In this document: piece after piece, positions 1 to 60,947 of the stretch
Numbering within the stretch: position 1 is the stretch's first letter
How the letters are laid out: each line of letters begins with the position of its first letter
DNA from: Pseudomonadota bacterium
Lineage (GTDB): Archaea; Thermoplasmatota; SW-10-69-26; JACQPN01; JAJPHT01
Direction: 5' to 3'
Length of the DNA stretch: 60,947 bases
Assembly (NCBI GenBank): GCA_021325135.1
Contig: JAJPHT010000037.1
Location: 1-60,947, forward strand
Notes under the pieces: generated by a model
Told to the model about the DNA's origin: nothing
Seen by the model: only the letters and a program-made list of their open reading frames with translations
Databases searched by the model: none
Program-made: the position numbers and the translations under genes

Positions 1-699
1 ACCCTCAAGTGGGTCACGAAGGTCGTCGCGCAGCAGCACGGCCTCCACGCGTCCTTCATGGCGAAGCCCATCTTCGGCGTGAACGGCAGCGGCATGCACG
101 TCCACCAGAGCCTCTGGAAGGGCAACCAGAACGCCTTCTACGACGAGAAGGGCCGCTTCCAGCTCTCCGGCACCGCGTACAACTACATGGCCGGCCTGCT
201 CACCAACGTCCCCGCGATGACGGCGGTCCTCAACTCCACCGTCAACTCGTACAAGCGCTTGGTGCCCGGCTACGAGGCGCCCTGCTACATCGCGTGGGCC
301 AACAAGAACCGCAGCGCGCTCATCCGCATCCCCGCCGCCCGCGGCAAGGGCACGCGCCTGGAGCTTCGCTGCCCCGACCCCGCCGGCAACCCCTACCTCC
401 AGACGGCCGTCATGCTGGCCGCCGGCCTCGACGGCGTGAAGAACAAGCTCACGCCCCCCGAGCCCGTCGAGCAGGACATCTACCACATGACGCCCCAGGA
501 GCGCAAGAAGAACGGCGTCGGCAGCCTCCCCGGCAGCCTCCGCGAGGCGCTGGACCTGGCCAACGACAGCAAGCTCGTGCGCGAGGTCCTCGGCGAGCAC
601 ATCTTCGAGCAGTTCAACACGGTGAAGACGAAGGAGTGGGACAGCTTCCGCCTCCGCGTCCACCCGCACGAGCTGGACATGTACCTCGCCAAGATCTGA
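1..699 (+). CDS. glnA: Glutamine synthetase type I, C-terminal part (5'-truncated by window edge)
   Basis: Frame open from base 1; motifs FMAKP..GVNGSGMHVHQS, NSYKRLVPGYEAP, NRSALIRIP, RLELRCPDP..NPYL. Confidence 0.97.
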   Translation, partial: TLKWVTKVVAQQHGLHASFMAKPIFGVNGSGMHVHQSLWKGNQNAFYDEKGRFQLSGTAYNYMAGLLTNVPAMTAVLNSTVNSYKRLVPGYEAPCYIAWANKNRSALIRIPAARGKGTRLELRCPDPAGNPYLQTAVMLAAGLDGVKNKLTPPEPVEQDIYHMTPQERKKNGVGSLPGSLREALDLANDSKLVREVLGEHIFEQFNTVKTKEWDSFRLRVHPHELDMYLAKI

Positions 700-701
700 G
701 A

Positions 702-895
702 ACGCGAAGCTCGCTTCGCTTGCTTCGCGTCCTCCCCGCGCCTTCGGCGCGGACCGACTCGGCTGGGGGCCCTTCGGGCCCCCGGCGAGCGCCCCTTTTT
801 CGCAGAAATGCCCTTAGGGGCGCTCCGGCGCCGCCTTCGGCGGCGCCCGCGGCCCCTACAAGGCATCCGGCATTTCTGCGAAAAAACGGGCGCTC
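702..895. repeat. Nested palindromic (REP-like) intergenic element
   Basis: Hairpins ccgcgcc-ttc-ggcgcgg (736-752), gggggccc-ttc-gggccccc (765-783), ggcgccgcc-ttc-ggcggcgcc (827-847); long IR tttttcgcagaaatgcc (796-812)/ggcatttctgcgaaaaa (869-885). Confidence 0.8.
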
Positions 896-979
896 GTGAT
901 TGCCCTTTGCTCGCGCTTCTGGTGGAGGGCCTTCGTCACGCGCGGGCGCGCGAACCTCCACGCGCCTTCTTCGGGTCGC

Positions 980-1477
980 TCAGGTCGCCTTGCCGATGTC
1001 CAGCACGCCGATGAGGTAGCCGTTGGCGGTGCCGTTGAAGACGACTCGCCACGTGCCCGGCTGGAGGGTCACGCCCTTGGCCTGCTTGTCGCCGCTGCAG
1101 TGGCCGTTGGGGTTCGCGCCCACGATCCCGTTGGCGTCGTACTTGTCCTGGAGGAAGGTCTGGCCATCGGGCGCGACGAGCGTGATCACGGCATCGCTCT
1201 GCTGCGTCACGCACACGGTCGCGCTCCCCGTGCCCGCGCCGGTGTAGTGGAGGTCGACGTTCACGGGGCCCGCGCCCGCGGGGATATCGATCGCCTTCGT
1301 CTCGTCGGCGGCGGTGTAGTTGTGCTCGACGTGCGCGCCCAGGAAGCTCGCCTGCGTTCCGGAGCCCGCGGTGCCGGTGGGCGTGGTCCCTGCGTCCGTG
1401 GGCGTCGAGGGCGTTCCGCCGGTGGATGCGCAGCCGGCGAGCAGGAGGGAGGCCAGAAGGAGAGGGAAGGCTCGCAC
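980..1477 (-). CDS. Hypothetical lipoprotein
   Basis: GTG start, signal MRAFPLLLASLLLAGC (lipobox), Thr/Gly/Pro linker, beta-rich domain. Confidence 0.8.
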   Translation of the reverse strand: MRAFPLLLASLLLAGCASTGGTPSTPTDAGTTPTGTAGSGTQASFLGAHVEHNYTAADETKAIDIPAGAGPVNVDLHYTGAGTGSATVCVTQQSDAVITLVAPDGQTFLQDKYDANGIVGANPNGHCSGDKQAKGVTLQPGTWRVVFNGTANGYLIGVLDIGKAT

Positions 1478-1537
1478 GGCGTTGGCATCGGGCGCGCGCC
1501 GCAAGAACCTAACCCTCGCGCCCCGCTCGCCGCGCCG

Positions 1538-2191
1538 ATGAGCAGGCCGAAGATCGGCGTGATCGGAAGCGGCGACGTGGGCAAGCGGCTTGCCGGCGCG
1601 TTCGCGAAGCTTGGGCACCCCGTGATGCTGGGCACGCGCGAGCCTTCCCGCGAGGACGTGCAGGCGTGGCTCAAGGAGGCGGGGCACGGCGCCCGGGCGG
1701 GGACCAACGCGGAGGCCGCGCGGTTCGGTGATATCATCGTCCTGGCCACCGACTGGTCGGGCACCGAGAACGCGCTGCGGCTGGCGGGGGCGCCGAACCT
1801 CCAAGGCAAGGTGCTGCTGGACGTGACGAACCCCCTGTCGTACCGCGACGGCGCGCCGCCCCTTCTCGCGGTGTCGGGCGAGGACTCCGGCGCGGAGCGC
1901 GTGCAGCGGTGGGCGCCCGGCGCCAAGGTCGTGAAGTCGCTCAATGTCGTCAACAACGCGCAGATGGCGGACCCCAAGGCGTTCGGCAATCCGACGATGT
2001 TCGTGGCGGGCGACGAGGGCGCGAAGAAGGTCGTCGAGGGGCTGCTGCGCGAGCTTGGCTGGGATGACGTCATCGACCTGGGCGGCCTTGAAGGGGCGCG
2101 CATGCTGGAGGCGATGGCCCTCGTGTGGATCGTCCACGGCTTCCGCACGGGCAAGTGGACGCACGCGCTGAAGATGCTCCCCGCGAGGTGA
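1538..2191 (+). CDS. NADPH-dependent F420 reductase-like dinucleotide-binding oxidoreductase
   Basis: KIGVIGSGDVG Rossmann motif, DVTNP, SGAE, VVKSLN, DLGGLEGARMLE. Confidence 0.88.
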   Translation: MSRPKIGVIGSGDVGKRLAGAFAKLGHPVMLGTREPSREDVQAWLKEAGHGARAGTNAEAARFGDIIVLATDWSGTENALRLAGAPNLQGKVLLDVTNPLSYRDGAPPLLAVSGEDSGAERVQRWAPGAKVVKSLNVVNNAQMADPKAFGNPTMFVAGDEGAKKVVEGLLRELGWDDVIDLGGLEGARMLEAMALVWIVHGFRTGKWTHALKMLPAR

Positions 2192-2195
2192 TCCC

Positions 2196-2984
2196 GTGAA
2201 GCTGGCGGGCAAGCTCGTGGCCATCACCGGCGCCTCCTCCGGCATCGGCAAGGCCGCCGCGCTGGCGTTCGCCCGCGAAGGCGCGCGCCTCGCCCTGTGC
2301 GCCCGCAGCGAGGGCGCGCTGCGCGAGGTGGCCGAGATCGCCAAGGCCCTTGGCGCGCCCTCCGCGATCTGGCGCGCGTGCGACGTGACGCGCGACGAGG
2401 ACGTGCGCGCGTTCGCCGCCGCGTGCGGCCCGCAGGTGGACGTCCTCGTCGCGAACGCGGGCGTGGGCCAGTACGGCGAGTTCCTGGACACGCCCATGGA
2501 GGACGTGGAGCGCGTGCTGGAGACGAACCTCACGGGCGTGCTGCGCTGCGCGCACGCCTTCGGCCCCGCGCTCGTCGCGGCTCAGGGGCACGTCCTCGTC
2601 GTGGGCTCGCAGGCGGGGAAGACGCCCGTGCCGCTCTCCAGCGTGTACGCCGCCAGCAAGTGGGCCCTGACCGGATGGACGCGCAGCGCGCGGCCCGAGC
2701 TGGAGTCCCGCGGTGTCGCGCTCACGCTCTTCTCGCCCGGCGGCGTCGACACCGCGTTCCGCGAGCGGCGCCTCGCCGCGCCCGGGACCGGGGGCGACGC
2801 GCGCGCCCGCGTGCCCGGCTCGCAGAGCGTGGACCGCGTCGTCGCCGCGCTGGTGGACGCCGCGCGCAGGCGCCCCCGCGAGGTCGACCCCTCCCTCGTG
2901 GGCGCAGTGGGGCGCGCGGCCAACGCGCTGGCGCCCCACGCGGCCGCGCGGGCGATGCTCAAGGCTCGGGCGCGACGCCGCTAG
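2196..2984 (+). CDS. Short-chain dehydrogenase/reductase (SDR)
   Basis: TGASSGIG, ANAG, YAASK catalytic motif. Confidence 0.93.
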   Translation: MKLAGKLVAITGASSGIGKAAALAFAREGARLALCARSEGALREVAEIAKALGAPSAIWRACDVTRDEDVRAFAAACGPQVDVLVANAGVGQYGEFLDTPMEDVERVLETNLTGVLRCAHAFGPALVAAQGHVLVVGSQAGKTPVPLSSVYAASKWALTGWTRSARPELESRGVALTLFSPGGVDTAFRERRLAAPGTGGDARARVPGSQSVDRVVAALVDAARRRPREVDPSLVGAVGRAANALAPHAAARAMLKARARRR

Positions 2985-4326
2985 GCGAGCCGGCGCGGCT
3001 TCCGAGGCTCGTCCGCGGCAGGCCGAACGCGCAGAGGAGCGCCGCGGCCGTCACCGCGACCATGAGGCCGATGCCCACGCCGAAGCCGCCCACGTTGGCG
3101 GCCAGCACGAAGCTCCCGACGCCCAGCGCGGCGCCCACCTGCCGCGTGAACTGCTGGCTCGTCGTGGCGCTGCCCATGCGCTGCACCTCGACGCTGTTCT
3201 GCACGGTGACGGTGATGCCCGGGTTGAGCAGGCCCATGCCGACGCCCGCCAGCGCCGCGCCGCCCGCGACGGCGTAGAGCCCGCGGTCGAACACGGTCGC
3301 GAGCGCGAGGAGGCCCGCCGCGTGGACGATGAGGCCCACCAGCGCGAAGACGCGCTCGCCCCAGCGATGCACGAGCCGCCCGGAGACGAGCGCGGCGCCG
3401 CTCCAGCCGATGGTGAACGAGCCCACGACGAGGCCCACGGCGGCGGGCGCGCCGAAGACCTCGCTGGTGCGCAGCGGCAGCACGGCCGAGACGCCGAACG
3501 CGCTGAAGGAGGTGAGGAAGGAGATGGCCATCGCGGTCGCGTAGCCGCGGTGCCGGAAGAACGCCAGCGGCAGGATGGGGTGCTCTGCGCGCCCCTCGTG
3601 CCAGACGAACGCCGCGAGGAGGGCGAGCCCCGCCGCGACGAGCGTCCACTCCAGCGCGCCGACGCTGCCTTCGCCGAAGTCCACGAACGCCCAGATGAGG
3701 GCGCTGCCCCCGAGCCCCGCGAAGGCCGAGCCCAGGATGTCGAAGCGCCCCGCGCGGTGGCCGAACGACTCGGGCATGGCCGAGAGCACGAGCGCCGTGG
3801 CCAAGGCACCGATGGGCACGTTGACGAGGAAGACCCAGCGCCACGAGGCGTTGGCGACGATGGCCGTGCCCAGGAGCGGCCCGCCCACGCTGCTCACGGC
3901 CCACGCGGACGCGGCGATGCCCAGGGCCTTCGCGCGCTTCTCGGGCGGGAACACGACGCCCAGCACGATAAAGGGGAGGCTCGTCACTGCCCCTGCGCCG
4001 ATCCCCTGGAGCGCGCGCGCCGCGATGAAGACCGGCATGGTGGGCGCGGCCGCGCAGAGCGCGCTCCCCGCCACGAACACGGCGACGCCCACGAGGAACG
4101 TGCGCTTGCGCCCCCAGCGGTCGCTGCCCGGGCCCCACACGGGCATCGACACCGCGGTCGCGAGCATGTAGGCGGCGAACGCCCAGGCGTAGAGCCCGCT
4201 GCCGCCCAGCTCGCGGATGGCGACGGGCATGACGGTGCCCACCACGGTGCCGTCCACCCCGGCGAGGCCGATGGTGAAGAGGATGCCCACGAGCACGAGG
4301 ACGCGGCTCCGGCCGGCGAGTTCCAC
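2959..4326 (-). CDS. MFS drug-efflux-type transporter (DHA2-like)
   Basis: Many hydrophobic helices; DGTVV, GSDRWGRK motif A, ARALQGIGAG, SWRWVFLVNVPIG. Confidence 0.92.
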   Translation of the reverse strand: MELAGRSRVLVLVGILFTIGLAGVDGTVVGTVMPVAIRELGGSGLYAWAFAAYMLATAVSMPVWGPGSDRWGRKRTFLVGVAVFVAGSALCAAAPTMPVFIAARALQGIGAGAVTSLPFIVLGVVFPPEKRAKALGIAASAWAVSSVGGPLLGTAIVANASWRWVFLVNVPIGALATALVLSAMPESFGHRAGRFDILGSAFAGLGGSALIWAFVDFGEGSVGALEWTLVAAGLALLAAFVWHEGRAEHPILPLAFFRHRGYATAMAISFLTSFSAFGVSAVLPLRTSEVFGAPAAVGLVVGSFTIGWSGAALVSGRLVHRWGERVFALVGLIVHAAGLLALATVFDRGLYAVAGGAALAGVGMGLLNPGITVTVQNSVEVQRMGSATTSQQFTRQVGAALGVGSFVLAANVGGFGVGIGLMVAVTAAALLCAFGLPRTSLGSRAGSPSGVAPEP

Positions 4327-4420
4327 GGGCTTCCGCTACGCGCCTCCCCGCTTTCTTCCTTCTGGCGGCGCCGCGGAGTCTGCTCGCCCTCTAAATAGGC
4401 GAGGAAGCGAGGCCTTCTCG

Positions 4421-5284
4421 ATGCTCACGGCCAGGCTGACCGTGGGGACGATCCTCAACCTCGCCTCGGCCGGGCTCTGCCTCGCCGTGGGCGCGCGCCT
4501 CGCGCGGCGCGACGTCCAGGGGCCCGCGCGCCGCGCGGCGATGGCCTTCTCCGTCTGGTGGATGGCCTTGGGCGTCGACGCCACCATCAACTCGGTCACC
4601 TGGCTGGCCGGCGCGCTGGGCCTCGCGACGGAGACGCTGACCGCCGTCCTCACCTACGCGGCCCTCGCGGCGGTGACCGTCATGCTCTGGGGGCTCGTCG
4701 AGTACCTCGTCTACCTCTTCACGGGCCGCGCCGGGGCGTTCTTCCCGGTGGCGGCCGCCTACGTCGTGGCCTTCCTGGCGGGCGCCGCGTTCATCGCGAC
4801 GCTCCACCCCATCGGCGTGACGCCGCGCCCCTACGGCGGGGAGATCGCCTACGCGAACCAGCCCAGCCCGGGCGAGGCGCTTGCGTTCGCCGTCTTCTTC
4901 CTCCTGCCGCCCATCCTGGGCGCCCTCGCCTATGGCACCCTCTTCTTCAGCGCCAAGGGGCGCACGCGGCGCTTCCGCATCGGCGTCGTCTCGCTGGGCA
5001 TCTTCGTCTGGTTCTCCAGCTCCATCGCGCTCTCGGGCACCACGGTCGAGAGCGACGCGCTGGCGCTCTCGTCGTTCGCCATCTCGATCTTCTGCATGCT
5101 CGCCATCCTCGCGGCCTACGCACCCCCCGCGTGGATGCAGCGCTGGCTGCGCGTCACGGCCATCGCCTCCGAGCCCCACCCCATGCCGGAGGCCCTCGCC
5201 GCCGACGCCGCGCGCCGCGAGGGGGCGGCCGCCCGCGCCCGCCGCCGCGCGAGGCTGGACGAGCGGGTGCGCGACCTGGTCTGA
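4421..5284 (+). CDS. Multi-pass (~7 TM) membrane protein of unknown function; paralogue of 54417-55163
   Basis: Hydrophobic helices; TATA-like ctaaata at 4391-4397; shared motifs with the second copy. Confidence 0.8.
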   Translation: MLTARLTVGTILNLASAGLCLAVGARLARRDVQGPARRAAMAFSVWWMALGVDATINSVTWLAGALGLATETLTAVLTYAALAAVTVMLWGLVEYLVYLFTGRAGAFFPVAAAYVVAFLAGAAFIATLHPIGVTPRPYGGEIAYANQPSPGEALAFAVFFLLPPILGALAYGTLFFSAKGRTRRFRIGVVSLGIFVWFSSSIALSGTTVESDALALSSFAISIFCMLAILAAYAPPAWMQRWLRVTAIASEPHPMPEALAADAARREGAAARARRRARLDERVRDLV

Positions 5285-5320
5285 GCGAAAGCCAAATCGC
5301 GGGGGCGCCGATCCAGCCTC

Positions 5321-5980
5321 ATGGCCGACCTGATCCGCACCCTGGAGTCCGACCTCTTCGGCGCGTACGAGTGGGCGGCCGACCTCTACGAGGACCTTGC
5401 GGGCGTCCAGGAGGCGCCCGACCGCCTGGCGGTCTTCCGTGGCCTCATGCGCGCCTACGAGGCCTTGGAGGGCAAGGCCGCCGAGGCCATGCGCGCGGCG
5501 GAGGGGCTCGTCGCGGCGGAGGAGGACCTGGACGACACGGAGCGGCGCGTGCTGGCCCCCCTGGAGGCGCCGCGCGAGGCCCTCTTCGCGGACCCAACGC
5601 CCGAGAGCGCGAAGGCCTTCCTCGCCGCGTTCGACGCCGCGTGGATCGGCCAGGCCGAGAAGCCCGCGCTGGTTCCCGACGCCATCCTCGCGGCCCTCGC
5701 GCACAGCAACGTCATCGCGGCGACCCGCAACAAGACCCTCCCGCCCGAGGAGGCGAAGGCGCACCACGCGAAGGCCGCGCAGCTCTACGAGGAGCTTTTC
5801 GCCATGCTGAACTTCCGCGTGGGCACGGGCGAGCAGGAATGGAAGGAGACGGCCCAGAGCGCGGCCTTCCGCGCCGCCGTCGCGTGGCGCTTTGCGGGCG
5901 AGGAGTCGCGCAGCCGGCGCGCGACGGAGATCGCGGGCGCTCCCCCGGGTTTCGACCGCAGCGGCCACCGCACGTCGTGA
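5321..5980 (+). CDS. Hypothetical all-alpha acidic protein
   Basis: Coding-like GC3 bias, natural composition, no motif recognised. Confidence 0.7.
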   Translation: MADLIRTLESDLFGAYEWAADLYEDLAGVQEAPDRLAVFRGLMRAYEALEGKAAEAMRAAEGLVAAEEDLDDTERRVLAPLEAPREALFADPTPESAKAFLAAFDAAWIGQAEKPALVPDAILAALAHSNVIAATRNKTLPPEEAKAHHAKAAQLYEELFAMLNFRVGTGEQEWKETAQSAAFRAAVAWRFAGEESRSRRATEIAGAPPGFDRSGHRTS

Positions 5981-5983
5981 GCG

Positions 5984-6184
5984 CTACCGTCGGACCCCGA
6001 GCGACTCGTCGTCGGCGTCGGGCTCCTCGGGCGGGGCGCGCGGCCTGCGCGGCGGCGCGGCCAGGATGCGCCGCACCAGCACGGCCGTGACCGCGGCCAT
6101 GGCCAGCGCCACGACGGAGAGGACGATCACGAACCCGACCAGGACGTGCTCCAGCGCCACCATGGATCTTCGAGCCTCCTCCAC
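5984..6184 (-). CDS. Small single-TM hypothetical protein
   Basis: One hydrophobic helix followed by basic/acidic tail. Confidence 0.5.
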   Translation of the reverse strand: MEEARRSMVALEHVLVGFVIVLSVVALAMAAVTAVLVRRILAAPPRRPRAPPEEPDADDESLGVRR

Positions 6185-6323
6185 CCAGGGCTACGCCATT
6201 GGTTGTATTAGAGAATTCTTGTGAAATTCCTGTGGATGAGATCGCCATTAACCACCGCCCCAGCGGGGTCCTCCCCCTGGCCCAGGGGCGAACGCTTTTC
6301 TGCCGGCCGCCCGAATCCGCGCC

Positions 6324-7067
6324 GTGGCGCCCCTGGCGGACGCGAAGGCCGTCTTCTTCGACGTCGACGACACGCTCTACGACTTCGACCGCAGCATGTC
6401 CCTCGCCTTCGCGCACCTGCACCGCGCCTTCCCCGACGTCTTCGCCCAGCACACCGTCGACCGCCTCGCGGAGGCGTACTGGACGCACTACCGCGGCATG
6501 GGCGAGCACGCGAAGCGCGACCTCATCAACCGAGATCCCGATCTCTTCCGCCGCACCATGTGGGCGGGCGCCCTCGCGGCGCTGGGGCTCGATGGCCACC
6601 CCGATGGCCTTGCCCGGCGCCTCACCGCGGAGTTCGAGAAGGTCCGCCCGCAGCACTGGCGCTCGTCCATGTACGCGGGCGCCCGCGACCTCCTCCTGGA
6701 CCTCAAGGGGCAGCGCGTGCTGGGGGCCATCACCAACGGGCCCTCGCGCGTGCAACGCCCCAAGCTGGAGGCGCTGGAGTACCGCGACTTCTTCCCCGAG
6801 GACCTCGTCTTCGTCTCGGGCGAGTTCGGCGTCGCGAAGCCCGACCCCTCCATCTTCCTCGCCGCGGCCAAGGCGGCCGGCGTCGCGCCCGAGGCGTGCG
6901 TCATGGTGGGCGATGCGCGGGAGTTCGACATGCCCGCAAAGGCCGTGGGCTTCCGGACCATCCTCTTCTGCGAGGGCCGCAACGTGCCCGACGTCTCCAA
7001 GGACGAGCACCCGCCCGACGCCATCGCGCGGGGCTACGCCGACGTGCGCCGCCTGCTGGGCGCGTGA
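6324..7067 (+). CDS. HAD-superfamily hydrolase (subfamily IA)
   Basis: FFDVDDTLYD, ITNG, KPDPSIF, MVGD. Confidence 0.93.
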   Translation: MAPLADAKAVFFDVDDTLYDFDRSMSLAFAHLHRAFPDVFAQHTVDRLAEAYWTHYRGMGEHAKRDLINRDPDLFRRTMWAGALAALGLDGHPDGLARRLTAEFEKVRPQHWRSSMYAGARDLLLDLKGQRVLGAITNGPSRVQRPKLEALEYRDFFPEDLVFVSGEFGVAKPDPSIFLAAAKAAGVAPEACVMVGDAREFDMPAKAVGFRTILFCEGRNVPDVSKDEHPPDAIARGYADVRRLLGA

Positions 7068-7068
7068 G

Positions 7069-7452
7069 CTATCGTTTTCTCCTCTTGGCCTTGCGGATGA
7101 CCAGCGCGTCGCCCAGCGCGCCGATCTCGACCGAGCTTCCCGGCTTCACGCCGAGGCGCGCGAGAAGCTCCGGCGGGAGCGTCACCGAGGCGCTCGTGCC
7201 CGTGGTCCCGATCTTCCGCTCCACCGCGTTCTCGACGCCGAAGAGGCCCAGCTCGTGGGCAAGCGTCTCGACGCGGGCGAGATCCTCCGCGCGGATCTTC
7301 TCCTCGCCGTCCAGGGGGCACCGGCCGCCGCGCACGGGGAGCGTCCCGCGCGGGAAGTGGACCGCGACGATGGCGTCCGCCATGACGACGGGCTCGTCGT
7401 GGAGGTTACAGCGCAGGCCTCTGGCGGGCGCAGGAGACTGTCCGGACGTCAT
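7069..7452 (-). CDS. Putative antitoxin: YgiT/MqsA-like Zn-ribbon N-terminus plus AbrB/MazE DNA-binding domain
   Basis: CNLH...RCPLDGE; C-terminal RKIGTTGTSASVTLPPELLARLGVKPGSSVEI AbrB signature. Confidence 0.75.
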   Translation of the reverse strand: MTSGQSPAPARGLRCNLHDEPVVMADAIVAVHFPRGTLPVRGGRCPLDGEEKIRAEDLARVETLAHELGLFGVENAVERKIGTTGTSASVTLPPELLARLGVKPGSSVEIGALGDALVIRKAKRRKR

Positions 7453-7687
7453 ACTCTTCCTCGGTTTCCAGGTAGCGGACGATCACGTAGCGGGCGCCGA
7501 AGCGCCGCCAGGCGGCGCGGCGGAGGCCGGCGCGCTGGAGCAGGTCCGGCGAGGCAAGCGTGCGCGCCACCTGCTCCACGCTGACGGGCGGCCTCTCGTT
7601 GTACATGGCCCGCACCGCGTGCTTGGATAGGGTGACGGCCTTGCCACCGGGCTTCTCTTCTGATGTTCGTATGTCATTCGTATCCAA
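7406..7687 (-). CDS. Putative toxin, DUF4258-like (RelE/BrnT-like fold)
   Basis: TLSKHAVRAM..VSVEQVARTLASPD..YVIVRY..YDVRTV pattern; overlaps downstream AbrB gene. Confidence 0.65.
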   Translation of the reverse strand: MDTNDIRTSEEKPGGKAVTLSKHAVRAMYNERPPVSVEQVARTLASPDLLQRAGLRRAAWRRFGARYVIVRYLETEEEYDVRTVSCARQRPAL

Positions 7688-7705
7688 TAAAGTCTCCTCC
7701 CGTTT

Positions 7706-9013
7706 TCAGGTCAAGATCCGAAGGGCCACGGGGACCAGGATCGCCGCCATGCCCAGGCTGCGCCGCACGCCGAGGCGGCGGGGGACCAGCCCGACGAGCG
7801 TGGCCGCGGCGAGGTCGGCAAGCCCGAGCCACCCGCAGAACGCCAGCGTCGCCACGGTGAGGAGCGCAAGGCCGCCCGCGCCCCAGCGGGCCGGCCCTGC
7901 GCGCGCCGCGGCCCGGGCGAGCGGGCGGGCCAGGGCGCGCGCCATCAGGCAGGCCGCCGCGGCGGAGAGCACGACGAGGGCGGCCTCGGCGAGGATCGCC
8001 TGGGATGGCGCACCCGCGCTCCACGCGGCGGGGCGCGCCATCGCCTGCGCGGCGACCAGCGCGCCGCTGCGCGCCCGCCCCATGGCGTGCCACGCGAGGA
8101 GGGTGAAGACGACGGCGCCGCCGTTCACTGCAGCCAGGCGCACGAGGCGCGCTTCTGGCGTGGGCGCCCGCGGCGTGAGCAGCGCCGCCTGCGAGGGCGA
8201 GACGCCGGGGACGAGGCCCTCGACCAGCGAGGCCGCCGCGCCGGGCGCCGCGTGCCGGAGGACGCCGCGGGGCGGCGCAACGGCGAGGATAGCGCGCGAG
8301 CCGGGCCTGCGCGAGCGGGCCGCGGCCAGCAGCTCAGGCGCCGCGAAGAGGCCCGCGAGGAGGGGCAGCAGCGGGGAGGCGGGAAGGCCGAAGGGCGACG
8401 CCGCGCCCAGGCGCAGCGCGGCCCAGCCCAAGGCGCCCGCGAGGAGGACGACGAGCAGCGCGAGCGCGCGGCCGGCCCACGGAGAGAGGGGGCCCTCGGC
8501 CCATTCGTGCGTGACCCAGCGGCCGTCCTCCTTCACCGGCACGGGGAGCGCGCGCCGGTGCGCCTTGGGGCGCGCGGGCTCGGTCGCGACGAGCAGCGCG
8601 AGGATGGCGAGCGCGATCCAGGGCGACCACGCCGCGACCCTGGGGCCGAGCCACGCGAAGATCGGGCGCGCAGCCGCGGCCATGGGCAGCGCGACGGCGA
8701 GCCCCGCGAAGGCGCCCCACGCCTGGAGCGCGACGGCCTCGACGCCGCGCCCTTCCCGCGCCAGCGCGTGCGCCGGCAGCGCGGCGAGCGCGCCCTCCTC
8801 GCCCGAGGCGCCCAGGAAGGTCGCGGGGAGGGCCGCGCCGAAGGGGCTCGCCGCCAGCGCCGCCACGAGGAACGCCTGCCCCGGCGCGCCCGCCTGCGGC
8901 GCGAGGGCCAGCGCGAGCGCGGCCAGGCCGTTGACGTGCATGCCGGGCAGCGCGCCCGCCGCGAAGCCCGCCAGCGCGCCGGCCGCGGCGGCCATCAGGA
9001 GGGCCGGCTCCAC
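7706..9013 (-). CDS. TctA-family (archaeal DUF112-type) membrane permease
   Basis: AGALPGMHVN, PATFLGA, ALPAH..REGRG.EA, PLLAGLF, RARSG motifs. Confidence 0.85.
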   Translation of the reverse strand: MEPALLMAAAAGALAGFAAGALPGMHVNGLAALALALAPQAGAPGQAFLVAALAASPFGAALPATFLGASGEEGALAALPAHALAREGRGVEAVALQAWGAFAGLAVALPMAAAARPIFAWLGPRVAAWSPWIALAILALLVATEPARPKAHRRALPVPVKEDGRWVTHEWAEGPLSPWAGRALALLVVLLAGALGWAALRLGAASPFGLPASPLLPLLAGLFAAPELLAAARSRRPGSRAILAVAPPRGVLRHAAPGAAASLVEGLVPGVSPSQAALLTPRAPTPEARLVRLAAVNGGAVVFTLLAWHAMGRARSGALVAAQAMARPAAWSAGAPSQAILAEAALVVLSAAAACLMARALARPLARAAARAGPARWGAGGLALLTVATLAFCGWLGLADLAAATLVGLVPRRLGVRRSLGMAAILVPVALRILT

Positions 9014-9582
9014 GCGTCCACCTTCAGGACGTAGGCGGCGTGGGCCTCGTCGTACCGGAACGCGCCCGCGGCGAGCCACGCGCCCGGCGCGGAGGGCGGC
9101 GCGAGGCCTGCGAGCCGCACCCGTGCGCCGCCCCCGACGAGGTCGCCCTCGCGCGGCTCGCCGCGCACGAGCACGCGCGCGCCCTCGTAGAGCGCGGGAG
9201 CCCGCGCCAGCGTGGCGGGATCGAGCGGGCGCGGCGCGGCCGCCTCCACGACGTCAAGCGACTCCGCGGAGAGCCCCGGCCCGTCGTCGAGCCGCGAGAC
9301 GAGCCCCGTCACGCGCACGCGGTCGCCAGGCGCGGGGACCGGCCCGGGCCCGGCCACGACGCCGATGCGCGCCGTGTCGTCCGCCACGACGAGGTGGCGC
9401 CCGCGGTCGGTGCCCGAGGCCTGGAGCACGCGCCCCTCGACGAGGACGCGGCTCCCCTCGTGGAGCGGCGCGTCGCGGACGGCGACGCGGGCCGGTGATA
9501 GCAGAAGCGAGAGCGCCGCGAGGAGCGCGACGGCGAGAAGGGCGACGAGGACGACGGCGAGGTCGGGGTGGAGTCGACGCAC
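8995..9582 (-). CDS. Membrane-anchored OB-fold protein
   Basis: N-terminal TM; VLVEGRV, VADDTARI, PGDRVRVTGLV OB-fold pattern, repeated twice. Confidence 0.75.
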   Translation of the reverse strand: MRRLHPDLAVVLVALLAVALLAALSLLLSPARVAVRDAPLHEGSRVLVEGRVLQASGTDRGRHLVVADDTARIGVVAGPGPVPAPGDRVRVTGLVSRLDDGPGLSAESLDVVEAAAPRPLDPATLARAPALYEGARVLVRGEPREGDLVGGGARVRLAGLAPPSAPGAWLAAGAFRYDEAHAAYVLKVDAWSRPS

Positions 9583-9642
9583 GGGGGGTGGTGCCCAGAG
9601 GAGGAGAAGAGGCTTCTCCGGGAATCACCCCACGAAGGGGCC

Positions 9643-9918
9643 TCACTTCTTGGGCAGCCGCTTCTGGAGCGCCTTCATCTGGCGCACGAGGTCCTTGCGC
9701 TCGGCGTCCAGCTCCTTGAGGCGGGCCTTGCCTTCGGCCTTGCGCTCGGGGGAGACGTTCTTGGCGAGGTTCAGCTCGCTGCTGATGCGCTTCGCCTCGC
9801 CCTTGTTCTTCGCGACCTGGGACTTGAGGCCCTTCATGCGGATCTCGGCCTGCTCGGGGGAGAGGCCGGCGGGACCCTCGCTTCCGCCGAAGAGCCGCTT
9901 GATGGCTCGGATGACCAC
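9643..9918 (-). CDS. Small basic coiled-coil hypothetical protein
   Basis: GTG start ~23 nt downstream of TATA-like tttatcaa (9941-9948); Lys/Glu-rich heptads. Confidence 0.7.
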   Translation of the reverse strand: MVIRAIKRLFGGSEGPAGLSPEQAEIRMKGLKSQVAKNKGEAKRISSELNLAKNVSPERKAEGKARLKELDAERKDLVRQMKALQKRLPKK

Positions 9919-9996
9919 GGGCGGGGAGTGCCCGACCCCCTTGATAAACCCCGCCCCGGCGATGGGCTGATCCACCGCGCGCGGCCTCCCCTCGCG

Positions 9997-12219
9997 ATGC
10001 CCGGCGAGCCCGCGCCCCTGGACCCGATCTTCCGTCCGCGCAGCATCGCGGTGATCGGCGCCTCGCGCCAGGTGGGCAGCGTCGGGCGCTCCATCTTCGA
10101 CAACCTCCTCGCCGGGGGCTTCCAGGGCCCGGTCTACCCCGTGAACCGCACCGCGCGCGAGGTGGGCAGCGTGCGGGCGTACCCCAGCGTCCTCGACGTG
10201 CCCGACCCCGTGGACCTCGCCATCGTCGTCGTGCCCGCCGCGCACGCGCTGGAGGCCGTCGACGAGTGCGGCCGCAAGGGCGTGAAGGGGCTCGTGATCA
10301 TCACGGCGGGCTTCCGCGAGGTGGGCGGCGAGGGCACGCGGCGCGAGGAGGAGCTGAAGGCGCTGCTCGCGCGCCACGGCATGCGCGCCATCGGCCCCAA
10401 CTGCATGGGCGTCGTGAACGCGCACCCCGACGTGCGCATGAACGCGACGTTCTCGCCCGCGCAGGCGCGGCACGGCAGGATCGCGTTCGTCTCGCAAAGC
10501 GGCGCCCTGGGCATGGCGATCCTCGACCAGGCCGCCGACCTGCACCTGGGGCTCTCGTACTTCGTGAGCCTGGGCAACAAGACGAATGTCAGCACCAACG
10601 ACCTCCTCGTCCAGTGGGAGGACGACCCCGACGTGGGGCTCATCCTCCTCTACCTGGAGAACTTCGGCAACCCGCGCCGCTTCGTGGATCTGGCGCGCCG
10701 CATCGCGCCGCGCAAGCCCATCGTCGCGGTGAAGAGCGGCCGCACCGCGGCGGGCGCGCGGGCCGCGGGCTCGCACACGGGCGCCCTGGCGGAGCGCGAC
10801 GCCGCCGCGGAGGCGCTCTTCGAGCAGTGCGGCGTCGTCCGCGCGCAGACCATCCAGGAGCTTTTCGACTACGCCCGCGTCTTCAGCCGCGGGCCCGCGC
10901 CCCGGGGCCGCCGCGTCGCCATCGTGACCAACAGCGGCGGGCCGGGCATCATGGCGACCGACGCGCTGCTCGCGCAGGGCCTCCAGCTTGCGGACCTCTC
11001 CGAGGCGACGAAGGCCGAGCTTCGCGCGAAGCTCCTCCCCGAGGCCACCGTCGCGAACCCGGTCGACGTCATCGCGGGCGGAGGCCCCGAATCGTTCCGC
11101 GTCGCGGTGGGCGCGGCGCTGGCGGACCCCAACGTGGACAGCGTCGTCGTCATCTACACGCCGCCGGTGTTCATCGACGAGGCCGCCGTCGTGCGCGCCA
11201 TCGTCGAGCCTCCGCGCCACGGGAAGCCCCTCGTCGCCTGCGTGCTGGGCAAGGAGAGCGGAGGCACCGCCTTCCACCGCCTCAGCGAGGCCGAGGTGCC
11301 CACCTTCGTCTTCCCCGAGCCCGCCGTGCGCGCCCTCGCGGCGCGCACGCTCTGGGCCGAGCGGCAGGCGCGGCCCCAGGGCGAGGTGCCCGCGTTCGCG
11401 GACGCGCGGCGCGACGAGGCCCGGCGCATCGTGGAGGCGGCCCTCGCCCGCGGCGACGAGTGGCTGCCGCCCGCCGAGGCCTTCGCCCTCCTGGAATGCT
11501 ATCGCGTCCCCGTCGCGCGCTCGCGTGTGGTCGCCAGCGGAGAGGAGGCCGCGCGCTTCGCGCGCGAGCTTGGCCGACCCGTCGCGCTCAAGGCCGTGGC
11601 GCCCGGGCTCGTCCACAAGACGGAGGCGGGCGGCGTGCGCCTCGCGGTGCCGCCCGCGGAGGCGGCGGCCGCGTTCGAGGCGATGCGCGCGGACGTGGCT
11701 CGGCACGGGCACGCCATGTCGGGCGCCGTCGCGCAGGAGATGGTCCCGCCGGGCCGCGAGCTTCTCGTGGGCATGAGCGCGGACCCCAAGTTCGGGCCGC
11801 TCCTGGCGTTCGGCCTCGGAGGCACGCGCGTCGAGGTGCTCAAGGACGTGGTCTTCCGCCTTGCGCCGCTCACCGACGAGGACGCGAAGCGCATGGTGCG
11901 CGCCATCCGCGGCTGGCCGCTCCTGGAGGGCTACCGCGGCGAGGCTCCCGCGGACGTGCCCGCGGTGGAGGACGCGCTGCTGCGGCTCAGCGCGCTCGTG
12001 ACCGACCTGCCCGAGGTGCGCGAGATCGAGATGAACCCCCTCATCGTGGGCGACGCGGGGCGCGGCGCGGTCGCGCCCGACGCGCGCGTGCGCCTCTGGC
12101 CCCGCGGCGAGGCCCCCCGCGCGCCGGGCGTCACCAGGGAGATCCCCGCGCCGGGGGCGCGCAATGGCGGCGGAACCGGCTCGGCGATGGGGCGGCCTGC
12201 CGCGTCGCCCGCCCCCTGA
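9997..12219 (+). CDS. Acetate/acyl-CoA ligase (ADP-forming), fused alpha+beta
   Basis: PRSIAVIGAS, GPNCMG, SQSGA, SLGNK, phospho-His GSHTG, NSGGPG, ATP-grasp HKTEAGGV, EMNP. Confidence 0.93.
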   Translation: MPGEPAPLDPIFRPRSIAVIGASRQVGSVGRSIFDNLLAGGFQGPVYPVNRTAREVGSVRAYPSVLDVPDPVDLAIVVVPAAHALEAVDECGRKGVKGLVIITAGFREVGGEGTRREEELKALLARHGMRAIGPNCMGVVNAHPDVRMNATFSPAQARHGRIAFVSQSGALGMAILDQAADLHLGLSYFVSLGNKTNVSTNDLLVQWEDDPDVGLILLYLENFGNPRRFVDLARRIAPRKPIVAVKSGRTAAGARAAGSHTGALAERDAAAEALFEQCGVVRAQTIQELFDYARVFSRGPAPRGRRVAIVTNSGGPGIMATDALLAQGLQLADLSEATKAELRAKLLPEATVANPVDVIAGGGPESFRVAVGAALADPNVDSVVVIYTPPVFIDEAAVVRAIVEPPRHGKPLVACVLGKESGGTAFHRLSEAEVPTFVFPEPAVRALAARTLWAERQARPQGEVPAFADARRDEARRIVEAALARGDEWLPPAEAFALLECYRVPVARSRVVASGEEAARFARELGRPVALKAVAPGLVHKTEAGGVRLAVPPAEAAAAFEAMRADVARHGHAMSGAVAQEMVPPGRELLVGMSADPKFGPLLAFGLGGTRVEVLKDVVFRLAPLTDEDAKRMVRAIRGWPLLEGYRGEAPADVPAVEDALLRLSALVTDLPEVREIEMNPLIVGDAGRGAVAPDARVRLWPRGEAPRAPGVTREIPAPGARNGGGTGSAMGRPAASPAP

Positions 12220-12275
12220 GCGTCCCTGGCGCGCCGCCGAAGCGCTCAAGAAGGCCCCCTGCCGTGGAGCGCGCA

Positions 12276-12578
12276 ATGTTCGTCAACGTCGGCTTCGGCG
12301 AGGCGGCGCCCGGGCGCGAGAAGGACGTGGAGGCCGCCATGCGCGCGTTCGGCGACTGGCTCTCCGACGCGCCCGGTCTCGTTGCGATCCACCTGCTGCG
12401 CGATCCGCAGAGCGGCCAGCTCACCGGCGTGTCGCTCTGGAAGGACCGCGAGAGCTTCGCGGCCGCCATGTCGCGTCCGCGCTCCGACCACCGCAAGATG
12501 GACCCGGCGATGTACGCCAGGCTCCCCGAGACGCGCAGCGGCGACGTCGTCGCGACCTGGCCTAGCCTTCGCGGATGA
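12276..12578 (+). CDS. Antibiotic biosynthesis monooxygenase (ABM) domain protein
   Basis: PGREKDVE..APGL..GVSLWKDRESF pattern, ~100 aa. Confidence 0.8.
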   Translation: MFVNVGFGEAAPGREKDVEAAMRAFGDWLSDAPGLVAIHLLRDPQSGQLTGVSLWKDRESFAAAMSRPRSDHRKMDPAMYARLPETRSGDVVATWPSLRG

Positions 12579-13302
12579 GCCCGTCGAGCACCGCGTCCAT
12601 GCGGCGCATCACGTGCTCGTTGACGCGGTGGCCCAGCGCCGCGGTCGCGCGCCGCGCGTCGCCGCCCAGCACGCCCGAAGGGTAGTGCTTGTCGAGCCCC
12701 AGCGTGACGCGGAACTCGGGGATGTCCGCCTTGGGCACGTGCGGCGGGGCGCGCTCCATGCGGCAAAGCTCCGGCGCGATGGCCAGCATGCGCGCGGTCT
12801 CCAGCGTGCCGGCGTGGCCGTCATCGGCGGGAATCTCCTCCCAGCCGGGCTTCCCGCGAAGCTCGTAGACGATCTCCCAGTCGCTGAGCACGGCGAGCTT
12901 CATGGCGGGCCGCTCCTCCAGCGCCTCCTCCGCGGCGAGGCGCAGCGCGCGCATGTGGTCCGCCCCCAGGTGCCCGGACACGACCATGGCGCGGCGCACG
13001 CCCTGGCGGCCCAATTCTGACAGCACGTCGCGGGCGACGGCGCGCACGGTGTCGAACTTCAGGGAGATCGTGCCCGGGTAGGGCGCGGTGGCGAGGCCGT
13101 TCCCGTAGCGCAGCGGCGGCAGGAGGAGCGTCCCCTCGCGGCGTGCGAGGCGCTCGCAGCCCCACTCGGCCTGGATCGCGTCCGTGGCGAGGGGCAGGTG
13201 CGGGCCGTGCTCCTCCAGGATGCCGATGGGCCAGATGGCCACCGTGCGGTCCGTCACGCGGTCGCGGAAGTCGGTGAAGGTGAGGTCGTCCCAGCGGAGC
13301 AT
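12562..13302 (-). CDS. Creatininase/creatinine amidohydrolase family protein
   Basis: PIGILEEHGPHLPLATD, PGTISL, SGH, HAGTLET. Confidence 0.93.
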   Translation of the reverse strand: MLRWDDLTFTDFRDRVTDRTVAIWPIGILEEHGPHLPLATDAIQAEWGCERLARREGTLLLPPLRYGNGLATAPYPGTISLKFDTVRAVARDVLSELGRQGVRRAMVVSGHLGADHMRALRLAAEEALEERPAMKLAVLSDWEIVYELRGKPGWEEIPADDGHAGTLETARMLAIAPELCRMERAPPHVPKADIPEFRVTLGLDKHYPSGVLGGDARRATAALGHRVNEHVMRRMDAVLDGLIREG

Positions 13303-13926
13303 CTACTTCCCGCTCCCGAGCGCGGAGGCCAGGAAGTCGTTGAGCGGCGCCATCTTCTTCGCGCCCGCGACGAAGCGCTTGTCGAAGTCCTCCGCGGTGA
13401 GGTCGGTCGCCTTGAGGGGCACGCTGGCGGTGAAGCTCTTCCGCTTGAGGTCCTCCACGTGGGGGTGGTCCGGCGGCACGCCGCGCGGCGGGCGCTTGAG
13501 GGCCTCCTCGTCGTCGTCCAGGCCGACGGCGCGCGCCTTCTTCCAGGCCGCGGGCTTCGCGACGATGCCGTCGCGGATGCGCTGGAGCGCGGGGGGCTCG
13601 GGGTGCCAGACGCCCGCGTAGATGGCGCTCTCCTTGGGCGCGGCGTGGAGGAAGAAGCCTGGCGCCGTGACCGCGCGGCCGTGGCCGAAGCCGATCCCGA
13701 TGTTGGTCTTGTAGGGGCTCTTGTCCTTGGAGAAGCGCACGTCGCGGTAGATGCGCATGACGTGGGGCTCCAGGCCCAGCTTCGCGCCCACGGTGGCGGC
13801 GAAGCGCGCGCTGGGCTCCTTCACGTGCTCCTCGTAGCGCGCCTTGTTGGCCTCGAACCAGGCCTTCTCGTTGTGCTTCTCCAGGTCCGCGAGGAAGCGG
13901 AGCGTCTCCTTCGTGAAGTAGGCCAT
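13303..13926 (-). CDS. DUF2461 family protein
   Basis: FLADL.KHNEKAWFEANKARY, RIYRDVRFSKDKSPYKT, LKRPPRG. Confidence 0.92.
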   Translation of the reverse strand: MAYFTKETLRFLADLEKHNEKAWFEANKARYEEHVKEPSARFAATVGAKLGLEPHVMRIYRDVRFSKDKSPYKTNIGIGFGHGRAVTAPGFFLHAAPKESAIYAGVWHPEPPALQRIRDGIVAKPAAWKKARAVGLDDDEEALKRPPRGVPPDHPHVEDLKRKSFTASVPLKATDLTAEDFDKRFVAGAKKMAPLNDFLASALGSGK

Positions 13927-13965
13927 GGCGCCGCCAACGCCGCCGGAGCCCAAGAAGGAAGCGCA

Positions 13966-15801
13966 TCAGGCCGGCGCGCGGAGGGAGGCCAGGGCGGCGC
14001 GCATCTGGGCCGCGCTCGCGAAGCGCGCCGCCGGGTCGGGGCTCAACGCGCGCCGCAGGAAGTCCGCGCGCGCTCCAAGCTCCGGCAGCTCGTCGCCCGC
14101 GAGGATGCGGGCGCGCAGCGAGAAGTCGTCGAGGCCGCGCGCGTCGCGCACCGGCCTGCCCGTGAGCATCTCGGCGTGCACGAGCGCCGCGGCGAAGAGG
14201 TCGCTCCTGGGGTCGGGGGCCTCGCCGCGCACCTGCTCGGGCGCCATGTAGAGAAGGGTGCCGGCGGGGGCCGCCGTCGCCTCGGGCCCCGCGCGTCGCG
14301 CTGCGCCGAAGTCCGCGAGCCGGGGCTCGCCCGCGGCGGTGAGGAGCACGTTCTCGGGCTTGACGTCGCCGTGCACGATGCCCTTGGCGTGCGCGGCCTC
14401 CAGCCCCGCGAGGATGCCCTCCAGCAGGCGGTCCGCCTCGCGGGGCTCCAGCGCGCCGCGCCTCGCGAGGAGGCCCCGCAGGTCGCCCCCGTCGACGTAC
14501 TCCAGGACCAGCGTCGCGCCGCCCGTCTCCTCCACCACGTCGTGGATGCCCACGACGTTGGGGTGGTCCAGCGCGCCCACGAGCCGCGCTTCGCGCGCCT
14601 GGGAGGGAGGCACGCGCTTGAGCACGACGGGCCGATCAAGGGCGGTGTCGTGCGCGAGGAGCGCCTCCCCCTGGGCGCCTTCGCCCAGCTTGCGCTCGAC
14701 GCGGTAGCGCGGCGTCGCGGGCGCCAAGGCCCGGGGCGGGAAGACCTCGGCGCCCGTGGGCGTCATGCGATACACGGCGATGCCCAGCGCGCGGGGGCGC
14801 ACCGAGTACGCCACGGCCGCGCCCAGGGGCAGCCCCGCGGCGGTGGAGACGGCGAGGACGAAGCCGTCGCCGGGGACCACGAGCTGCGCCAGCGCGATGA
14901 GGAGGACCCAGGCGGTGAGGCCCGCGACGGCGGCGACGCCCAGGGCGGCCCGCGCGGGGACCTCGCGCACGCCCAGCGCGCCGCGACGCGTCGCCTCGGC
15001 GAGCACGACGAGGGGAAGCACCAGATTCGTCACGCCCAGGTCGATGATGTCCTGGCGCGAGAGCTGGTCGAGCAGGACGGCCGCGACGCCCACGCCCGCG
15101 AAGAGCCACGCGATGGGCTGGCGATGGCGCGCGCAAAGCAGCACGAAGAGGCCGAACTCCACGGCCAGGCGCGCGACGATGCCCGGGTCGTCCACGAGGT
15201 CGACCGCCAAGCCGTAGCGCGTGTGGTGGATCGCGCCGACCCGCGTCAGGAGGACGCCGGCGAGCCAGTACGTCGCGAAGACGAGGATGCCGCCCGAGGC
15301 GGCGAGGATGCGCATGGCGCCCGCGCGCTCCGTCTCGGGCATCGCCGGCACGCGCGACACGCTCATCGCCAGGGCCAGCGCGCCCGTCACCACCGAGGCG
15401 GTGCTGAAGGGGCCGAAGAGCGCGATGGCGACCGGGCCCGCCGTGGGCCCGACCAGCGGCCAGACGACGAGGCTCGCCGCGAGCCAGGCGAGCATGAGCG
15501 CGTAGCCCATGCCCTGCGCGCTGCGCCAAGCGGGGCGCGTCGGGTAGAGCGCGAAGAACGCGACGAAGAGGAGCGAGCTGGCCAGGATCGTCTCGTCGAG
15601 GACCAGGTGCACGAAGGGCGCGAAGGGCGCGTCGCCCCAGTCGAGGAGGACGAGCACGAGGCCAAGGACCCACATCGCGCCCAGCACGGTGCGGGCGGGC
15701 GTCGCGGGGCGCAGCCAGAGCATGGTCACGCCCACCAGCGCGACGAGGGCGATCTGGAGGGCCCGGAACACCTCCCGCAGCGCGAGGACGTCCAGCGTCA
15801 T
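13966..15801 (-). CDS. Hanks-type Ser/Thr protein kinase with N-terminal polytopic membrane domain
   Basis: LGEGAQG, VVLK, HPNVV, HGDVKPEN, LADFG, GTLLYMAPEQ; ~8-9 hydrophobic segments N-terminal. Confidence 0.93.
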   Translation of the reverse strand: MTLDVLALREVFRALQIALVALVGVTMLWLRPATPARTVLGAMWVLGLVLVLLDWGDAPFAPFVHLVLDETILASSLLFVAFFALYPTRPAWRSAQGMGYALMLAWLAASLVVWPLVGPTAGPVAIALFGPFSTASVVTGALALAMSVSRVPAMPETERAGAMRILAASGGILVFATYWLAGVLLTRVGAIHHTRYGLAVDLVDDPGIVARLAVEFGLFVLLCARHRQPIAWLFAGVGVAAVLLDQLSRQDIIDLGVTNLVLPLVVLAEATRRGALGVREVPARAALGVAAVAGLTAWVLLIALAQLVVPGDGFVLAVSTAAGLPLGAAVAYSVRPRALGIAVYRMTPTGAEVFPPRALAPATPRYRVERKLGEGAQGEALLAHDTALDRPVVLKRVPPSQAREARLVGALDHPNVVGIHDVVEETGGATLVLEYVDGGDLRGLLARRGALEPREADRLLEGILAGLEAAHAKGIVHGDVKPENVLLTAAGEPRLADFGAARRAGPEATAAPAGTLLYMAPEQVRGEAPDPRSDLFAAALVHAEMLTGRPVRDARGLDDFSLRARILAGDELPELGARADFLRRALSPDPAARFASAAQMRAALASLRAPA

Positions 15802-15845
15802 GTCTCGGATCGAGCAGGCGCGCCGCCCCTCTTAGAAGGATGCGC

Positions 15846-16901
15846 TCACGCCGACTGGATGATCTCGTCCAGGAAGAGGGCGAGCGAGCGCGAGTTGATC
15901 TTGGCGCCCGCGGACGTGGGGTGCCCGCCGCCCACGATGCCGTGCTCGCGGGTGAACTCCTCCACGAAGAGGCCCAGGTTGAGGCGCGTGTCGCCAGTGG
16001 CGCGCAGCGCGATGGAGGCGAGGCTGCCGCGGCGGTTCACGAGCACGGCGACCTTGGCGCCCTCCTCGCGGGCGACGCTGGTGAGGGCGCGCGTGCCGAA
16101 GCCCAGGAGCGAGGGCTTGCGCTTGCCGAAGTGCAGGAGGGCGACCTCGTTGCGCACGACGAGGCGGCTCCGCACGCGCTCCTGCGCCTTGAGCCAGCGG
16201 TTCTCGTTGAGCATGGTGAGGTAGCGGGCCTTCACCTCGCTCACCTCGCTGGGCCAGACGCCCTTGGCGAGGCGGCGGCCCGTGTTGGCGCGGAAGCGGT
16301 CGTCCTCGATCTCCAGGCGCCACGCGAAGTCCAGGTGCTCGGCCTCCTCCTCCAGCCGCTCCAGCCCGTGCAGGCGGATGGCGTCCACGAGGTGGCGCGA
16401 GGTGCCGTACTCCACGATGTCCGCGATGGCGGCGAGGCGCGCGAGGTCGTCGCTGGGCGCCAGCGCGCCGGCGCGCGTGAAGTGGTCCAGCGCCGCGCCC
16501 GCCGCGCTGCCGCCTTCGGCCATGACGACCTCGACGGCGGGGCCCAGCTCGTGGACGTGCATGAGGCTCGTCTGGTGGTGGTCGATGAGCGTGACGCGCG
16601 TGCCGCCCCGCGCCTTGGCGTTGAGCGTCTTGATGAGCTTGGGCGTGAGGCCCACGTCGATGAGGTAGAAGTGCCGCGCAGAGAGGTCCTTGCGCAGAAG
16701 CTCCACCGCGCTGGTGGCGCTGGGGACGTAGCTCACCCGCGCGTCGGGGTGCACCGCGAAGCAGAAGGAGCTGGAGACGATGCCGTCCACGTTGCCCCGC
16801 GTGATGACGTGCACCGCGCGCGCGTCCGAGGAGGCCAGGCCCTCGGAGGGCGAAAGGAGGCCCCATCGACTCGCGTCGCGATACGGCGCGGGCGTCGCCA
16901 T
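15846..16901 (-). CDS. DHH/DHHA1 phosphoesterase-family protein (motif I divergent)
   Basis: ITRGNVDG, LIDVG, LIDHH, GGGHPTSAG. Confidence 0.85.
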   Translation of the reverse strand: MATPAPYRDASRWGLLSPSEGLASSDARAVHVITRGNVDGIVSSSFCFAVHPDARVSYVPSATSAVELLRKDLSARHFYLIDVGLTPKLIKTLNAKARGGTRVTLIDHHQTSLMHVHELGPAVEVVMAEGGSAAGAALDHFTRAGALAPSDDLARLAAIADIVEYGTSRHLVDAIRLHGLERLEEEAEHLDFAWRLEIEDDRFRANTGRRLAKGVWPSEVSEVKARYLTMLNENRWLKAQERVRSRLVVRNEVALLHFGKRKPSLLGFGTRALTSVAREEGAKVAVLVNRRGSLASIALRATGDTRLNLGLFVEEFTREHGIVGGGHPTSAGAKINSRSLALFLDEIIQSA

Positions 16902-16960
16902 GGGTTGGCCAGGGGTGTTGTCGATCCGATGGCACTTAGACCTTGCCAAAAAAAGCGGGA

Positions 16961-17096
16961 GGGGGGTTCGGGGGGCGCAGCCCCCTGACGTTTCGGTCGT
17001 CTGCTGGACTTTTCCTTCACGTCAGGGGGCTGCGCCCCCTGAAACCCCCGCGGGTAGCCGCGCTGCGGCGCGGCCGGACGACTCCCCGAACCCCCC
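16961..17096. repeat. Palindromic REP-like intergenic element
   Basis: Perfect 21-bp IR gggggcgcagccccctgacgt (16971-16991)/acgtcagggggctgcgccccc (17019-17039); ggggggttcgggg (16961-16973) also complements ccccgaacccccc (17084-17096). Confidence 0.8.
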
Positions 17097-17111
17097 GCTC
17101 TTGGCGGCGCC

Positions 17112-17705
17112 CTATCCTCGGCTCACCCACGTCTCCACGCCGCGGGGCGTCGTGGCCTGGATGTCCTGCAACGTCTGGAGCCGCGCGACCTGCCAGGGTT
17201 CGAGCTTCGCGTGGTCAAGCATGCCCGGCGTGCAGTGCGGGTACATGATGTTGCTTGGGTCGTCCACGTGGCCGAGGCCCAGCAGGTGGAGGATCTCGTG
17301 GGCGACGACGCACTCGTCCACGCCGGGATCGCCCACCTCGGCCGCGATGCCGCTGCTCACGGTGGCGCCCAGCGTCGCGCGCCCGCTGGTCGCGGCGAGG
17401 TCACCGCGCGTGAGGAAGAGGGGCGCGCCCTCGTCGCTGGCCGTGACGCGGACGTTCGCGTGGTCGGCCAGCCAGCGGAAGGCGGTGGTGAGGTCGGCGT
17501 CCGCGCCGTCGCCCAGAAGATGCACACGAAGGTCGATGGGCGCCGCGCTGATGGGCCCCTTGTCGGGGTTGACGGCGATGGCGTCGAAGTGGTCGCGCTC
17601 CACCGTCTCGAAGGGCACCTCGTCCCGGTGGAACGGCGCGCCCAGCGCGCCCGCGGTGAGCAGCGCGGCGAGCACGAGGGGAAGGACGAGCCAGCGGGCG
17701 CGCAA
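17112..17705 (-). CDS. Secreted matrixin-like (metzincin) Zn metalloprotease
   Basis: Signal peptide; HEILHLLGLGH (HExxHxxGxxH) and Met-turn NIMYP. Confidence 0.9.
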   Translation of the reverse strand: MRARWLVLPLVLAALLTAGALGAPFHRDEVPFETVERDHFDAIAVNPDKGPISAAPIDLRVHLLGDGADADLTTAFRWLADHANVRVTASDEGAPLFLTRGDLAATSGRATLGATVSSGIAAEVGDPGVDECVVAHEILHLLGLGHVDDPSNIMYPHCTPGMLDHAKLEPWQVARLQTLQDIQATTPRGVETWVSRG

Positions 17706-17907
17706 CGCGGGGCGTGCAGCCGGAGGGGCCTACTAACGATGACGGAGGGGCGGGTTTGCCCACGCGGCGGTTCGGCGGTGCGGAAAAGCGATGGCGAGGG
17801 AGTGGCTACCCGCTGCAAAGGAAACAACCCGCCCAATGGTCGCTTCGGCAACTATATGCCTGGCAGCTCGTCATTCATGGTCACCGCTCCGGCGGGATGG
17901 GATGCAC

Positions 17908-18186
17908 ATGCGGAAAGAAGACATGATCAGGTTGCACGCTCTCCTTTTTCAGATGCGGCGCACCTTCGAAGCCACCGGGATCACGACAGGGACCGAGTAC
18001 TTCACGGCCTACGACAAGCTGGGCGTGACGCCGGTCTCCCTGCACCGTGACCGCCGCGCGCACCAGATGGCCATCTTCCTGCTGGGCGAGGCGCTCAGCA
18101 AGGCGGCCGTCGAGGGCGTGGGCCACGAGGCCGACCTCAAGAACGCGCTCCACTTCATCCACCAGCCCAGGCGCGAGCTCCTGTAG
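17908..18186 (+). CDS. UPF0058 family protein (archaeal)
   Basis: MRKEDMIRLHALL..YDKLGVTP..LHR...H..AIFLLG pattern. Confidence 0.85.
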   Translation: MRKEDMIRLHALLFQMRRTFEATGITTGTEYFTAYDKLGVTPVSLHRDRRAHQMAIFLLGEALSKAAVEGVGHEADLKNALHFIHQPRRELL

Positions 18187-18293
18187 GGTGGACCCGCCGC
18201 GCCAGGGTCCCGCAACCTGGCGCGCGCTGGTGGGATGACAAGAAGAAGGGTGGCCGGGGAGGGGATGGATGCCTCCCCGGGCGCTCGGGTTTT

Positions 18294-19637
18294 TCAGTTC
18301 AGCGTGCTCGCGCCAGCGGGCATGCGGACGACGTAGACGCCGTCCGCGCGGCCGGAGACGTGCGTGCGCGACGACGCGACGAACACCTCGCCCGTGGTGG
18401 GCTTGATGGACGCGCTGAAGAAGTCGCCCAGGCTGCGGTCGGGGCCGCCGCCGGTCACGCTCTGCAGGCCGATGGTGTCGATGCTGCCAACGTGATAGAC
18501 GCCGTCCAGGTCGTAGCGCGTGAACGTGGGCGTGGCCGCGTTGGCGTTGGTGGACTCGACGTAGCTGACGTTCCACGTCGCGCCGGCGAAGGCGCTGTTG
18601 TCGTTGTTGTCGCCCACCTTGCTCGTCTGGTAGTAGACGATGGCGATCTTGCCCGCGGCGCCCGCGACGACCCAGGGCATGATGTGCGTGCCCGTGCCGG
18701 TGCTCACCTTGACGGGCACGCTGTAGGACGCGCCGTGGTTGGTGGAGACGGTGAGGTACACCTCGGCCTGGCCGCCCACATGGTGGTCGTACACGACGTA
18801 CACGTTGCCCGCCGCGTCGACCGCGCTCACCGCGAACTGGAGGTCGTCGTGGGGGATGCTGCCGGGGACGTTGATGGCCGTGAAGGTCAGGCCGTTGTTG
18901 GAGCTGTGGTAGACGACGAGGCCCGTCGCGCGCCACATGGGGACGTACAGGTCGCCCGTGGTCTGGTCCACCGAGGGGACGCCGGGGGGGCCGCAGGAGC
19001 AGACGAGGGGGACCTCGACGGGCGCCATGAGGCCGCCGATCTCGCCCGCGGGCGTGCCGACCTCGTAGCGGAAGGAGACGGCGCCCTCGCCGTTGGGCAG
19101 GCCGTTCACGCCGACGACGGTGTTCTGGTTGGTGATGAGGTAGACGTACTGGTCCTTGTAGTGGGCGAACCACTGGCGGTCGACCACGGAGGTGTAGTGG
19201 CCCGCGGGGCTCGCGATCCAGGTCACGCCGTCCTTGCTCACGGCCACGTCGTCGTTGGCCAGGTACAGGTCCGCGAAGTAGCCGCGGTTCTGGCTGTCGA
19301 ACTCGATGTCCGAGTCGCCGCCGCCCTGGACGTCGCCGGTCATGGTCAGGCCGTTGGAGCGGACCAGCCACGTGCCGGTGCTGTCGTTCTCGAAGATGGG
19401 CGTCTTCGTCAGGGGGAAGGCGCCGATGATGATGCCCGGGATGGCCGTGACGAACTCACGGCCGTTGGGCATGAAGTCGATGGTGGGCTCGGAGAGGCCC
19501 GCGCTTCCGGGGATCAGGGCCGCGGGGGAGCCCGCCGCGTCCGAGATGGTGACGCCGACCAGCGCCCCCGTGGTGCTCAACAGTGCCAACCCGAGCGCTA
19601 GGATTGTATGCGCGCGCAAAACGTACAGCCTCGGCAC
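18294..19637 (-). CDS. Secreted sialidase-like/BNR (Asp-box) beta-propeller protein
   Basis: Signal peptide; Asp-box-like VSKDGVTW, SSNNGLTF, STNHGASYS; VDRQW, LGDFF; start approximate. Confidence 0.82.
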   Translation of the reverse strand: MPRLYVLRAHTILALGLALLSTTGALVGVTISDAAGSPAALIPGSAGLSEPTIDFMPNGREFVTAIPGIIIGAFPLTKTPIFENDSTGTWLVRSNGLTMTGDVQGGGDSDIEFDSQNRGYFADLYLANDDVAVSKDGVTWIASPAGHYTSVVDRQWFAHYKDQYVYLITNQNTVVGVNGLPNGEGAVSFRYEVGTPAGEIGGLMAPVEVPLVCSCGPPGVPSVDQTTGDLYVPMWRATGLVVYHSSNNGLTFTAINVPGSIPHDDLQFAVSAVDAAGNVYVVYDHHVGGQAEVYLTVSTNHGASYSVPVKVSTGTGTHIMPWVVAGAAGKIAIVYYQTSKVGDNNDNSAFAGATWNVSYVESTNANAATPTFTRYDLDGVYHVGSIDTIGLQSVTGGGPDRSLGDFFSASIKPTTGEVFVASSRTHVSGRADGVYVVRMPAGASTLN

Positions 19638-19712
19638 CCGGACGCATCCCCCCGACCTGAATGCTTCGGCCACGGCGGCGGTTCCAAGCAGGGCCGCGGC
19701 GCTGGCCGGGGC

Positions 19713-20159
19713 GTGCGCGTGCGGCTCTCGACCCTCGTCCCCGGCGTCGCCCCGGAGGCGGCCCTGGCGTGGTGGTTCGACTTCCACGAGGGCGCGACGG
19801 ACCACGATTTCCTCGGGGTGGGCGTGCGCCGCCGCATCCTCGCCCGCTCGGAGGCCGAGGTGGAGATGGAGGACCGGGCGCCCCTCTTCCGTGAGCGGGT
19901 CCGCGCGTGGCGGGAGCCTGGCGCGGTCGCCTTCGAGGGATCGAACACGGTCTCGCGATTCCGGGGGGCGTATCGCTTCACGGCCGAGGCGGACGGCACG
20001 CGCATCGCGCTGGACGCCGAGATCGACCTGCGCGGCGCGCTGCGGCTGGGCCTCCCCGTCGCGCGGCCGCTGGCGAGGGCGATCCTCCGGCGCGACCTGG
20101 AGGGGCACGGCGAGGAGATGGCGCGCGAGCTTGGGCAAGCCGGCTCCCAAACGCGTTAA
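19713..20159 (+). CDS. SRPBCC/polyketide-cyclase-like protein
   Basis: PEAALAWWFDF..FRGAYRFTAEADGTRI..C-terminal helix. Confidence 0.7.
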   Translation: MRVRLSTLVPGVAPEAALAWWFDFHEGATDHDFLGVGVRRRILARSEAEVEMEDRAPLFRERVRAWREPGAVAFEGSNTVSRFRGAYRFTAEADGTRIALDAEIDLRGALRLGLPVARPLARAILRRDLEGHGEEMARELGQAGSQTR

Positions 20160-20184
20160 ATAGCGACCCCCCGTGGTGCGGCGC

Positions 20185-21387
20185 GTGTCGTCGCCCCGCG
20201 CCGTCGCGCTCGCGCTCCTTCTCGTCCTCGCCGGGCTCGCCGGCTGCCTCGGCGGCGGGGGCGGCCCCAAGGAGGGCGGCAACGCGACCCTCGCCTCGGC
20301 CGCGCCCACCAAGGCGCTCAACGCCACGGCGGCCAACGCCACCGACGACGGCTCGCAGGCCGCGAACAAGACGCTGGGCTCCGTCCCCCACAACCACGAC
20401 TACTGGAAGGGGCGCGAGCGCGTGACCATCCTCGACGCGGACGAGGCGCTCTCGCCCACCGGCCGCGACTCCTTCATGGCCACCTTCGGCGAGACGCGGC
20501 CCGCCCTGGGCGCCGTCTCCTTCACGCTCCCCGACGGCCAGATCGTCTTCGAGGGCACCGGCAAGATGGAGGTCACCGCGACGTGGAGCGACCCCACCAT
20601 CTCGGGCCTCTCGCTGCGCTATCACGGCGCCGACACCAGGACCTTCACCGACCCCGCGCAGATCTCGTCGGGCGCGCCCCTGGGCTTCGAGGTCAAGGCC
20701 GAGCAGAGCGACGAGCCCCACTCCAGCTCCTCCAAGTGGGCCTTCGTGCTGGAGGCGGGGGCCCCCGGGACACCCGGCGTCGCCAACGGAAACGTCCACG
20801 TGAAGATCGACATCGTGAAGATGCGCAACATCGAGCTCTTCCCCGCGCACCCCGACTACTTCGCGCAGAAGCCCTACGTCAAGCTGATGGACAAGGACGT
20901 GGACGTGAAGGGCAACGGCATGGCGGAGGACCTCCAGGCCCTCGCGAGCCGCGACGACGCGCCGCCCGGCTTCGCGCCCGACCACGTCGTCCCCATGGAG
21001 ACGAAGACGATCCTCGTCAAGTTCGACGTGAAGAGCGTCACCTCGCAGAACCCCACGGCGGACCTCTCGAAGTTCTACTTCCTTTACCGCGCCGCGGACA
21101 CCGCGTTCCGCTACCGCCCCGCCAACGTGTCGGGCCATGAGGAGAAGGCCGTGCTCTACAAGATCCCCGTGGGTCAGGGGCAGGGCGACGCGTTCTACGC
21201 CAAGACGAGCCAGTGGCTCTTCTACCCCTACTTCCAGGACAACGCGCAGGGCGCGCAGGTGCCCCTGCCTTGCCCTCCCTTCGGCGAGTGCTTCTCCTGG
21301 GAGATCCAGGGGCACGTCACCGCCTACGCGTTCAACTCTGACGTGGGCCCCGAGGCCTTGGCCAAGGCGATGGCGGGAACCCTCTAG
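20185..21387 (+). CDS. Lipoprotein with tandem duplicated domain
   Basis: LAGC lipobox; TATA-like ttaaata (20156-20162) favours GTG at 20185; two internal repeats. Confidence 0.82.
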   Translation: MSSPRAVALALLLVLAGLAGCLGGGGGPKEGGNATLASAAPTKALNATAANATDDGSQAANKTLGSVPHNHDYWKGRERVTILDADEALSPTGRDSFMATFGETRPALGAVSFTLPDGQIVFEGTGKMEVTATWSDPTISGLSLRYHGADTRTFTDPAQISSGAPLGFEVKAEQSDEPHSSSSKWAFVLEAGAPGTPGVANGNVHVKIDIVKMRNIELFPAHPDYFAQKPYVKLMDKDVDVKGNGMAEDLQALASRDDAPPGFAPDHVVPMETKTILVKFDVKSVTSQNPTADLSKFYFLYRAADTAFRYRPANVSGHEEKAVLYKIPVGQGQGDAFYAKTSQWLFYPYFQDNAQGAQVPLPCPPFGECFSWEIQGHVTAYAFNSDVGPEALAKAMAGTL

Positions 21388-23177
21388 GAGCAGCCGCCCG
21401 CCAGGGCGGGCGAGACGGGCCCCGCGCCGTCGTCGGCGCAGTCCACGTCGCGAAGCTGGTACGCGTCGCCCACGGCCGCGCCCAGCGCGTCGCCCGAGAA
21501 GCGGTTGCGGAGCCGGCTCCCCCAGTCGGCCGGGTCGCAGTCCCAGCCATCCTGCACGCCCGCGTTGCGGCCGATGCCCGACTGGCAGGCCTCCTCGCCG
21601 TAGAAGCCCAGGCCTCCGGGGAGCGAGACGCCCACGAGGCTCGTGCGCGCGTAGAAGGTGAGGTGGCGCGCGGCGGGGGGCTGCGTGTCGCCCCGCGTCA
21701 AGGTCTTGGGACCCAGGAGCGGCTCCGACGCGGAGTGCCAGCCGGGGCCCTGCCCGTTGACGTCGCGCAGCGCGGCGAGGCCGCCGTCCTGGAGGCTGAG
21801 GCCGTGGCCGACGAGGTCGCCCACGCCGGGGAATCCCAGGTTGCCCTGGGGGATCGTGCCGCCCTCCTGGTTGGAGACGCCCATCTGCTGGAAGTCGAAG
21901 GCGAAGTCGTTCTGGCGGCGCCCGTCGCTGGGCGAGACGCCGCGGTCGTCCGACTCGGGGAGCGGGAGCTTGCCCGTGAGGGGGCCGGGGCCGAGGCCGA
22001 GCATGGGCACGACGTCGCGGTGGGGATCGCACTGCTCGACGAGGCCCACCTCCGCGTCCTGCGCGGAGTCCAGGAAGGAGCCTCCGGCGTCGGGGGCTCC
22101 GGGGGAGGCGGGAGCCGGCGCGGCGGCGTAGGTCCCGTCCGCGTCGGTGAGGTCGCGGTGGAACGTGGGCGGGCCGCCGTTGGGGTCGTCGTCGAACACG
22201 GCGACCTGGGCGATGCCCTCGACGCCCTTGGAGCCGGAGAGGACGTAGCCGTCGCTGGCGGGCTCGGGGTCGGCCACGTCCACGGAGCGGTGCCCCTGAG
22301 GGTCCTTGACCGCGGTGGCGCGGGGCTGCGTGCAGTCCCACACCGTGAAGGCCGGGCGGTCGGCGTCGCGCTCCAGCAGGCCCGTGCGCGGGCCGCCGGG
22401 CGCGGAGGGGTCGCCGAAGGGGCTGACGGGGAGGTGCTGGTCCAGGGGGTTCGCCGAGCGCTCGGGGTGCTCCGGGTCGGAGAAGCCCAAGGCCGAGGCC
22501 ACGGCGTGCTGGTCGAAGCAGTCGGCGAACGCCAGCGCGCCGCCCGTGCTGGAGGTCGTGCCGCGGGGGAGCGGCCACGCCGCGCACGAGGGCTCGGGCG
22601 AGGAGCCGGGAAGCCCGTTGTCGCCCCACACGCGGGCGGTGGTGTCGTTGAGGAGCCCCGGGATCACGTAGGTGATGTCGCCGGGGTTGGGGGACCACGT
22701 CTGCGGCCCGATCCAGAGCAGCTCGTGGATCCAGTCGTCGTTGTTCCAGAGCGAGTGCGGCGGGCACGCGGCCGATGAGGTGCCCAGCGTGGGGTTGGCC
22801 GTGGCGCCCAGGAAGGTGTTGCTGGGCGCCGGGTAGTCCAGCAGCGCGCCGTCCAGCGCGCCCAGGTAGCCATCGCCATTGCAGTCGCGCCACACGCCCA
22901 GGTAGGCGGTGTAGGAGGTGGAAGGGGGGGCCAGGCGCGCGCCGACGCCCAGGGTGGCGTCGTTGGGGTTCTGGCCCGTGCTGGAGGCCTCGGGCACGAC
23001 GTCGAAGAAGACCTGGAGCCCGGAGAGGGTCCCGGTGGCGTCGGGCCACATGAAGCCGTCGTCGCGGTCGGCCGCGGTGCTGGGCTCGGAGTCCCCGTGG
23101 AAGGTCCACGCGGACGCGGGGCCCGCCACCAGGAGCAGGACCAGGCCTGCCGCGACGAGGGCGCGCACTCGGCTCAC
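21384..23177 (-). CDS. Secreted acidic Cys/Gly/Asp-rich protein of unknown function
   Basis: Signal peptide (ASA); WRDCNGDGYLG Ca-binding-like motif; many Cys. Confidence 0.8.
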   Translation of the reverse strand: MSRVRALVAAGLVLLLVAGPASAWTFHGDSEPSTAADRDDGFMWPDATGTLSGLQVFFDVVPEASSTGQNPNDATLGVGARLAPPSTSYTAYLGVWRDCNGDGYLGALDGALLDYPAPSNTFLGATANPTLGTSSAACPPHSLWNNDDWIHELLWIGPQTWSPNPGDITYVIPGLLNDTTARVWGDNGLPGSSPEPSCAAWPLPRGTTSSTGGALAFADCFDQHAVASALGFSDPEHPERSANPLDQHLPVSPFGDPSAPGGPRTGLLERDADRPAFTVWDCTQPRATAVKDPQGHRSVDVADPEPASDGYVLSGSKGVEGIAQVAVFDDDPNGGPPTFHRDLTDADGTYAAAPAPASPGAPDAGGSFLDSAQDAEVGLVEQCDPHRDVVPMLGLGPGPLTGKLPLPESDDRGVSPSDGRRQNDFAFDFQQMGVSNQEGGTIPQGNLGFPGVGDLVGHGLSLQDGGLAALRDVNGQGPGWHSASEPLLGPKTLTRGDTQPPAARHLTFYARTSLVGVSLPGGLGFYGEEACQSGIGRNAGVQDGWDCDPADWGSRLRNRFSGDALGAAVGDAYQLRDVDCADDGAGPVSPALAGGCS

Positions 23178-23181
23178 CGGC

Positions 23182-23736
23182 TCAGTAGACCGTCGTGTCC
23201 GTGCAGTTGGGGTACGCGGCGGGGCAGGTGCCGGGGGGGTAGGCGGTCACGGTGACCTCGAAGCCCGCGCCCTCCTTGGCGTCGACGAAGACCTTCAGGC
23301 CGCTGTTGTCGGCGCCGAAGTCCGGGACGAGGCAGGCCGCGTCGGCCTGGGGCGTGGAGCCGTCGCAGTGATCGGGGCGGGCGGGCGTCGCGTCCTGGCT
23401 GTCGACGTGCGTGCCGGCCGCGGTGTAGTAGTGGATGTCCAGGTCGTAGGCGGCGGTCTCGTAGGCGTTGTCCAGGTGGGCGACGAGGAACCAGTTGGCG
23501 CCGGGGGACGCGAAGATGAAAGAGTCGATGCCGGACTGCTTGGTGTTCGCGCCGAGGGTGCCCAGGGGGAAGGCGGCGGTGAAGCAGCCGTGGTAGGTGA
23601 TGCTGCCGTCCGCGTTGGTCGTGCCGGTGGCGGCGCCCGCGCTGGGGGTGCAGACGTTGACGTCCGCGTCCGCGGGGGCCATGAGGAAGGGCGTGAAGGC
23701 GAGGGTGAGGGTGGCGAGGACGGCGAGGGTCTTCAT
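23182..23736 (-). CDS. Secreted Cys-containing hypothetical protein
   Basis: MKTLAVL..ADA signal peptide; SD-like ggagg upstream. Confidence 0.78.
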   Translation of the reverse strand: MKTLAVLATLTLAFTPFLMAPADADVNVCTPSAGAATGTTNADGSITYHGCFTAAFPLGTLGANTKQSGIDSFIFASPGANWFLVAHLDNAYETAAYDLDIHYYTAAGTHVDSQDATPARPDHCDGSTPQADAACLVPDFGADNSGLKVFVDAKEGAGFEVTVTAYPPGTCPAAYPNCTDTTVY

Positions 23737-23972
23737 GCGGTGAGCCTCCAGGAAGCGTGTGCTCCCCTGCGAGCCCGCGACGCCCTGGCATCGTATCAAT
23801 GTTCGTCGAAAACTGAGGAAACCGACAGGCGTTTCCTAGAGATGGCGTTGCCCAATCGCGGCGTCCCCGGGAGGGGCAACAGCCTGTCACTTCGCGCAAC
23901 GAGGCGCGTCGAGGATCGCGGAAGAGGCCCAGGCGGCGAAGCCTTCTTCGGGGAGCACCCGCATCGGCGGCC

Positions 23973-24257
23973 GTGGCTCTTGACGCCGCGCCGGCGGTCA
24001 TCGCGGGGATCGTGGGCACCGTCTGCACCCTGCTCGCCTTCGCGTCGTGGCGCGCCCTCGTGCGCACGGGGAACCGCGGCATCTACTGGGTCATGGCGGC
24101 CTTCACCCTGCTCGCGCTGAAGAGCTTCGTCAAGGCCTTCACGCTGGGCACCTCGGGCGAGACCGAAACCACGGAGCTTCTCTTCAGCCTCGCCGACCTG
24201 GGCGCGGTGGGCCTCTTCGCGTGGCCGCTGCTGCGCAACGTGGGGGTGCCGCGCTGA
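23973..24257 (+). CDS. Small 3-TM membrane protein
   Basis: Three hydrophobic helices; stop overlaps next gene. Confidence 0.72.
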   Translation: MALDAAPAVIAGIVGTVCTLLAFASWRALVRTGNRGIYWVMAAFTLLALKSFVKAFTLGTSGETETTELLFSLADLGAVGLFAWPLLRNVGVPR

Positions 24258-24775
24258 ACCGGCCCAGCCTCCGCGAGGAGATCCGCTCCTTCGTCGCGCG
24301 CTACCCCGGCGTCCACCCCCGCGAGGTGGAGCGCCAGATGGGGCTCGCGAACCGCCTCGCCTCCTACCATCTCGACGCGCTGACGCGGGAGGGCGTCCTG
24401 GAGCGCGTCGACGAGGGGGGCTACGCCCGCTACTTCGAGCGCTCCGCCGCCGGCCGCCTCTCGCCGCGCGACCTCTCCTTCATCTGCCTCATGCGCCACC
24501 CGCCCGCGCTCCAGGTCGTGCTCCTGCTCCTCTCGGAGCGCGAGCTGACGCCCAGCGCCATGAGCGACCGGCTCGCCCTGGCGCGCCCCTCGGTGAGCTA
24601 TCACCTCAAGGAGCTGCTTCAGCAGGAGGTCCTTGCCGTGCGCGAGGAGGGGCGCGAGCGGCGCTACTCGCTGCGCGACGCGGCGTTCGTGCGGCGCGCC
24701 CTCGCCTCGTTCCACCCGCTTCCCGGCGACCTCGACGCGTTCTCCTCGCTGTGGGACGACCTCGTCGGGCATTGA
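24254..24775 (+). CDS. Tandem winged-HTH transcriptional regulator (ArsR-like, archaeal type)
   Basis: REEIRSFVARYPGVH.RE..YHL and second HTH LARPSVSYHLKEL..EGRERRY; probable CTG start. Confidence 0.85.
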   Translation: MNRPSLREEIRSFVARYPGVHPREVERQMGLANRLASYHLDALTREGVLERVDEGGYARYFERSAAGRLSPRDLSFICLMRHPPALQVVLLLLSERELTPSAMSDRLALARPSVSYHLKELLQQEVLAVREEGRERRYSLRDAAFVRRALASFHPLPGDLDAFSSLWDDLVGH

Positions 24776-24777
24776 CG

Positions 24778-26001
24778 TCAGCCGGCCATCACGGCCACGC
24801 CCATGTCGGTGTGGCCGATGCCGCAATATTCCGCGCACTGGCCCGTCCAATTCCCCGCGCGCAGCACCGTGAAGGCCGCGGAGTTCACGCGGCCGGGGAT
24901 CGCGTTCACCTGCACGCCCAGGTCGGGCACGAAGAGGCTGTGCGCCACGTCGCGCGACGTCACGTCCACGGCCACCTCGCGCCCCACCGGCACGCGCAGC
25001 ACGTCGAGGCTGGTGGAGTTGTCGGGGTACGCGAAGGACCAGCCCCATTGCATCGCCGTCGCCTTGACGTGGAAGGCGCCAAGGGCAGGCGGCGCGTCGA
25101 TCGTGCGCTGCGCGCCGAGGCTCAGCCCCGCCAGCGCGAGGAGGAGGCCCAGGAGCGCGGCGGTCCACGCGACGTTGATCGCGCGGCGCTTCGAGGGCGA
25201 GGGCGCTTCCCCCGGCTGCGCGCCCGGCCGCCAGCGGTAGCGCGCCGCGAAGGCGACCAGCAGGACGAGGAACGCGCCCGCCACGATCGCGGCCGCGACG
25301 TTGAACACCCAGTAGAGCCGGTGCACGAGGTCCCCCACGTCGGAGGCGCCGCTGGCCAGGTCGCCCACCGCCAGCGCGGGGGGCAGCGCGGCCGTCCACG
25401 CGCGGGCGCGCGGCGCCAGCGATGCGAGCGCGACCACCGGCACCGCGAGGTCCAGGAGCGTCGCGAGAAGGCTCGTGGGGTTGGAGGGCGCGACGGCGAG
25501 CCCCGCCGCGGCGGCCATGGCGAGGGGCGGCGCGAGGCACGCGGGGCACGCGGAGACGAGGAGGCCGCCCGCGAGGGGCGCGCGCCGCGAGGCCCGCAGC
25601 GCCATGGCGAGGAGAAGCGCCGTCGCGGCCAGGAGCGCGGCGCGTCCCAGGGGGAGCGCCAGGCGGACGCCGAGGCCGGGCCACTCCACCGCGAGCGCGG
25701 GCCACGTCGTCATGGGGCCGTAGGCGGGCGTCCACGCGACGGAAAGCCCTCCTGAAGCGGGCGCGAAGAAGGTAATCACGCGCTGCGCGAAGGCCAGGCC
25801 CAGCGCCACGAGCACGGCCAGCGGCGCGACGCCCTTCGCGCGCTCCCACGGCGTGGCCGCCAGCAGCGCCACGAGGAAGAGCGCGAAGAGAAGGGCCTCC
25901 GCCGCCTGCGCGGGCGCCGTGGGCAGAGAACGCGCGAGGTCCGCCGCGCGCACCAGCGCGCACGCCAGCGCGAGGAGCGCGGCGGGCAGGATCGTCCTCA
26001 C
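24778..26001 (-). CDS. coxB: Cytochrome c oxidase subunit II (CuA) with extra N-terminal membrane domain
   Basis: QWGWSF.Y, DVAHS, CAEYCGIGHTDM CuA ligands. Confidence 0.9.
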   Translation of the reverse strand: MRTILPAALLALACALVRAADLARSLPTAPAQAAEALLFALFLVALLAATPWERAKGVAPLAVLVALGLAFAQRVITFFAPASGGLSVAWTPAYGPMTTWPALAVEWPGLGVRLALPLGRAALLAATALLLAMALRASRRAPLAGGLLVSACPACLAPPLAMAAAAGLAVAPSNPTSLLATLLDLAVPVVALASLAPRARAWTAALPPALAVGDLASGASDVGDLVHRLYWVFNVAAAIVAGAFLVLLVAFAARYRWRPGAQPGEAPSPSKRRAINVAWTAALLGLLLALAGLSLGAQRTIDAPPALGAFHVKATAMQWGWSFAYPDNSTSLDVLRVPVGREVAVDVTSRDVAHSLFVPDLGVQVNAIPGRVNSAAFTVLRAGNWTGQCAEYCGIGHTDMGVAVMAG

Positions 26002-26471
26002 CCGCGGCGCCTCCACGCGGCGGCCGCGCCAGCCGCCAGGACGAGCCACGCGGGGTCGGGCACGAGGTCGCGCCGCGTCGAGGCCGAGAGGACGTCGCGC
26101 GAGGCGGGCGCGCCGCCCACGGAGATGGCGCCCGCCATGCCCACGGGCCGGTGGAGCGCGCACCAGTAGCCGGTGGCGGTCGCGTTGGCGGGCGCGCGGA
26201 ACGACAGCGTCGCCGTCCCGTTGGGATCGACGAGCCCCGTGCCCACGCCGATGGGATCGCCCAGCTGGAGGGAGTGGGGCCGGTCGCCCTCGTTGGTGAA
26301 CGTGATGGTCACGTCCTCGCCCGGCGTGAGGTTGAGTTGCGGGTCCCTGCCTTCGAGCCCGTCCACGGTGAACCAGAACGGGTGCTCGTTGCGCGAGCCC
26401 GGCGCGCCCACGTTGTGCGCGACCACGTGGAACGACGCCGCGAGGAGGACCGCGAGGCGCAGCGTCAGCAT
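25998..26471 (-). CDS. Cupredoxin (blue copper, halocyanin/plastocyanin-like) protein with C-terminal anchor
   Basis: NEGDRPHS and YWCALHRPVGM type-1 Cu ligands (H, C, H, M). Confidence 0.85.
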   Translation of the reverse strand: MLTLRLAVLLAASFHVVAHNVGAPGSRNEHPFWFTVDGLEGRDPQLNLTPGEDVTITFTNEGDRPHSLQLGDPIGVGTGLVDPNGTATLSFRAPANATATGYWCALHRPVGMAGAISVGGAPASRDVLSASTRRDLVPDPAWLVLAAGAAAAWRRRG

Positions 26472-26584
26472 GGCTCCGGCCTCGACGCCGGCCGCCGTGC
26501 TTGGCCTCTTTCGCACGATCTTTGGAGCGCCCGGCGGCGCGAGGCGCCAATCCTTTGGTCCCCCGGCGCCCTGCGCAGGGGCGC

Positions 26585-28201
26585 ATGTCCTTCCCGCCCG
26601 CGACGCGAGGGCAGCGACGCACGCGCGGAGGCGAGGCGGCGGGCGGCCGCTTCCTGCGCTTCCTCCGGTGGGCCCGGTCGTGGCTCCTCACCACGAACCA
26701 CAAGCGCATCGGCATCCTCTACCTCATCGTCGTCTTCGTCTGGTTCCTCTTCGCGGGGCTCGACGGGCTCGCCATGCGCGCGGAGCTGGCGACGCCGCAG
26801 ACGGACCTCTTCCAGCCCGACCTCTACGACGGCCTCTTCACGGTCCACGGCACGCAGATGCTCTTCCTCTTCGCGATCCCCATCTTCTCGGGGTTCGGCA
26901 ACGCGTTCGTGCCCAAGATGGTGGGCGCCAAGGACATGGCGTTCCCCCGCCTCAACGCGCTCTCCTTCTGGCTCATCTTCTGGGCCGGCATCGTGCTGCG
27001 CCTGCCGCTCTACGCGCGCCTCTTCCCCACCGAGGGGTGGACCAGCTACGCGCCGCTTTCGCTCACGCCCTTCTCGTCGACGACAGGCGAGGACTGGTGG
27101 ATCGTCGCGGTCTTCCTGGAGACCGTCGCCTCCACGCTGGCGGCCGTGAACTTCCTCGTGACCATCCAGCGCGAGCGGCGCAAGGGCGTGCGCTACTTCT
27201 CGCTGCCCGTCTTCGCGTGGGGCGTCATCACGGCCTCGCTCCTCGCGGTGGTCGCGGGGCCCTTCCTCCTGGGCGCCCTTGCGATGCTCTTCTTCGACCG
27301 CTGGTACGGCACGTCCTTCTTCGACCCGAGCCTCCCCAACGGCACGCTCCTCTGGCAGCACATCTTCTGGTTCTACTCGCACCCTGCGACGTACATCATG
27401 GTGCTCCCCGCGTTCGGCATCATGGGCGAGGTCATCCCCCTCTTCGCCGGAAAGCCCCTGTTCAGCTACCGCTGGGTCGTCTGGTCGCTCCTGGGCACGA
27501 CGCTCGTCTCCGCCACCGTGTTCTGGCACCACATGTTCGTCACGGGCCAGGAGGAGGCGTACAGCACGTTCTCCAGCGTGACGACGTTCCTCGTGAGCGT
27601 CCCCACGGGCGTCCTGTTCCTCAACTACCTCGCGACGCTCTGGCGCGGGACGATCCGCTTCGCGACGCCCATGCTCTTCGCCCTGGGCATCCTCGCCCTC
27701 TTCACCGTCGGGGGCGCGGACGGGCTCTACCTCGCGTCGATCCCCCTGGACCGCGCGCTCCACAGCACGTACTGGCTCATCGGCCACATCCACTTCGTCC
27801 TCTTCGGGGGCAGCGCCATGGGCGCCTTCGCGGGCCTCTACTACTGGTTCCCCGACCTGTGGGGCCGCAGGCTGGACGAGCGCTGGGGCCGCGTCCACTT
27901 CTGGGGCACGCTCGTGGGCGTGGTCCTGACGTTCTTCCCCATGCACTTCCTGGGCACGGAGGGGATGGTGCGGCGTGTGATATCATATCCCCCGGGCCTC
28001 TTCGACCTCAACGCGATCTCCACCTTGGGCGCCGTCCTCACCGGCCTCGCGCAGGTCGTCCTCCTGGGGAACGTGCTCTACACGCTCTTCCGGCCGCTGC
28101 GCGCGGACGACGTGCCGTGGGGAGCGCCGCTCCGCGCCGACGACCAGCTTGCCGCGCCCGTCGCGCTGGAGCCCACGTCCGTCGCAGGAGGCTCGGGGTA
28201 G
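26585..28201 (+). CDS. coxA: Heme-copper oxidase subunit I (A2-like)
   Basis: HKRIGILY, TVHG, DMAFPRLN, WFYSHPATY, WHHMF, HIH, GMVRR. Confidence 0.95.
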   Translation: MSFPPATRGQRRTRGGEAAGGRFLRFLRWARSWLLTTNHKRIGILYLIVVFVWFLFAGLDGLAMRAELATPQTDLFQPDLYDGLFTVHGTQMLFLFAIPIFSGFGNAFVPKMVGAKDMAFPRLNALSFWLIFWAGIVLRLPLYARLFPTEGWTSYAPLSLTPFSSTTGEDWWIVAVFLETVASTLAAVNFLVTIQRERRKGVRYFSLPVFAWGVITASLLAVVAGPFLLGALAMLFFDRWYGTSFFDPSLPNGTLLWQHIFWFYSHPATYIMVLPAFGIMGEVIPLFAGKPLFSYRWVVWSLLGTTLVSATVFWHHMFVTGQEEAYSTFSSVTTFLVSVPTGVLFLNYLATLWRGTIRFATPMLFALGILALFTVGGADGLYLASIPLDRALHSTYWLIGHIHFVLFGGSAMGAFAGLYYWFPDLWGRRLDERWGRVHFWGTLVGVVLTFFPMHFLGTEGMVRRVISYPPGLFDLNAISTLGAVLTGLAQVVLLGNVLYTLFRPLRADDVPWGAPLRADDQLAAPVALEPTSVAGGSG

Positions 28202-28948
28202 ATGCAGGTCGAGATCGCGAAGGTGCCCGAGAGCCCCTCCGTCGCGGAGGAGACGAGCGTCTGGCCCTTCCTCTTCGGCCTCGCGCTCACGGCGTTCCTC
28301 GGCGGGCTCCCCGTCTCGCGCCCGTTCGCGCTCTCGGGCTTCGCGCTCCTCCTCGCCTCCGCCGTGGGCTGGACGTGGAGCAACGTCCTCCGCCCGCCGC
28401 CCGAGGAGGGCGAGATCGGAGGGCGCAGCCGCCTCTGGTGGGGCATGGTCCTCCTCATCGTGAGCGAGGCGGGACTCTTCCTCTCCGGCCTCCTCGCCCT
28501 CACGGCGCACCCCGAGGCCTTCGCGCGGGACCTCAACCGGCCCCTCACCCTCGGAGCCTCCCTCGTCCTCTGGAGCAGCGGCTTCGTGGGCGGCTGGGCC
28601 GTGAAGAGGATGGACCGCCGGGGGCGCTTCACGGGAGGCCTCGCGGCGACGATCGCGCTGGGCCTCCTCTTCGTGGGCTATCAGGCGTTCGAGTACCGCC
28701 GGCTCTACGCCGAGGGGTTCACGCTCCAAAGCGGCGGGCAGGGCTCCATCTTCTACTTCCTCACGGGCCTGCACGGCGCGCACGTCGTGGGCGGGCTCGC
28801 CATGCTCGGCGCGATCCTCGGGCTCGCGCTCGCGCGACGGATCGGCCCTTCGCGCGCGCCCGCGGTGCGCGCCGTCATGCTCTACTGGCACTTCGTCGAC
28901 GCGGTGTGGGTCGTCCTCTACGCCGTGCTCTACCTCAGGCTCTTCTGA
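28202..28948 (+). CDS. coxC: Cytochrome c oxidase subunit III
   Basis: IVSE, FYFLTGLHGAHV, YWHFVDAVW. Confidence 0.93.
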   Translation: MQVEIAKVPESPSVAEETSVWPFLFGLALTAFLGGLPVSRPFALSGFALLLASAVGWTWSNVLRPPPEEGEIGGRSRLWWGMVLLIVSEAGLFLSGLLALTAHPEAFARDLNRPLTLGASLVLWSSGFVGGWAVKRMDRRGRFTGGLAATIALGLLFVGYQAFEYRRLYAEGFTLQSGGQGSIFYFLTGLHGAHVVGGLAMLGAILGLALARRIGPSRAPAVRAVMLYWHFVDAVWVVLYAVLYLRLF

Positions 28949-31608
28949 GGCGTGCGCGCCGTCGCGCGCAGGCGCAGCGTCGCGATGCCCGCGCGCTCGA
29001 TGGCGGGAACGACCACCTCCAGGCCGCCCTCCGGCGCGGGCCGCATGCGCAGGGGCTCGCCGCGCCCGTCCTCCGCCTGCGCGACGAGGGCCGGATCGAG
29101 GGGCAGCCGGACGCGCGTCGCGGCCTTGCCCAGGTGCGCCACGGAGACGCGCAGCCCCTCGCCGGTCCGCGTCACGCAGAGGTCGCAGGGGTCGTCGGCC
29201 TCAAGGACGTCCGACGCCGCGGAGAGCCGGGGCGCCACGCGCTCCCCCCGCGTGTCGGTGATCCCCTTGAGATAGCACGCCCGGATGCCGGACGCGTCCA
29301 GGGCCACGGCGTGCGCGGCCAGCGAGGGGGAGCGCACGAGGAGCGTCTCCTCCCGCCCGTCGGGCGAGCGCCGCACCGCGATGTCGCCCCCCGTCTCGCC
29401 CACGATGACGAAGAGGTCCGCGTCGCGCGGGTCCGCGCCCTGGCCGTGCTCGAACACGACGGCGCCTTTGCCGCCGCGCGGCGTGCGGACCGCCTCCGCG
29501 TCGCCCAGCGCGAGGAGCAGGCGCCACGCGAGGCGCTGGTTCTCCTGGGAGACGTGGCGGTCGTCCCCCGAGAGCGTCGCGCGCCACGGGCTCGCGCCCA
29601 GGAAGATCGCGGTCCCCGCGCCGTGGCGGCGCCGGTAGCCCACGAGGTCGCCGTTGATGCGGATGGGCAGGTCCGCATCGGCGGGCGGCGTCACCGTGTG
29701 GACGTACTCCAGGATGGCGCCCATCTCCTCCCCCTCCACCACGAGCGGCGTGGGCCCCGCCAGGGGCCGGAGGCAGTGCTCCCCGTGGGGGAAGAGGTCG
29801 TGGAGCGCGCCGCGGGCGGGCCGCAGCGTCTCGTCGCGGTCGGGCACGACGTTGGTGAGCAGCAGGCGGCCCCCGCGGTGGACGTAGCGCGCGAGCCGCT
29901 CCTGCGTGGCGAGGTCCATGTACTCGTGGGCGCTGACGCAGAGCAGCCGGCACCCGCCAAGGTCCAGGTCCCGGGAGACGTCCACCTGGCGGAAGCCCAC
30001 GCCCTGCCCCAGCGCCATCTCCGCGAAGGCGTCGAGGCCGTGGTACGCGCCGCGCGGCACGGCCTTGAGGGGCGGCTTCCAGATGTAGTCGTCCGGGTCG
30101 CCGCGCATGAGCCACTGCCCCGCCCACGCGTAGGGCGGGTAGATGCCCCACGCCAGCGAGGCCCGCGGCCCGCCGGCCAGGAAGCGCGGCCCCTCGTCGC
30201 GGAGGTACTGCGCGATCTGCATGAGGCTCCAGTACTTTCCCGTCCGCTCCCCCGTGGAGAGCACGGGCGAGTCCCCCGGGTAGTCCGCGCTGCTGGCGTC
30301 CTCGCGGGCGTTGGTGCGCTGGGGAATCCACTGCACGTCGACGTTGGGGTCGTCGCGCCACGCGCGCGTGCCCGCGAAGGTGTACGCCGTGACGCCGGTG
30401 GCGCCGCACGCGACGGCCACCATGGCCTCGTAGACGCTGGGCGCGACGTGCTGGTAGGGCGTGTAGTATTCCGACGCGAAGCCCCAGTTCATCTCCATGG
30501 CGGGCCCGCGGAACGCCGTGTTGGCCATGACGTACTGCCGGAACGCGCGCGAGTCGCCCGCCACGACGCCCAGCCAGTTGGTGAGGCCGAAGGTGAACCC
30601 CTTGCGGCCCACGAGGTTCACGCGCGTGTACCAGCCGTCGTTGCTCGCCGGGTTCTGCTTGTACGTGTTGCCGTTGGGGTTGAAGTTGAAGAGGATGGGC
30701 GCCTCGCGCGGCACGCCCCCCTCTTCGAGATAGCTTTTGTAGAGCGCCGCGACGTCGGCGTAGATGCGCCCCTGGAACGCGCTCCAGTCGAGATAGGCCA
30801 GCAGGTCGCGCACGCTGCGCAGCGCGCTGGGGTTGCGCGGCGGCTCGATCTCGTCCCAGTCCTCGACGCGGGAGCCGTGCAGGTCGTTGTAGGCGGCCAC
30901 GTCCCCGTAGCGATCCTTCAGGAAGCGGCGGAAGCGCACGAGCGTCGAGGGCGCGAAGGCGAACTGCGTGGGGTCGGCGCGGCTGCTGTCGCTGTAGATG
31001 CCCTCGTTGAGGAGCTGGAGCGCGATGACGGGGCCCTTGGGCCAGAAGCGCGGCGCGGCGACCTCGCGGGCGAAGGCGCGGAACCACGAGCGCACGTACA
31101 CGTTGTACGCGGGGTCGAAGGGCGCGGGCAGCACGCGCGCGTCCTGCGGCCGCATGCGCCCGATCCTCCAGCGGATGGGCTCGCCGAACGCGTCGATCTC
31201 CGGCTGGATGCCGCTCGTGGGATTGCACTCTCCGCAGACGTAGGAGGGCAGCCCGCCGAAGGGAAGCTCAGCGTGGACGAAGGGCCCCGGCTTGAGGATC
31301 ACCATGAGGCCAAGCTCCTCGGCGAGCCCCAGCAGGCCCACGAGGTCGCGGTTCGCCTGCGTGGCGCCGGTGAAGTCGTATTGGCCGCCCTCGTGGATCG
31401 GGTCCACGGGCGCGTGGTGGCGCCACGGCACGTAGCACGTCAGCACGTCCAGCCCGCACTCGGCCTGCGCCTCCAGGCGGCTGCGCCAGTTCTTCACCTC
31501 GTCGCGGTAGTAGGGGTAGTCCGTGTTGAGGAAGTAGCGGGGAGCGCCGTCCACGTGGAGGACGCCGCCCTCGATGGTGACGCGCGGCGGCCCGGGCTCG
31601 CGGCTCAT
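28930..31608 (-). CDS. GH35-like glycoside hydrolase (beta-galactosidase/exo-beta-glucosaminidase-like)
   Basis: YVPWRHH, LKPGPFVHAE..GGLP, GPVIALQLLNE, nucleophile-like AMEM; C-terminal GATase-like domain. Confidence 0.85.
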   Translation of the reverse strand: MSREPGPPRVTIEGGVLHVDGAPRYFLNTDYPYYRDEVKNWRSRLEAQAECGLDVLTCYVPWRHHAPVDPIHEGGQYDFTGATQANRDLVGLLGLAEELGLMVILKPGPFVHAELPFGGLPSYVCGECNPTSGIQPEIDAFGEPIRWRIGRMRPQDARVLPAPFDPAYNVYVRSWFRAFAREVAAPRFWPKGPVIALQLLNEGIYSDSSRADPTQFAFAPSTLVRFRRFLKDRYGDVAAYNDLHGSRVEDWDEIEPPRNPSALRSVRDLLAYLDWSAFQGRIYADVAALYKSYLEEGGVPREAPILFNFNPNGNTYKQNPASNDGWYTRVNLVGRKGFTFGLTNWLGVVAGDSRAFRQYVMANTAFRGPAMEMNWGFASEYYTPYQHVAPSVYEAMVAVACGATGVTAYTFAGTRAWRDDPNVDVQWIPQRTNAREDASSADYPGDSPVLSTGERTGKYWSLMQIAQYLRDEGPRFLAGGPRASLAWGIYPPYAWAGQWLMRGDPDDYIWKPPLKAVPRGAYHGLDAFAEMALGQGVGFRQVDVSRDLDLGGCRLLCVSAHEYMDLATQERLARYVHRGGRLLLTNVVPDRDETLRPARGALHDLFPHGEHCLRPLAGPTPLVVEGEEMGAILEYVHTVTPPADADLPIRINGDLVGYRRRHGAGTAIFLGASPWRATLSGDDRHVSQENQRLAWRLLLALGDAEAVRTPRGGKGAVVFEHGQGADPRDADLFVIVGETGGDIAVRRSPDGREETLLVRSPSLAAHAVALDASGIRACYLKGITDTRGERVAPRLSAASDVLEADDPCDLCVTRTGEGLRVSVAHLGKAATRVRLPLDPALVAQAEDGRGEPLRMRPAPEGGLEVVVPAIERAGIATLRLRATARTPQKSLR

Positions 31609-31730
31609 CGCCAGCCCGTGCGCGCTCCACCGCCTAACCCTTTCCGCTCGGACAAGCGGGCAGCGACGCCCGGAGGAGGCGCGTTGACGACACGTCTTTG
31701 GTCGCCGCGGGGCGTGGGCGCGCCGATCGC

Positions 31731-33530
31731 ATGCCCAACACGTCAGACGTCATCATGGACACGCTGGAGCGGTGGGGGGTCGACGTCGTCTTCGGGCTGC
31801 CCGGCGACGGCATCAACGGGCTCATGGAGGCGCTGCGCGAGAGGCGCGAGAGCATCCGCTTCGTGCTCGTGCGCCACGAGGAGGCCGCGGCCTTCGCCGC
31901 GACGGCCTACGCCAAGTTCACCGGGAAGCTGGGCGCGTGCATCGCGACCTCGGGCCCCGGGGGCATCCACCTGCTCAACGGCCTCTACGACGCGAAGATG
32001 GACCAGGCGCCGGTCCTCGCCATCACGGGGCAGACCTACTCCGACCTCATCGGCTCGCGCTACCAGCAGGAGGTGAACATGCTCCAGCTCTTCAGCGACG
32101 TCGCCGAGTACAACGTGCAGGTGAACAGCCCGGAGCACGCGCGCATGGCGACGGACAACGCGTGCCGCACGGCCCTGGCGCACCGCACCGTGGCGCACCT
32201 CAACGTGCCCGTCGACGTGCAGGAGGAGAGCCTCAAGGGCGAGTGGTCGCGGGCGAAGGTGCCCGGCGCCACGAGCCACCGGCCCGCCGACCTGGAGGTC
32301 CACCCTCCGGGGCACGCGATCCGCGCGGCGGCGGCCATCCTCAACAAGGCGAAGCGCCCGGCGATCCTGGCGGGCAGCGGCGCGCGCGACGCGGGCCACG
32401 AATTGATAGCGCTCGCGGTCGCGCTCCAGGCGCCGGTCATCAAGCCGCTCCTGGGGAAGGACGTCATCCCCGACGACCACCCGCACTGCCTGGGCGGCAT
32501 CGGCCTGCTGGGCACCGCGCCCTCGCAGAAGGCGCTGGAGGAGTGCGACGCGCTGCTCATGGTGGGCACCTCGTTCCCGTACATGAGCTACCTGCCCAAG
32601 CCCGGCAGCGTGCCCGGCATCCAGATCGACATCGAGCCCTCGCGCATCGGCATCCGCTACCCCGTGGAGGTCGGGCTCGTCGGGGACAGCAAGGCCGCGC
32701 TCTCGGACCTGCTTCCCCACGTCTCGGTGCGCCAGCAGAGCGACTGGCTCGCGGGCCTCCAGGGCGACATGCGCGAGTGGTGGAGCCAGCTGGAGGAGCG
32801 CGCGACGCGGCGCGACGCGCCCATGAAGCCGCAGGTCGTCGCGTGGGAATTGGCCAAGCGCCTCAAGGACGACGCCATCGTGACGTGCGACTCGGGCACC
32901 ATCGCGGCGTGGGCCGCGCGCTACGTGCGCGTCCGCGGGCAGATGCGCTTCAGCCTCTCGGGCACGCTGGCCAGCATGGCGCCCGGCGTGCCCTACGCCA
33001 TCGGCGCGCAGGTCGCGTACCCCGACCGGCAGGTGGTCGCGTTCGTGGGCGACGGCGGCCTCCTCATGCTCGCGGGCGAGCTGGCCACGGCCGCGCAGCA
33101 CAAGCTCCCCATCAAGGTCGTCGTCATCAAGAACAACGTGCTGGGCATGATCAAGTGGGAGCAGATGGTGTTCCTGGGCAACCCTAGCTTCGGCGTGGAG
33201 CTTCCCGACGTGGACATCGCGGGCATGGCCAAGGCGCTGGGCGTCCAGGGCTTCCGCGCGACGAGCCCGCGGGAGGTGGGGGCCGTGCTCGACGAGGCCT
33301 TGGCTGCCGACGGGCCCGCCCTGGTGGAGTGCGTGGTCGACCCCAACGAGCCGCCCATGCCGCCGCGCATCACTCTGGGGCAGGCGACGTCGCTGGCGAA
33401 GGCGCTGGCCCGCGGCGAGCCCAACCGGAAGCGCATCGCGCTGACGCTCTTCCGCGACACCATGGACGACATGTTCTCCGGAGGGGGCGAGGCCGATGAG
33501 GCTGAGGTTCGGGACGTACCCGGGCGTTGA
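31731..33530 (+). CDS. ThDP-dependent pyruvate oxidase/dehydrogenase (PoxB/CidC-like)
   Basis: FGLPGDGIN, VRHEEAAAF, GPGGIHLLNGLYDA, GDGG...NN ThDP motif. Confidence 0.93.
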   Translation: MPNTSDVIMDTLERWGVDVVFGLPGDGINGLMEALRERRESIRFVLVRHEEAAAFAATAYAKFTGKLGACIATSGPGGIHLLNGLYDAKMDQAPVLAITGQTYSDLIGSRYQQEVNMLQLFSDVAEYNVQVNSPEHARMATDNACRTALAHRTVAHLNVPVDVQEESLKGEWSRAKVPGATSHRPADLEVHPPGHAIRAAAAILNKAKRPAILAGSGARDAGHELIALAVALQAPVIKPLLGKDVIPDDHPHCLGGIGLLGTAPSQKALEECDALLMVGTSFPYMSYLPKPGSVPGIQIDIEPSRIGIRYPVEVGLVGDSKAALSDLLPHVSVRQQSDWLAGLQGDMREWWSQLEERATRRDAPMKPQVVAWELAKRLKDDAIVTCDSGTIAAWAARYVRVRGQMRFSLSGTLASMAPGVPYAIGAQVAYPDRQVVAFVGDGGLLMLAGELATAAQHKLPIKVVVIKNNVLGMIKWEQMVFLGNPSFGVELPDVDIAGMAKALGVQGFRATSPREVGAVLDEALAADGPALVECVVDPNEPPMPPRITLGQATSLAKALARGEPNRKRIALTLFRDTMDDMFSGGGEADEAEVRDVPGR

Positions 33531-34794
33531 GGGGGAGCCCTTCGACGCGCCCGAGGGCGCAGCGATCCTTGCGCCCCGCGCCGGCCCGCCCAACGACGAG
33601 CCCGCGCTCCTGCGCGACGCCATCGAGGGGAGGCTGGCGCCCCTGGCCGAGGGCAAGCGCCGCGTGCTCCTCCTGGTGGACGACGCGACGCGGCGCACGC
33701 GGGTCCACGAGATCCTCCCCCACGTCGAGCGCGAGCTTGCGCAGGCGGGCGTGCGCGACGAGCAGGTGACGATCCTCACCGCGCAGGGCACGCACCGCCC
33801 CATGACGCGCGAGGAATTGGAGGCCAAGATCGGGCCCGCCTTCCTGCGCCGCTGGCGCGTGGAGCAGCACCGGCACCGCGACCGCGAGGCGCTGGTCCGC
33901 CTGGGCGAGACGGAGGACGGGATGCCGGTCGTCGTGAACCGTCTTCTTCCCGAGAGCGACCTGCGCGTGGGCGTCGGCCACGTGGGCGTCCACGCCATCA
34001 TGGGCTTCTCCGGCGGAGCGAAGATCGTGCTGCCCGGCGTCTGCGGCGAGGAGAGCGAGACGTGGACGCACTGGACGGCCAGCTGGTTCGCCCAAGAGGA
34101 TTTGCTCGGCGTCATGGACGGCCCCATCCGCGCGCACGTCGAGGAGGGTGCGCGCTTGGCGGGGCTCGACGCCGTCGTGAACGTCGCCATGGACCACGCG
34201 GGCCAGGTGCAGCGCGCCGCGTGCGGCGACTTCGTCGAGGCGCAGCGCGCGTGCGCCGCCACCGCGAGGGACTGGCACGCGGCGCGGCTCGACGAGCCCG
34301 CGGACATCGTGATCTCGGATTCCTTCCCCGCGGACCGCGACTACTGGCAGAGCGTGAAGGGGCTCTGCTGCGCGACGATCGCGGTGGAGGAGGGGGGCGT
34401 CATCGTGCTCGTGACGCCCAGCCCCGAGGGGGTCGCGGACAACCACCCCGGGTGCCGCGACCTCTGCGGGCTCCCGCTGGAGGAGATCCGGAGGCGCGTC
34501 GCCGCGGGCGAGGTGGAGGACGTCATCGGCGCCGCCGTCGCGGCCTTCACGGCGCGCATCCGCGAGAGAAGCGACGTGCACCTCGTGAGTAGCGGCATCC
34601 GCCCCGAGGACGCGCGCGCCATGGGGTTCACGCCCTTCGCCTCTATCCAGGACGCTCTCGATGCGGCGCGCGAGAAGATGGGCGCCCACGCCTCCGTCGC
34701 CGTTCTTCAAGGCGCGGGCGGGCTTCTCCCGGTGGTGGGCGGCCGCAACGAGCGCGTGCTGCCGGAGCGCGAAGCGGGGAGGCGCCACGCATGA
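33496..34794 (+). CDS. larA: Nickel-pincer-dependent lactate racemase family (LarA homologue)
   Basis: DDATR, GTHRPMT, H..MGFSGGAKIVLPG, QSVKG. Confidence 0.88.
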   Translation: MRLRFGTYPGVEGEPFDAPEGAAILAPRAGPPNDEPALLRDAIEGRLAPLAEGKRRVLLLVDDATRRTRVHEILPHVERELAQAGVRDEQVTILTAQGTHRPMTREELEAKIGPAFLRRWRVEQHRHRDREALVRLGETEDGMPVVVNRLLPESDLRVGVGHVGVHAIMGFSGGAKIVLPGVCGEESETWTHWTASWFAQEDLLGVMDGPIRAHVEEGARLAGLDAVVNVAMDHAGQVQRAACGDFVEAQRACAATARDWHAARLDEPADIVISDSFPADRDYWQSVKGLCCATIAVEEGGVIVLVTPSPEGVADNHPGCRDLCGLPLEEIRRRVAAGEVEDVIGAAVAAFTARIRERSDVHLVSSGIRPEDARAMGFTPFASIQDALDAAREKMGAHASVAVLQGAGGLLPVVGGRNERVLPEREAGRRHA

Positions 34795-35519
34795 TGGTCC
34801 TCTACCTGGAGGGCGATCGCTGCTCGCCGAAGTACGTGGTCGCAGCGCTGGAGGGCGCGGCCATCCAGTGGAGGGCCCCCCAGCGCCCGCCCCCCGAGTA
34901 CGCGGAGTACGACGCCGTGATCCTCTCCGACTACCCGGCCTCGACGCTGGGCCCGCGCGCGGCGCAGGCCATCGCCGCCGCCGTGCACGAAGGGCTGGGC
35001 CTCCTCATGGTGGGCGGCTGGTCCTCCTTCGGCCGCGGCGGCTACGCGAGGAGCCCGCTGGCGGAGGTGCTGCCCGTGGAGGTGGAGGACGGGGACGACC
35101 GCCACGCGAGCCCCTCGGGCTGCTATCCCTGGAAGCTGGAGGAGCATCCCATCCTGGGCGGGCTCGACTGGTCGCGGCCCCCGGTCCTGTGCGGCTACAA
35201 CCGCCTCGTGCCCAAGCCCGCCGCGGAGGTCGTGCTGGAGGCGCGCGAGGCCGCGCTCACCCCCGAGGGGCCCCACGTCGCGCGCCGCGGAGCGCCCCTC
35301 CTGGTGCTGGGCGGCCACGGCCAGGGGCGCGTCGTCGCGTTCGCGGGCGACCTGGCCCCGCACTGGAGCGGCGGGCTCACCGACTGGGGCGAGTCCACCG
35401 TCGCCGGCCCCGAGGGCGAGGAGGTGGGCAGCGCCTACGTCGCGCTCCTCGCGCAGATGATCCGCTGGGCGGCGCGCCCCCGCCCCCGCGTGGGCCAGGC
35501 GAGGGTCGAGCGCCTTTGA
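34791..35519 (+). CDS. Class I glutamine amidotransferase-like (DUF1355-type) protein
   Basis: YDAVILSD, GLLMVGGWSSF, LAEVLPV, GQGRVVAFAGDLAPHW. Confidence 0.85.
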   Translation: MMVLYLEGDRCSPKYVVAALEGAAIQWRAPQRPPPEYAEYDAVILSDYPASTLGPRAAQAIAAAVHEGLGLLMVGGWSSFGRGGYARSPLAEVLPVEVEDGDDRHASPSGCYPWKLEEHPILGGLDWSRPPVLCGYNRLVPKPAAEVVLEAREAALTPEGPHVARRGAPLLVLGGHGQGRVVAFAGDLAPHWSGGLTDWGESTVAGPEGEEVGSAYVALLAQMIRWAARPRPRVGQARVERL

Positions 35520-37240
35520 CGTGGCCCATCGAGTCCCACGCCCTCCTGGGCGACTGCCTCAGCGCCGCGCTCCTGGCGCCCGACGGCCGCGTCGTGTGGT
35601 GGTGCCCTCCGCGCTTCGACGCCGCGCCCGCGTGCGACGCGCTCCTGGGCGGCGCGGGCTCCTTCGACGTGCAGGTCGCGGGGGCGCGCGTCGAGTCGTT
35701 CGCCTACGAGGGCGACACCAACGCGATGCTCACCCGGTGGCGCGGCCCGCGCTGTGCGGCGCGCGTCCACGACTTCATGCCCTACCCCGCCGAGCACACG
35801 AGCCTCGTGCGCCTCGTCGAGTGCGACGAGGGGACCGCGGACGTGGTCGCCTTCGCGTGCCCGGCCGCGGGCGGCGCGCCCCTCGTCGCGCGGGCCAGCC
35901 AGCCGTGGCCCTACGAGAAGGCGGGCTGGCGCGGCGCGTTCCGGCTCGTGCGGGGCGAGGCGCTCGCGCTCTCCCTGGGCGTGGGCCCCGAGGCCGGGCC
36001 GCTGGGCGTCGAGGAGGCGCGCTCGCTCCGGCGCAGCACGATGGACGCTTGGTCGCGCTGGTCGGAGCTTTGCGAATACGACGGCCCGCGCCGCGACCTC
36101 GTCGTGCGCAGCCTCCTCGCGCTCAAGGCCATGCGCTACGCGCCCACGGGGGCCATCGTCGCCGCGCCCACGACGAGCCTTCCCGAGGTCGTGGGCGGCG
36201 AGCGCAACTGGGACTACCGCTTCGCGTGGCTGCGCGACACGGGCTTCTGCATGGACGCCTTCGTCTCCCTGGGCCACAGCGACGGCGCGAGGGAATTGGC
36301 CAACTGGGTGCTGCGCGCCGTGGCCGAGACGCCGGGCAAGGACCTCCTCGTCCTCTACAACGTCGAAGGGGCTCCCGCGCCCGAGGAGTCCGCGCTGGAC
36401 CTTCCGGGCTACGAGGGCTCGCGCCCCGTGCGCGTGGGCAACGGCGCGGTCAAGCAGTTCCAGCTCGACGCCTACGGCCACGTCATGGAGTGCCTCCACC
36501 TCTGGCAGGGCATGAGGCGCCCCGAGCGGCGCGGGCTCTGGCCGCACGTCGTGGCGCTCGTGGACCGCTGCTGCGAGCGGTGGCGCGAGCCGGACAACGG
36601 CATCTGGGAGATGCCCTCCGGGCCGCGGCACTTCACGTACTCCAAGGTCATGGCGTGGGTCGCGCTGGACCGCGCCATCCGCACCGCGGAGGAGCACGGA
36701 CTCCCCGCGCCGCTCGCGCGCTGGGACGCGGTGCGCAAGGAGATCCGCCGCGACGTGCTGGCGCGCGGCGTCGACCCGGATACGGGAGCGTTCACGCAGT
36801 CCTACGGCGACCCCGCGTGCGACGCGTCGAACCTGCGCATCCCCCTCGTGGGCTTCGTGCCGCCCGACGACCCCCGCGCGCAGGCCACGCTGGAGCAGGT
36901 CGTCGCCCGGCTGGAGCGCGGGGGCCTGCTGCTGCGCTACGACGGGCCCGACGGCCTCGAAGGGCGAGAGGGCGCCTTCCTGCCGTGCGGCTTCTGGCTC
37001 GTGGAGGCGCTGGCGCTGGCGGGGCGGCGCGACGAGGCGCGGAAGGCGTTCGACCGGCTCGCCGCGCTGGCATCCCCCCTGGGCCTCTTTGCCGAGGAGT
37101 ACGACCCGCAGGCGAAGCGCCACCTGGGCAACTTCCCGCAGGCGTTCACGCACGCCGCGCTGGTGTCGGCCGCCTGGAAGCTCGCCGTCGCGGAGGGCAG
37201 CGCCCCGCGTGACGTCAAGGTCAAGCACGCGGCTGCGTGA
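35516..37240 (+). CDS. GH15 glycoside hydrolase (trehalase/glucoamylase)
   Basis: TTG start overlapping upstream stop; AAPTTSLPE, RNWDYRFAWLRD, QLDAYG, GIWE, GLFAEE, GNFPQAFTH. Confidence 0.93.
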   Translation: MTWPIESHALLGDCLSAALLAPDGRVVWWCPPRFDAAPACDALLGGAGSFDVQVAGARVESFAYEGDTNAMLTRWRGPRCAARVHDFMPYPAEHTSLVRLVECDEGTADVVAFACPAAGGAPLVARASQPWPYEKAGWRGAFRLVRGEALALSLGVGPEAGPLGVEEARSLRRSTMDAWSRWSELCEYDGPRRDLVVRSLLALKAMRYAPTGAIVAAPTTSLPEVVGGERNWDYRFAWLRDTGFCMDAFVSLGHSDGARELANWVLRAVAETPGKDLLVLYNVEGAPAPEESALDLPGYEGSRPVRVGNGAVKQFQLDAYGHVMECLHLWQGMRRPERRGLWPHVVALVDRCCERWREPDNGIWEMPSGPRHFTYSKVMAWVALDRAIRTAEEHGLPAPLARWDAVRKEIRRDVLARGVDPDTGAFTQSYGDPACDASNLRIPLVGFVPPDDPRAQATLEQVVARLERGGLLLRYDGPDGLEGREGAFLPCGFWLVEALALAGRRDEARKAFDRLAALASPLGLFAEEYDPQAKRHLGNFPQAFTHAALVSAAWKLAVAEGSAPRDVKVKHAAA

Positions 37241-37249
37241 AGGGGGACC

Positions 37250-38395
37250 ATGCCGCGGCAGGAGCAGGCCCGCGCCCCGGACGTGCAGGCGTCGACGGTC
37301 CGCGCCGTGGTGCTGCGCCGCGGCGAGAGCGGGCCCCGCCTCGTGCAGGCGCCGCGCCCGGAGGCCCGGAAGGGCCAGGCCCTCGTCCGCACGCTGCGCG
37401 CGGGGATCGACGGCACGGACGAGGAGGTGCTCCGCGGCGCGCACGGCGCGTTCCCGCCGGGGCGCGACGAGCTGGTCCTGGGCCACGAGTGCCTGGGCGA
37501 GGTCGTGGAGGCGCCGCCGGAGTCGGGGCTCGTCCCGGGCGACCGCGTCGTGCCGCTCGTGCGCCACGGATGCGGAGCCTGCGAGGCGTGCGCGCGCCGC
37601 GCCGACTTCTGCCCCACCGAAGGCTATCGCGAGCACGGCATCAAGGAGATGGACGGCTTCTTCCGCGACGCGTGGGTCGACGACCCGGCGACGCTGGTGA
37701 AGGCGCCCCCGGGGCTGGACGACCTGGCGGTGCTCGTGGAGCCGCTCTCCGTCGTCGTCAAGGCGTTCGACGAGGCGCGGCGCATCCAGCAGCGCGTCCC
37801 GTGGTTCGAGGAGGCCGGGGGCTTCCGCGGCCAGCGCGCGCTCATGGCGGGCACCGGGAGCCTCGGCACGCTGGGCGCGTTCCTCCTGGCGAGCGAAGGC
37901 ATGGAGGTGTGGGCGCTGGATCGCGACGCCGACGACGCGGCCGCGCCCGCGCTCCTCCGCGAGATCGGCGTCAAGCACGTCAACACGCGGGAACGCCACG
38001 TCGTGGACGTCGCGGAGCAGGTGGGCGGCTTCGACCTCGTGCTGGAGGCGACGGGCGCGCCGCAGGTCGCGTTCGACTGCGTGCAGACGCTCGCGGGGAA
38101 CGGCTGCATGGCGATGCTGGGCGTGCCCGCGGACCGGCCGCCCCTGCCGGTGCCCGCGGACGAGATCATGCGCCGCATGGTGCTGGAGAACCAGGTCCTC
38201 TTCGGCAGCGTGAACAGCGCGCGGCGGCACTTCGAGGAGGCGATGCGCCGGCTGGCGGACCTCCGCGCGCGCTGGCCCGGCCAGGTGGATCGCATCGTGA
38301 CGCACGTCTTCTCGCCCGACGAGATCGTCGAGGCCTACCAGGTGAGGGGCCCGTCCGTCATCAAGAAGGTGGTCGACTGGACGCGCGGAAGGTGA
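37250..38395 (+). CDS. gdh: Glucose 1-dehydrogenase (Zn-dependent MDR)
   Basis: GIDGTD.E, LGHE, VR..CG.CEAC...DFC, VEPLS, FGSVNS. Confidence 0.88.
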   Translation: MPRQEQARAPDVQASTVRAVVLRRGESGPRLVQAPRPEARKGQALVRTLRAGIDGTDEEVLRGAHGAFPPGRDELVLGHECLGEVVEAPPESGLVPGDRVVPLVRHGCGACEACARRADFCPTEGYREHGIKEMDGFFRDAWVDDPATLVKAPPGLDDLAVLVEPLSVVVKAFDEARRIQQRVPWFEEAGGFRGQRALMAGTGSLGTLGAFLLASEGMEVWALDRDADDAAAPALLREIGVKHVNTRERHVVDVAEQVGGFDLVLEATGAPQVAFDCVQTLAGNGCMAMLGVPADRPPLPVPADEIMRRMVLENQVLFGSVNSARRHFEEAMRRLADLRARWPGQVDRIVTHVFSPDEIVEAYQVRGPSVIKKVVDWTRGR

Positions 38396-39623
38396 AGGCG
38401 GGCGCGCGGATGAGCGCGCGCTGCCGGGGCGCGCCGGTCATCCAGCCCGCGACGTAGCGCGCCTTCCTCGACGCGCCTGGCAGCCGCGAGAGGTGGAACG
38501 CGCGCCAGAGCAGGCCGGCCGACCGGCCCAGGAGCGCGCGGTCGCGCCCCACCTGCGCGACGCCGAGCCCTTCGCCCAGCGGCACGATGAGCCCGCGCGT
38601 GCGGTGGTGGTATGGCAAGAGCGGGCGCCCCAGCAGAGCGCGCACGAGGTTGGACGCGACGCTCTCCGCCTCCGCCTCGGCGTGCTGCGCCGTCATGGGC
38701 GCCTCCTTCCCGCCGACGCGCGCGTCCGCGCAGTCGCCCAGCGCCCAGACGCCCTCCTCGACGCGCAGCATGGGGTCGACGCGCAGGCGCCCCTCCTTCC
38801 CGCGCTGGAAGGGGAGCGCATTCACCGCGGGGCTCGCCTCCACGCCCGCCACCCACACCGTCGCGGCCGCCGGGATGAGCCGCCCGCCCTGGAGGCGCGC
38901 GCCGCCGGGCTCCACCGCCGCGACGCGCTCGCCCAGGGCCACGTCGTCGCCGCGCCGCCGGAGCAGGGCCTGGACGTACTCCGGGATCGGGTCCGGCATG
39001 CCGCCCAGGAGGCGCCGCTCGCCCTCCACGACGTGGATCACCGGGGGGCGCGCGCGCAGCGCCGGGCCGTAGACGCGGTGGGCGCGGCGCAGGAGGTCGT
39101 GCAGCGCGCCGGCCACCTCAAGGCCCGCGTAGGAGCCGCCAGCGACGACGACGTCGGGCGAGAGCCGGCCGCCGGACTCCTCCGACTCCAGGGCGTCCAG
39201 CACCCTCAGGCGCAGCGCGAGGGCGTCGTCCACCGACTTGAACGCGACGGCGCTCTCCCGCGCGCCGGGCACGCCGTGGTAGGCGGTGGAGGAGCCCAGC
39301 GCGATCACGAGGTGGTCGTAGCGCAGCGCGCGCTCCTCGCCGTCGGGCAGCCGCACGCGCGCCTCGCGGCCCTGCGCGTCGACGCGCGCCAGGTCGCCCA
39401 CCACGAGGCGCACGCGAGGGTCGAGCACCTCGCGCAGCGGGAAGGCGACCTCGGTGAGGTCGGCCGCGCCCGCCACGAGGTCGCGCAGGAACGGGTAGTA
39501 GAGGAAGTAGTTCTCGCGCGCGACGACGGTCACCGCGCCGCGGCGGGCCAGGCGCGGCGCCAGCGCGTTCGCGCACCGCAGGCCGCCGTGGCCCGCTCCG
39601 AGGATCACGACCCGTGCGGCCAC
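38361..39623 (-). CDS. ndh: Type II NADH dehydrogenase-like FAD oxidoreductase
   Basis: ILGAGHGG, YDHLVIALGS, GGSYAGLEVAG, WALGDCA, TAQHA. Confidence 0.88.
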   Translation of the reverse strand: MAARVVILGAGHGGLRCANALAPRLARRGAVTVVARENYFLYYPFLRDLVAGAADLTEVAFPLREVLDPRVRLVVGDLARVDAQGREARVRLPDGEERALRYDHLVIALGSSTAYHGVPGARESAVAFKSVDDALALRLRVLDALESEESGGRLSPDVVVAGGSYAGLEVAGALHDLLRRAHRVYGPALRARPPVIHVVEGERRLLGGMPDPIPEYVQALLRRRGDDVALGERVAAVEPGGARLQGGRLIPAAATVWVAGVEASPAVNALPFQRGKEGRLRVDPMLRVEEGVWALGDCADARVGGKEAPMTAQHAEAEAESVASNLVRALLGRPLLPYHHRTRGLIVPLGEGLGVAQVGRDRALLGRSAGLLWRAFHLSRLPGASRKARYVAGWMTGAPRQRALIRAPAFTFRASSRPPS

Positions 39624-39724
39624 GCCCGGGCGCTGGGGCCCCGGAGGGCAAGACACCTGTGGCGGGTCCGTCCATGGAGCCAGAAGAGCCTTGCACCCTG
39701 GCGGGGAGCCGCGCACGACCGCCC

Positions 39725-42661
39725 ATGGACGCGCTGGAGAGGGACCTTCGCGCGGCGGTGAAGGGCGAGGTGCGCTTCGACGACGGAAGCCGGGCCCTCT
39801 ACGCCACCGACTCCTCGAACTACAGGCAGGTGCCCATCGGCGTCGTCGTGCCGCAGGACGTGGAGGACGCGGTGCGCGCCATCGAGGTGTGCCGGCGGCA
39901 CGGCGCGCCGCTGCTCTCCCGCGGCGGGGGCACGAGCCTCGCCGGGCAGTGCTGCAACGTCGCGGTGGTGCTCGACTGGTCGAAGCGAGTGAACCGCATC
40001 CTGGAAATCAACGCGGAGGAGCATTACGCGTGGGTCGAGCCGGGCGTCGTGCTTGACGACCTGCGCCGCGCGGCCGAGCGGCACGGGCTCACCTTCGGGC
40101 CCGATCCCTCGACGCACAACCGCTGCACTTTGGGCGGCATGATCGGGAACAACTCGTGCGGCGTCCACGCGCAGATGGCGGGGCGCACCAGCGACAACGT
40201 GGAGGAGCTGGAGGTCCTGCTCTACGACGGCACGCGCCTCGTCGTGGGGCAGGCCTCCGAGGAGGAGCTGGAGCGCGTCATCGCGGAGGGGGGCGCCAAG
40301 GGGCGCCTCTACGCCGCGCTCAAGGACCTGCGCGACCGCCACGCGGACGAGATCCGCAGGCGCTACCCCAAGATCCCGCGCCGCGTCTCGGGGTACAACC
40401 TCGACGAGCTGCTGCCGGAGAACGGCTTCCACGTCGCGCGGGCCCTGGTGGGGAGCGAGGGCACGCTGGCCACGGTGCTGCGCGCGAAGGTGCGCCTCGT
40501 GCCCAGCCCCCCGGTGCGCGTGCTCGTCGTGCTGGGCTACCCCTCCATCTTCGAGGCGGGCGACCACGTCCCGGCCATCAACGGGTTCGGGCCCATCGGC
40601 CTGGAGGCGGTGGACGATCGCCTGGTGCGCGAGATGAAGGAGAAGAGGCTCCACCCGGACTACCTGGAGGAGCTTCCGCCGGGGAACGGTTTCCTCCTCG
40701 TGGAGTTCGGGGGCGCGACGCGCGACGAGGCCGACGCCAAGGCGCGCCGCATGGTGGACCACCTGCGCGGGCTGGAGGACGCGCCCTCCATCAAGGTCGT
40801 GGAGAGCCCCATCCGGCAGCGCGACCTGTGGATCGTCCGCGAGAGCGGCCTGGGCGCGGACGCGCGCGGGCCCAACCGGCCCGACACCTGGGAAGGGTGG
40901 GAGGACAGCGCGGTCCCGGTGGAGAAGCTGGGAGCCTACCTGCGCGACCTGAAGAAGCTCTTCGCCAAGTACGGCTACGAGGGCTCCACCTACGGCCACT
41001 TCGGGCAGGCGTGCGTCCACACGCGCATCACGTTCGACCTGCTGACCGCCGAGGGGATCGCGAAGTTCCGCCGCTTCCTCCACGACGCGGCGAGGCTCGT
41101 CGTCTCCTACGGCGGCTCGCTCTCGGGCGAGCACGGCGACGGGCAGAGCAAGGCCGAGATGCTCCCCATCATGTTCGGGGACCAGGTCGTGCGGGCGTTC
41201 GGCGAGATGAAGGCGATCTTCGATCCCGGCAACAGGATGAACCCGCACAAGGTCGTCGACCCGTACTCGCCGGTGGAGAACCTGCGCCTGGGCGCCGCGT
41301 ACCGGCCCGCGCCCGTGGAGACGCGCTTCGCGTTCCGCAAGGACGACGGTGACTTCGCCCGCGCCACGCTGCGCTGCGTCGGCGTCGGGCTCTGCCGGCG
41401 CGAGGAGGGCGGCATCATGTGCCCCAGCTACATGGCGACGCGCGAGGAGATGCACTCCACCCGCGGGCGCGCGCACCTGCTCCACGAGATGCTGCGCGGC
41501 GAGGTCGTGCGCGACGGCTGGAGGTCGGAGAGCGTCAAGGAGGCCTTGGACCTCTGCCTGGCGTGCAAGGGCTGCAAGTCGGACTGCCCGGTGAGCGTCG
41601 ACGTGGCGACCTACAAGGCCGAGTTCCTGTCGCACCACTACGAGGGGCGCCTGAGGCCGCGCAGCGCCTACGCCATCGGGAACATCCACCGCGCGGCGCG
41701 CATCGGCGGCCGCGTGCCGTGGCTCGCCAACTTCGCCACGCAGACGCCGGGCGTGCGCGCGGCCGTGAAATGGGCGGGCGGCATCGCCCAGGAGCGCGCG
41801 CTGCCGCGCTTCGCGCCGCGCACCTTCCGCCGCGAGTTCCTCCGGAGACGGGCCGCGCCGGATGGGCGCCCCGAGGTCATCCTCTGGCCCGACACGTTCA
41901 ACGACCACTTCCACCCCGGCACCGCGTGGGCCGCCGTCGAGGTGCTGGAGAGCGCGGGCTTCCGCGTGAAGATCCCCCCGAAGCCGCTCTGCTGCGGGCG
42001 GCCGCTCTATGATTATGGATGGCTCGACCGCGCGAAGGCGACGCTGCTCCGCGTCCTGGACGCGCTGCGGGGGGACATCGAGGCGGGGACGCCGGTCGTG
42101 GGGCTGGAGCCCTCCTGCGTCGCGGTGTTCCGCGACGAGATGCTGGACCTGCTGCCCAAGGACGAGGACGCGAAGCGGCTCGCCGCTCAGACGTTCGTCC
42201 TCAGCGAGTTCCTCGTGAAGCGCGCCCCGTCGTGGAGCCCGCCGAGGCTGCGGCGCAAGGCGCTCGTGCAGGGCCACTGCCACCACCGCAGCGTCATGGG
42301 GTTCGGGGAGGAGCAGACGGTCCTCGCGGCCATGGGGCTTGAGGCGGAGATCGCGGACGTGACGTGCTGCGGCATGGCGGGCGGCTTCGGCTTCGAGGCC
42401 TCGCACCACGCGGTGTCGATGCAGGTGGGAGAGCTGGGCATCCTCCCCAAGGCGCGCGCCGCCGGCGCCGACACGCTGCTGCTGGCGGACGGCTTCTCGT
42501 GCCGCACGCAGATCGAGCAGGCCATCGGCTGGCGGCCGCTCCACCTGGCGGAGGCGCTTCAGATGGCGCTGCGCGAAGGGAAGAGCGGCGGCGCGCCGGG
42601 CGAGGCGCCCATGCCCCGCGAGCAGCCCGCGAGCCGGAGGCACCGCGAGGGGACGACGTAG
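39725..42661 (+). CDS. FAD-linked oxidase with 4Fe-4S and CCG domains (D-lactate/glycolate dehydrogenase-like)
   Basis: RGGGTSLAGQ, GSEGTL, SGEHGDG, CVGVGLC, CLACKGCKSDCP, CCG motifs. Confidence 0.92.
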   Translation: MDALERDLRAAVKGEVRFDDGSRALYATDSSNYRQVPIGVVVPQDVEDAVRAIEVCRRHGAPLLSRGGGTSLAGQCCNVAVVLDWSKRVNRILEINAEEHYAWVEPGVVLDDLRRAAERHGLTFGPDPSTHNRCTLGGMIGNNSCGVHAQMAGRTSDNVEELEVLLYDGTRLVVGQASEEELERVIAEGGAKGRLYAALKDLRDRHADEIRRRYPKIPRRVSGYNLDELLPENGFHVARALVGSEGTLATVLRAKVRLVPSPPVRVLVVLGYPSIFEAGDHVPAINGFGPIGLEAVDDRLVREMKEKRLHPDYLEELPPGNGFLLVEFGGATRDEADAKARRMVDHLRGLEDAPSIKVVESPIRQRDLWIVRESGLGADARGPNRPDTWEGWEDSAVPVEKLGAYLRDLKKLFAKYGYEGSTYGHFGQACVHTRITFDLLTAEGIAKFRRFLHDAARLVVSYGGSLSGEHGDGQSKAEMLPIMFGDQVVRAFGEMKAIFDPGNRMNPHKVVDPYSPVENLRLGAAYRPAPVETRFAFRKDDGDFARATLRCVGVGLCRREEGGIMCPSYMATREEMHSTRGRAHLLHEMLRGEVVRDGWRSESVKEALDLCLACKGCKSDCPVSVDVATYKAEFLSHHYEGRLRPRSAYAIGNIHRAARIGGRVPWLANFATQTPGVRAAVKWAGGIAQERALPRFAPRTFRREFLRRRAAPDGRPEVILWPDTFNDHFHPGTAWAAVEVLESAGFRVKIPPKPLCCGRPLYDYGWLDRAKATLLRVLDALRGDIEAGTPVVGLEPSCVAVFRDEMLDLLPKDEDAKRLAAQTFVLSEFLVKRAPSWSPPRLRRKALVQGHCHHRSVMGFGEEQTVLAAMGLEAEIADVTCCGMAGGFGFEASHHAVSMQVGELGILPKARAAGADTLLLADGFSCRTQIEQAIGWRPLHLAEALQMALREGKSGGAPGEAPMPREQPASRRHREGTT

Positions 42662-42806
42662 GCCCAGAGGCGCGTTCGCCCGCTCCAGAGCCTGCCGAAG
42701 GCGCCCACCTCGCGCCTCGCGGAGGCGTGGACCGAGCCGTCCATGCCGGGGGCTCGATCACAGGGCCATTTGGAGGCGTCGTGGCGCCGGCCCGGAACGA
42801 GGGCCC

Positions 42807-43814
42807 TCACCCGGCGGTCATCGCCACGCGGTGGTTGATGGCCGTCTCGGCCACGTCCGCCGCGTAGGCCGCGGTCCTGGCGATGCTCTCCAGCGCGAGC
42901 GCGACGTGGAGGATGCTCTCGCCTCCGAGGCCGAGGCTCTCGCGCATGAGGGCGTCCTGCGAGGCGCGGAAGTGGGCCGCGTCCTCGATGATGCGGTTCG
43001 CCGCCTCGGCGTCCTGCTTGTGGAAGGTGGAGAGGGAGTCCGCGAAGAGGGAGACGGCCTTGCGCGCCTGCTTCTCGATCTTGCTCTCCAGCTTCGCGGC
43101 CACGTCGTCCTTGCGGAGCGCCTGCACGTTCTCGGCGATGCGCAGCGCGTGGTCCGCCGTGCGCTCGATCAGGCGCGCGCACATGAGGTAGTTGAGCGCC
43201 TGGCTGGCGTTCAAGCCCATCTTCTGCGCGTAAGCCGGGTCGCGCAGGATTGCGTGGTACTGCTTGTTGATCATCCAGTAGAGGCGGTCCACCTCGTCGT
43301 CGCGGTCGGTGAACGTCGCGTGGACGTCCTCCAGCTCCTCGGAGAAGGCGCGCAGGGCGTCCTCCTGCATCGCGCGGCAGAGGGCCTGCATCCTCCGGAG
43401 GCCCTTGTCGATGTGGAACTCCTTGGGGTCGAGGAAGTCCTGGAGGGTCACGCTGTTGGCGTCCTCCTCCACGGTCTCCAGGCCGATGATGCGCTTCGCG
43501 GCGTTGCGCACGCCCTTGCGCGCGTTGGCCCCCAGGGGCTTCTTGCTCCGGACCACGATGACGTCGAAACCCGCGAGGTAGGCCGCGACGATGCCGCGGA
43601 ACACGCTGTCGGGGTCGTCCGTCAAGACCTCCAGGGTGTAGCGGGCCTGCGTGGCGCCCAGGCGCGCGTGCGGGTAGATGGCCAGGCTGCCGTCGTGCTG
43701 CGGCACGAACCCCACGACGTCGCCGGCGCCGAGCTCCGCCTGGCTGACCCACTCCTTGGGCAGCGTGACGGTGAAGCTCGATCCTCCGGTCAGCTGGATC
43801 TTCCGCAGGTCCAT
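42807..43814 (-). CDS. phoU: Archaeal phosphate uptake regulator (AbrB + PhoU domains)
   Basis: RKIQLTGGSSFTVTLPKEW; DDEVDRLY, ERTADHA..IAE PhoU repeats. Confidence 0.93.
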   Translation of the reverse strand: MDLRKIQLTGGSSFTVTLPKEWVSQAELGAGDVVGFVPQHDGSLAIYPHARLGATQARYTLEVLTDDPDSVFRGIVAAYLAGFDVIVVRSKKPLGANARKGVRNAAKRIIGLETVEEDANSVTLQDFLDPKEFHIDKGLRRMQALCRAMQEDALRAFSEELEDVHATFTDRDDEVDRLYWMINKQYHAILRDPAYAQKMGLNASQALNYLMCARLIERTADHALRIAENVQALRKDDVAAKLESKIEKQARKAVSLFADSLSTFHKQDAEAANRIIEDAAHFRASQDALMRESLGLGGESILHVALALESIARTAAYAADVAETAINHRVAMTAG

Positions 43815-43929
43815 GGGGTCACCCGAGAGGGGCCTGAGGGGTGCGTGGTCGTCCCGTGGCATGGGGTTGTCCCATGGTGATTCCGGAGAACTATATAGAA
43901 ATATGGTGAAGGCCGCCCCGAGGCCGCCT

Positions 43930-45348
43930 TCACCCCGTGAGGGCCCGCATCACGAGGAACGCCACGAAGCCCACGATGGCGGCCGCGGGGATCGTGAGGA
44001 GCCACGCGCCCACGATGCGGCGGCCCACGCCCCAGCTCACCGCGCTCGCGCGCTTGGTGGCGCCGACGCCCATGATGCTGCCGCTGATGGCGTGCGTCGT
44101 GGAGACGGGGATGCCCGCCTGCGCCATGCCCACGAGGACGACGCCGCCTCCTGTCTCGGCCGCGAAGCCCTGGATGGGCGTCAGGTGCGTGATGCGCGAG
44201 GCCATGGTGCGGATGATGCGCCAGCCCCCGAAGAGCGTGCCCAGGCCCATGGCGGCGGCGCTGGCGAGGATGACCCAGGTGGGGACGCTGAACTCCTTCG
44301 CGCTCACGGCGCCCGCCGCGATGAGGAGCACCGCGATGATGCCCATGGTCTTCTGCGCGTCGTTGGTGCCGTGCGTCAGGGCGTAGAACGCGCTGCTGAA
44401 GAGCTGCGCGCGCTTGCTGCCCGCGGAGACGGCGTGCGGCTCGCGCTTCCACGCGAACCACGCGACGGCGCTCATCATGAGGAAGCCCGCGAAGAAGCCC
44501 AGGATCGGGCTCACCACCATGAAGAGGACCGTCTTCGTGACGCCGCCCAGGACGAGCGCGTTCACGAGCACCGCGATGACGAGGCTCACGCACGCGCCGA
44601 AGAGGGCGAAGCCGGGCATGAGGCGCAGGCTCATCTTTTGCTGGCTCGCGGCCCAGAGGACCATGCCGGAGACGACGCCCAGGAAGACCATGGTGAGGCC
44701 CGTGAGCGAGTAGTCCAGGACCTTCTTGATATCAGAACCGGGAAGCGCGTGCGTGTTGTAGTAGAGGACGCCGAGGCCCAGGGCGCCCGCGAAGCCCATG
44801 GGGCCAAGCAGGCCGCGCGGCAGGCGCAGGCGGCTCAGGCCCCACGCGAGGAGGGCGCCGGCCGCGCCGCCCAGCGCGCCGAAGACGACGAACTTGCCGA
44901 TGCCGACGACCTCGTCCCACGTGGGCATGACGATGCCCGCGGGGCCCACGGCGGCGAGCGCCGCGCCGATGAGGCCGCCCACCAGCGCGTGGCTCGACGA
45001 GGAGGGGAGGCCCACGTACCACGTGATGAGGTTCCACACGATCGCGCCCGCGAGCGCGGCGAGGATCACGGCGGTCAATTCCCCGCTGGGGATGTTGCCG
45101 CTCACGATGATGCCCTTCCCCACGGTGGTGGCGACGGCGAGGCTGAAGACGAAGGGGCCGATGAAGTTGAACGCGGCCGCCATGGCGAGCGCCTGGGCGG
45201 GGGTCAGTACCTTGGTGGCGACGACGGTCGCGATGGCGTTGGCCGAGTCATGGAAGCCGTTCACGAAGTCGAACGCCAGCGCGACGAGGATCGTCCCCGT
45301 GACGAACGGGTGCGCCATGACGAACTGGCCGATCTCTGCGAGGACCAT
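43930..45348 (-). CDS. pit: Inorganic phosphate transporter (PiT family)
   Basis: NGFHDSANAIAT, GLPSSSSHAL, HGTNDAQKTMG, PVSTTH. Confidence 0.95.
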   Translation of the reverse strand: MVLAEIGQFVMAHPFVTGTILVALAFDFVNGFHDSANAIATVVATKVLTPAQALAMAAAFNFIGPFVFSLAVATTVGKGIIVSGNIPSGELTAVILAALAGAIVWNLITWYVGLPSSSSHALVGGLIGAALAAVGPAGIVMPTWDEVVGIGKFVVFGALGGAAGALLAWGLSRLRLPRGLLGPMGFAGALGLGVLYYNTHALPGSDIKKVLDYSLTGLTMVFLGVVSGMVLWAASQQKMSLRLMPGFALFGACVSLVIAVLVNALVLGGVTKTVLFMVVSPILGFFAGFLMMSAVAWFAWKREPHAVSAGSKRAQLFSSAFYALTHGTNDAQKTMGIIAVLLIAAGAVSAKEFSVPTWVILASAAAMGLGTLFGGWRIIRTMASRITHLTPIQGFAAETGGGVVLVGMAQAGIPVSTTHAISGSIMGVGATKRASAVSWGVGRRIVGAWLLTIPAAAIVGFVAFLVMRALTG

Positions 45349-45357
45349 GCGCCCGCC

Positions 45358-46041
45358 TCACTGGTGCTTCACGAGGATGTCGCGCACGACGTCCGCGGCG
45401 TCCTCGCACTTGTCGGTCGCGGTCTCCAGGTACTCCAGGATGTCCTTCATCTTGATGATGTGCTTCACGTCGTCCTGGAGGAACAGCTCGGCCTTCGCGC
45501 GGTTGGTGAGGTCGTCGGCCTGGTTCTCCAGGCTGTGGATCTCCACGAGCTTGGCCTTGATGTCGTCGCGCTTGCTGGGCTCCGGGAGCCACGAGAGCAC
45601 GTCGCGCAGGTGCACCGTCTGGTCGCGCAGCAGCATCGCGACCTCCAGAAGCTCCTTGGGCAGCTTGCGCACGTCGTAGAGGTGCAGGTGGTTCGCGGTC
45701 GCGTAGGTGAAGTCCAGGATGTCGTCCAGGGCGCTGGCGAGGTTGCCGATGTCCTCGCGGTCCAGGGGCGTGATGAAGGTCGCGTTGAGCGCGGTGTAGA
45801 GCTCGTGCGTCTTCATGTCGCCGCGGTGCTCGATCTCCTTGACGCGGCGCTTGTGGTCGCGCACGGTCCTGGGCGTCGCGCCGCTCGTGACTGCATCCCC
45901 CGTGCCCGCCTTCACGGCGGCGTCGTACCCTTCGAGCATCGCGACGAGCGCCTCGGCTCCCTCGTGGACCAGCGCGCTCTGCTCCTGCAGGATGTCGAAG
46001 AAGCGCTCCTCGCGCGGGACGAGCCAATCCTTGAGCTTCAT
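45358..46041 (-). CDS. DUF47 phosphate transport regulator
   Basis: EHRGD, TFITPLDREDI..LDDILD, LENQAD, TDKCEDAAD; directly upstream of pit. Confidence 0.93.
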   Translation of the reverse strand: MKLKDWLVPREERFFDILQEQSALVHEGAEALVAMLEGYDAAVKAGTGDAVTSGATPRTVRDHKRRVKEIEHRGDMKTHELYTALNATFITPLDREDIGNLASALDDILDFTYATANHLHLYDVRKLPKELLEVAMLLRDQTVHLRDVLSWLPEPSKRDDIKAKLVEIHSLENQADDLTNRAKAELFLQDDVKHIIKMKDILEYLETATDKCEDAADVVRDILVKHQ

Positions 46042-46099
46042 CGGGTACTCTCCGGACACCCAGTATCGCCCCGGGTCTTAGGGGGTTTTCTCTGGATGC

Positions 46100-46125
46100 T
46101 CCGGAGAGCTATTGATGTCTCCGGA
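46100..46125. promoter_or_regulatory. Candidate operator upstream of DUF47-pit
   Basis: IR tccggaga-N10-tctccgga; tccggagagctat matches tccggagaactat (43882-43894) upstream of phoU. Confidence 0.4.
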
Positions 46126-47610
46126 TCAGGCCCAGAGCGCGCCGAACTTCGCGTTGGCGTACCCCAGGAAGTCGGCCGGCGAGAGCGGCTTGCCCGTGGC
46201 GCGCTCGACCAGCTCGCCCGTCCTGTAGCGCTTGCCGTGGCGGTGCACGCGCTCGCGCAGCCAGTCGCGCAGCGGGGCGTAGCGCCCCTCCCGGATGGCG
46301 GGCGCGGCGGGGCCCTGCTCCTTCTCGAAGGCCGCGAAGAGCTGCGCCGAGAGCATGGAGCCCAGGCTGTACGTCGGGAAGTAGCCGAAGGAGCCGTGCG
46401 CCCAGTGGATGTCCTGGAGGCAGCCCAGCTTGTCGTTGGGCGGCCGCACGCCGAGATAGCTTTCCATGCGGTCGTTCCAGAGGCGCGGGATCTCCCTCAC
46501 CTGCGCGGCCCCGCTCACGATGGCCTCCTCCACCTCGAAGCGCAGCGCGATGTGCATGTGGTAGGTCAGCTCGTCCGCCTCGACGCGCACGAGGCTGGGC
46601 TGCACCACGTTGGCCGCGCGCCAGGCGTCCTCGGGCGTCACGCCCTTGAGGTTCCCCGGGAACGCCTCCTGCATGGGCGCGAGCCAGCGCTCCCAGAAGG
46701 CGCGCGAGCGCCCGACGTGGTTCTCCCAGAGGCGGCTCTGCGACTCGTGGACCGCCATGTCGCGCGCGTCGCCCAGAGGCGTCCCGAAGTCCTCCCGGGG
46801 AAGCCCCTGCGTGTAGAGCGAGTGCCCGAACTCGTGGATGGTGCCCAAGAGAGCGCCCAGCGGGTCCTCCTCGTTGTAGCGCGTCGTGATGCGCGTGTCG
46901 TAGACGTTCCCCGTGCTGAAGGGGTGCGCGCTCACGTCCAGGCGGCCGCGGTCGAAGTCGTAGCCCAGCTCGCGCAGCACCGCGAGGCTGAACTGCTGCT
47001 GCTTGTCCGCCGGCCAGCGCCCCGCGAACGCGTCGGGTGCCTTGGGCGCGCTGGCCGCGCGGCGGATGAGCGGCTTGAGCCCCTCGCGAAGCTCCGCCAG
47101 GTTGCGCCGCGTCTCGGCGAGGCCGATCCACGGCTCGTAGTCGCGGAAGAGGACCTCGTAGGGCGCGGCGCCGGGATCGATGGCCGCCGCGTACTGGCGC
47201 TTGAGGTCCACGATCTCCTCCAGGATGGGGCGGAACGCCTGGAAGTCGGACTTCGCGCGCGCCTCGGTCCAGATGGGAAGCGCCCGCGACGTGGCGCGGC
47301 TCATGCGCTCCACGAGGTCGGTGGAGACCTTCGTCGCGCGGTCAAACGAGAAGCGCACCTCGCGCAGGAGCGCGCGATGCTTCTCGTCCCCCTCCTCCTT
47401 CTCGGCCTGCGCAAGGAGCCGGCCCGTCTCGGGCGCCGTGAACGTCTCGTGCGCGAGGGCCGAGAGCGTGGAAAGCTGCAGCACCCGCGCCTCCGTGCCG
47501 CCCCGGGGCATGTACGTCTCCTGGTCCCACTGGAGCAGCGCCGCCGACTCACCCAGGGCGGAGAGGCGATGGAGGCGCTGGACGAGCTGCTCGTAGGCCC
47601 GGAGAGACAT
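46126..47610 (-). CDS. Carboxypeptidase M32
   Basis: WDQETYMP, GRLDVSAHPF, HEFGH, HESQS, RVEADELTY, QDIHW, GYFPTY. Confidence 0.96.
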   Translation of the reverse strand: MSLRAYEQLVQRLHRLSALGESAALLQWDQETYMPRGGTEARVLQLSTLSALAHETFTAPETGRLLAQAEKEEGDEKHRALLREVRFSFDRATKVSTDLVERMSRATSRALPIWTEARAKSDFQAFRPILEEIVDLKRQYAAAIDPGAAPYEVLFRDYEPWIGLAETRRNLAELREGLKPLIRRAASAPKAPDAFAGRWPADKQQQFSLAVLRELGYDFDRGRLDVSAHPFSTGNVYDTRITTRYNEEDPLGALLGTIHEFGHSLYTQGLPREDFGTPLGDARDMAVHESQSRLWENHVGRSRAFWERWLAPMQEAFPGNLKGVTPEDAWRAANVVQPSLVRVEADELTYHMHIALRFEVEEAIVSGAAQVREIPRLWNDRMESYLGVRPPNDKLGCLQDIHWAHGSFGYFPTYSLGSMLSAQLFAAFEKEQGPAAPAIREGRYAPLRDWLRERVHRHGKRYRTGELVERATGKPLSPADFLGYANAKFGALWA

Positions 47611-47766
47611 GGGCCTCGGACGGCGGCACGGGGGCTTGAAAGCCGCGCTGCATGCCCATGTCCCAAGCGGCCACCCGGGTTGGATCGTTGTCCCCCCGCG
47701 CCCGTGGCCGACGACCGCCCCCTGCGGCAGGGGTTTAAGCTTCGGAGAGCCCAGTCCGGTCCACCA

Positions 47767-48042
47767 ATGCGGAAGGAACTCGAGGAGGCCCTCGGCCTCG
47801 ACGAAGCCCTTGCGATCGACTCCAGCCTTGTGAACGTCCGCCTGGACACCCGTCGCTACGGGAAGAGCGTCACCCTTCTGGACGGCTTTGATCCCACCGT
47901 GGACATCAACGCCCTCGGCAAGCAGCTCAAGCAGGCCATGGGCACGGGCGGCACCGTGCGCGACGGCGTGATCGAGCTGCAGGGCGACCACCGGCGCGAC
48001 GTCCGCGAATACCTGGAGCAGCGCGGGTACAAGCTGGCATAG
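47767..48042 (+). CDS. sui1: Translation initiation factor SUI1/aIF1 (YciH-like)
   Basis: RRYGKSVT, LGKQLK..GTGGTVRDGVIELQGDHR; tttaag TATA at 47734. Confidence 0.92.
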   Translation: MRKELEEALGLDEALAIDSSLVNVRLDTRRYGKSVTLLDGFDPTVDINALGKQLKQAMGTGGTVRDGVIELQGDHRRDVREYLEQRGYKLA

Positions 48043-48184
48043 GCGCTGCCGTTCCCAGGGAGCTCGTCACACCCGCAGTCGCGGCTCGCCCAGAGCTTCG
48101 GAGATCAGACGGCCGTGCGCTCGGCCCGCTCCCGCTCAATGAAGACTTGCAGAAGCGCGAGATTGGGGATGCAACTCAGGGACG

Positions 48185-49909
48185 CTACTCCTCTAGGAGG
48201 ACGGGGGGAGTATCCTCGGGCTTGGTCAGTTCATTGTCCTCCTCTTCGCCGGTTGCCACGCCTTGGATTCCCAACAAGTTGGAGACAACGAGCACGTCGA
48301 GACCGTCGAGATTGAGCCGTGGTGCCTGCGTGGCCCCCACGTCGAGCTTGAGTGTACGAGAAAGCGACCACGTCACGATCCCAGCAAGGTTGCGCTGCTT
48401 CGCTTCACGCAGATGCTTCACGTTAATGGAATGCTGGACCCCGTAGAAGCGTGGCTCGCTCCACCCGCCATTCTCGCGCGTCTGGAGCAGGACGAGGCCG
48501 TGCTGCTCGGGGCTGAAAGACAGAAGACGGTAGTCCTCGGCGACCCGGCTGACGGCGGAGTCAAGCGCGCTGTTGGCCAAGAGACTCTGGAAAACCAGCA
48601 GCGTGCCAATCTTCTCTTGAGGCTCAAAATAGGGCCCCCCAGCGAGCGTCTCGGGAAGCTCGCGGCGCGTGCTCAAGTCAAGGACTGTGAATGTGATGCG
48701 GTTGTTCGCCTCCGAGTGGTCCCAGGCTGCCTTGCACTCCTGCAGTTCCCGGTAGCCTTGGCCGGCGAAGCGCGGGCCTTTCTCGATCGTCTCGCCCAGA
48801 TACTCGAAGCGGCGGCCGCGCAGGGCATCATTGATCAGTTGGCGCACGGCACGCACGAGCGCGTCGTACACGCTTCCGTCACCGGTGTCCACGAAGTCCT
48901 CGCGGCTCATGGTCAATTGCAAGTCCTGGCAGTTCACGAGGACGTGGAAGCTCTGCCATTCGCCGCTGTTGCCCGTCACCTCTTCGTTGACACTTCGGAT
49001 GGCGAAGTGGTCCTTGCAAAGGAATACGCCCTTGAAACGCTTCTTGATGCGACGGTCCTTGACGACATGCGCGTTGGCTCCCACAACGGCGCCCGCCACC
49101 TGCGCTTCCGCCAGAGGTCTTCCTGCCTCGTCCTTGACAGTGAATTTGAAAGGATCGAACACATAGACGAAGTCGTTGGGGTCCAAGGGGCCTGCACCCT
49201 TCCGGCGAGGGGGTGCTTCGGGAAGGAGGTGACCGTTGACAACGTCGGTGCTGTCGGGCCGGTTGATGTGGCGCCGCGTGACCCTGACCTCGAACCTTGG
49301 GGACTTCGTCGAGCCCTTGAGCTTCGGCTCGAAGATTTCTCGTGCGCTTCCTGCAGCTGAGTACCACCGCAGGTAGTTGACGATGCCATCGACGCTCAAG
49401 AGCGGCGACTGCGTGTTTACGGGGATGCCGGAGATCTCGATGCGTGTTCCGTACTTGAACCGCAACACGTGCTTTGCGCGCCGGACTTCAAAACTGGGGA
49501 GGCGACCTTCCTTGAGCGCATCGACGGGGGCGTTGAGGGTTGCCTCATACGAGTGCCCATCCTTCGTAATCGTCTGCACGCGAACACGCCGGCTATTGAA
49601 GTAGAGCTTCGTGCCCAGTCCCTTGTGCCCGATGAAAGCGCCGCCTGTTTTCTCCGGAATCTTTTCCGACATGGCAAGCCCGAAGAACTGTGAAAACCGG
49701 TTGCGCTCGATGCCGTGGCCGTTGTCCTCGATGATGAGGTCCAGCGTGTCGCGCGAGAGCGGGTTGATGTCGAGGTGGACGCGTCTCGCCCCAGCATCCC
49801 ACGCGTTGCTGACGGCTTCGCGCAGAATGCTGCGGGGATCGCGCTTCTCGCGGATGACCTGAAGGAACAGGCTTGCATCGTTGATTTCGCAGGTTTCCAA
49901 GGACTTCAC
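48185..49909 (-). CDS. GHKL (HATPase_c_3/MORC-like) ATPase with S5-like domain and possibly degenerate C-terminal nuclease-like domain
   Basis: LREAVSNAWDA, IEDNGHGI, IGHKGLGTK, GTRIEI; GTG start overlaps TGT stop (GTGA). Confidence 0.88.
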   Translation of the reverse strand: MKSLETCEINDASLFLQVIREKRDPRSILREAVSNAWDAGARRVHLDINPLSRDTLDLIIEDNGHGIERNRFSQFFGLAMSEKIPEKTGGAFIGHKGLGTKLYFNSRRVRVQTITKDGHSYEATLNAPVDALKEGRLPSFEVRRAKHVLRFKYGTRIEISGIPVNTQSPLLSVDGIVNYLRWYSAAGSAREIFEPKLKGSTKSPRFEVRVTRRHINRPDSTDVVNGHLLPEAPPRRKGAGPLDPNDFVYVFDPFKFTVKDEAGRPLAEAQVAGAVVGANAHVVKDRRIKKRFKGVFLCKDHFAIRSVNEEVTGNSGEWQSFHVLVNCQDLQLTMSREDFVDTGDGSVYDALVRAVRQLINDALRGRRFEYLGETIEKGPRFAGQGYRELQECKAAWDHSEANNRITFTVLDLSTRRELPETLAGGPYFEPQEKIGTLLVFQSLLANSALDSAVSRVAEDYRLLSFSPEQHGLVLLQTRENGGWSEPRFYGVQHSINVKHLREAKQRNLAGIVTWSLSRTLKLDVGATQAPRLNLDGLDVLVVSNLLGIQGVATGEEEDNELTKPEDTPPVLLEE

Positions 49910-52122
49910 TCCGCGGGGATGTGCTTTCGAATCTCCTCGATGAGCTGGGCGACGTTGGTGGCGGAGCGGAACTCGCTCACCGTGTGCGCACGAAGGGGGG
50001 ATGGAAGGAGAGCGGCGTTGCGTCGGCCCTCCAAGGCGAGGCCGAACGCTTTGCGGTAGGGCTTGGGCGTGCAATAGCCGACGACGAAGTCGTATCGCCC
50101 CTCGTGTTGCTTGAGGAACCGCTGTGTCCGCTCGGCAACCAGATCGATGCGATCCTTGTTGCTTGTGTGAAGCATGTAGTCGTAAGCAAGGACGTTGGTC
50201 GTCGTCTCAAATGACTCCGGAACGGGGCCATAATTGCCGCTGATCGTGACTTTGTGGACGAGGCCCATGGGGATGCCCGCCGCGCGCAAGCTCTTGTCAA
50301 TGAAGCGATGCGTGGATGACTCCGCGTAGGGCTTGCGCTTTGTGCATGGCAGGAGGAGCAGCACTGGGACCCGTGGCATCTGATAGTCCGTGCTCAGAAT
50401 GTCGAAGTCTTGGGGTCCCAGATGGGCATTCACTTGGATTTCGGCTGCAGCAGAGCCGCGGGATCGCCCTTCGACTGGCCGCCCGCTCAGGTCCATCTGC
50501 ATGGGCGCTGGGCGGGAGGTGGACGCTGAAACGTGCGTAGGGCGCGTGGTGACGCGTGATCCCAGCCGCTTCACGCCGACCTTCCACATGTACTCGCTTA
50601 GTTCAGGATGAATGGAAGTCATCGTCTGCAACACTTTGCGATGCTTGATGTTGCTCGCGGCGGTTGCGATGAGACGTTCTATGGGCTCCGTGCCACGCTT
50701 CGCGCTGCGAAGCATCTCGGCCATCACAAGGCCCGTCTCCATGTTGTGCAGCGAGAGAAGCGCATAGAAGTAGGACCGAGGAACGCCTGGCGGCGTATCC
50801 TCAAGGCCGTCCTTCTGGGCGCGCGTCTTTGGCGGAGAGCGCTGGTGATCGACGTAGCCATCCTTCCATTCGAAGTAGCCGCTGTAGCTCTCTGTCTGGG
50901 GCGACATGATCCACTGCGCCGCCGCTAAGCCCTCAGTCGGCGCGCCGCGCGGCGCGTTCTCCCAGCGGCCGCGCTTGATAAGGGTGCAGCCACGACACCC
51001 GCACGGCAACTCCCTAAGCGTTTCGAACCGCCAGGGCGTGAAGCCACCAGGGCTCAGGTACGTGAGATTATGGGACGCTTGGACGAAGGAAGAGCCATCG
51101 TAGGTGTCCACGCCCATGAGCGTCAGGAAAGGCGCCAGCCCGCTGTTGACGCCGAACGCATGGATGGGGATGCGTGACGGGTCCAGTGACGGATCAATCT
51201 CGTCCGCGCGGTGGAAGACTTCCATGGCACCGCGCACAGAGTCCATAAGGGCGCGTGGCGACGAATTCAGCGGCACAAGCGAGCCCAAAGCGAGACCGAA
51301 GGGCCGGTCCTGCAGCCCCTCATCCACGACGCGACCTAAGATGGCACGCATGTAGTCATGCATCTCGCGTCGGTTGCGGCCGTGGACTGCGAGGTAGACG
51401 AGCTTCTCATCTGCATCCTCGCGGCCGGAATCTTTGAGAAGCTGCAACGTCTGGATGGCGTTATCCATGGACTGGACAAACCGCTCGCGGGCATCAGCGT
51501 CTGGGGCCGCCGGGTGAACAGGATAGTCAAGGCTCGCTAGGAAATCGCCTCCGAATGCGAGCTGCAGGTTGAGGATGTCTCGGGGGACCGCGCGCCAGCC
51601 ATAACGTGACAGGTCAATCTGCTGCGACGAGAGGAGCTTGTAGCCGCCCGAGTCGAGGAAAAGGAATGGCGGCTGGCGGCGAGGACGCATGTCGGCTGGC
51701 GCGTTCCGCAACTCTTCCCGCAAGTAGTTGGGAATGGTGCGCCCTCTCCCGCTGCGCGTCCCCAGCCATCGGTCCAGCATGTCATCAGAGATGTGATAGT
51801 CCAGGAAATGCAAGACTTGGGTCAGGAAGCCTTCCATCTCCGGGAACGTCGAGGCACCGTCGGGGTACTCATCGGTGGAGTATGGCACGCCAACGTCTCG
51901 CAGAGTGAGCCGTTTGAGCCATTTCCAGACGCCACCGTTCGCCATGAGCGGCCCATAGCCGTTCAAGTAGTCCGCCTGAGTGGGAGGTCCGGTGATGATG
52001 TTCAGGATGGGATGGAAGTGGGGAGTGTGCAACTCACGCTTGCGTGAGCCATCGCGTGCGAGAAACGTACCCGTGCGCAGGTGGAGGCGGCCTGTCTCCT
52101 TGGACTCGAACGCGATGGGCAT
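49906..52122 (-). CDS. tRNA-guanine-transglycosylase-like protein fused to ArcS/DUF5591-like domain
   Basis: TP.F.P, FLDSGGY, SLDYP, AVHG, ALGSLVP, PIHAFGV, GVDTYDGSS, LPCGCRGC...LHN; C-terminal LLLPCTKRKPYAESSTH. Confidence 0.88.
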   Translation of the reverse strand: MPIAFESKETGRLHLRTGTFLARDGSRKRELHTPHFHPILNIITGPPTQADYLNGYGPLMANGGVWKWLKRLTLRDVGVPYSTDEYPDGASTFPEMEGFLTQVLHFLDYHISDDMLDRWLGTRSGRGRTIPNYLREELRNAPADMRPRRQPPFLFLDSGGYKLLSSQQIDLSRYGWRAVPRDILNLQLAFGGDFLASLDYPVHPAAPDADARERFVQSMDNAIQTLQLLKDSGREDADEKLVYLAVHGRNRREMHDYMRAILGRVVDEGLQDRPFGLALGSLVPLNSSPRALMDSVRGAMEVFHRADEIDPSLDPSRIPIHAFGVNSGLAPFLTLMGVDTYDGSSFVQASHNLTYLSPGGFTPWRFETLRELPCGCRGCTLIKRGRWENAPRGAPTEGLAAAQWIMSPQTESYSGYFEWKDGYVDHQRSPPKTRAQKDGLEDTPPGVPRSYFYALLSLHNMETGLVMAEMLRSAKRGTEPIERLIATAASNIKHRKVLQTMTSIHPELSEYMWKVGVKRLGSRVTTRPTHVSASTSRPAPMQMDLSGRPVEGRSRGSAAAEIQVNAHLGPQDFDILSTDYQMPRVPVLLLLPCTKRKPYAESSTHRFIDKSLRAAGIPMGLVHKVTISGNYGPVPESFETTTNVLAYDYMLHTSNKDRIDLVAERTQRFLKQHEGRYDFVVGYCTPKPYRKAFGLALEGRRNAALLPSPLRAHTVSEFRSATNVAQLIEEIRKHIPAE

Positions 52123-52245
52123 CCCGAACACCAGTGCGAGCAAAGCGGCGCGCCGCCCGCCAACACAACCTGAGTTGTGTAGGGAGTAGACCTCGCTTCA
52201 CGTATGAAGCCGACAGGGGGTGCAGTGGAAGGACACCTCGAGAGC

Positions 52246-54066
52246 TCAGGGTTTTCTCGCCTTCTTGCTCGTTGCCTTCTTCGTGACTACTTTCTGCTTG
52301 GCGGGTCCTGCGGGCTTAACTGACGTCTGAATCTTCTTCCAAGCCTCACCTGAGAGGAAGTCTTGCACCTTGTCCTCAAGGATCTCCGAAAACTTTTTCT
52401 CGGACAATCCCGAGGTCAACAGATTCGTATTTGTCCTCGTTTTGAGCGTTTCCTTGACCGTAGAGTCCTGATAGAATCGTTGCACTATCTCGTGGGCACC
52501 TGCCATCAATGCTTCCATGAGAGGACGGTCGTCCAGGGTAGCCTGCAGGCTATTGGGAGAGACATCGCGATAGTCCGAGGTAAGTTCCTTGGACTTGACG
52601 AGAAGTCGCCAAGTAAGGTTCGTGAACAACCACTTGGCTTTACGATATCGAGTCCGTAGGGGGTCTTCCCCGCGCTTCGTGTTGCCTCCGTAGTCCCAGT
52701 GCGCCTTGCCGTACTGAGCCACGAGGAAAGGGAACAGCAGGAGGTTGGGGTGCGGATCGGCAGGAAACGTGATGTCGCCTGGCTCAAGAGACGTTGTGCC
52801 ACCTGCGTACGCAACGCCCGGGCCCTTTGCGAGCGAGGTGTACGCCTGCAGCGCGTCAATTGCCCGGATCCAGGCCTGTGGTGGACTCCATAAATACCTC
52901 CACTCTTCGCGACCGCGATACTTGGAGCGGATCGAATCGTCCAAGTTGGCCCATTCCTTCTCCTGGATTTCGTAGAAGTAGTTCATCTTCGAGAAGAGGT
53001 TGTGAAGGTGGCGTTGAACATCGTCTAGGGCAAAGAGGTGCTTGCCCTTGACGGCATTCTGCCTGTTGGTATACATTGTAATGAAGTCGATGATGTCCGG
53101 GCGCTGAATGATCCGAACAAGAACGTCCCCATGAAGGCGTTTGGGGCTTCGATCCCGCGCAATGTTACGGACGACTCTCGATGTCTGACACCCGTTGACG
53201 ACTTGGGGGCCCGTGAGCGTCAGCGTGCCGCTCTTCAGCTGGAAGGCCTCACAAACAATAGTGATCCCGTTGTTGAAGTACCAGAACATCTCGGGCTGTT
53301 CTAGAATCGTGGATGCAATCCCTTGGTGCACAGTGGGGAGCCCGTCATTCTTCTTCAAATTAAACGTTGTAGGGCCCGAATAGTTACGGATGTTGCTCGC
53401 GAACAAGCCAAGCCGCTCGGACTCCTTGACCAGCGTAGCCAAGCTTGCGAGAGGCATTGCAACCACAACCGAAGAGTCATACTTGATGTGCCCAGCCTTG
53501 GCCGAGACTTTGAGTTTGAAGGTCTTGTCACTGATCTGCTTGGGGATGGCTTGCGTCTGAGGCGTGGCGAGCTTCTCTAAGTCCCAAACCTCGAGTTCGG
53601 GGCGCTCTCCTGCCCAGGCTTCAATCTTCGTCTTCTGGGCTGCAGTCAAGACATTGTCTGTGACGTAGATGGCGCGCAGCATCTTCCCGTTCTCGGCAAT
53701 CTCGTTCTCAGCAATGCGTTCGATGAGTTCTTTCACCCTCTGCGACTTTGCGGTCTTGATTCCTTTCTTCCAACGGGGAATTGCGTCTTTGAACGAACTC
53801 AATGCGGCCCACTTGTGGGCCGACCCGTACTTGCCTTGGATCACGTAGATGGTACCTGAGTCCACGACCAAGGCGTCAATTTCGTCATCTGGGCCGCCGG
53901 TCAGGAGAGAATCCAGCACCTCGGATTCGACGTCAGGGAGTAGGGTCTCGACCGCCCACTTTGTGAAAGCTCTGCCCTTCTCGACTGCCGAGGCGTTTGC
54001 CCCAATGCCCTCCTGTTTGAAGAACGTAGCAATTGCCGACCGCACAATATCGTGGCTCGCACCCAT
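52246..54066 (-). CDS. AIPR (abortive infection phage resistance) family protein
   Basis: LFASNIRNY, PEMFWYFNNGITIVC, QVVNGCQTS, ITMYTNRQNAVK; N-terminal DDEIDA..IQGKY. Confidence 0.9.
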   Translation of the reverse strand: MGASHDIVRSAIATFFKQEGIGANASAVEKGRAFTKWAVETLLPDVESEVLDSLLTGGPDDEIDALVVDSGTIYVIQGKYGSAHKWAALSSFKDAIPRWKKGIKTAKSQRVKELIERIAENEIAENGKMLRAIYVTDNVLTAAQKTKIEAWAGERPELEVWDLEKLATPQTQAIPKQISDKTFKLKVSAKAGHIKYDSSVVVAMPLASLATLVKESERLGLFASNIRNYSGPTTFNLKKNDGLPTVHQGIASTILEQPEMFWYFNNGITIVCEAFQLKSGTLTLTGPQVVNGCQTSRVVRNIARDRSPKRLHGDVLVRIIQRPDIIDFITMYTNRQNAVKGKHLFALDDVQRHLHNLFSKMNYFYEIQEKEWANLDDSIRSKYRGREEWRYLWSPPQAWIRAIDALQAYTSLAKGPGVAYAGGTTSLEPGDITFPADPHPNLLLFPFLVAQYGKAHWDYGGNTKRGEDPLRTRYRKAKWLFTNLTWRLLVKSKELTSDYRDVSPNSLQATLDDRPLMEALMAGAHEIVQRFYQDSTVKETLKTRTNTNLLTSGLSEKKFSEILEDKVQDFLSGEAWKKIQTSVKPAGPAKQKVVTKKATSKKARKP

Positions 54067-54416
54067 GCGTTACCGGCCGCTCCCACCGATGTTGCTTGCC
54101 TTAAACTCCTGTGCGCTCACGCGTGCGCTCGACACCCGGCATCACGTTGGGCGGCGCCCTGCTCCAGTAATGCTTACATATCCAGTGTTCTCATGGGTTT
54201 TCCCTGCCCGCCGCTACGCACCCCTCGGAGAGCCGGGACCCGACGCTTCAACCGTGTCGAGTCCCCCTGTGACGTGGGCCGCTGACGGGCGGGTCACCTT
54301 CATCCGTGCGGCGGAGGCTGGGGAAGCCCCGCCCGTCGCACCCCCCTCCGTCAAGGAGGTGGCGCGGAGATCCCGCGCCTGCCGGTGAGACGGAACGCAG
54401 ACGGGCGGGCCACTTT

Positions 54417-55163
54417 CTACGCGGACGGGTGCAGGCGGCGCCGCACGAACGCGGGCGGGTAGTACGCGGCGAGGCTCGCGACCGCCGCGCCCAGGCCCAG
54501 GACGACGAGGGTGAGGAAGATCACGACGTCGTTGGCGAAGAGGCGCGCCGCGAGGCCGCCTCCGAGGTAGGCGAGGATGCTGCCGCCCAGGAGCGCGATG
54601 CGATATCGTTTTTCGGGGTCCTGCACGCGCCGCAGGAGGCCGAAGTAGCCCAGGCTCGCGAGGATGGGCGGCAGGCCGACGACCGCGTAGACGAGGCGGT
54701 AGAGGGGCGCGCTGTCGTCCACCTCGACGAGCCACGTCTTGACGCGAAGCGTCTGCGGCCCGGAGAACGTGGCGTAGGCGAACGTCGCGGCGGCGACCAG
54801 GTAGAGGAGCGCCAGGGGGATGGCCGCGCTCGTCCTTCCGGTGTAGAGGTAGAGGAGGTAGAACGTGAGGCCCCACACCGAGGCGCACAGCAGGGGGATG
54901 GCGACGATGCGCGAGCCCAGGTAGGTGCCCAGGTCGAGCGCGCCGACGCCGGCCGCCATGGTGAGGCTCCCCTGGAGGACGAGGTACGCGCCCAGGCAGA
55001 GCCACCACGCGGTGTGCGCGCGCCGCGCGAGGCGGGCCGCGTCGCTGGCGAGGCGCTGCGACACGGCGCGCGCCACGATGGCGAACCCCACGCCGGTCAC
55101 GACCGACAGGGCGCCGGCCAGGAGGAGGGTGGCGCTGCTCACCTGGAGAAGGGCCTTGTGCAT
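54417..55163 (-). CDS. Multi-pass membrane protein, paralogue of 4421-5284
   Basis: WW..LG, WGL..YL.YL.TGR, LPPIL, AAY.PPA shared motifs; start could be GTG at 55142. Confidence 0.8.
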   Translation of the reverse strand: MHKALLQVSSATLLLAGALSVVTGVGFAIVARAVSQRLASDAARLARRAHTAWWLCLGAYLVLQGSLTMAAGVGALDLGTYLGSRIVAIPLLCASVWGLTFYLLYLYTGRTSAAIPLALLYLVAAATFAYATFSGPQTLRVKTWLVEVDDSAPLYRLVYAVVGLPPILASLGYFGLLRRVQDPEKRYRIALLGGSILAYLGGGLAARLFANDVVIFLTLVVLGLGAAVASLAAYYPPAFVRRRLHPSA

Positions 55164-55228
55164 CCGCTTCAAAGCATCGAGACGCCGCAGGGCCTGGCTT
55201 TGAGGAGGAAGCTCGCGGGCCCCTCCCA

Positions 55229-55343
55229 CGCGGCCTGCGGCCGCGCGGGGCCCTCCCGCTCGGGTTCGGCCGAACTGCGGTTCGGCCTCCCACTTTTTCT
55301 TCAGCGGAAGCGCCAGGGCGCTTCCGCTGAAGAAAAAAGTGGG
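55229..55343. repeat. Palindromic element abutting tRNA 3' end (possible terminator)
   Basis: cccactttttcttcagcggaagcgcc (55289-55314)/ggcgcttccgctgaagaaaaaagtggg (55317-55343); cgcggcc-tgc-ggccgcg (55229-55245). Confidence 0.75.
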
Positions 55344-55413
55344 CCTGCCGAGATTTGAACTCGGGGCAAAAGCTCCGCAAGCTTTCAGGTTATCCAGACT
55401 ACCCCACAGGCCC
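55340..55413 (-). tRNA. tRNA-Arg (anticodon GCG), intronless, no encoded CCA
   Basis: GGGCCTG acceptor/CAGGCCC-A; anticodon arm AAAGC-TTGCGGA-GCTTT; T arm CCGAG-TTCAAAT-CTCGG; 74 nt. Confidence 0.96.
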
Positions 55414-55581
55414 GGTTGCAACGCGCTCCCCCTTGTGGGGTGGGGGGCACGGGCGCCTCATTCACGACCCCCTATTTGAGCCTTCTCGGCCCCTCGGGTG
55501 CTCGCGGCGCGCGCCGTTCGCGAGGGGAATACCCTTATGGCCGGGAGCGGGACTTGGCCGCACCATCCGGGGTCGTGTCCC

Positions 55582-58356
55582 ATGTCGATGGAGCAGGAGT
55601 ACCAGCTGGACTTCTTCAAGAAGAGCGGATTCCACCGGAAGACCTGCCCCTCGTGCAAGGGGGCGTTCTGGACGCTGGACGCGAAGCGCGAGCTTTGCGG
55701 CGACCCGCCCTGCGTCGAGTACTCGTTCATCGGCAACCCCGCGACGAAGCGCCCCTACAACCTCCACGAGATGCGCGAGGCGTTCCTCTCCTTCATGGAG
55801 CGGCACGGCCACAAGCGCGTGGGCCGCTATCCCGTGGTCGCGCGCTGGCGCGACGACATCTACCTCACCATCGCGAGCATCGCGGACTTCCAGCCCCACG
55901 TGACCAGCGGCGAGGTGGCGCCGCCCGCGAACCCCCTCACCATCTCGCAGCCTTGCATCCGCCTCAACGACCTGGACAGCGTGGGCAAGAGCGGCCGCCA
56001 CCTCACGACGTTCGAGATGATGGCGCACCACGTGTTCAACACGCCCGAGGAGTACATCTACTTCAAGGACCGCACCGTGGAGCTCTGCCACCAGTTCCTC
56101 ACGGAGGAATTGGGCATGCCCGGCGCGGAGGTCACCTACAAGGAGAACCCGTGGGCCGGAGGCGGCAACGCGGGCCCCGCCATCGAGGTCATGATCCGGG
56201 GCCTGGAGGTCGCGACGCTCGTGTTCATGATGTGGGTCGCGGACCCCAACGGGCCCATCGACGTGAAGGGCGAGAAGTACCGCGACATGCCCCTCAAGAT
56301 CGTGGACACGGGCTACGGCCTGGAGCGCCTCGTCTGGATCAGCAACGGCGCGCCCACCATCTACCAGGCACTCTTCCCCGACGCCGTGCGCTTCCTGCTC
56401 CGCGAGACGGGGCTCGAAGGCAAGGTGAGCGACCCGCGCGTGCAGCGCATGCTGGCGGACACCGCGCGCGCGAGCAGCATCATGTCCGTGGACACGGGCA
56501 CGAAGGTCCTGGAGCTTCGCAGGAAGGTCCACGCCGCGCTGCGCGCCAAGGGGGACGACATCTCCTTCGAGGACATGCTCTCCGTCTGGGAGCCGCTGGA
56601 GAAGATCTACGCGCTCACGGACCACGCGCGCTGCCTGGCGTTCATGCTGGGCGACGGCATCGTCCCCTCCAACGTCAAGGCGGGCTATCTCACGCGCATG
56701 GTGATCCGCCGCAGCCTGCGCCTCATGGACGAGCTTGGGCTGAAGATCACCTTGTACGACCTCGTGGACCGCCAGCTCCAGGCGTTCGCGACGGACTTCC
56801 CGGAGCTGTTCAAGCGCCGCGAGTACATCCACACGGTGCTGACGCTGGAGACCTCGCGCTACGCCGAGACGCTGGAGAAGGGCAAGCGCCTCGTGGAGCG
56901 CGAGGCGAAGGCGTTCAAGGGGAAGGAGCTGCCCCTGGAGAAGCTCATCGACCTCTACGACTCGCAGGGCGTCAACCCCGAGATCGTGAAGGCCACCGCG
57001 GAGCCCCTGGGCGTCAAGGTCGAGGTGCCCGACGACTTCTACAGCGCGGTCGCCAACAAGCACGCCAAGGCCAAGGCCGGCGAGACGGAGGACTACGACG
57101 CCGCGAAGGAGGACCGCCGCTTCGAGGGCCTGCCCTCGACGCGCGCCATCTACTACGAGGACTCCACCATCCGCGACTTCCACGCCAACGTCGTCTGGGC
57201 CGAGGGCGACCTCGTCGTGCTCGACCAGACGGCGTTCTACCCCGAGGGCGGCGGCCAGCCCCACGACGTGGGCCACCTGCACGTGGGGGACCACGGGAAG
57301 GAGAAGGGCCCGGTCGCCGACGTGGTCGACGTGCAGAAGTACGCCACCGCGGGCGGCAACGTCGTCGTCCACAAGGTGCGCGGCGCGTCGTTCCGCAAGG
57401 GCGACAAGGTCCATGGCCACGTGGACTGGGACCGCCGCACGGGCCACACGCGCCACCACACGGCGACGCACCTCATCCTCGCCTCCGCGAAGCAGGTGCT
57501 GGGCTTCCACACCTGGCAGGGCGGCGCGCAGAAGGGGTACGAGCGCAGCCGCGTCGACATCCAGCACTACAACCGCATCACCGACGAGCAGCTTCGCGCC
57601 ATCGAAGAGCTTGCCAACAAGGCAGTGCTGGACGATCGCAAGGTCGAGAAGGTCTGGATGCCCCGCGACCAGGCCGAGAAGGAGTTCGGCATGCAGCTCT
57701 ACCAGGGCGGCATCCCCAAGGGGCGCGACGTGCGCGTCGTGACGGTGCAGGACTTCGACGTGGAGTGCTGCGGAGGCACGCACGTGGGCAGCACCAACGA
57801 GATCGGCCCCATCAAGATCCTCCGCAGCGAGCGCGTGCAGGACGGCCTGGAGCGAATCGAGTTCAGCGCGGGCCTCGCGGCCATCCGCCAGATGCAGCAC
57901 AAGGACGCCATCCTCAAGGCCGCCGCCGAGACACTCTCCGTCCAGCCCGATGAGCTTCCCCGGACGACGCAGCGCTTCTTCGACGAGTGGAAGCATCTCC
58001 GCAAGGAGAACGAGGCGCTCAAGGCGCGCCTCGCGGAGTTCGAGAGCAAGAGCTTCTCGCCCCTCGTCACCGCCGAGGTGCAGGGCCACAAGGTCGCCGT
58101 GGACGTCAAGGCGGTCGACGCCGGCACGCTGCGCACGCTGGCGGTGGAGTTCGCCAAGGGCCAGCCCAACGCGGTGGCGCTCGTGAACCTCCAGGGCAAC
58201 TTCGTCGTGGCCGGGCCGGGCGCCGTGGACATCGCGAAGAAGCTCGCGGCCGGCAAGGCGGGCGGCAAGCCCGACCTCGCCCAGGGGAGCATCCCCGATT
58301 TCGCGGCCCCCGACGCGAAGCAGGCGGTCGAGCGCCTCCGAAGATTGCTCGGGTGA
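55582..58356 (+). CDS. alaS: Alanine--tRNA ligase (archaeal type)
   Basis: N-terminal CPSC..FWT, YPVVARWRDD, SQPCIR, FEMMAHH, DTGYGLER, editing HTATH and CCGGTH. Confidence 0.98.
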   Translation: MSMEQEYQLDFFKKSGFHRKTCPSCKGAFWTLDAKRELCGDPPCVEYSFIGNPATKRPYNLHEMREAFLSFMERHGHKRVGRYPVVARWRDDIYLTIASIADFQPHVTSGEVAPPANPLTISQPCIRLNDLDSVGKSGRHLTTFEMMAHHVFNTPEEYIYFKDRTVELCHQFLTEELGMPGAEVTYKENPWAGGGNAGPAIEVMIRGLEVATLVFMMWVADPNGPIDVKGEKYRDMPLKIVDTGYGLERLVWISNGAPTIYQALFPDAVRFLLRETGLEGKVSDPRVQRMLADTARASSIMSVDTGTKVLELRRKVHAALRAKGDDISFEDMLSVWEPLEKIYALTDHARCLAFMLGDGIVPSNVKAGYLTRMVIRRSLRLMDELGLKITLYDLVDRQLQAFATDFPELFKRREYIHTVLTLETSRYAETLEKGKRLVEREAKAFKGKELPLEKLIDLYDSQGVNPEIVKATAEPLGVKVEVPDDFYSAVANKHAKAKAGETEDYDAAKEDRRFEGLPSTRAIYYEDSTIRDFHANVVWAEGDLVVLDQTAFYPEGGGQPHDVGHLHVGDHGKEKGPVADVVDVQKYATAGGNVVVHKVRGASFRKGDKVHGHVDWDRRTGHTRHHTATHLILASAKQVLGFHTWQGGAQKGYERSRVDIQHYNRITDEQLRAIEELANKAVLDDRKVEKVWMPRDQAEKEFGMQLYQGGIPKGRDVRVVTVQDFDVECCGGTHVGSTNEIGPIKILRSERVQDGLERIEFSAGLAAIRQMQHKDAILKAAAETLSVQPDELPRTTQRFFDEWKHLRKENEALKARLAEFESKSFSPLVTAEVQGHKVAVDVKAVDAGTLRTLAVEFAKGQPNAVALVNLQGNFVVAGPGAVDIAKKLAAGKAGGKPDLAQGSIPDFAAPDAKQAVERLRRLLG

Positions 58357-58471
58357 TAGCTGAGCAGGCGCCGAGCGCCCGGCGCGCAGCGCCGTGGCGC
58401 GTGGCCTGCCCATCGCCCCGCGAAGCGGGGCCGCGTGGGGCGTATTGCGCCGCTGGTGCGCCAGCGGAAGC

Positions 58472-59491
58472 TCAGGCAGCGCCTCGCTTGAGGGACCAGA
58501 GCCGCTCGCGGCCGACGCTCTGAGCCTCGACGCGCCCCGCCCGCTCCAGCCTCACGAGATGATAGCTCGCGGCCTGCGGCGTCACCCCGAGCAGCGCCGC
58601 CAGCTCGCGCCCGCCCAGCGGCCCGCGCTCCTGGAGCGCGTCAAGGACGCGTTGCTGCGTCTCCGTGGGCGCGGGGCCTCCTTCGAGGGGCCGGGCGCCC
58701 ACGGGGTAGAACCGGCGGCGCAGCCCGTCGTGGCGCGTCGCGACGTGGCCGAAGCGCGCGAGGGTCCTCAGCTGGTGCCTCAGCGCGCCGCGGCCCAGCC
58801 CGGTCGCCCGCGAGAGGTCGCCATACGTCGCGCCGGGATGCTCCGCGAGCGCCGCGCAGATGCGGGCGCGGGAGTCGTCCTCCAGCAGGTCCCGCGCGCG
58901 GAGGCGCGAGTAGAGCCGCACGAAGGGCGCCGCCGCGGAGCGCCACGCGGGGGAGCGCAGGAGCGCCGCGAGGAGCATCGCCAGCGCCGTGAACCCCAGG
59001 GCGAGGCCCACGGACGCGTGCCCGCCGGCCAGGGGCCCCACCGCGGCCGCGGCGACGGCCAGCGGCGGGCCTGCGCCCTTCGGACCTGAGGCCGCCGCTG
59101 GGGGCTCCGCGCGGGGCTGGGCCCCTGGGGGATCGTCCACCACCGGGCCCAGCGGCTCGGAGGGCAGCGCGGGCGAGGGTGCGTCTCTGGGAGCCGGCGC
59201 CGCGTCCCACGGAGGGAAGAGGAGGCCCAGGTCGACGGGCGCTCCGCCCGGGAGCGTGCGGAGCAGAGGCGGAAGCGCGACGGGGACCTCTGGCGCCGTG
59301 GCGTTGGCCAGGGGCTGCGCCATCGGGAGATCGACGCCCCCCGCGGCCGGTGCCCCCGCGTCGCTCCCGGTCGACGCGAGCGTCAGGGGGGCCTCCGGAA
59401 GGGCACCCACGGGGAGGGCGGTGAGGTCCACCTGGGCCGACGCGAGCGGCGCCGCGAGGAGGAGCGCCAGGAGCCAGGGCCCGGGACGCAT
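58472..59491 (-). CDS. Membrane-anchored regulator: signal peptide, Pro-rich region, TM, tandem wHTH
   Basis: LYSRL...LLEDDSRARI...HPG; second HTH GVTPQAASYHL.RLERAG.V. Confidence 0.82.
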   Translation of the reverse strand: MRPGPWLLALLLAAPLASAQVDLTALPVGALPEAPLTLASTGSDAGAPAAGGVDLPMAQPLANATAPEVPVALPPLLRTLPGGAPVDLGLLFPPWDAAPAPRDAPSPALPSEPLGPVVDDPPGAQPRAEPPAAASGPKGAGPPLAVAAAAVGPLAGGHASVGLALGFTALAMLLAALLRSPAWRSAAAPFVRLYSRLRARDLLEDDSRARICAALAEHPGATYGDLSRATGLGRGALRHQLRTLARFGHVATRHDGLRRRFYPVGARPLEGGPAPTETQQRVLDALQERGPLGGRELAALLGVTPQAASYHLVRLERAGRVEAQSVGRERLWSLKRGAA

Positions 59492-59534
59492 GGATCGGCA
59501 GCGCAGAGAGTCGGCGCCAGGAAAAACCAAGCGC

Positions 59535-60029
59535 CTAGGGGGCCCCGCGGCGCGCCCAGAGCCCGTAGGCGTTCTGAAGCTCCGCGTCGCGAAGGAGGAG
59601 CACCACGTCGGGCAGGCACGCCGCGCCGAAGGCCAGCGCGAGGACGAAGGTGGCGTAGGTGGCGAGGTCGCGCTCCGCCACGAAGAGGAGCCGCAGCGGC
59701 ACGAGCACCGCGAGGAGCGCCAGGAGCGCGGCGCCCACGACGGCGCCCAGCGAGCCGCGGCGCACGCTCCAGGCGAGCGCCAGCGCGGCGGCCGCCCCCA
59801 AGGCCCATCCGAGGCTCCGGTCCGCGACGGCGCTGATCGCCATGAGGAGCGCGCCCACGGCGAGCAGGCTGGCGAGCCTCCGGCGGGCGCGGGGCGCCTG
59901 GCGCGCGAGCCGCGTCTCCTCGTAGGGGATCTCCGCCTCCGCGTCGACCTCCACGTCGAGCACGCGCGCCTTCTTGACCACGGCCGCGCCAGGGAGGGCC
60001 CCGCTCTTGAGGGTGACGCCCGGCGTCAC
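59535..60029 (-). CDS. Hypothetical membrane protein
   Basis: Four hydrophobic helices. Confidence 0.7.
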   Translation of the reverse strand: MTPGVTLKSGALPGAAVVKKARVLDVEVDAEAEIPYEETRLARQAPRARRRLASLLAVGALLMAISAVADRSLGWALGAAAALALAWSVRRGSLGAVVGAALLALLAVLVPLRLLFVAERDLATYATFVLALAFGAACLPDVVLLLRDAELQNAYGLWARRGAP

Positions 60030-60085
60030 GCGGGGCCCCCGCGGAGGACGCCACCCTTATCCACGGTCGCAGGGCCAGAGAGCCC

Positions 60086-60244
60086 ATGCAATGCGAGTTC
60101 TGCGACTCCGAGCTGCCTGACGTGGAGCCCGAGAACGTGGCCCTCCTGGAGCACGTCCAGGAGAGCGAGCCCTGCCACGAGCAGCTTGGTTACCTCCTGG
60201 AGAACCTCCACGCCTCCTGGACGCCGGCCATGAGCGGCGGGTAG
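60086..60244 (+). CDS. 52-aa Zn-finger-like microprotein (not in ORF track)
   Basis: MQCEFCDSELPDVEPENVALLEHVQESEPCHEQLGYLLENLHASWTPAMSGG; TATA-like cttat at 60056-60060. Confidence 0.78.
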   Translation: MQCEFCDSELPDVEPENVALLEHVQESEPCHEQLGYLLENLHASWTPAMSGG

Positions 60245-60576
60245 GCGCGGGAGCGGCCTCGTGGGTGGAGCGCTCCTCATTGCCGTGATCCTCACAGGAA
60301 TCCTTGAGGCAAGTTCAAACCATCCAAGGTGTTAGTGTTAGGTGAGAAAGTTACAAACACCTCGATCCTTCCTCGGGAAGAGCGGCCCATGGCGCGACCA
60401 GGGGGTTCAGATATTCGCTTCCGTGGCGAGGCCATGGGGTGATAGGTACGCCCCACTGTTGGGAATGGGTTAGATGTGTCCCACGAGAGTCCATCACAAC
60501 ATTCCTCCAGAATTGGTTTGCATAGCCTGCGCATCTTAGCGCCGCTGGCCTGTTGGGCTGGCGGAAGGCTAAACCC

Positions 60577-60947
60577 ATGAACAAGACTTCGATTCTTCTC
60601 GGCGCGCTTGTCGTCGTGGCGATGGCGCACGCCGTCGCCGTCGTGAACGCGAACAGCGTCTGCCCCGGCGCGAACCAGCCGGTGCACACGTATGGCGCCC
60701 CTGGCAACGTCGGTGAGAACTCGCACACCCTGTCCGAGTCGCACGGCGCGGGCGTCACGACCGTCCAGGACACGAACACGGCGGACTGCAACAACGACGG
60801 CATCCCCGGCGACTTCGACGGCGACCTCGACGCGGGTGTTGGCGGCGGCTTCTTCGGCAGCACCAACGCGTGGGACGTGGCCGATGGCTGCGGCTACGAC
60901 CTCAACGTCCACGCCTCGACCGGCACCGTGACGGACATCACGAGCCT
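60577..60947 (+). CDS. Secreted protein (3'-truncated by window edge)
   Basis: MNKTSILLGALVVVAMAHA signal; DCNNDGIPGDFDGD motif; open to window end. Confidence 0.8.
   Translation, partial: MNKTSILLGALVVVAMAHAVAVVNANSVCPGANQPVHTYGAPGNVGENSHTLSESHGAGVTTVQDTNTADCNNDGIPGDFDGDLDAGVGGGFFGSTNAWDVADGCGYDLNVHASTGTVTDITS

Follow-up and report, generated by a model that had tools for sequence, protein, structure and literature searches.

A single-chain TGT-DUF5591 fusion on an archaeal genomic island as a candidate Dpd-like writer of DNA bases

We found that one gene on a low-GC island encodes a single polypeptide in which an entire TGT barrel is followed by a disordered linker and, last, by a DUF5591 core of ArcS type. 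The window, by which we mean the whole stretch of 60,947 nucleotides that was analysed (contig JAJPHT010000037.1), comes from a host that is an archaeon, judging from its alanyl-tRNA synthetase, TgtA and ArcS sequences. We propose that the fusion is probably a Dpd-like writer, which would place preQ0 into host DNA and then tailor its nitrile group, giving dG+, dADG or an amine adduct; the DNA target, the product and the helper role within the cassette are what we infer here. None of the papers searched describes the TGT clade of the fusion, nor was any account of a TGT-DUF5591 fusion found in a search that reached a minority of subscription journals.

Architecture of the fusion protein

The fusion gene is one uninterrupted frame on the minus strand with its stop at 49906 (Table 1). 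An earlier sequence-only reading had placed the other end of the gene at 52122, which is the ATG option; the GTG at 52131 gives 741 aa. Proteins 99.9-100% identical occur in two further assemblies, and 249 relatives were found, with both domains in nearly all of the 120 listed. A chimera or assembly artefact was therefore rejected. The single-chain fusion without a PUA domain that the sequence-only reading had described is borne out by the frame, the Pfam DUF5591 match and the structure alignments.

Table 1. Coordinates of the features discussed in the text
Feature	Position	Strand	Remarks
Low-GC island	48036..54191	.	AIPR, fusion and GHKL genes; base composition, synteny
GHKL (MutL/MORC-like) ATPase gene	48185..49909	-	profile, alignment, structure
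TGT-DUF5591 fusion gene	49906..52131	-	741 aa from GTG 52131; 738 aa from ATG 52122
ArcS C1 / DUF5591 core	49909..50412	-	Pfam, structure, motif
Family motif SG-x-YGPVP	50241-50218	-	in DUF5591 core
ArcS motif LPCTKRKPYAESSTH	50352-50308	-	PC-x3-KPY-x2-S-x2-H, residues 595-608
Disordered linker, residues 524-563	50443..50562	-	pLDDT < 50
TGT (beta/alpha)8 barrel with Zn site	50584..52131	-	alignment, motifs, Z 32.2 to 1iq8
CGCRGC Zn motif	51003-50986	-	with His462 near 50748
GVDTYD motif	51114-51097	-	final Asp, D345, is the nucleophile equivalent
GSLVP motif	51285-51271	-	fusion TGT barrel
AVHG motif	51390-51379	-	fusion TGT barrel
LDYP motif	51531-51520	-	fusion TGT barrel
DSGG motif	51654-51643	-	fusion TGT barrel
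AIPR (AbiU) protein gene	52246..54066	-	606 aa; domain and motif searches
tRNA-Arg(GCG)	55339..55413	-	1.1 kb from island edge; context

Pfam TGT gives the barrel only 18 bits, below its cut-off. From our structure model, the nearest solved fold is P. horikoshii arcTGT (1iq8; Z 32.2, rmsd 2.6 over 345 residues), followed by bacterial TGT (Z 28.5), DpdA (Z 19.7) and Cap10 (9ntn; Z 17.9, the lowest among the TGT-fold matches); that the barrel is nearer to arcTGT and bacterial TGT than to DpdA counts against a Dpd-like reading. The three catalytic Asp residues of the TGT superfamily are present as D160, D202 and D345 (acid/base, base-binding and nucleophile roles), and the Zn site CxCxxC...H is formed by C377, C379, C382 and H462. 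All of these, together with H250, are invariant among 34 aligned relatives, and the earlier claim of intact catalytic motifs and Zn site holds. In the 7-substituent loop (G283-S-L-V-P287), L-V-P-L agrees with the preQ0-type consensus and not with the preQ1 type, and G-S-L-V-P-L agrees with the consensus GGhsbb at 5 of 6 positions; since Ser replaces the second Gly, the inserted base may differ.

The C-terminal domain models as DUF5591: it scores 50.6 bits with Pfam (cut-off 26), and residues 574-741 superpose on AF0587, an ArcS C1-type domain (2q07; Z 15.9, rmsd 2.4 over 138 residues). The ArcS motif, which the sequence-only reading put at about 50308-50362, is present with the exact span given in Table 1; a protein of like composition would contain it by chance with a probability of about 8e-8, and it is strictly conserved in 239 of 265 sequences. 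The chain ends directly after DUF5591, leaving no room for a PUA domain, and neither the domain search nor the structure model revealed C-terminal C2/PUA domains.

The loss of the PUA and the His-for-Gln replacement in AVHG had been read as signs of a DNA target, and we rejected both as not diagnostic. DpdA of S. Montevideo does have a matching His (His181; PMC10164549), but Gln is retained in the sampled DpdA proteins of cyanobacteria, so that the replacement is no reliable marker. arcTGT can modify tRNA without its PUA, going by the title of Sabina and Soll 2006 as cited in PMC11298593. The case for DNA now comes from gene context, which had not been used before.

Phylogenetic position and housekeeping enzymes

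The fusion family formed a clade of its own (support 100/99) outside arcTGT, bacterial Tgt and DpdA, and arcTGT formed a single clade at 98/97 without it. A clade of the fusion with the host's own TgtA was rejected (p-AU 2.9e-6), whereas a clade with arcTGT, as its sister, is compatible with the data (p-AU 0.50), a point against the Dpd-like reading. A sister grouping with DpdA received support of 63/18 with a DpdA sample that is cyanobacterial only; the comparisons with phage DpdA1-4, Salmonella DpdA and Cap10 used structure or profile and lie outside the tree. The DpdA models (NF041059, PADLOC DpdA) did not match the fusion and gave weak matches in 7 of 34 relatives (best E 1.6e-6). Against the arcTGT model (TIGR00432) the fusion scores 30 bits (cut-off 350), and against the ArcS model (NF040592) 65.8 bits (cut-off 440).

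The host genome has its own TgtA (537 bits) and ArcS (457 bits), both above these cut-offs, and encodes RaSEA, QueC, QueD, QueE and FolE2 homologues as well; a RaSEA gene adjoins the housekeeping arcS on a separate contig, and none lies in the island. The fusion is thus neither the sole TGT of the genome nor placed inside arcTGT. The bacterial carriers of the family also encode canonical Tgt.

The island and the gene neighbourhoods of the family

The island is small, imported and of a defence type. Its genes have 55-62% GC and a GC3 of 0.69-0.77, against 0.96-0.97 in the flanking genes; it is bordered by a SUI1/YciH gene on one side and by the region downstream of the tRNA-Arg on the other, and a same-genus genome has about 1.5 kb of other DNA at the syntenic site. 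A search of 60 relatives did not find this three-gene island. The island borders showed no integrase gene or att-like direct repeat, and a promoter and terminator scan, of a kind not built for archaea, stayed at chance level.

The likely GTG start of the GHKL gene overlaps the stop of the fusion (GTGA). Its ATPase motifs are invariant. Toward the C-terminus its fold is PD-(D/E)XK-like, but the alignment shows that the catalytic D/ExK residues are missing; a regular expression for the active motif gave false positives. The structure matches MORC3 with Z 19.7 and the NucS nuclease domain with only Z 5.9. Keeping the ATPase motifs and lacking the nuclease residues, the protein fits a DpdB-like helper. 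When the fusion was modelled together with residues 290-548 of GHKL, the score was 0.06 and the mark 0.32, which we count neither for nor against a complex.

The AIPR protein carries VNGCQT inside its AIPR domain and, at the N-terminus, D-x-IDA...IQGK, which resembles a restriction-nuclease motif (weak NERD match). [quoted passage not shown] No other gene of the island is a candidate effector, so that the cassette may represent a minimal system or a modifier on its own, an orphan. Beyond the AIPR, fusion and GHKL genes, our searches of the island found no dpdB, dpdC or dpdD-K (DpdJ/K included), no que genes, no YprA helicase, PLD or PD-(D/E)XK nuclease and, by profile searches, no CD-NTase or Cap9; the lack of DpdJ/K and que genes weighs against the Dpd-like reading.

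The family extends over haloarchaea, Chloroflexota, cyanobacteria and Poribacteria, with Halorubrum coriense DSM 10284, Thermogemmatispora carboxidivorans PM5, Planktothrix PCC 9631 and Dictyobacter vulcani W12 among the cultured carriers. The count of neighbours within 8 kb took in 24 clusters of the family (60% identity), each sampled with 9 kb of DNA or more: a DpdJ-like helicase is near in 13, que genes in 12, GHKL in 11 and a DpdK-like PLD in 7. The genomes behind these counts are related, and the profiles were built on the very loci that were counted. One locus reads queC-queD-queE, ParB, fusion, dpdE, dpdJ-like. The gene coupled to the fusion often encodes an NTPase, known or predicted (GHKL, ParB, DUF262 or AIPR), and the recurrent partners that act on DNA comprise DpdJ/K-like, DpdE, DrmB, ParB, GHKL, methylase and MutH-like proteins. 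The large Poribacteria group (45 loci) lies mostly amid ordinary genes, which speaks against the Dpd-like reading, and HEPN-domain genes adjoin cyanobacterial members. The sequence-only reading did not mention this breadth or the coupled ATPase partner. A viral origin was also considered: no relative was found in IMG/VR viral contigs, which is not the same as absence, and phage records held only weak ordinary TGT matches and no fusion.

Proposed DNA marking and its alternatives

Because the catalytic residues of the barrel are complete, we suggest that it would excise a specific guanine from host dsDNA through a covalent D345 intermediate and insert preQ0, supplied by the host FolE2/QueD/QueE/QueC pathway. 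The ArcS core, on its flexible linker, may then attack the nitrile of the inserted base by its motif Cys. More tentatively, the coupled GHKL ATPase with its dead nuclease domain could be an ATP-dependent helper, as DpdB is for DpdA. The mark would let the cell tell self from non-self or would guard against nucleases. In the bacterial Dpd system, DpdA depends on the ATPase DpdB, and dPreQ0 is converted separately, by DpdC (PMC10164549). Phage nt-1 DpdA2 and a stand-alone DUF5591 protein yield dG+ in E. coli, and STSV-2, which encodes DpdA and ArcS2, carries dCDG and not dG+ (10.1101/2023.04.13.536721); the product is therefore not readable from genes. As a guess, dG+ would come first, with somewhat less than an even chance, followed by dADG, then an amidine of lysine or another amine, and last some other product.

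In the papers reviewed, reports of dG+ concern viral DNA, and the products recorded for cellular Dpd systems are dPreQ0 or dADG. That a cell chromosome here carries archaeosine or an amine/lysine amidine of preQ0, made by a one-polypeptide writer with a MutL/MORC-type ATPase with a dead nuclease replacing DpdB and perhaps selecting sites, is a bolder idea that we hold to be doubtful. A one-chain writer would offer a compact test of how an ArcS core chooses among ammonia, water and lysine, the products of ArcS2 and DpdC being still puzzling, as with STSV-2. The exchange of GHKL, ParB, DUF262 and AIPR as neighbours bears on why base exchange in cellular DNA needs ATP (PMC10164549).

The fusion might instead modify RNA. 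It would introduce preQ0 or archaeosine into tRNA away from the canonical position, or into some other RNA, for instance as a tRNA shield against anticodon nucleases, which would explain its presence on defence islands. We regard this as unlikely. It would suit the arcTGT match as the best in structure, the dispensable PUA, the acceptance of short RNA and even of the preQ0 nucleotide by ArcS (PMC11298593), the HEPN neighbours and the many Poribacteria copies that stand alone; however, most recurrent partners act on DNA, and the hosts already have their own tRNA enzymes.

TGT chemistry is a reversible base exchange, and the barrel could work as an anti-virus reader or eraser, recognising viral 7-deazaguanine bases and excising them or swapping them to guanine, with the ArcS core binding or hydrolysing them. 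Such a role would account for the stand-alone copies. It would also suit the outcome of searches of viral contigs and phage records, which did not find the family, and there are glycosylases directed against phages whose guanines are modified (10.1101/2025.10.29.685425). We give it still less credence, since half of the well-sampled clusters have biosynthetic que/folE genes no more than 8 kb away, which points to consumption of preQ0, and the strict conservation of the ArcS motif also speaks against it. Quite improbable is a Cap10-like function, in which the fusion would act on a partner protein, binding a deazaguanine there or transferring it, as in type IV CBASS, and not on nucleic acid: Cap10 is a defence-associated TGT-fold protein and QueC genes are common neighbours, but its Z is the lowest of those compared, no CBASS nucleotidyltransferase is among the annotated neighbours, and the neighbouring QueC is accompanied by QueD, QueE and FolE2, as for base biosynthesis. 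A duplicate or replacement of the housekeeping arcTGT/ArcS for G15 of tRNA, which the archaeal host and the kinship of both domains with archaeosine enzymes might suggest, is largely refuted and hardly credible given the complete housekeeping set, the rejected clade with TgtA, the model scores (30 and 66 bits against 350 and 440) and the bacterial members.

The Dpd-like writer that we favour shares features with several known systems. Vibrio phage nt-1 DpdA2 and ArcS2 likewise pair a transglycosylase with a bare ArcS core with the same PC-x3-KPY-x2-S-x2-H motif, and dG+ was shown there (10.1101/2023.04.13.536721, PMC6884629); those are two viral genes, whereas the fusion is one chain in a cell chromosome, of another TGT clade and with a coupled ATPase. 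The Dpd system of Salmonella Montevideo (PMC10164549) has in common with it the three catalytic Asp and His-Gly at the base edge, and the loop of the fusion comes close to the preQ0 type. Both also have an ATPase as neighbour, their nitrile-tailoring domains belong to one wider superfamily, and relatives of the fusion adjoin DpdE-, DpdJ- and DpdK-like genes. The fusion differs in its separate clade and lack of a DpdA model match, in a tailoring domain that is fused and of ArcS rather than DUF328 type, in GHKL in place of DpdB, and in an island without dpdD-K.

The predicted, Dpd-like BRIGADE systems combine part of a 7-deazaguanine cluster, YprA helicases and a small PLD nuclease (PMC12458937). 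The haloarchaeal loci of the fusion family show this layout and are therefore probably BRIGADE loci, for which the family is a candidate writer; the BRIGADE text and supplements consulted mention neither a TGT-DUF5591 fusion nor GHKL. BRIGADE is reported only from halophilic archaea, and our island differs in having no YprA helicase or PLD. BRC systems include a TGT (10.1101/2025.10.09.681413), perhaps one of this family.

TgtA has C2/PUA domains and no ArcS motif domain, and ArcS shares the C1 catalytic motif but has a degenerate barrel and a PUA and works with RaSEA; the fusion has an intact barrel and a C1 core and nothing beyond. The cyanobacterial DUF6884-DpdA fusions annotated as dpdA (for example WP_062436786.1) also join a TGT fold to a DUF5591/DUF328-related domain in one chain, but in reverse order, within the true DpdA clade and without KPY-x2-S-x2-H. 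DUF5591, DUF6884 and DUF328 (the DpdC family) are related, since all three match one neighbour protein.

The fusion enzyme and its predicted chemistry

The frame of the TGT-DUF5591 fusion is real and intact (Table), and its protein is 99.9-100% identical in two further assemblies. Every motif listed by the sequence-only reading was found again in this frame. Pfam places DUF5591 at residues 577-684, above its cut-off, and gives a weak TGT match. The proposed division into domains is borne out by the AlphaFold model (mean pLDDT 83.5): a barrel is followed by a disordered linker (524-563) and a C-terminal domain (574-741) matching AF0587 in structure alignment (Z 15.9). Nothing comes after this last domain; therefore, the PUA domain is absent, as had been claimed. 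Structural matches to the barrel are arcTGT (1iq8, Z 32.2), bacterial TGT (Z 28.5), DpdA (7ui4, Z 19.7) and Cap10 (9ntn, Z 17.9).

In alignment, residues D160, D202 and D345 occupy the positions of the three catalytic Asp in TGT and DpdA; H250-G251 is the counterpart of DpdA H181-G182. The loop G-S-L-V-P-L departs from the preQ0-type consensus GGhsbb only at its second position, where it has Ser, so preQ0 is the likely, though not certain, base. The ArcS motif, absent from related DUF6884 domains, lies in the C-terminal domain. Products known for this fold differ: nt-1 ArcS2 yields dG+ in E. coli, and DpdC yields dADG. The product of T. kodakarensis ArcS is preQ0-lysine, which RaSEA completes (PMC11298593). 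The low-GC island holding the fusion has no RaSEA gene, so a lysine adduct, if made by the fusion, could persist. We regard the fusion as a real, conserved protein and a predicted two-step deazaguanine enzyme whose target is most likely DNA.

Table. Positions of the fusion and of other features in the window and in other DNA stretches (L-numbers).
Feature	Position	Strand	Remarks
TGT-DUF5591 fusion	window 49906-52131	minus	intact frame, 741 aa; 738 aa if the start is ATG 52122
Inverted repeat	window 55294-55337		perfect, 21 nt; immediately downstream of tRNA-Arg(GCG)
Two imperfect 36-nt repeats	window 54266-54301, 54382-54417		right edge of island
ParB-family genes	L125:6674-7918, L178:3581-5023		overlap fusion start; two metagenome loci
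Second, divergent GHKL	L086:2382-4142	minus	PD-(D/E)XK motif intact; adjoins queC and fusion-GHKL pair
Haladaptatus plasmid locus	L190:14893-31899		two fusion copies, second TGT, DUF6884, GHKL, small PLD, large AAA-domain protein, DEAD-box helicase
Cyanobacterial protein annotated DpdA	L192:1074-3149		also in L210, L211; ~690-730 aa; N-terminal DUF6884-like domain
Second, divergent QueC homologue	L228:5322-5984		source-genome contig C40; 143 bits; GNAT gene adjoining

Family conservation, tree and neighbourhoods

Protein search returned 249 relatives of the fusion, and species-representative genomes gave 131 stretches, with hosts among Poribacteria, cyanobacteria, Chloroflexota, Nitrospirota and haloarchaea. 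DSGG and His-Gly (or His-Ala) each occur in all 265 distinct family sequences, GSL[VI]P is present in 256 and the ArcS motif, in its strict form, in 239; this retention across 265 distinct sequences argues that both the TGT and the ArcS-type sites are held by selection. Two longer members (P0172 and P0185, 847-880 aa) have both motifs.

In the barrel tree, the family and a stand-alone haloarchaeal paralogue form one clade (100/99), separate from arcTGT (98/97), bacterial Tgt and DpdA; neither arcTGT nor DpdA is supported over the other as its sister. The fusion thus lies outside the arcTGT clade, the outcome that the sequence-only reading had looked for in a phylogeny, and the AU test rejects a clade uniting it with the TgtA of the source genome (p-AU 2.9e-6). 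Canonical Tgt or TgtA is also present in all five carriers checked, four of them bacterial and one haloarchaeal.

Neighbours within 8 kb were counted over 24 clusters (60% identity, at least 9 kb of DNA), with representatives identified by Pfam, NCBIfam and PADLOC. As a pattern without a statistical test, because the genomes are related and the profiles come partly from the same loci, que genes lie near the fusion in 12 clusters, GHKL in 11, a DpdK-like PLD in 7, and a DpdJ-like helicase in 13, "DpdJ-like" denoting a wider helicase family since scores fall below the DpdJ cut-off and one gene adjoins a DrmB-like gene; at least one of these partners is found in 20. Individual loci hold folE2-queC, fusion, GHKL and AIPR (70% identity); fusion, GHKL and queE-queC-queD-folE2; or queC-queD-queE, ParB, fusion, dpdE and dpdJ-like. 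Haloarchaeal loci combine the fusion with a small DUF6884 protein, a second TGT and GHKL, and cyanobacterial ones with DUF262 and HEPN. Poribacteria are the main exception: the majority of their copies sit among ordinary genes, and some come after a methylase and a MutH-like nuclease. HerA-like ATPase genes adjoin the fusion in L049, L115, L116 and L153, with a NurA-like gene also in L049; these loci possibly overlap described BRC systems.

The GHKL partner

In the fusion's subclade, GHKL immediately follows the fusion at all loci examined, often with stop/start overlap; in the window, its putative GTG start overlaps the fusion's TGA stop. The AIPR link is weaker than the GHKL link because AIPR accompanies the fusion at two loci only, on opposite sides and with 30% identity. 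Elsewhere in the family, ParB or DUF262 takes GHKL's place as neighbour.

The ATPase residues E28, N32, D59 and G-x-K-G-x-G-T-K are invariant in alignment, and the model matches the ATPases of MORC, MutL and Hsp90 (Z 19-20). A weak alignment with the NucS nuclease domain (Z 5.9) covers the last 120 residues. The nuclease motif G-x-D-L-L-V...E-x-K, kept in distant homologues P0134-P0137, one of which has no TGT within 10 kb, occurs in none of more than 50 cassette GHKL copies inspected. PreQ0 insertion by DpdA needs ATP hydrolysis by DpdB (PMC10164549). Because its ATPase is conserved, its nuclease dead and its gene tied to the writer, GHKL would fit a DpdB-like helper of the fusion. On one contig only, the second GHKL at L086 could be a restriction partner at that locus.

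An accessory island and its likeness to known systems

The separate housekeeping genes sought by the sequence-only reading all have homologues elsewhere in the source genome: TgtA (contig C30) and ArcS (C43, adjoined by a RaSEA gene), each above its NCBIfam cut-off, and QueC, QueD, QueE and FolE2, so that preQ0 supply in trans is possible. The divergent QueC gene has no que or defence genes nearby. When 60 related genomes, including four from the same genus, were searched with the family profile, all matches were at housekeeping level (at most 85 bits versus 741 for the fusion). GC3 is 0.69-0.77 in the island's AIPR, fusion and GHKL genes versus 0.96-0.97 in three flanking genes, and G002, a genome of the same genus, has 1.5 kb of unrelated DNA between the two island flanks (SUI1 gene; region 54192 onward). 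For these reasons, the cassette is accessory and most likely imported. The interval from tRNA-Arg(GCG) to SUI1 looks like a variable spot, since two same-genus genomes hold different genes there. Sequence similar to the 36-nt repeats is retained in G002 and G004; the repeats are possibly a small non-coding element.

The definitions of TgtA, ArcS, DpdA and the Dpd cluster do not cover the fusion, and our literature search found no description of a TGT-DUF5591 fusion. Its predicted working would be most like the nt-1 DpdA2-ArcS2 pair; alternatively, DpdA-B-C may be the closest likeness, with fusion and GHKL as a version condensed into two genes. The layout of BRIGADE, predicted in haloarchaea (PMC12458937), matches the family's haloarchaeal loci; earlier work has thus probably noticed the wider system, with the fusion enzyme unnamed there. 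The window locus contributes an archaeal family member that is not a halophile and sits in a minimal three-gene island, together with a GHKL partner whose nuclease is dead. The Haladaptatus plasmid locus resembles BRIGADE type I. The cyanobacterial DUF6884-DpdA proteins are an independent fusion of the TGT fold with a DUF5591/DUF328-related domain.
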